A DNA stretch of 7,160 nt, taken from IMG/VR virus record IMGVR_UViG_2671180680_000012; one strand, 5' to 3'. This document shows, one piece after another, positions 1 through 7,160 of the stretch. This DNA comes from a virus. Taxonomy: Duplodnaviria; Heunggongvirae; Uroviricota; Caudoviricetes. A program made the translations under genes and the position numbers. The notes under the pieces were generated by a model that saw nothing but the letters and a program-made list of their open reading frames with translations, was not told the origin of the DNA and ran no database searches. How positions within the stretch are numbered: the first letter of the stretch is position 1; each line of letters starts with the position of its first letter.

Positions 1-2
1 AG

Positions 3-581
3 GGACAGCTGATAGAAACAGAAGCCACTGGAGCACCTCAAAAACACCATCATACACTAAATCAGTAAGTTGGCAGCATCACCGGGGGCGCAGACCCTGA
101 TTATGTTATCTGGGCGAAAGAAGTTCAGGGTATTAACCGTGCATGGACTTTCAGACACTGGAAAGGCACTGGAACGGTTGGCGTGATGGTGGCGACAAAC
201 GATCCGGAACGCCCGGCCCCGGATGAAAGCGTGATTAACGCAGTCAGGGACCACATCCTTCCTCTGGCACCTGTTGCCGGAAGCGGATTGTATGTATTCG
301 GTGCCACAGAAAAAGTCATCCCGATGACGATTGCATTATCGAAAGACACACCGCAGATCAGGACTGCAATAAAAGCAGAGCTGAATGCACTGATGTTACG
401 GGATGGTGTGCCAGAGGGGCGTATGTATCTGTCCAGAATCAGTGAGGCCATCAGTTTGTCTGCTGGTGAAGTGGCCCACCGGTTAATCGTCCCTTCATCG
501 GATATTGACCTGGGGGAGACCGAGCTTCCGGTGCTCGGCGAGATCACCTGGCAGGCTTATGACCCGGCAAGGAGTAAATAA
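3..581 (+). pseudogene. Baseplate assembly protein J-like (P2 gpJ / Mu gp47 family), 3' part; gene continues upstream of the window and is interrupted by in-frame TAA at 66-68
   Basis: Frame 0 is open 69-581 and encodes GADPDYVIWAKEVQGINRAW...LYVFGATEKVIPMTIAL..., resembling the C-terminal half of J-family baseplate proteins. There is no ATG/GTG/TTG between 69 and GTG 183, so the conserved segment 69-182 cannot be translated on its own. The same frame upstream (3-65) is also open and protein-like. Position immediately 5' of a gpI-like gene matches P2 J-I-H-G order. Confidence 0.55.
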
Positions 582-1171
582 TGGATTCGTTACAGGATGA
601 TTATACAAAGCTGCTGTACGGACTGATGCCGCCGGGGCCTGCATGGTCAGATACCGACGGTGTACTTGACGGTCTGGCACCATCGCTTGTGCGTGTTCAC
701 CAGCGGGCTGATGAACTGGTGATTGAAATCGATCCCGGTCAGTCCACAGAGCTGATTGAACGTTATGAAGAATTGTATGGTTTACCTGATTCCTGTTCCC
801 CTGTCGGAACCCAGACATTACGCCAGCGTCAGCAACGTCTTGAAGCAAAAGCCAATGTGGCTGGTGGCATAAATGAGCAGTTCTTCCTGGATCAGCTTGA
901 GGCGCTGGGATATACCGGCGTAACGATCGAACAGTTCCAGCACTTGGATGCAAGCCCCGATCCGGAATGGGGAGATCGCTGGCGTTATTTCTGGCGTGTG
1001 ACGTTGCCGATGGATGCCGGTGCTCAGTGGCAGACATGCACGGACGCCTGCAACACACCGATCCGGACGTGGGGGGATACGGTTGCGGAGTGCGTGATTA
1101 ATAAATTATGTCCGTCACACACCGTCGTTTTATTTTCCTATCCAGATGAGGATGAAGATGCACAGGATTGA
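581..1171 (+). CDS. Phage tail/baseplate protein, P2 gpI / Mu gp48 / YmfQ-like (DUF2313-type)
   Basis: 196-aa ORF. N-terminus MDSLQDDYTKLLYGLMPPGPAWS...ELIERYEELYGLPDSC matches the pattern I recall for YmfQ/DUF2313 tail proteins. SD AAGGAG at 569-574, 6 nt before ATG 581. Start overlaps the J stop as TAATG (579-583). Confidence 0.8.
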   Translation: MDSLQDDYTKLLYGLMPPGPAWSDTDGVLDGLAPSLVRVHQRADELVIEIDPGQSTELIERYEELYGLPDSCSPVGTQTLRQRQQRLEAKANVAGGINEQFFLDQLEALGYTGVTIEQFQHLDASPDPEWGDRWRYFWRVTLPMDAGAQWQTCTDACNTPIRTWGDTVAECVINKLCPSHTVVLFSYPDEDEDAQD

Positions 1172-2198
1172 TACGCTGACTGCGGTAAAAGATAAGTTTG
1201 GTCCGGGTAAGAACGGATTTACTGACGGAAATCTTCGCACAGGACGTCTTGCTACCTGGCTGAACAGTGCCATGTGGAATGCCATTCAGGAGGAAATCTG
1301 TGGTGTCATTGAGAAGGCCGGGATAGAACTGAATAAAGAAGAACACGACCAGCTATATAAGGCTATATTATTGCTGGTGGGCGGTGCAATTAACGAAGAG
1401 GCATTGCTGATAAAAAATAACCTTTCGGATGTGGAAGACAGGGATGAGGCTGTTGAAAACCTCGGATTAAAACCCACGGTGGATAAGGCAAAAAATGCCG
1501 TTCAGCGTGATGGCGACACCATGACCGGAGAGCTGAAAATCCGTGGTGTTAATGCGCTGAGGATTTTCAACGAAGCTTTTGGCCTGATTTTTCGTCGTTC
1601 GGAAGAGTGCCTGCACCTTATTCCCACCAGTGAAGGTCAGGGGGAAAATGGCGATATTGGTCCCCTGCGCCCGTTCACCATTAATCTGCGGACGGGTGAA
1701 ATATCCATGTCGCATAAAGTGTCTGTTGGCGGTGGTTCGCAGGTCAATGGTGCGCTGGGTATCGGCGTTCAGAACGCCCTGGGGGGGAATTCAATTGTTC
1801 TTGGTGATAATGACACCGGATTCAAACAGAATGGTGATGGCCTGCTGGATGTTTATGCCAATAGCGTGCATGTGTTGCGTTTTCAGAGTGGCAGTATCCA
1901 GAGTAATAAAGCTGTAAACGTTACAGGACGGGTAACACCGTCAGACTACGGAAACTTTGATGCCCGTTACCAGCAGCGAAATGGTGGCGTGCAGGATGTG
2001 CGGTATGGTTATGAAATGTATTACACCCCCGGCAGTAACACCGTTTCGTGGACATTTCGCTCACCTTCGGGACACGGGCTGTCAGGGATATCGATATCGG
2101 ATACCGGCCGTAACTCAGCGGATAACGTCAACGGCGTGTATTACCGACCGCTGCAAAAACTGATTAATGGCACCTGGTATAACGTAGCGAGTATTTAA
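1158..2198 (+). CDS. Tail fibre protein, chimeric: Mu S/e14 Stf-type N-terminal domain fused to a P2 gpH-type C-terminal receptor-binding region
   Basis: ORF open from 1146. Start ATG 1158 preferred because GAGG 1148-1151 lies 6 nt upstream; ATG 1146 and 1152 are alternatives. N-terminus has WLNSAMWNAIQEEICGVIEKAGIELNKEEHDQLYKAI. Downstream has NAVQRDGDTMTGEL, then NALGGNSIVLGDNDTGFKQNGDGLLDVYANS and terminal LINGTWYNVASI, which closely resemble what I recall of the P2 gpH C-terminus. Overlaps the upstream gene by 14 nt. Confidence 0.85.
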   Translation: MHRIDTLTAVKDKFGPGKNGFTDGNLRTGRLATWLNSAMWNAIQEEICGVIEKAGIELNKEEHDQLYKAILLLVGGAINEEALLIKNNLSDVEDRDEAVENLGLKPTVDKAKNAVQRDGDTMTGELKIRGVNALRIFNEAFGLIFRRSEECLHLIPTSEGQGENGDIGPLRPFTINLRTGEISMSHKVSVGGGSQVNGALGIGVQNALGGNSIVLGDNDTGFKQNGDGLLDVYANSVHVLRFQSGSIQSNKAVNVTGRVTPSDYGNFDARYQQRNGGVQDVRYGYEMYYTPGSNTVSWTFRSPSGHGLSGISISDTGRNSADNVNGVYYRPLQKLINGTWYNVASI

Positions 2199-2200
2199 CA

Positions 2201-2746
2201 ATGTTGCATTTAAAAAATATTACGGCAGGTAATCCGAAAACCGCGGAATAATATCAGCTGACAAAACAGTATGATGTCACCTGGCTTTTTTCGGAAGACG
2301 GCAAAAACTGGTATGAAGAACAGAAGAACTTTGCCAGTGACACCATAAAAATGGTTTACACCGGAGACGGGCGCGTGGTGTGGGTCGGTAAGGATGTGAC
2401 AGGCATTGAACCCCGTAACGCCAGTGTTATTGAAGTTCCTGATATTACCGCCAACCGCCGCATTACCGCGCCGGGTTACTGGTTTTACCGCAATGATGAA
2501 TTTGTCTTTGACTACAGACTCAAAGCGGAAGATGAGCGTGATGCCCTTCTGGCTCAGGTCAGTGCCCGGACAGGGGAATGGGAAGAAGACCTGCTGCTGG
2601 GGCTAATCAGCGACGAAGACCGGGAAAAACTGAAAGCGTACCGTATTTACGCGAAATCGCTGCAGGCGATGGATTTCAGCACCATCACTGATAAATCCTC
2701 ATATAACGCCATTGAATGGTCCGTCTCTCCGGAAGGTTCTTCCTGA
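2201..2746 (+). pseudogene. Tail fibre assembly protein (P2 gpG / Mu U type) interrupted by in-frame TAA at 2249-2251
   Basis: ATG 2201 lies 2 nt after the fibre stop. Translation gives MLHLKNITAGNPKTAE-stop-YQLTKQYDVTWLFSEDGKNWYEEQKNF..., matching the conserved N-terminus of P2 G/Mu U chaperones as I recall them. The same frame then runs open to TGA 2744-2746. The ORF track only recovers the restart fragment 2351-2746. Confidence 0.8.
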
Positions 2747-2769
2747 TTTAATTTATCGCGAGAAAAACT

Positions 2770-4038
2770 ATGTCTGTAGTGATATCAGGTGCGCTGACTG
2801 ATGGCGCAGGCATCCCCATGTCCGGATGCCAGATTATTCTGAAATCCCGTGTAAACACCTCAGAAGTGGTGATGCGTACCAGGGCTGATGTAGTGACCGG
2901 AAATAACGGTGAATATTCGTTTGAGGCACAGGTCGGAAAATATTGCGTGTATCTGAAACGGGACTGGCGCGACGAGTACTGTGTTGGCGACATTGCTGTA
3001 TACGACGACTCAAAGCCCGGCACGCTGAATGACTTTCTGATTGCTCCTGATGAGGGCGACCTGAAACCGGATGTCGTCAAACGCTTTGAGGAAATGGTGG
3101 CGCAGGCGCAGCAGAGCGCCGGGGCCGCAGCCGGAAACGCACAGCAGACGGCGCAGGATGTGGCGGCAGCCGCAGGTTATGCCCGCGCAGCAGAGCAGGC
3201 CAAAAATGACATTGATGCTGCGCTGACCGGCACTCTGAAAACGGCTAACCATCTGTCTGAAATCGCAGCAGCAGGCGAAAAGGCACAACAGAAGTCCCGG
3301 GATAATCTGGGGCTGAAAAGTGCGGCCACGATGGAAGCACAGAGCGACATTTACGACCGGACAAAAGGCCGTCTGGCGATACCCGGCGCATTCGGCTTTG
3401 GGTGTGCTTTTCTGCCTGAAGATGTTATCCGTTTTGACACTAAGAGTGATTTCCTGGCCTGGGTAAGGAATGCGCTGCCAGGTGAATATTCCGTTGCTGG
3501 CCCCTACGACATCATCATACCCGACACACGGTTTGAAGGGGTGCTCAGCATCCGGTGGACTGATGCACGCCCTGAGACAACAGAACCGAGGTACAGAGCC
3601 AAATCCCTTACTTTTTACGGCATTAACGGCCCCATTTATCACACCCGCTACTGCTACTGGCCCATATCCAGACTGACTGGCTGGGTGAAAATAAATATAA
3701 CCACAGAAGATATTATTTACAGAATCGTGGCGAGCTCTGTCTGCAACAGATGGGGAGACCCTGACATTGGCGGGCTGATTATTGCTGCGTACCAGGGAGA
3801 AGCTGACGGTGATAAAGTCATCAGACTTGTCAGGGGGCAGTCATACAGAGGCTCACGACTGGGACCGGTGGGGATTTCAGTGCCCAGTACTCCCACCGGA
3901 ACGTATATAGCATCCCCACAATTTTTCATTACGGGATGTTCAGAGCATTCATTACCGGGGTCATATAGCGCCCTGTCCGGGGTGCCGGATGCTCATGTCT
4001 CTGGCGCAATGCCCGGGCTTTTTATTCGCACATCGTGA
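2770..4038 (+). CDS. Side tail fibre protein with lambda Stf-type N-terminal domain (Phage_tail_N-like), Ala/Gln-rich stalk and an unrecognised C-terminal domain
   Basis: 422-aa ORF. N-terminus MSVVISGALTDGAGIPMSGCQIILKSRVNTSEVV...VYDDSKPGTLNDFL parallels the lambda Stf N-terminus as I recall it (MAVKISGVLKDGTGKPVQNCTIQLKA...VYEDSQPGTLNDFL). Followed by an AQAQQSAGAAAGNAQQTAQDVAAAAG low-complexity stalk. Weak SD GAGAAA before ATG 2770. Confidence 0.8.
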   Translation: MSVVISGALTDGAGIPMSGCQIILKSRVNTSEVVMRTRADVVTGNNGEYSFEAQVGKYCVYLKRDWRDEYCVGDIAVYDDSKPGTLNDFLIAPDEGDLKPDVVKRFEEMVAQAQQSAGAAAGNAQQTAQDVAAAAGYARAAEQAKNDIDAALTGTLKTANHLSEIAAAGEKAQQKSRDNLGLKSAATMEAQSDIYDRTKGRLAIPGAFGFGCAFLPEDVIRFDTKSDFLAWVRNALPGEYSVAGPYDIIIPDTRFEGVLSIRWTDARPETTEPRYRAKSLTFYGINGPIYHTRYCYWPISRLTGWVKINITTEDIIYRIVASSVCNRWGDPDIGGLIIAAYQGEADGDKVIRLVRGQSYRGSRLGPVGISVPSTPTGTYIASPQFFITGCSEHSLPGSYSALSGVPDAHVSGAMPGLFIRTS

Positions 4039-4048
4039 GGAATGCACC

Positions 4049-4876
4049 GTGGAAATTAAAAAAATCATTAATCCCCGTTATACCGAAAGTGGCGCAGTAG
4101 ACTGTGACGTTTTTTTTGACGACAGGGACCAGGCAGTCCCCTACACAGCCACCGCTGATGATGTCGCACCGACGGGTCAGCGAATCTGGCAGGAACTGCA
4201 AAGTGGCAAATGGGGTGAGATAGCCCCATTCACTGTGACACCAGAAATGCTGGAAGCGGCCAGAGAGGCCAGACGTCAGGAAATTGAAGCATGGCGCACA
4301 GAACAGGAGGCGAAGCCGTTCACGTTTGAATGGAACGGTCGTATCTGGAATGCTGGCCCCAACTCACTGGGCCGCCTGTCCCCGGTAGTCATGCTGGCAA
4401 AATCTGTCACAGCACAAACNNNNNNNNNNNNNNNNNNNNNNNNNNNNNNNNNNNNNNNNNNNNNNNNNNNNNNNNNNNNNNNNNNNNNNNNNNNNNNNNN
4501 NNNNNNNNNNNNNNNNNNNNNNNNNNNNNNNNNNNNNNNNNNNNNNNNNNNNNNNNNNNNNNNNNNNNNNNNNNNNNNNNNNNNNNNNNNNNNNNNNNNN
4601 NNNNNNNNNNNNNNNNNNNNNNNNNNNNNNNNNNNNNNNNNNNNNNNNNNNNNNNNNNNNNNNNNNNNNNNNNNNNNNNNNNNNNNNNNNNNNNNNNNNG
4701 ATGCCGATAATCAGCAGGTGAAACTGTCGATGCCGGAACTGGAAGAACTGGCGGCAGCAATGGTGCAGGCGCAGGTCGATCGCAACGATGAGATTTATCG
4801 CCGTCAGCGTGAAATGAAAGAGGAGCTGAGTGGTCTGGAGGATTTGGGAACAATTAGAGCGTTTGATGTTACGTAA
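4049..4876 (+). CDS. Putative tail fibre assembly/chaperone protein (assigned by position; interior masked by N-run 4420-4699)
   Basis: In-frame GTG 4049 with SD GAGG 4037-4040 eight nt upstream, directly after the Stf-like stop (TGA 4036-4038). The frame is continuous in register across the 280-nt N-run and ends at TAA 4874-4876, followed by a strong terminator. No recognised P2 G/Mu U N-terminal motif. The ORF-track start ATG 3989 would overlap the fibre gene by 50 nt and is less likely. Confidence 0.5.
   Translation: MEIKKIINPRYTESGAVDCDVFFDDRDQAVPYTATADDVAPTGQRIWQELQSGKWGEIAPFTVTPEMLEAAREARRQEIEAWRTEQEAKPFTFEWNGRIWNAGPNSLGRLSPVVMLAKSVTAQXXXXXXXXXXXXXXXXXXXXXXXXXXXXXXXXXXXXXXXXXXXXXXXXXXXXXXXXXXXXXXXXXXXXXXXXXXXXXXXXXXXXXXXXXXXXXXDADNQQVKLSMPELEELAAAMVQAQVDRNDEIYRRQREMKEELSGLEDLGTIRAFDVT
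4420..4699. other. Run of 280 ambiguous bases (masked sequence or assembly gap) inside the putative chaperone gene
   Basis: Contiguous n characters. Reading frame is in register on both sides, consistent with length-preserving masking. Confidence 0.99.
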
Positions 4877-4922
4877 TTGGTAAGCTGCATCGTGTTAAAT
4901 TGTTACCCTTATTTACAACTAG

Positions 4923-4956
4923 AAAAGCCTCTGACTTCATAATCAGAGGCTTTTTT
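4923..4956 (+). terminator. Rho-independent terminator closing the tail-fibre operon (potentially bidirectional)
   Basis: Perfect 12-bp stem AAAAGCCTCTGA (4923-4934) / TCAGAGGCTTTT (4943-4954), 8-nt loop CTTCATAA, T-run to 4956. Lies 47 nt after the stop at 4876. Confidence 0.85.
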
Positions 4957-4973
4957 GAAATGCACGTGCATTT

Positions 4974-5222
4974 NNNNNNNNNNNNNNNNNNNNNNNNNNN
5001 NNNNNNNNNNNNNNNNNNNNNNNNNNNNNNNNNNNNNNNNNNNNNNNNNNNNNNNNNNNNNNNNNNNNNNNNNNNNNNNNNNNNNNNNNNNNNNNNNNNN
5101 NNNNNNNNNNNNNNNNNNNNNNNNNNNNNNNNNNNNNNNNNNNNNNNNNNNNNNNNNNNNNNNNNNNNNNNNNNNNNNNNNNNNNNNNNNNNNNNNNNNN
5201 NNNNNNNNNNNNNNNNNNNNNN
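4974..5222. other. Run of 249 ambiguous bases covering the predicted 3' 135 nt of ssrA and about 114 nt of the prophage/ssrA junction
   Basis: Contiguous n characters. Visible ssrA sequence begins at 5223, corresponding to tmRNA nt 228. Confidence 0.99.
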
Positions 5223-5450
5223 CGCTTCAACCCCAGGCAGGGCTTCCACGCGATCTCTTTTGGGTTTGACCTCTCTTGATCCCCGTCCTAAGAGCGGAGG
5301 CTAGGGAGAGAGGGCTCTAAGCAGGTTATTAAGCTGCTAAAGCGTAGTTTTCGTCGTTTGCGACTATTTTTTGCGGCTTTTTACGAGGCCAACCGCCCCT
5401 CGGCATGCACCTTGGGTTTCGCAAATCCCGTCGAATCCAGAATCAGCCCC
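5088..5450 (-). ncRNA. ssrA: tmRNA (SsrA). Only 5223-5450 (tmRNA nt 1-228) is visible; the 3' end at about 5088 is inferred from the canonical 363-nt length and lies in the N-run
   Basis: Reverse complement of 5441-5450 is GGGGCTGATT, the mature tmRNA 5' end. Reverse complement of 5329-5361 is GCAAACGACGAAAACTACGCTTTAGCAGCTTAA, encoding the ANDENYALAA tag plus stop. The whole visible stretch matches the E. coli ssrA sequence as I recall it. smpB lies immediately upstream in the same orientation. Confidence 0.93.
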
Positions 5451-5464
5451 AATGTGTAAAGGTA

Positions 5465-5473
5465 AGTATACCA
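5465..5473 (-). promoter_or_regulatory. ssrA: ssrA promoter, extended -10 element (TGGTATACT on the minus strand)
   Basis: On the minus strand TGG-TATACT sits 14 nt upstream of the mature tmRNA 5' end, consistent with a short processed leader. No good -35 hexamer at 16-18 bp spacing, as is typical of extended -10 promoters. Confidence 0.55.
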
Positions 5474-5664
5474 GATTTATGAGCGCCATGACCAGCCTCA
5501 ATGGCGTTATCGTTAAAGATTTAGCACCCATGTAGCCTGATTTTTATTCGATTAAGCAATGGGATGGCAACATTTGTGTCGGATGTGATAGCCAATAAGA
5601 TGTTCATTCGCGCCGCCGGAGAGGGAGGCGCGGTGAGGAACTGGTCAATAATTGGAGTGCAGGT

Positions 5665-6147
5665 TTAACGGTGGGCGTTTTTCATGATACGTGCTTTATC
5701 CACCTGCCATTCGCGTTCTTTGATATCTGAACGTTTATCGTGCTGTTTTTTACCTTTGGCGACGCCGATTTTCACTTTGCACCAGGCATTTTTCCAGTAC
5801 AGGGAGAGCGCCACTACGGTATAGCCTTCTCGATTGACGCGACCGTACAATGAGTCCAGTTCGCGCTGGTTGAGAAGTAACTTGCGGGTACGGGTAGGAT
5901 CGCACACCACATGCGTGGAGGCCACGGCCATTGGCGTGATGTTAGCGCCAAACAGAAATGCCTCTCCGTCACGCAGAAGGACGTAGCTGTCGCTGATATT
6001 GGCTTTTCCTGCGCGCAGGGATTTAACTTCCCAGCCTTGCAGGGCAAGTCCCGCTTCGAACTCTTCTTCGATAAAGTATTCGTGACGGGCGCGCTTGTTA
6101 AGCGCGATGGTCGCTGAACCAGGTTTATGTGCTTTTTTCTTCGTCAT
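5665..6147 (-). CDS. smpB: SsrA-binding protein SmpB
   Basis: 160-aa [56 protein letters not shown]... matches E. coli SmpB as I recall it. Canonical position directly upstream of ssrA on the same strand. Confidence 0.96.
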
Positions 6148-6278
6148 AAGCGTCGTGAATCATCGGTAATCTGAAATCGAAAACACCCCATATCAATCCT
6201 GCGGGGGACAAGGCTCTATCTTAGCATGAACCCGATGTTACCCAGCGCCGGGATAGCGTTTTTTTTACAGCAGGATAA

Positions 6279-6755
6279 ATGATATTATTTGTTGGATTTT
6301 TGTTGATGGAAATAGTTATGCCTCAGATTAGCCGGACCGCACTGGTACCCTACAGCGCGGAGCAAATGTATCAGTTAGTGAATGACGTTCAGTCTTATCC
6401 TCAGTTTTTGCCGGGTTGTACCGGAAGTCGGATTCTGGAGTCCACTCCTGGGCAGATGACTGCGGCGGTAGATGTCTCTAAGGCTGGGATCAGCAAAACG
6501 TTTACTACCCGCAACCAGTTGACCAGTAACCAAAGTATTCTTATGAATCTGGTGGATGGGCCGTTCAAGAAATTGATTGGTGGATGGAAGTTTACGCCGC
6601 TGAGCCAGGAGGCGTGTCGTATCGAGTTTCATCTCGACTTTGAGTTTACCAATAAGTTGATTGAACTCGCCTTTGGTCGCGTGTTTAAAGAGCTGGCGTC
6701 TAATATGGTCCAGGCTTTTACGGTTCGTGCGAAAGAGGTTTACAGTGCTAGGTAA
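6279..6755 (+). CDS. ratA: Ribosome association toxin RatA (PasT/YfjG), SRPBCC/polyketide cyclase-like fold
   Basis: 158-aa [53 protein letters not shown]... matches E. coli RatA as I recall it. Divergent from smpB, as in E. coli. Alternative internal start ATG 6318 (MPQISRT...). Confidence 0.9.
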
Positions 6756-7035
6756 AATTGCCGTTGAGGTGGCTTATGCGCTACCTGAGAAGCAGTACCT
6801 GCAGCGCGTGACGCTGCAGGAGGGCGCGACGGTTGAAGAAGCTATTCGCGCCAGTGGCTTGCTGGAATTGCGTACCGATATCGATTTAACTAAAAACAAA
6901 GTCGGCATTTACAGCCGTCCGGCAAAACTAAGCGATAGTGTGCATGATGGCGATCGGGTGGAGATTTATCGCCCTCTCATTGCCGATCCGAAAGAGCTTC
7001 GCAGGCAACGAGCAGAAAAATCAGCGAATAAATAA
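6745..7035 (+). CDS. ratB: RatB (PasI/YfjF), RnfH-family ubiquitin-like small protein
   Basis: GTG 6745 with SD AAGAGG 6733-6738 six nt upstream gives a 96-aa product [48 protein letters not shown]..., the expected length and sequence for E. coli RatB. Overlaps the ratA 3' end by 11 nt. The ORF-track start at 6661 has no support. Confidence 0.88.
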
Positions 7036-7111
7036 CAGACAGAAAAAAGGTGCTCATTGAGCTAATGCCGATCAGTTAAGGATCAGTTGACCGATCCAGT
7101 GGCTGTGTAAG

Positions 7112-7146
7112 AATCCGGAAACGCTCACTTGTTTCCGGATTTTTTT
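7112..7146 (+). terminator. Rho-independent terminator downstream of ratB
   Basis: Perfect 11-bp stem AATCCGGAAAC (7112-7122) / GTTTCCGGATT (7131-7141), 8-nt loop GCTCACTT, T-run 7141-7146. Confidence 0.85.
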
Positions 7147-7160
7147 ATGCACATTGGACA

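Follow-up and report, generated by a model that had tools for sequence, protein, structure and literature searches.

Does a tail-fibre gene in a Shigella sonnei prophage carry the remains of a host-range inversion switch? The window, meaning the whole 7,160-nucleotide stretch of DNA analysed here, contains a fibre gene (1158-2198; plus strand, as for every feature below) in which positions 1450-1475 read CTGTTGAAAACC-TC-GGATTAAAACCC, with the central TC at 1462-1463, and encode A98-V-E-N-L-G-L-K-P106. The initial annotation, made from the sequence alone, had described this stretch as a relic crossover half-site coding for VENLGLKP at the domain junction of a chimeric fibre, and its reading of the letters, the TC centre and the coding was accurate (codons 98-106). 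We conclude that the 26-mer is probably a decayed and no longer functional descendant of a Din-family (Gin/Pin/Cin/Hin) invertase crossover site; as such it is a genuine remnant, and the inversion system it comes from is well known rather than new.

The host element is a degraded prophage of the phiP27/SfV/ST64B/e14 type with a Mu-like tail. The 346-residue fibre is pieced together from anchor, linker, shaft and tip modules; it matches PHROG 6859 along its entire length (E=1.5e-209) and shows 83.5% amino acid identity to phiP27 L54; this match, together with synteny with gp47/gp48-like baseplate genes and a Caudo_TAP chaperone, places it among the phiP27 L54-type fibres. Directly upstream, and overlapping the fibre start, is a Mu gp48/YmfQ-type baseplate wedge gene (581-1171; Pfam PF10076, E=2.3e-25). 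Downstream lies an inactivated tail-fibre assembly chaperone gene (2201-2746), with a nonsense TAA at 2249-2251 where relatives read CAA and a Pfam Caudo_TAP match on the remaining ORF (2351-2746), followed by a second fibre gene of the lambda Stf/phage_tail_N type (2770-4038) that has its own RDNLGLKS motif (NLGL codons at 3304-3315). Besides the nonsense codon in its chaperone gene, the S. sonnei prophage is damaged by IS1. An identical fibre protein is present in S. sonnei 53G and many further genomes. The form of the ORF matters when encoding contigs are searched for: the 346-residue form (start 1158) leads to S. sonnei genomes, the 350-residue form (start 1146) to none.

The N-terminal baseplate-anchor domain (residues 1-74; 1158-1379) is common to e14 StfP (58% identity over residues 1-65, E=4e-22), ST64B Sb24 (52.5% over residues 1-117) and SfV orf21, and is shared distantly with Mu S (36% over residues 33-93, E=8e-8), in agreement with the resemblance to e14 Stf and Mu S proposed at the outset. 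PHROG families that match the fibre N-terminus stop between residues 69 and 128. A homologue search with the N-terminal 114 residues returned 25 matches, most of them to short or incomplete proteins, and contributed little to mapping the junction. An NNLSD motif is found at 1416-1430, and homology to P2-like collar fibres (L004 type) begins at about 1412, many records matching from query position 267/274 onward. Past the 26-mer, the shaft module (residues 107-192; 1476-1733) shares homology with the beginning of the invertible Sv cassettes found in Yersinia vB_YpM_23, Mu and SfMu (Sv'), with 53% amino acid identity over residues 79-296; inside it, GDTMTGEL (1512-1535) is a further mosaic junction (L006 junction at about 1521). 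The distal tip (residues 193-346; 1734-2198) is of the P2 H type, with 68-69% amino acid identity to P2-type fibres and a weak Pfam match to gp37_trimer. The fibre is indeed chimeric.

Compared with sites taken from sequence records, the 26-mer is identical at 16 of 26 positions to gixL, 16 of 26 to pixL (10 of 12 in the left half) and 15 of 26 to cix, and on alignment it is a positional homologue of Din sites. For a PWM we drew on 13 published enteric Din-family sites (hix, gix, cix, pix, mix, bix; PMC3241671 Table 3), which supplied 19 distinct half-sites. By this measure the left half scores 10.2 bits, where well-conserved natural halves score 8.8-15.6, and the right half scores 0.5 bits; the contrast between a site-like left half and centre and a degenerate right half had been recognized from the sequence. 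The right half is decayed even though it is the conserved half in every working fibre site. The core, AAACC TC GGATT, has one mismatch, but the 26-mer does not form two 12-bp halves fitting TTC...AAACC about a 2-bp centre: its outer triplets, CTG and CCC, depart from the consensus TTC/GAA, a misfit which, with that of the right half, counts against a relic. So does the score of the whole site. At 10.7 bits it is the top PWM score in the window, yet it is not significant alone, given four unrelated 26-mers of at least 10.5 bits in 101 kb of other loci and a chance expectation of about 0.3 per window (7 kb). What exceeds chance is the position, phase and codon choice of the 26-mer, not its PWM score.

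Authenticated sites in homologous fibre genes occur at the same codon position and in the same phase: pixL occupies codons 93-101 of e14 StfP and the ST64B Sb24 site codons ~97-105, as compared with 98-106 here, and in all three the central dinucleotide supplies the second and third letters of the first Leu codon in NLGL/NVGL. The gixL of Mu-type S genes agrees in phase and position with the window 26-mer as well. Homology to invertible cassettes starts exactly at this point, for Mu-type cassettes and for P2 H. When the window is aligned to Mu-like phages on the central dinucleotide, in frame and ungapped on the right side, the left 33 nt match both vB_YpM_23 and Mu at 12 of 33 positions, that is, they are unrelated, whereas the right 63 nt match Yersinia vB_YpM_23 at 47 positions and Mu at 41. 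(The vB_YpM_23 record stops 163 nt past S', and gixR is absent from it.) The E. coli fibre L005, whose constant part is of the Mu Sc type (...PLFIENVGLKP), breaks at window position 1453: the sequence before it is unrelated, and that after it is 86% identical. BLASTP pairs window residues 99-347 with P2 H residues 376-670 at 33% identity, starting from the V of VENLGL, so that the C-terminal two thirds do resemble P2 H as first claimed; the resemblance is uneven, however, being close only in the last 154 residues (the distal 45%), and the stretch right after the site is Mu-Sv-like. Cassettes related to that of the window occur within bona fide invertible segments, beside gin/invertase genes, in SfMu and SEN8.

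No invertase was found near the fibre gene. Searches by tblastn with Gin and PinE, in which the positive controls L011 and L014 were detected, gave no match in the window, in 21-kb loci from six S. sonnei genomes (10 kb either side) or in eight related loci (E. coli and phiP27 relatives, 4-8 kb of fibre flanks), and no adjacent serine invertase appears in any of them. The sequence AAACCNNGGTTT has a single match in the window at one mismatch or fewer, with no second site, and neither the window nor the 10 kb on each side in S. sonnei 53G has another site above 7.7 bits. A partner site is likewise absent from the 4-8 kb flanks of the close E. coli/phiP27 relatives. Nor is there an inverted partner or an inverted fibre/chaperone cassette in the window or the S. 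sonnei 53G flanks; the initial annotation had likewise seen neither invertase nor partner in the window. The second-best PWM match, AATCCGAAAACC GC GGAATAATATCA at 2231 in the chaperone gene (7.7 bits), was considered as a partner and ruled out by its different centre, direct orientation and chance-level score. Six S. sonnei loci, from 27 contigs read, are arranged alike from the tail genes to the end of the fibre module and differ downstream of it, with smpB in some and a second prophage in others; the break is not at the 26-mer. A pattern search of genome contigs for related loci produced pattern matches, none of them confirmed, and an exact 40-mer search there gave no match.

Contiguity of the N-terminal domain with the rest of the fibre in close homologues had been named at the outset as evidence against a recombination junction, and it is found in part. 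Identity is undiminished across the 26-mer in every one of the 66 E. coli genomes whose N-terminal homologue is close (at least 89% nucleotide identity), and module swaps fall downstream, at about 1698, 1878 and 1998; the join that does lie at the site is therefore of long standing and did not arise by a recent swap. For P2-like collar fibres the join falls about 40 nt before the 26-mer, at NLSDVED, and for another fibre family about 60 nt after it, at GDTMTGEL. Because NLSD and GDTMTG are also junctions, the 26-mer is not a unique recombination point. Its decayed right half is common to cassettes on three unrelated N-terminal types, so the decay came before at least some of the exchanges, and these may have come about without an invertase. 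The half-site form GGAYTRAAAYCC is limited to one cassette clade (window, phiP27, L004, L005), while the canonical cassette-side half GGTTTRNRRGAA is common to Mu, P1, P2, e14, ST64B, SEN8 and EC958 prophages, which by parsimony makes GGAYTRAAAYCC the derived form.

In working systems (e14 P-pin, Mu G-gin, SEN8), the invertase acts on two copies of the site in inverted orientation, cutting each at its central dinucleotide, and so changes which C-terminal cassette, and which chaperone, continues the constant part in frame. In this prophage family the site marks the boundary between a constant, baseplate-anchoring N-terminus and an exchangeable, receptor-binding C-terminus. The lineage of S. sonnei and phiP27 would have lost both the invertase and the alternative cassette, the cassette-side half-site may have drifted from GGTTTRNRRGAA to GGATTAAAACCC through two silent changes (GGT to GGA and the TTG/TTA codon choice) and others that replace QE/GE by KP, and the constant-side half was probably retained along with the ENLGL peptide. 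With cassette and invertase gone and the half-site decayed, the fibre would therefore be expressed in one fixed form. We infer that an ancestor of this lineage itself inverted, and that the 26-mer no longer binds an invertase; the more specific scenario offered earlier, of a once-inverting lineage fixed in one orientation when the fibre C-terminus was swapped, found no support.

Could the peptide by itself account for the resemblance? The linker A-x-(E/Q/D)-N-L-G-L is common in fibres and its coding resembles AAACC-NN-GGTTT, so that a coincidence with no invertase history is conceivable, and the non-significance of the whole-site PWM score, the presence of RDNLGLKS after an NHLSE motif in the second fibre, and the fact that nearby conserved peptide motifs are likewise mosaic junctions all agree with it. 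The codons do not. NLGL in the window is encoded by AAC CTC GGA TTA, as against AAC CTC GGT TTA in gix, and the probability of AAC CTC GGN TTA given NLGL is 0.0035 under the prophage's codon usage; as an internal control, the NLGL at 3304 in the second fibre gene is coded AAT CTG GGG CTG, with no site-like DNA. The peptide therefore does not force site-like DNA, and the 26-mer is more similar to real sites than its peptide imposes. Since, in addition, DNA homology to genuine gix-flanked cassettes extends at least 63 nt rightward, and the N-terminal family holds switches at the same codon, working in e14 and fossil in ST64B, such a coincidence is unlikely. It seems similarly doubtful that the linker DNA is ancestral, with invertase systems built on it later and elsewhere, and that the phiP27/S. 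sonnei lineage never switched. Every known fibre-gene crossover site does fall in this same motif, and none of the phiP27-type relatives examined has an invertase, but ST64B demonstrates that invertase loss occurs in the family, and the wide sharing of GGTTTRNRRGAA argues for a relic over a precursor, a direction of change given by parsimony only.

Another possibility, which we regard as very improbable, is that the 26-mer is a weak or quasi site still in use, which a Pin-type invertase elsewhere in the genome recombines with sites of other prophages to give inversions, deletions and fibre fusions. The left half is within the natural range, and hixR and several mix sites work with one degenerate half, at totals of 11-14 bits. 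Action in trans of invertases on the sites of another prophage has been inferred for EC958 Phi4 (PMC4134206), and the use of quasi-cix sites by Cin (Iida and Hiestand-Nauer 1987) is cited in the same paper; both count in its favor. However, natural sites with one degenerate half keep a TTC...AAACC-type half (11.5-15.2 bits), whereas the window keeps the variable, constant-side half, and that without the outer TTC. The lack of a partner within 10 kb either side, the shared gene order of the six S. sonnei loci with a downstream break away from the 26-mer, and a chaperone gene already dead also speak against continued use. Still harder to credit is the specific form in which a Pin-family invertase elsewhere in Shigella/E. 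coli genomes recognizes the 26-mer at low efficiency, occasionally fusing the anchor to other cassettes or causing deletions or inversions between prophages; if true, a quasi-site of this kind would offer otherwise dead prophage fibres a way to circulate again.

Read instead as a decayed crossover site, the 26-mer completes a graded series of loss within one prophage family, from the intact switch of e14, through the site and truncated invertase of ST64B, to the half-decayed site without invertase of phiP27 and S. sonnei. The series suggests how host-range inversion switches disappear, with the cassette-side half decaying first. That the cassette behind the decayed site is joined to three unrelated anchor types fits the long-held view that conserved linker motifs, and not invertases alone, mediate fibre module exchange. 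For annotation, such fibres are best described as "constant part + cassette", and a site that stands alone does not justify the label of a switch. The phenomenon is already known, and the finding raises no new question.

Among known systems, e14 P-pin of E. coli K-12 (stfP/ycfK, tfaP, tfaE, stfE', pinE; pixL/pixR) has, like the window, a YmfQ/Mu gp48 gene directly upstream of a fibre gene with a homologous N-terminal domain and a site at the equivalent codon, matching in the left half at 10 of 12 positions and encoding (L/V)ENLGL. Its pixL, CTCTCGAAAACC TT GGTTTGGGAGAA, encodes LENLGLGE. What sets e14 apart is an inverted partner site (pixR, at a distance of 1.8 kb), an alternative cassette and an intact pinE, all missing from the window; the right half of pixL also keeps the canonical form GGTTTGGGAGAA, and TT stands at the centre where the window has TC. 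ST64B shares with the window the N-terminal family, the site codon, a single fixed fibre with one chaperone, and the lack of a partner site. Its Sb24 site, TTCTCCAGAACG TC GGTTTAGGAGAA, is canonical at 26.4 bits, in contrast to the half-decayed 10.7 bits here, and downstream sb27 is a truncated invertase, a 73-residue fragment (Gin residues 127-173, 62%), where the window has no detectable invertase fragment. ST64B is an intermediate fossil, with a canonical site and a truncated invertase.

In P2, gene H (taken from the classical P2 record NC_001895) contains the crossover-like site TTATCGAATATC TC GGTTTACAGGAA, which encodes VIEYLGLQE and scores 21.1 bits. NC_070906, labelled "Peduovirus P2", has a different H gene without the motif and was set aside. 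As in the window, there is no invertase, the centre is TC, a Din-type site joins the protein's own N-terminal part to a Mu/P1-type C-terminal part, and the BLASTP alignment between the two fibres begins at the site motif; unlike the window, the P2 site is nearly intact and the N-terminal part is of an unrelated collar type. The crossover-like feature of P2 H was reportedly noted by Haggard-Ljungquist et al. in 1992, and such sites in fibre genes, P2 H included, are said to have been described by Sandmeier in 1994.

Mu G-gin, vB_YpM_23, SfMu and P1 C-cin resemble the window in that the S-gene site encodes (I/F)(Q)NLGL, the gix centre is TC, and the Mu/P1-type variable cassette, TVN(K/R)A.NAVQ..GD.(M/L)(T/S)G..., is homologous to the window fibre from residue 107 onward. 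They differ in possessing gin, a second cassette and a perfect pair of 34-bp inverted repeats, and the Mu-type constant part before gix is about 65 residues longer, with unrelated sequence just ahead of the site. L54 of the Stx2e phage phiP27 and its E. coli prophage orthologues carry an identical 26-mer. Their gene order is that of the window (gp48-like gene, fibre, chaperone, second fibre, DUF4376 gene), but phiP27 is intact and inducible, with an intact chaperone, whereas the S. sonnei copy is degraded.

Positions 1450-1475 read CTGTTGAAAACC TC GGATTAAAACCC, as the initial annotation had it, and code AVENLGLKP (codons 98-106 of the fibre gene). Authentic e14 pixL and pixR were extracted for comparison from the inverted repeat that bounds the P segment in the record, Mu gixL and gixR from the Mu record, and P1 cixL and cixR from annotated crossover points, with hix, mix and bix sites added from a published table of Din-family sites (PMC3241671). 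The 26-mer matches gix and pixL at 16/26 positions each and cix at 15/26; in the left half it agrees with pixL at 10/12. By a weight matrix derived from 19 distinct natural half-sites, the left half scores 10.2 bits (against 8.8-15.6 for natural halves that are well conserved), the right half 0.5 bits (against -4.5 to 5 for the degenerate outer halves found in hixR and in some mix sites), and the whole site 10.7 bits. No other 26-mer in the window outscores it, and four unrelated 26-mers in 101 kb from other loci reach at least 10.5 bits; because unrelated sequences score as high, the score alone is no evidence.

The likeness to crossover sites is nevertheless real when its position, codons and surrounding sequence are considered. 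The e14 StfP N-terminal domain is homologous to that of the window fibre (58% over aa 1-65), e14 pixL codes LENLGLGE at StfP codons 93-101, and in both sites the central dinucleotide forms the last two bases of the first Leu codon. The NLGL codons are AAC CTC GGA TTA in the window versus AAC CTC GGT TTA in gix, and the probability of AAC CTC GGN TTA, computed from the prophage's own codon usage, is 0.0035. The second fibre, from another fibre family, has the motif pair ...NHLSE...RDNLGLKS (3295-3320) in ordinary codons, its NLGL at 3304 being AAT CTG GGG CTG, which shows that NLSx...NLGL is a linker motif of fibres in general and that the DNA coding it can look unlike a crossover site. When alignments are anchored on the central dinucleotide, the window and the gixL regions of Mu and the Yersinia Mu-like phage vB_YpM_23 are unrelated on the left (12/33 each), while on the right they agree, in frame and ungapped, at 41/63 and 47/63 positions, respectively. 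By BLASTP against classical P2 H, window aa 99-347 pair with P2 H aa 376-670, an alignment that begins at P2's own site-like TTATCGAATATC TC GGTTTACAGGAA (21.1 bits). A third fibre type also has a junction at the site, an E. coli fibre whose constant part is of Mu Sc type (...PLFIENVGLKP) showing no relation to the window upstream and 86% identity downstream, with the break at 1453. In SfMu and SEN8, related cassettes sit in genuine invertible segments adjoining invertase genes.

In the G-gin, C-cin and P-pin systems, the invertase brings two inverted sites together and swaps strands at the central dinucleotide; inversion joins one or the other of two cassettes, in frame, to the constant anchor, changing receptor specificity. 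Mixed orientations have been observed in EC958 (PMC4134206). The window site is probably not a working one. The cassette-side half, GGTTTRNRRGAA, is the conserved half in every fibre-gene site examined, namely those of Mu, P1, e14, P2, ST64B, SEN8 and three EC958 prophages that invert experimentally (PMC4134206), and it is this half that has decayed in the window, where position 3 and the outer GAA triplet differ. The initial annotation saw neither an invertase nor a convincing partner site in the window, and our searches agree: the site is the only match there to pattern AAACCNNGGTTT at no more than one mismatch, every other 26-mer for 10 kb on either side in Shigella sonnei 53G scores 7.7 bits or less, and tblastn with Gin and PinE, which detected the invertases of control loci, found none in the window, six S. 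sonnei loci or eight related loci. The two gix copies in the SfMu locus (4763-4774 and 1688-1699) read one AAAACGTCGGTTT and the other AAAACCTCGGTTT; they differ by one base adjoining the centre, a difference that the SfMu authors suggested could hinder inversion of G (PMC4406740).

Many S. sonnei chromosomes encode the exact 346-aa fibre protein, e.g. 53G (HE616528.1), in which an identical gene set adjoins smpB and the locus is 99.9-100% identical to the window outside N runs. Those runs (4420-4699 and 4974-5222) do not keep true length, 280 N standing for 16 nt in 53G and 249 N for 236 nt; the second spans the 3' part of ssrA, which E. coli records annotate there, and ARAGORN therefore reports no tmRNA in the window. 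In the right part of the window, smpB (5665-6147, minus strand), ratA and ratB are 99.7-99.9% identical to E. coli. The left part is a prophage end carrying the tail-fibre genes: a Baseplate_J fragment (183-581), a Mu gp48/YmfQ-type gene (581-1171), the fibre ORF (1158-2198), a Caudo_TAP chaperone gene (2201-2746), a second fibre of phage_tail_N type (2770-4038) and a DUF4376 gene (3989-4876). The nearest named phage, phiP27, shares this gene order, with 83.5% amino acid identity. Degradation of the prophage by an IS element shows at 1-84, an IS1 end that recurs inverted at another IS1 of S. sonnei 53G and that interrupts the baseplate J gene, leaving an ORF for its C-terminal fragment only. 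In the chaperone gene, codon 17 (2249-2251) is a premature TAA stop instead of the CAA (Gln) seen in phiP27 and in E. coli relatives; the frame is otherwise intact, and gene callers restart at ~2258 or 2351. The DUF4376 gene shares ~50 nt (3989-4038) with the end of the second fibre gene, is annotated at the equivalent position in relatives (e.g. 11055-11678 in E. coli FDAARGOS_944), and may encode the chaperone of the second fibre. FDAARGOS_944, the nearest match in the E. coli collection, has at 8059-9267 and 11858-13499 a fibre 57 aa longer, with a P2 H-like insert, and a frameshifted ipaH effector gene directly downstream of the prophage; this setting resembles Shigella, although the record carries an E. 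coli label.

The join at the site is old. In 66 E. coli genomes that carry a close homologue of the N-terminus, the match continues past the site to the query end. When identity among five relatives is binned, there is no step at 1462; modules are swapped in these relatives from near 1698, 1878 and 1998. The N-terminus is thus contiguous with the rest in close homologues, an outcome the initial annotation held to argue against a recombination junction, but cassette homology does start at the site. The linker contains other junctions as well: P2-like collar fibres in many records join ~40 nt upstream, at (K/N)NLSDVED, another family joins ~60 nt downstream, at GDTMTGEL, and PHROG match boundaries are likewise scattered (aa 92-128). 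The decayed right half, GGAYTRAAAYCC, is common to cassettes on three unrelated anchors (phiP27-type, P2-collar type and Mu-Sc type); therefore, decay predates at least some exchanges, which were more likely made by recombination, homologous or illegitimate, within conserved linker DNA than by an invertase. The C-terminal two thirds, initially described as resembling P2 gpH, do so closely only over aa 193-346 (68-69%), aa 107-192 being Mu-Sv-like.

ST64B Sb24 is 52.5% identical to the window fibre over aa 1-117, and sb24 carries a canonical site, TTCTCCAGAACG TC GGTTTAGGAGAA (26.4 bits; codons ~97-105; 4290-4315 of the ST64B locus). Downstream lies sb27 (7637-7858; 73 aa), which matches Gin residues 127-173 at 62%; the locus contains no partner site and no alternative cassette. 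A canonical site with an invertase fragment, lacking partner and alternative cassette, marks this locus of a well-known Salmonella phage as a fossil inversion switch. Together with the e14 homology, this means that the family includes a working switch (e14), an intact-site fossil (ST64B) and the present case, a useful by-product being a three-step decay series inside one prophage family (e14, ST64B, S. sonnei). From the e14 and ST64B members of this series, we infer that the ancestor of the S. sonnei/phiP27 lineage inverted. The opposite polarity, a proto-site that is precursor rather than relic, is less parsimonious. The window fibre is left with a single cassette, permanently fused, its ENLGL peptide retained as part of the fibre linker in DNA that has probably lost the features required for recombination.

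Fibre genes without an invertase but with site-like sequences, such as P2 H, were noted in the early 1990s, and the P2 H sequence itself is confirmed here. Crossover sites within fibre genes have long been described and taken to mark the boundaries between modules (Sandmeier 1994 review, cited in PMC4134206). The window site differs from that of e14, where the switch works, and from that of ST64B, which is still intact while the window's right half has decayed; it is best read as another member of the class represented by P2, a site-like sequence in a fibre gene without an invertase, but a more decayed one.

Follow-up and report, generated by a model that had tools for sequence, protein, structure and literature searches.

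The stretch of DNA analysed here (the window) is 7,160 nt long and its coordinates count from its first letter. It opens with the terminal 83 nt of an IS1 element (1–83, minus strand), which splits a baseplate J (Mu gp47-like) gene. The IS1 element, with its InsA and InsB domains (PF03811 and PF03400), sits between N- and C-terminal Baseplate_J fragments in ten near-identical chromosomes. Homology to prophages free of this insertion begins at position 84, and the C-terminal 165 codons of the baseplate J gene (84–581, plus strand) are open from there to a stop codon at 579–581, covering positions 171–255 of the 255-position Baseplate_J profile. The uninterrupted gene is 1083 nt long in both FDAARGOS_944 (L001) and E. 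coli C311 (L003). The next gene is an intact Mu gp48/YmfQ-like baseplate gene encoding 196 aa (581–1171, plus strand; PF10076, E = 2e-25), which has the same length as in relatives and differs from FDAARGOS_944 at 2 nt. It is followed by a tail-fibre gene encoding 346 aa (1158–2198, plus strand), taken from ATG 1158, although the ORF also opens at ATG 1146. The encoded fibre is 90% identical to a C311 protein annotated as "phage tail protein" in a gapless alignment of 346/346 aa, and it corresponds to the "tail fiber protein" L54 of phiP27. Its length in the window (346/350 aa) matches that in C311, compared with 402 aa in FDAARGOS_944, from which it differs by an in-frame replacement (approximately 35 nt at window 1891–1926 versus approximately 203 nt at 5574–5777 of L001).

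Beyond the gene at 2201–2746, which is the subject of this analysis, lies a second tail-fibre gene (2770–4038, plus strand), intact and encoding 422 aa with a prophage tail fibre N-terminal domain (PF08400, E = 2e-63). In the collection searched, 723 blocks index the exact 422-aa protein, and 84 of them have contigs longer than 1 Mb. After it comes a DUF4376 gene (3989–4876, plus strand; PF14301), which is broken in the window by a 280-nt run of Ns (4420–4699) and encodes 207 aa in near-identical genomes (L014 and others). Its start as called in relatives overlaps the 3' end of the second fibre gene by 50 nt (3989–4038) in another frame, and a GTG at 4049, directly past the second fibre stop, opens the same DUF4376 frame. 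L022 and all other loci that match have just 16 nt (GCATATGGCGTGGGGT) in place of the 280 Ns. A second N-run (4974–5222, 249 nt) corresponds to 236 nt in near-identical genomes, comprising the 3' third of ssrA and the junction between prophage and chromosome. Either the lengths of the N-runs are arbitrary (masking or scaffold gaps) or the DUF4376 gene carries a 264-nt in-frame insertion.

A hairpin (GCCTCTGA / TCAGAGGC) followed by TTTTTT can be read directly from the sequence at 4927–4956 (plus strand). It was not flagged by our pattern scan, and it is probably an intrinsic terminator that closes the tail operon. The visible part of ssrA (tmRNA) lies at 5223–5450 on the minus strand (Rfam RF00023, 84.9 bits), and ARAGORN reports a tmRNA at the matching place in L022. 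The 3' end of ssrA, hidden under the second N-run, is the prophage attachment site. Homology to E. coli C311 ends at 7062, just past yfjF, and window 7063–7160 matches the end of an IS4 element. In related chromosomes an IS4 transposase gene comes next, followed mostly by raiA-pheA-tyrA-aroF and not by the bamE-recN of E. coli, which L020 retains; the order of these flanking genes suggests an IS4-mediated rearrangement beyond yfjF.

From ATG 2201 the gene between the two fibre genes reads MLHLKNITAGNPKTAE over codons 1–16 (2201–2248, plus strand), then TAA at 2249–2251 (codon 17), then 164 sense codons and a TGA at 2744–2746. This is the break that had been described in an earlier note made from the letters of the window, and its coordinates were exact. 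The native ATG lies 2 nt past the stop codon of the upstream fibre gene (TAA 2196–2198), and tight spacing of this kind is usual in late phage operons. The same ATG is the annotated start of an intact 546-nt gene in FDAARGOS_944 and in O121 strain 201805972 (L002). The ochre codon is the sole break in the 181-codon frame and limits translation from the native start to 16 codons. The rest of the gene (codons 18–181 and the TGA; 2252–2746, plus strand) is open and severed from that start; it holds a CTG at 2258, an ATG at 2351, which is the first canonical in-frame start past the TAA and would give 131 aa, and a GTG at 2375. The gene offers no uninterrupted coding sequence for a two-domain tail-fibre assembly (Tfa) protein, and the TAA at codon 17 makes the gene a pseudogene of the Tfa family and not a working member.

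Family membership was assessed using the 181-aa frame with codon 17 read as glutamine. This sequence matched the Pfam family Caudo_TAP (PF02413) with 87.7 bits against a cut-off of 22.1, residues 40–178 aligning to profile positions 2–131 of 131. The structure of Mu U (PDB 5YVQ_B) was matched with E = 8e-39 over residues 1–158, of which residues 1–100 align closely. In tblastn comparisons the sequence was 47% identical to Mu U/U' and 40% identical to its P2 counterpart, each over 98% of its length; the matches in P1, P7 and D6 were similar to those in Mu and P2, and all of them begin at residue 1. A profile score above the cut-off, similarity to characterised members and a position directly after a tail-fibre gene thus all accompany the assignment to PF02413. 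On these similarities, 2201–2746 is a Mu U/P2 G-type tail-fibre assembly gene, now a pseudogene, and the type assignment proposed in the earlier note is upheld by the profile, by the structural match and by the alignments to Mu, P1 and P2 from the first residue. An AlphaFold2 model built from a shallow alignment of 25 sequences had pLDDT values below 50 for residues 1–46, and the head was judged instead from its homology to 5YVQ and from a published summary of Mu Tfa.

Mu U (5YVQ chain B), Mu U', the U proteins of P1, P7 and D6, and P2 G share both family and architecture with the window gene. The head MxHLKNIxxxNPKTxEQYQLTK is common to Mu U and the window gene, including the glutamine at position 17 (KEQYQLTK in Mu). 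As in these Mu-type relatives, the gene lies directly after a tail-fibre gene; the order of fibre gene followed by Tfa gene is that of S-U in Mu and H-G in P2. For this reason we presume that the fibre encoded at 1158–2198 is the client of the Tfa protein, and an intact Tfa would, by analogy, have chaperoned its trimerisation. Unlike Mu, the window has a stop at codon 17 and belongs to a defective prophage. It has no invertible segment, and because both of its fibre pairs lie on the same strand there is no inverted second U'/S' pair.

The ancestral state of codon 17 is evident from relatives. CAA is found in FDAARGOS_944, O121 strain 201805972, E. coli C311 and phiP27, and also in nine S. boydii loci and nine IMG/VR viral contigs. 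FDAARGOS_944 is the nearest E. coli relative, being 99.4% identical over 2150–2800 with an intact 546-nt gene annotated. The in-frame stop in the window thus stands where all orthologues examined have a sense codon (CAA). Glutamine is invariant at this position in 25 cluster representatives (85–98% identity) and is present in Mu U. The position is variable in remote family members, so the statement applies to the subfamily and Mu U and not to all Tfa proteins. The earlier note had given glutamine for homologues at this position and had proposed that a single CAA to TAA transition would explain the lesion. Both points are borne out by the 25 representatives, Mu U and the S. boydii loci: the orthologous locus reads CAA in all relatives examined and the transition is the sole inactivating change.

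The TAA is carried on an identical 546-nt haplotype in 23 other assemblies, namely ten Logan contigs from different sequencing runs, ten complete chromosomes and three IMG/VR contigs. An ORF of 131 aa is called in 16 contigs, and the ten that were retrieved all read TAA. The ten complete chromosomes were found through the neighbouring fibre protein, and the Tfa gene is identical over 546 nt in each of them. The lesion is therefore real and inherited. A 39-mer spanning the stop, allowing both bases at the variable site, was absent from the species-representative genomes scanned. Sequences with CAA each differ from the TAA haplotype at three or more further sites, while the sequences with TAA are all one haplotype, which indicates a single mutational origin.

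The 131-aa ORF that starts at ATG 2351 is identical, letter for letter, to AAZ89357.1 of S. sonnei Ss046 (UniRef100_Q3YYQ5, with 14 Shigella entries), and on the basis of this exact match the source is an S. sonnei-type chromosome. The exact protein with glutamine restored at position 17, otherwise identical, occurs in 18 contigs labelled S. sonnei. Judged from the presence of this protein in S. sonnei-labelled contigs, the nonsense change is the most recent step on the haplotype.

The allele differs from that of FDAARGOS_944 at four positions: the nonsense change at codon 17, A161T, a synonymous change at Tyr-168, and P174S. Three of the four are non-synonymous, which is too few to test selection in either direction. 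Among 1629 possible single-base changes in the gene, 75 create a stop codon, so it is unremarkable, for a gene without selection, that one of the four changes separating it from its nearest intact relative is nonsense. The proline replaced in P174S (window 2720), part of a C-terminal W-P motif, shows no variation among 25 close homologues and hardly any among distant ones. The same replacement is found in the intact Gln-17 allele of S. sonnei and in a partial S. dysenteriae sequence. That an intact allele shares it may hint at a loosening of constraint that preceded the stop. The remark in the earlier note that nothing else in the gene had decayed thus holds for the frame, which is otherwise open, but not for this near-invariant proline.

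Translation of the sequence beyond the stop would require readthrough or a new start. The stop stands in the context UAA-U, in which E. coli terminates translation most efficiently. The predicted RNA fold of the 101 nt at 2240–2340 is unexceptional (z = -0.91; 29 of 200 shuffled sequences fold at least as well), and neither this fold nor the sequence context of TAA 2249 revealed a recoding signal. The stop lies on one haplotype only and is accompanied by neither a leaky context nor a stimulatory downstream structure. A pattern scan of 2000–4973 found no sigma-70-like promoter. No Shine-Dalgarno sequence precedes ATG 2351 (duplex -2.3 kcal/mol), and the corresponding Met-51 is not conserved, being isoleucine in the O121 relative and isoleucine or valine in other close relatives. 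The sole internal start with a usable Shine-Dalgarno sequence is GTG 2375, which is preceded by GGAG at a spacing of 8 nt and would give 123 aa, lacking 58 residues. Several genome records call a 162-aa product from CTG 2258, 7 nt past the stop. ATG 2351 had been named in the earlier note as the only in-frame restart; GTG 2375 and CTG 2258 are also used in genome records.

We searched 1.84 billion representative proteins for homologues and examined the starts of the best 150 matches, 104 of which reach the C-terminal region. The majority of these (85/104) are at least 160 aa long and all 85 have at least 40 residues before the position of Met-51. Nine others are 141–154 aa long with a different, shorter N-terminal domain, and the remaining ten are short fragments. 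None of the 104 begins at the Met-51 position with unrelated upstream sequence. Homologues that start naturally at Met 2351, which the earlier note had named as grounds for refutation, are therefore missing at full length from the best 150 matches.

Several other explanations of the stop codon were weighed against inactivation by a real nonsense mutation. A base-call or assembly error over a true CAA might be suspected given that the window contains N-runs, so that its source may be an imperfect assembly, and that 18 contigs labelled S. sonnei encode the exact Gln-17 protein. However, the T at 2249 recurs on the same 546 nt in the Logan, complete NCBI and IMG/VR assemblies described above; the error was rejected on the strength of these independent assemblies, and we give it a negligible probability. 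The assemblies likewise give no support to a C at 2249, the other ground for refutation named in the earlier note. Leaky or programmed readthrough yielding a little full-length chaperone is just as improbable. Only the undecayed state of the rest of the frame speaks for it, against which stand the UAA-U context, the ordinary structure downstream and the confinement of the stop to one haplotype, the codon being absent from all other homologues. We regard as very unlikely, though less so than readthrough, that an N-terminally truncated and partly functional protein is still made, from CTG 2258 (162 aa), ATG 2351 (131 aa) or GTG 2375 (123 aa). The frame beyond the stop has no further break, GTG 2375 has its GGAG, CTG 2258 is close behind the stop, annotators have called all three products, and the C-terminal helices that they would keep are the conserved trimerisation part of Tfa, according to a published summary of the Mu Tfa structure (PMC9608196). 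The same summary describes the N-terminal domain of Mu Tfa as binding the fibre and the C-terminal helices as trimerising, and a truncated product would on this account lack part of its client-binding domain. Every one of the three products falls short in this way. ATG 2351 has neither a ribosome-binding sequence nor a conserved methionine, and all 85 homologues of at least 160 aa among the best 150 matches keep their residues ahead of it. The 162-aa call from CTG is also made on S. boydii genes with an open 181-codon frame, and the operon sits in a prophage broken by insertion sequences. The suggestion in the earlier note of expression by readthrough or reinitiation therefore finds no support in the stop context, the RNA fold, the sequence before ATG 2351 or the conservation of Met-51, and we infer that the 164 codons after the stop are an untranslated fossil. 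A more speculative proposal, to which we attach only slight credence, is that the 123-aa fragment from GTG 2375, reduced to the conserved trimerisation helices and without a fibre-binding head, is made and could co-assemble with the Tfa of incoming Mu-, P2- or phiP27-like phages and poison it. If true, the decayed gene would defend against superinfection in a dominant-negative manner, which could explain why the rest of the frame has stayed open.

The cause of the relaxed selection can also be read in two ways. The earlier note had pointed to a complete second fibre/chaperone pair downstream (2770–4876), which would have made the first pair redundant. The second fibre (PF08400) and the DUF4376 gene are indeed present and intact. 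The redundancy itself does not hold up, because phiP27 (L54–L57) and E. coli C311 carry both pairs in the same four-gene order with an intact Tfa, and the annotated feature set is shared by the majority of the 40 E. coli records listed for this region. The two pairs also belong to different sequence families, which argues that they are partners in one tail and not duplicates or a backup, and a chaperone role for the DUF4376 protein is a guess from its position. Redundancy is thus an improbable explanation. A prophage already broken by IS1 explains the relaxed selection better. In the ten complete chromosomes the order runs from the tape-measure gene through IS1, the DNA circularisation gene, gpP-like, gp45 and gp46 genes, the N-terminal part of gp47 and a second IS1 to the C-terminal part of gp47, and from there through gp48, the first fibre, the interrupted Tfa gene, the second fibre, DUF4376, ssrA, smpB, ratA and yfjF to IS4. 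One of the two IS1 elements thus interrupts the baseplate J gene, and the other separates the tape-measure gene from the DNA circularisation gene. Without an intact baseplate J gene the prophage would be unable to build a tail, and the fibre chaperone would already have been without a job and free of selection.

Taken together, these observations are consistent with the following order of events. A phiP27-like prophage with a Mu-type tail integrated at ssrA in an S. sonnei-type chromosome, and the split of its baseplate J gene by IS1 would have freed the Tfa gene from selection. A C to T change turned the CAA of Gln-17 into TAA, so that translation from the native start now stops after 16 residues, and the mutation would have been fixed by drift within the general decay of Shigella genomes. 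We hold this account as a whole, a nonsense pseudogene of Tfa in an IS1-dead phiP27-like prophage at ssrA in an S. sonnei-type chromosome, to be very probably correct.

The closest deposited phage is phiP27, an Stx2e phage that is 91.6% identical in DNA sequence over window 84–3137 and whose gene order (L52–L57) agrees with that of the window from the baseplate genes up to the point where the phiP27 genome ends. Its L54–L57 encode a tail fibre, the tail fibre assembly protein L55, a tail fibre and L57; L55 is 76% identical to the product of the window gene and has glutamine at position 17. The genes of phiP27 are annotated as complete and the att site of the record lies elsewhere, whereas the copy in the window sits at ssrA, is split by IS1 and carries the nonsense codon. 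Past approximately window 3137 the two diverge in their distal fibre and DUF4376 genes. E. coli C311 has the same tail module, likewise at ssrA but free of IS insertions; its Tfa gene is intact and both pairs of fibre genes are present. In S. sonnei Ss046, the protein identical to the 131-aa ORF of the window is annotated as "putative tail fiber assembly protein p37" (AAZ89357.1), an annotation that shows the leftover ORF as a protein and leaves the upstream 16 codons and the stop unflagged.

Related modules are found in other surroundings. In FDAARGOS_944 (filed as E. coli; L001 8640–10281) and S. boydii (L029–L031), a module with CAA adjoins ipaH effector and methyltransferase genes. There the first fibre is split and the second fibre is truncated or absent from the gene calls, a distinct pattern of decay, so that separate Shigella lineages have accumulated different lesions. 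In a Logan contig (L004, ERR6005649) and an IMG/VR contig (L042), the TAA haplotype and the second fibre gene are joined to different DUF4376 3' ends, with 94% and 90% identity to window 4700–4877, and in the Logan contig the neighbour is an ipaH-type (NEL) gene instead of ssrA. The module may have a second location in the genome, or else these short assemblies run across a repeat. In two chromosomes (L015 and L019, approximately 11150–19269), another prophage with an integrase, an S24 repressor-like peptidase and other genes directly follows the DUF4376 gene in place of ssrA-smpB; this arrangement suggests tandem occupation of the ssrA attachment site.

The same haplotype was present in every examined assembly of the S. 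sonnei-type locus. A literature search on this S. sonnei locus found nothing specific to it. The DNA of the pseudogene has been deposited under three gene models (loci L014–L028): 162 aa from CTG 2258, 131 aa from ATG 2351 and 123 aa from GTG 2375. The 162-aa calls in S. boydii were considered as possible hidden cases of the TAA and this was rejected, the DNA reading CAA with the full 181-codon frame open. On these copies the CTG model looks like a propagated start-site error, and its use on open frames points to annotation practice and not to biology. At least 199 pseudogenes are present in each Shigella reference genome, and insertion sequences caused half of those in S. sonnei (Hawkey et al. 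2020, PMC7373316). The Tfa pseudogene resembles this pattern in its nonsense mutation and in the IS insertions in dispensable DNA, the affected gene being one of a prophage instead of a metabolic gene of the chromosome; nothing else sets it apart. The locus is thus one that was already deposited and is inconsistently annotated, and it is an ordinary product of Shigella genome decay. The biological weight of the finding is very small, as it adds one more fixed pseudogene to the well-documented decay of Shigella prophages. Its practical value lies in annotation, where the locus should be recorded as a pseudogene with an internal stop, and the C to T change at 2249 could mark a lineage if the rare intact allele is basal within S. 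sonnei.

Follow-up and report, generated by a model that had tools for sequence, protein, structure and literature searches.

A second tail fibre cassette of phiP27-like layout in a disrupted prophage at ssrA

Described fibre and chaperone systems

phiP27 (NC_003356), a temperate myophage that converts its host to Stx2e production, has a Mu-type tail and carries L56 and L57 as a second fibre pair. Its genes follow the same order as in the locus described here, namely baseplate J, gp48, fibre, Caudo_TAP, PF08400 fibre and DUF4376 protein, and then the att site, with attR located directly after the cassette. This layout is also found in pPE4 (gp67-70) and Rac-SA53 (tail1-4). The relatives SfV and ST64B, in contrast, carry one fibre and one chaperone at the terminal slot, followed by cargo genes. 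A search of the literature on phiP27 fibre characterisation and on PF08400 in myophages yielded no functional study.

Stf of lambda (Ur-lambda) is built on the same plan as the second fibre of the present locus, with an anchor, a flexible linker and a trimeric helical stalk, and its N-terminal collar domain (residues 1-92) is homologous to that fibre. Past residue ~110, however, the second fibre has no similarity to lambda Stf, and it lacks both the T4 gp37-like distal region and the OmpC-binding tip of the lambda protein. The partners differ as well, a DUF4376 protein being encoded here and a Caudo_TAP protein (Tfa) in lambda. On a contractile tail, the docking site used in lambda (the gpV/gpM junction on the bare tube) would presumably be buried by the sheath or baseplate. 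The only solved case of such an anchor on a contractile-tailed phage is gp40 of the Vibrio myophage XM1 (7kjk), which forms six trimers bound to the neck proteins gp4 and gp5 (PMC10457771). The N-domain and coiled coil of gp40 are homologous to the second fibre at a level detectable by sequence, while its distal part is a tailspike, unlike that of the second fibre.

DUF4376 proteins have been shown experimentally to be fibre chaperones in the Alteromonas phages V22 and A5 (PMC7289586, PMC10579305). V22 gp27 is needed for an active fibre and does not co-elute with the mature fibre (PMC7289586). In the A5 study, the chaperones were proposed to sit on the fibre tip as temporary 'caps'. V22 gp27 and A5 gp9 resemble the partner protein of the present locus in carrying DUF4376, in their size of ~190 aa and in the position of their genes immediately behind that of the fibre; the link consists of the Pfam domain only, and the cognate fibres show no sequence relationship. 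Caudo_TAP chaperones (lambda Tfa, P2 G, Mu U) have the same genomic role and position as the partner and a similar size.

Gene order and integration site

The DNA analysed, termed the window, is a stretch of 7,160 nt from a Caudoviricetes record (IMG/VR IMGVR_UViG_2671180680_000012). Positions 2770-4876 very probably represent the second fibre cassette of a phiP27-like temperate myophage, composed of a trimeric fibre and a dedicated DUF4376 chaperone and preserved here as a relic. The names under which identical proteins are listed in databases point to Shigella, most likely S. sonnei, as the prophage host. An overview of the features is given in Table 1.

Table 1 Features of the window with their positions and supporting evidence
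Feature	Position	Strand	Evidence or remark
End of IS1 copy cutting the baseplate J gene	1..83		terminal sequence GGCAGCATCACC; phage homology from base 84
Baseplate J (Mu gp47-like), C-terminal fragment	84..581	+	PF04865 Baseplate_J, profile positions 171-255 only
Mu gp48 / YmfQ baseplate wedge protein	581..1171	+	PF10076, 89.6 bits; 98% identical to phiP27 L53
First (baseplate-type) tail fibre, phiP27 L54 homologue	1146..2198	+	phrog_6859, E 2e-209; syntenic with L54
Caudo_TAP assembly gene of the first fibre (TFA1), inactivated	2201..2746	+	PF02413, 75.1 bits on 131-aa remnant
Second fibre, ORF	2770..4038	+	422 aa
Second fibre, Stf-type N-terminal collar (attachment) domain, residues 1-92	2770..3045	+	PF08400, 9e7m, 7kjk
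Second fibre, linker, Ala/Gln-rich helical stalk and conserved junction motif, residues 93-204	3046..3381	+	read off the sequence
Second fibre, distal tip domain (presumed receptor-binding), residues 205-422, and stop codon	3382..4038	+	
DUF4376 fibre chaperone gene, broken by N-run 4420-4699	4049..4876	+	PF14301, phrog_1141
Intrinsic terminator hairpin closing the late operon	4920..4957	+	15-bp stem and U-run, dG -20.6 kcal/mol, z -6.7
Second N-run, over the prophage/chromosome junction and ssrA 3' end	4974..5222		249 N = 236 nt in closed genomes
ssrA (tmRNA), visible 5' two-thirds, integration target	5223..5450	-	Rfam RF00023, 84.9 bits
smpB	5665..6147		
ratA	6279..6755		

The sequence GGCAGCATCACC, with which the feature 1..83 ends, is taken to be an IS1 terminal repeat. 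The query finds thousands of E. coli records at ≥99%, a result attributed to bases 1-83, and IS1 transposase genes are called at the same place in closed genomes. The intact baseplate J protein comprises 360 aa in a comparison locus (L001) and in phiP27. Further downstream, the first fibre gives a weak Pfam match to gp37_trimer, and TFA1 is interrupted by a nonsense codon (CAA>TAA at 2249-2251, codon 17) that corresponds to a single C>T change in the alignment with an intact 181-aa E. coli gene. The tail context of the cassette is contractile and Mu-type, with sheath, tube and homologues of Mu gp44-48. ORF and domain calls confirm what had been proposed in an earlier sequence-only reading of the window: behind the Mu-type set of baseplate, fibre and Caudo_TAP genes, a second fibre-plus-helper cassette follows on the same strand.

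As the last part of the late operon, this cassette is predicted to be transcribed along with it; it begins 23 nt past TFA1, and the terminator lies just before the ssrA att site. The hairpin was confirmed by folding; a terminator scan had missed it, because its stem runs into A and U runs. No sigma-70-like promoter was found in 2000-4973. In the closed genomes, the 236 nt that replace the second N-run contain TGGTGGAGCTGGCGGGAGTTGAACC, which is interpreted as the ssrA 3' end in reverse complement. ARAGORN found no tmRNA in the window, since ssrA is cut by the N-run. The proposed location in a terminal accessory slot agrees with the adjoining att site, SfV and ST64B carrying their cargo genes at this place.

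Second fibre and DUF4376 partner

Residues 1-131 of the second fibre match the Pfam family PF08400 phage_tail_N with 212.6 bits (cutoff 26.6, E 2e-63). In a PDB sequence search, residues 1-92 match the N-domain structure of lambda Stf (9e7m, E 5e-17) and residues 1-198 the collar spike of XM1 gp40 (7kjk, E 1e-6). The lambda Stf-type N-terminus that had been suspected is thereby borne out, and an Ala/Gln-rich stalk is indeed present behind it. The PDB search returned matches in the N-domain only, a Pfam search detected no gp37 or Phage_fiber domains on the second fibre, and by tblastn the similarity to lambda-type Stf genes is limited to residues 1-110. Residues 93-204 also include a conserved junction motif, LSEIAA..AQQ.SRDNLGLKSAATM..QSDIYDRT, that is common to fibres with three different N-terminal types.

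The N-domain is matched in 309 phage records, mostly of lambdoid or Stx phages, and is typical of lambdoid side tail fibres. Together with the tandem prophages that occupy ssrA in some strains (L005, L009), this would fit an origin of the pair outside the Mu-type module, as what is left of the stf/tfa genes of an independent lambdoid prophage inserted in tandem at ssrA. Such an origin is contradicted by synteny and is very improbable. The tight junction from TFA1 to the second fibre is kept in phiP27, pPE4 and Rac-SA53 at 87-88% DNA identity (87% in phiP27), with a 23-nt gap in all four where measured, as well as in 224 of 5426 E. coli genomes, and attR comes next in phiP27.

The cassette is instead assigned to the phiP27-like module, whose L56 is 40% identical to the second fibre over its full length (residues 1-422) and whose L57 is 74% identical to the partner. 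The same gene order is found in E. coli FDAARGOS_944 at 98.7% DNA identity. Full-length homology of both proteins to a known pair, named in the sequence-only reading as grounds for its refutation, is found with L56/L57, a pair that is annotated rather than biochemically characterised. Compared with L56, the stalk of the present fibre is ~70 residues shorter and its tip only 33% identical, so that the receptor is probably a different one. Unlike phiP27, the present copy lies in an IS1-disrupted remnant at ssrA. Judged by their sequences, both proteins are already known and do not constitute a new host-range or cargo module. The discovery value is small: annotations of these exact proteins already exist in hundreds of public Shigella and E. 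coli genomes, and their layout has been known since phiP27 was published.

The tip (residues ~205-422, 218 aa) has no Pfam match, in line with the earlier description of ~230 unassignable C-terminal residues, but it does belong to a known family, PHROG 2636 (E 4e-107; residues 172-422 on profile positions 311-567 of 568). Members of this family are found behind three N-terminal types (PF08400, PF12571 and a third). Given that the tip lacks a Pfam assignment and that no close solved structure was found for it, its 218 residues might be a non-adhesin cargo, such as an enzyme or toxin, on a fibre scaffold. This is the least probable of the readings considered. The best structural and sequence neighbours of the tip are phage fibre or receptor-binding proteins, and no catalytic motif was seen in it. 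Moreover, lytic and temperate phages alike have the domain at the end of annotated fibres, and in every locus inspected a DUF4376 gene of ~190 aa directly follows. Nothing points to a cargo function other than that of a fibre, as had been considered; the layout is that of phiP27 L54-L57.

The partner gene starts with GTG 4049, located 10 nt past the stop of the second fibre; in alignments, phiP27 L57 and other homologues start at the same point. Its apparent length of 275 codons, of which ~93 consist of N (280 N in the N-run 4420-4699), is an artefact of an assembly gap. In six closed genomes with the identical 422-aa fibre, the N-run corresponds to 16 nt between flanks of 99.7-100% identity, and draft S. 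sonnei scaffolds show one single N at the exact site. Because the closed genomes have 16 nt at this point, the true partner has 187 aa (or 207 aa in the annotation, which starts from ATG 3989). Homologues mostly comprise 187-207 aa among the matches listed of 1566 clusters, partial entries aside. The 280 masked nucleotides of the sequence-only reading hence do not exist as such, and the closed-genome sequence of the gap contains neither a stop nor a separate gene. An inserted element or extra gene hidden in the N-runs was likewise rejected, given the 16 and 236 nt that closed genomes contain there and the single N of the draft scaffolds. N-runs in a window can thus be assembly gaps that inflate ORF lengths.

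The two visible halves of the partner score 24.1 and 17.0 bits for DUF4376 in Pfam, both under the cutoff of 25. After the gap was filled with sequence from closed genomes, PF14301 DUF4376 is matched with 61.6 bits, and the protein is assigned to phrog_1141 (E 8e-88). The partner is accordingly not an unrecognised protein, while the reported lack of the canonical chaperone N-terminus is correct, DUF4376 being present and not Caudo_TAP: PF02413 has no match in the ORF 4049-4876 in Pfam but does match the upstream gene 2201-2746. A PDB sequence search with the partner gave nothing meaningful. A homologue with 77% identity is modelled by AF2 (pLDDT 92) with three beta-strands at the N-terminus, a body of helices, and beta-hairpins, an arrangement compatible with the description of V22 gp27 and A5 gp9 (PMC10579305).

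Among temperate phages, the fibre tips are 32-33% identical and the DUF4376 chaperones 68-78%. A specificity determinant should show the reverse pattern, so the figures argue against the DUF4376 protein being a permanent distal tip subunit (adhesin), comparable to gp38 in T2-type phages or Tfa on the Mu fibre. Databases do name it 'tail fiber protein' (phrog_1141, phiP27 L57, Av-05 0077, SerU-LTIIb stf2), and the transient caps proposed in the A5 study can be cited in favour of a place at the tip. The behaviour of V22 gp27, which is not recovered with the mature fibre (PMC7289586), again speaks against a permanent subunit, and this role is considered unlikely. Within the partner, co-variation of the N-terminal part with the tip and conservation of the C-terminal part was rejected, as the halves are conserved to a similar degree (64-74% and 73-83% identity).

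Predicted function and decay of the cassette

In intact relatives, the 92-residue Stf-type N-domains would form a collar that holds the fibre on the virion, and the short helical stalk would project the 218-residue tip onto a cell-surface receptor. The DUF4376 protein presumably trimerises on the tip during folding and would not determine specificity; its action may correspond, between separate molecules, to that of the chaperone domains found at the C-termini of T5 and K1F fibres. By analogy with XM1 gp40, a phiP27-type fibre might be attached at the neck. A more extended form of this analogy is put forward tentatively: the Stf-type fibre of phiP27-type phages may be a neck or collar fibre, not a baseplate fibre, that provides two-tier host recognition, with an interchangeable PHROG 2636 tip whose receptor-binding fold has no solved relative, and a generic DUF4376 cap may read the conserved core of the tip and not its variable surface.

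The anchor is predicted to stay with the tail module, and the stalk and tip to be exchanged by recombination. DNA similarity to most E. coli prophages ends at about residue 126 of the second fibre (partial matches among those listed), and only 10 of the 224 E. coli genomes with the TFA1 junction have the distal part in common. The locus is a clean modular example: the anchor is conserved, the tip can be swapped, and the chaperone is better conserved than the tip. This pattern could be of use in designing fibres for phiP27-, P2- or lambda-type chassis.

In the present genome, the cassette is a relic that cannot be displayed on a virion from its own prophage. Signs of decay are the IS1-truncated baseplate J gene and the nonsense codon in TFA1. 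Both cassette ORFs are nevertheless intact, the identical 422-aa fibre occurs in 723 blocks of the public collection, and related cassettes number up to 7 per genome. A pair still in use by the Shigella host, arming another prophage or tailocin in trans or conferring some other host benefit, would account for this, yet it is quite improbable. Apart from the damage to the module itself and the absence of a promoter call noted above, the wide occurrence of the identical fibre may reflect clonal descent and not selection. In other S. sonnei strains, furthermore, the second fibre gene is IS-split or missing (L018, L021).

Layout of the second fibre cassette and its known relatives

The window covers the right end of the prophage, which adjoins the chromosomal genes ssrA, smpB and ratA. 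Bases 1-83 are presumably the terminal piece of an IS1 copy, and phage-DNA homology begins at base 84.

Features annotated in the window (empty cells: no entry)
Feature	Position	Strand	Remarks
Baseplate J	84-581	+	C-terminal fragment only
Mu gp48/YmfQ	581-1171	+	
Fibre 1	1146-2198	+	
TFA1 (Caudo_TAP assembly gene)	2201-2746	+	between fibre 1 and fibre 2
Fibre 2	2770-4038	+	422-aa ORF
Partner ORF	end at 4876	+	directly after fibre 2
Terminator	4920-4957		operon end; strong hairpin and U-run; dG -20.6 kcal/mol, z -6.7 (folding)
tmRNA (ssrA)	5212-5397	-	Rfam match
smpB	5665-6147		ORF call and Pfam
ratA	6279-6755		ORF call and Pfam

The gene order confirms the second fibre-plus-chaperone cassette that the sequence-only reading had placed behind the first fibre on the plus strand. 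The novelty claimed for it does not hold, as the arrangement is already known. In phiP27, baseplate J, gp48 (98% identical to the window gp48), the fibre L54, the Caudo_TAP protein L55, L56, L57 and attR follow in the same order as in the window. Full-length homology to a characterised pair, which that reading had regarded as contrary to its interpretation, was found here for an annotated pair: L56 is a PF08400-type fibre with 40% full-length identity to fibre 2, and L57 is a DUF4376 protein with 74% identity to the partner. The same layout is present in phage pPE4 (gp67-70), in Rac-SA53 (tail1-4) and in E. coli FDAARGOS_944, where the DNA is 98.7% identical. Relative to the latter genome, fibre 1 shows an internal length polymorphism: at window 1891-1926, the gene of the 350-aa protein lacks ~170 nt found in that of the 402-aa homologue (locus L001, 11524-11727).

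The proposed terminal accessory slot is borne out by SfV and ST64B, relatives with the same baseplate family, in which one fibre and a Caudo_TAP gene are followed by cargo genes; this slot may thus, but need not, hold a second cassette. The junction of TFA1 and fibre 2 occurs in 224 of 5426 complete E. coli genomes, the distal part being common to only 10 of these 224, and the listed partial matches end near residue 126 of fibre 2. This distribution points to an anchor that is conserved with the tail module and to a stalk and tip that are exchanged.

Anchor, stalk and tip of fibre 2

The Stf-type N-terminus read from the sequence was recovered both by PF08400 (phage_tail_N; residues 1-131, 212.6 bits) and by the solved lambda Stf N-domain (PDB 9e7m; residues 1-92, E 5e-17). 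It is followed by the expected Ala/Gln-rich stalk and a distal region, the tip (residues 205-422), for which a Pfam search gave no match. The tip is not unrecognised, however, but a member of PHROG 2636 (E 4e-107). Its family comprises 118 clusters in a 5.8-billion-protein collection, with Escherichia, Shigella, Citrobacter and Salmonella as sources. Family members are joined to three kinds of N-terminus (PF08400, the P2 H-type PF12571 and a third type), which have the junction motif LSEIAA..AQQ.SRDNLGLKSAATM..QSDIYDRT..L..PGAFGFG in common, and form the terminal part of fibres in the lytic Vequintavirinae phage Av-05 and in the lambdoid SerU-LTIIb Stf. An AF2 model of residues 172-422 was of moderate confidence (pLDDT 77.7); Foldseek matched the tip model to fibre proteins of Av-05 and Goslar among viral models, and structure comparison yielded no close solved structure. 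It is concluded that the distal domain of fibre 2 is a putative receptor-binding tip.

The collar of Ur-lambda is made up of twelve Stf N-domains and lies at the gpV/gpM junction (PMC12617516). In a contractile tail, we infer that a site of this type would be hidden by the sheath or baseplate. XM1 gp40, which also matches fibre 2 (E 1e-6), is the only solved myophage case, with the homologous domain located on the neck (PMC10457771). The Stf-type fibre of phiP27-type phages may therefore plausibly attach to the neck.

The DUF4376 partner and the assembly gaps

The exact 422-aa fibre 2 is encoded in many closed genomes, and protein entries identical or near-identical to it bear the name Shigella sonnei. 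Closed genomes encoding the identical fibre match the window with 99.7-100% identity on either side of each N-run. In these genomes, just 16 nt (GCATATGGCGTGGGGT) stand in place of the 280 N at 4420-4699, and 236 nt, including the ssrA 3' end, in place of the 249 N at 4974-5222. In scaffolds of S. sonnei drafts, exactly the first of these positions is occupied by a single N, and the derived protein records read ...SVTAQT-DADNQQ... there; the break lies at the border between a conserved segment of the DUF4376 gene and a region in which its copies differ. By this comparison, both N-runs are assembly gaps whose lengths are not preserved, and ORF lengths or frames read across such runs are unreliable. 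The downstream ORF of 275 codons is therefore overlong by 264 nt. The actual protein has 187 aa and starts at GTG 4049, in line with the starts of its homologues; the PGAP annotation gives 207 aa from ATG 3989. Apart from partial entries, the listed homologues from 1566 clusters mostly have 187-207 aa, and none is near 275 aa.

As anticipated, the partner is not a canonical chaperone, the Caudo_TAP profile giving no match on its ORF. Nor is it unrecognised: it belongs to PHROG 1141, and the gap-filled protein matches DUF4376 with 61.6 bits (cutoff 25), the two halves visible in the window giving only matches below threshold. A DUF4376 gene of ~190 aa follows the tip-bearing fibre in every inspected locus, irrespective of the type of anchor and the morphotype of the phage. 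In temperate phages, partners are 68-78% identical whereas tips are 32-33% identical, which argues that the partner would recognise the conserved tip core and is probably not itself the adhesin.

A role of DUF4376 proteins as fibre chaperones has been published (PMC7289586, PMC10579305). V22 gp27 is needed for an active fibre and is not retained in the complex (PMC7289586). Like A5 gp9, it was modelled as a trimeric cap resembling the intramolecular chaperone domains in the fibres of T5 and K1F, with three N-terminal beta-strands pairing with the fibre head (PMC10579305). The AF2 model of a 77%-identical partner homologue (pLDDT 92.1), with three N-terminal strands, helices and two beta-hairpins, fits this description.

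Decay of the window copy and cassettes at other sites

Baseplate J is split by IS1, a full copy of which is inserted at this site in the closed genomes. Compared with the intact 181-aa gene of FDAARGOS_944, codon 17 of TFA1 has changed from CAA to the stop codon TAA (window 2249-2251), and gene callers recover a 5'-truncated ORF of 123-162 aa. Other S. sonnei assemblies lack fibre 2 or have it interrupted by an IS. A scan of window 2000-4973 for sigma-70-like promoters found none. The cassette in the window is most likely a relic.

The FDAARGOS_944 prophage lies at a different site; there (L001 14590-16231), the DUF4376 gene of the cassette is followed not by ssrA but by a frameshifted ipaH (T3SS effector E3 ligase) as effector cargo. 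Two E. coli genomes have an identical block (L013 and L014, 4440-9785), in one case behind a baseplate of the P2 type and in the other behind one of the Mu type. It comprises Caudo_TAP, a second fibre (P2 H-type PF12571 N-terminus and a tip of the fibre 2 family), DUF4376 and three more genes, HP1_ORF34 among them. By implication, entire distal blocks pass from one tail type to another, and the place of the second fibre in a Mu-type module is open to a P2-type anchor.

In E. coli cq9 (L003 3610-6176), the P2-like prophage at ssrA has, behind its late control gene D and beside ssrA, a PF08400 fibre of 667 aa with a DUF4376 gene, the same add-on cassette on another myophage chassis. Some closed genomes (L005, L009, L017) have a second prophage (integrase, DUF2303, YfdP-like genes) inserted between the DUF4376 gene and ssrA/smpB, a sign that prophages occupy the ssrA site in tandem. 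The record 'Actinobacillus phage vB_Apl-pPE4' (PP818812.1) has 88% DNA identity with the Shigella/E. coli module, and the 1.8-kb record 'Enterococcus phage Efm 3-10' (OR844957.1) has a gp48 match of 69.6%, the same as Salmonella phage ST64B; both host labels look doubtful.

Follow-up and report, generated by a model that had tools for sequence, protein, structure and literature searches.

The junction between a phiP27-like prophage tail module and ssrA: a probable native attachment site

The tmRNA gene, ssrA, is a listed insertion site for Stx phages (PMC3491183, PMC8065619). In the viral DNA analyzed here, a stretch of 7,160 nucleotides (hereafter the window), a tail-fiber module on the + strand ends at position 4876 and is followed by ssrA on the − strand, the tail operon and ssrA thus being convergent. 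The initial annotation described this tail-fiber end, a terminator and a convergent ssrA with a masked 3′-end, all of which are borne out by the open reading frames, RNA folding and the Rfam match. It also raised a question: why does a prophage end abut ssrA with no integrase between them? Either the integrase lies at the far end of the element, or the locus is a deletion remnant. Our analysis indicates that positions 4877–5450 very probably represent the ssrA-proximal, native Campbell-type att junction of a phiP27-like temperate myovirus, the integrase of which normally resides at the opposite end.

Gene content of the window

The features of the window are collected in Table 1. The C-terminal part of the baseplate J gene can be aligned to the E. 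coli C311 gene, which is uninterrupted, and in sister loci a full IS1 is found at the window start with the N-terminal half of baseplate J on its other side. The IS1 end at 1–83 therefore reads as a simple insertion rather than a truncation, with the prophage resuming beyond it in the sister genomes. The IS1/baseplate J junction had no exact match in the collection of species-representative genomes, so the window does not derive from one of them. The exact Mu Gp48/YmfQ-type protein is present in 3,758 blocks of the public collection searched by exact-protein look-up. The first tail-fiber protein matches Pfam gp37_trimer weakly, below the cut-off; no exact-protein match to the 350-aa tail fiber was found in public records, in which another start codon is probably called. 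The translation of the tail-fiber assembly protein is identical in the window and the sister locus, and the exact second tail-fiber protein was found on many IS-rich chromosomes of 4.5–5.0 Mb, probably those of Shigella sonnei, adjoining ssrA/smpB. Since the window copy of the DUF4376 gene is broken by a run of Ns (4420–4699), its Pfam score was taken on the sister-locus protein; the true product is 207 aa and the gene is multi-copy.

Table 1. Coordinates of the features in the window
Feature	Position	Strand	Evidence or remark
IS1 end, terminal 83 nt, inside baseplate J gene	1..83		100% identity to IS1 ends in phage P1 records
Target duplication GGGGGCGCAG, 9–10 bp	84–93		After IS1 end; junctions and duplication read directly
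Baseplate J/gp47, C-terminal part, cut by IS1	84..581	+	Pfam Baseplate_J, E = 3e-08
Mu Gp48/YmfQ-type baseplate protein	581..1171	+	Pfam Phage_Mu_Gp48, E = 2.3e-25
First tail-fiber protein	1146..2198	+	Stretch annotated tail fiber in phiP27 and E. coli relatives
Tail-fiber assembly protein (Caudo_TAP)	2258..2746	+	Pfam PF02413, E = 7.3e-21
Second tail-fiber protein, prophage tail fiber N-terminal domain	2770..4038	+	Pfam phage_tail_N, E = 2.4e-63
DUF4376 protein, last prophage gene	3989..4876	+	Stop codon 4874–4876; Pfam DUF4376, E = 1.5e-16
Rho-independent terminator hairpin, T/U run on both strands	4923..4956		Fold; closes tail operon
Tail-side arm of phage attachment site	4957..5087		Visible part only 4957–4973; real length 118 nt
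ssrA (tmRNA gene)	5088..5450	−	Visible 5223–5450; 3′ 135 nt masked; Rfam RF00023
Core common to phage and host, last 27 nt of ssrA, CGGGTTCAACTCCCGCCAGCTCCACCA	5088..5114	−	Masked; counted from right flank
smpB, host gene upstream of ssrA	5665..6147	−	ORF; SmpB annotation in aligned E. coli records
ratA	6279–6755	+	With smpB, usual ssrA neighborhood

The affiliation of the module is with phiP27 (Stx2e phage; AJ298298/NC_003356): the baseplate J, Gp48, tail-fiber and assembly genes are homologous to, and collinear with, those of this phage, and the baseplate/tail-fiber module shares 91.6% identity over 56% of 1–4973. In the phiP27 genome record the tail fibers are located at the far end. The two differ in that the second tail fiber, the DUF4376 end and the att arm of the window are absent from phiP27, which has been described as integrated in yecE rather than ssrA.

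On the host side, most sister genomes (L004, L006–L008, L011–L012, L014–L017 and L019) possess an IS4-family transposase after yfjF, to the right of window position 7035. After this IS4, raiA/pheA replace bamE/recN/nadK/grpE, a chromosomal rearrangement linked to the IS and situated immediately beyond the window. The E. coli gene order to the right of the same position is retained in L010 and L018.

The masked runs and the tail-side arm

The window contains two N-runs, at 4420–4699 (280 N) and 4974–5222 (249 N). Both flanks of the second (274 and 1938 nt) are 100% identical in 13 sister loci, and over the remainder of the window most of these loci show two to four differing positions; the only mismatches in the closest ones are at 4336 and 4361, just left of the first N-run. 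Recovery of the masked sequence, as suggested in the initial annotation, proved feasible through these loci. At the position of the 249 Ns, 13/13 carry one and the same 236-nt sequence, made up of a 101-nt non-coding spacer (the phage arm) and the 3′-terminal 135 nt of an intact ssrA. Neither an integrase nor any other gene is present in these 236 nt of the sister loci, a length too short for a gene, and the statement that no integrase separates the tail end from ssrA is upheld. Every sister locus spanning the first gap, which falls inside the DUF4376 gene, has 16 nt (GCATATGGCGTGGGGT) in place of the 280 Ns, and the same 16-nt spacing occurs in every complete E. coli genome match listed that spans 4420–4699; a real 264-nt in-frame insertion in DUF4376 under the 280 Ns was considered and rejected on these grounds. 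Both N-runs are evidently placeholders of non-native length, making distances counted across them unreliable. They look like draft-assembly gaps at repeats, or deliberate masks. The 13-nt discrepancy between 249 and 236 nt may also reflect a small indel in the window, where the bases themselves are masked.

The 5′ 228 nt of ssrA are visible in the window, with the 5′-end GGGGCTGATTC at 5450, and an Rfam tmRNA match was obtained on the − strand at 5212–5397 (84.9 bits, E = 1.9e-32). Counting 363 nt back from 5450 places the 3′-end at 5088, in agreement with the earlier estimate. ARAGORN made no tmRNA call on the window, in which the 3′ part of the gene is masked by Ns; in the sister locus it identified a complete 363-nt tmRNA with the tag ANDENYALAA. 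Through the sister loci, the target gene is thus seen to be intact and regenerated where it borders the element, the window's own 3′-end being masked. Because the 249 Ns stand for 236 nt, the T-run and the ssrA 3′-end are actually 118 nt apart; the figure of about 130 nt given previously matches the window count (approximately 131) and not the real spacing in the sister loci.

The hairpin which closes the tail operon is composed of GCCTCTGA (4927–4934), an 8-nt loop, TCAGAGGC (4943–4950) and T6 (4951–4956). It folds with −20.6 kcal/mol (z = −7.05) on the + strand and −20.3 kcal/mol (z = −5.98) on the − strand, and in the lysogen it presumably terminates transcription of ssrA as well. It is kept in the complete prophages of E. 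coli strains C311 and cq9 and in two attP contigs (L110 and L124), all of which are described below. The adjacent arm, recovered via the 13 sister loci, displays few mismatches to the arms of the prophages in C311 and cq9; in L110 and L124 it comes directly after the core. The core itself had been said to lie hidden in the N-run together with the junction; it is indeed masked, and was retrieved from the sister loci. In C311 and cq9, the block identical at both prophage ends consists of CGGGTTCAACTCCCGCCAGCTCCACCA plus 3–5 nt beyond CCA, and the CGGGTTCAACTCCCGCCAGCTCCACCA block represents the T-arm and acceptor 3′ half of the tRNA-like domain. Taken as sequence, window 4957–5114 is best described as an att junction, not ordinary intergenic DNA.

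A perfect 16-nt palindrome, AAATGCACGTGCATTT, is located at 4958–4973, on the edge of the mask, and GGACA-type motifs are repeated in the tail-side arm. The palindrome belongs to a motif, ATGCACGTRAAATGCAC, which is found on both att arms in several phages (L110 4225–4250 and 4420–4447). These repeated arm motifs are candidate binding sites, probably for integrase or an accessory protein. A putative regulatory role can also be envisaged, though we consider it improbable: the bidirectional terminator would take over from the native ssrA terminator, which is displaced, and ATGCACGT-type motifs on both arms would bind a phage or host factor, such that tmRNA 3′-end formation or level would become prophage-dependent. 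This would be loosely comparable to the inactivation of tmRNA upon excision of CP4-57 (PMC10107115).

Integrase position in complete prophages and attP contigs

E. coli C311 (NZ_CP062204.1, 1220772–1264396) harbors a complete, uninterrupted phiP27-like prophage of approximately 43.6 kb at ssrA. It shares with the window the ssrA site, the terminator, the tail-side arm (few mismatches), the tail/baseplate gene order and approximately 91% DNA identity. The polarity is likewise the same, with tail fibers adjoining ssrA and the integrase far away. At the far end the excisionase, the integrase (arm-binding domain PF12167 plus PF00589) and a DUF4760 cargo gene are followed by a 25–27-nt direct repeat of the ssrA 3′-end, after which a P4-type integrase is found. 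The C311 copy is uninterrupted, with head, lysis, replication, repressor, excisionase and integrase genes, whereas the element in the window bears IS1 and IS600; the second tail fiber is also longer in C311.

The Stx2e prophage at ssrA of E. coli cq9 (NZ_CP031546.1) exhibits the same junction and polarity, its integrase lying at the far end. This integrase is 86% identical to that of C311 and is followed after 134 nt by a 25-nt ssrA repeat; in both prophages the integrase is approximately 41–43 kb from the ssrA junction. The cq9 prophage resembles the window in its ssrA core, tail-side arm, terminator and DUF4376 3′-end (88.7% identity). Its tail module differs, having P2-type names (gpV, gpW, gpI, tail protein X and late control protein), and it carries stx2e. 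The contrast between the cq9 and window tail modules shows the integrase-att module moving between distinct phage bodies. The direct repeat of ssrA that had been recommended as a search target is present in these relatives, as displaced 3′ fragments of 25–27 nt beyond the integrases of C311 and cq9; such a fragment is also seen at a tandem junction of sister strains (see below).

The layout seen in C311 and L110, with integrase and tail fibers at opposite prophage ends, is that of phage λ. In λ, int and the end of the late (tail) region flank attP, which in the prophage is split into attL and attR according to the Campbell model. Likeness to λ extends to the tyrosine integrase, which has an arm-binding domain, and to the excisionase beside it. 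The difference lies in the target, which here is the 3′-end of an RNA gene regenerated by a phage copy, rather than an intergenic attB as in λ. Integrases with PF12167 plus PF00589 are present in C311, cq9, L110 and a further type of sister locus, L005.

To examine the integrase family, an alignment of three integrases was used to scan one genome per species, giving 26 loci at an identity of at least 62% from Enterobacter, Citrobacter, Klebsiella, Kosakonia, Proteus, Providencia, Photorhabdus, Yersinia, Serratia, Tolumonas and others. In 26/26 loci a displaced ssrA 3′ fragment follows downstream, on the strand of the integrase, usually after 100–190 nt (1.5–2.4 kb in four of the 26), and in 26/26 ARAGORN detected no full tmRNA gene up to 6 kb on either side of the integrase. 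The first of the two options, an integrase at the far end, consequently corresponds to the native architecture of the family in C311, cq9, the 26 loci and the attP contig. In five of the 26 loci, one per species (L021, L025, L026, L033 and L039), the displaced fragment has a 1-nt deletion (GCCAGC-CCACCA). Damaged displaced fragments with such deletions have been described (Islander paper, PMC4383910), and CP4-57 excision inactivates tmRNA (PMC10107115). Excision at the 1-nt-deletion loci could hand a defective 3′-end to ssrA.

Viral contigs in IMG/VR are congruent with this picture. The core is found downstream of the integrase in 54 of the best 80 integrase loci, and most of the remaining loci of those 80 end just past the integrase. 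Among 34 contigs with the core and tail-side arm, 21 run upstream into at least 100 nt of the tmRNA gene, and in four the integrase is directly upstream. L110, a metagenomic contig, possesses an attP in which the integrase stop codon is followed by a 134-nt arm, a 36-nt ssrA-like block (one mismatch), the tail-side arm and the terminator; beyond the latter are convergent tail-fiber assembly (Caudo_TAP), tail-fiber and baseplate genes. In both L110 and L124 the two arms enclose a copy of the ssrA 3′-end, and the same attP layout was observed in L346 (the L110 contig) and L348.

From these data the following scheme can be proposed. The phage att site sits between the integrase gene and the end of the tail-fiber operon, in the order integrase, arm of approximately 134 nt, 27–37 nt identical to the ssrA 3′-end, arm of approximately 118 nt, terminator and convergent tail-fiber genes. 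Recombination inside the common core would split this site. The tail-side arm, terminator and tail-fiber module would land directly after a regenerated, intact ssrA, and the integrase would come to lie at the other prophage end, approximately 40 kb off, beside the displaced ssrA 3′ fragment. Masked positions 4974–5222 would then read the conserved 101-nt arm followed by TGGTGGAGCTGGCGGGAGTTGAACCCG. The element in the window presumably arose by such an integration. As the integrase goes to the far prophage end, an integrase beside ssrA is not to be expected for this family.

The premise that integrases usually lie next to the tmRNA gene holds for P4-type integrases, including those in C311 and cq9, and fails for the lambdoid-layout phages of this family. 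P4-type islands at ssrA (CP4-57 of K-12, and the islands after the C311 and cq9 fragments) use the same target gene and 3′-end region. The integrase of CP4-57 likewise lies next to the tmRNA gene. P4-type integrases (PF13356 + PF22022 + PF00589) directly adjoin the ssrA 3′-end or fragment, which is not the layout of the window: here ssrA and the terminator are separated by just a 118-nt non-coding arm, beyond which the first gene, DUF4376, lies on the opposite strand. These islands can also form tandem arrays with the phage (PMC4383910, PMC10107115). One might nevertheless suppose that an integrase once stood beside ssrA as in P4-type islands and was deleted, fusing the tail module to ssrA. 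The element has decayed in its lineage (IS1 insertions and an IS600-linked loss of 3.5 kb), and P4-type integrases do occur directly beside the ssrA 3′-end, after the displaced fragment in C311 and cq9. Such a deletion scar is nonetheless very improbable, given that the spacer between terminator and ssrA is the conserved arm of complete integrase-bearing prophages and attP contigs, that ssrA is intact to its CCA end in the sister locus, and that this integrase family is distal to ssrA in 26/26 loci. The suggestion of a deletion remnant thus fails at the junction, where the att arm is conserved, and retains its value for the element as a whole, which is IS-riddled and has lost its capsid gene in the sister genomes.

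The ssrA join, defined as a 231-nt stretch (terminator, arm and ssrA 3′-end) covered to at least 80%, was detected in 537 of 5,426 complete E. coli genomes (approximately 10%). This frequency bears on a second alternative, in which the tail module was moved to ssrA by IS-mediated rearrangement, or by homologous recombination with another prophage, and not by site-specific integration. The sister genomes are IS-rich and rearranged (IS4 after yfjF; raiA/pheA in place of bamE/recN), the DUF4376 gene exists in multiple copies, and a 98%-identical tail module resides elsewhere, beside ipaH, in E. coli FDAARGOS_944. Yet there is no IS at the junction, the join falls exactly at the ssrA 3′-end with a conserved att arm, and the same join recurs in that tenth of complete genomes with intact prophages of varied modules. 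Furthermore, the FDAARGOS_944 homology to the window ends at the DUF4376 stop codon, the terminator and arm thus being specific to ssrA-integrating phages. We regard a relocation of this kind as highly unlikely. The FDAARGOS_944 module (L002 16071–18515) is followed by the T3SS effector pseudogene ipaHe, without an att arm; the strain has an ipaH gene despite its E. coli label.

Other arrangements were observed at ssrA. Two assemblies contribute three sister loci (L005/L013 and L009) in which the 27-nt core, and not ssrA, comes after the terminator and arm. After the core in these L005-type loci (L005 11941–14693) come a different arm, an integrase 68% identical to that of C311, and early genes; an IMG/VR provirus (UViG 2874968258_000001) is identical to L005 and extends approximately 43 kb further right. 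L005-type strains thus possess a second prophage of approximately 43 kb between the window-type element and ssrA, in the same polarity, constituting a tandem array. The L005-type integrase was considered as the element's own and rejected, since it belongs to this second prophage. The retained core in L005-type loci shows a G-to-A change just upstream of the 27-nt block. A regenerated tDNA with a displaced fragment is the standard island signature, and tandem arrays are well known (PMC4383910). In STEC E. coli E2865 (L366 1–3866), the immediate neighbors of ssrA are a DinI-like pseudogene together with two effector genes, espK and espN, and no integrase is present beside ssrA within the 3.8 kb read. 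These genes presumably constitute the cargo end of a further prophage.

The far end of the element

To the left of baseplate J, the sister loci contain the genes for Gp46, Gp45, a DNA circularization protein, tape measure, tube and sheath, and a second IS1 after the tape-measure gene accompanies the one in baseplate J. An IS3-family element of approximately 1.26 kb (100-aa and 272-aa ORFs), taken to be IS600, lies 19 nt upstream of the sheath gene in the sister genomes. It replaces approximately 3.5 kb, comprising the protease C-terminus, major capsid, connector, head closure and tail terminator genes through to DUF2635. All that remains beyond it is a 362-nt prohead-protease fragment. This IS-bearing region (L161 1–1625) is situated approximately 10.3–11.9 kb left of the window start. 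The sister genomes, having lost the major capsid and other genes, do not contain a complete inducible phage genome, and with two IS1 copies and the IS600-linked deletion the prophage is defective in this lineage.

The protease fragment is 100% identical to the viral contig L189, 99.7% to many E. coli prophage head modules, and 86% to C311, as compared to 96.5% identity with C311 in the tail region. In L189 this protease allele occurs together with a P27-like tail. The head module may accordingly be mosaic, or may have been joined by rearrangement.

Several routes toward the integrase end of the element were followed. A leftward walk by DNA pattern through the sister genomes reached the IS600 and the 362-nt protease fragment, and neither an integrase end nor a displaced ssrA repeat; a search with the junction pattern recovered no further block. 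Searching with this fragment returned more than 600 identical head modules, and its protein homologues led to other prophages; the integrase end of the element was found in neither set. The second prophage's integrase, used as a query, gave a cluster representative on a 2.5-kb contig and not the far end of the element. The sister-strain provirus was absent from the best 80 matches of the IMG/VR integrase-family search, and no close integrase relative was detected on it except that of the second prophage. This provirus begins exactly at the protease ATG, a third-party predicted boundary, which hints that the integrase end was lost or moved.

These observations bear on whether any integrase is left. 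The junction may be native and the element nevertheless a tail-module remnant of approximately 17 kb, the early/integrase end of which was deleted or moved by IS600/IS1. As it concerns the far end only, this reading is compatible with a native att junction, and we give it slightly less than an even chance. It is favored by the position of IS600, 19 nt from the sheath gene in place of approximately 3.5 kb with 362 nt of protease beyond, by the difference in identity to C311 between the protease fragment (86%) and the tail region (96.5%), by a provirus start at the protease ATG where portal and terminase would normally be included, and by the lack of a close integrase relative on the sister provirus other than the second prophage's. 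Against it, the provirus boundary is a third-party prediction, not sequence evidence, and the pairing of the same protease allele with a P27-like tail in L189 points to a head module that may be native.

A native att junction of this type is an arrangement already known, and nothing here goes beyond well-described prophage biology. The value of the finding is mainly one of correct annotation: the window represents a defective prophage in an IS-rich, Shigella-type genome, in which the lengths of the N-runs are misleading. For phages of λ-type layout, the absence of an integrase beside a tRNA or tmRNA gene is no sign of deletion, and the integrase, together with the displaced gene fragment, should be looked for a full prophage length away.
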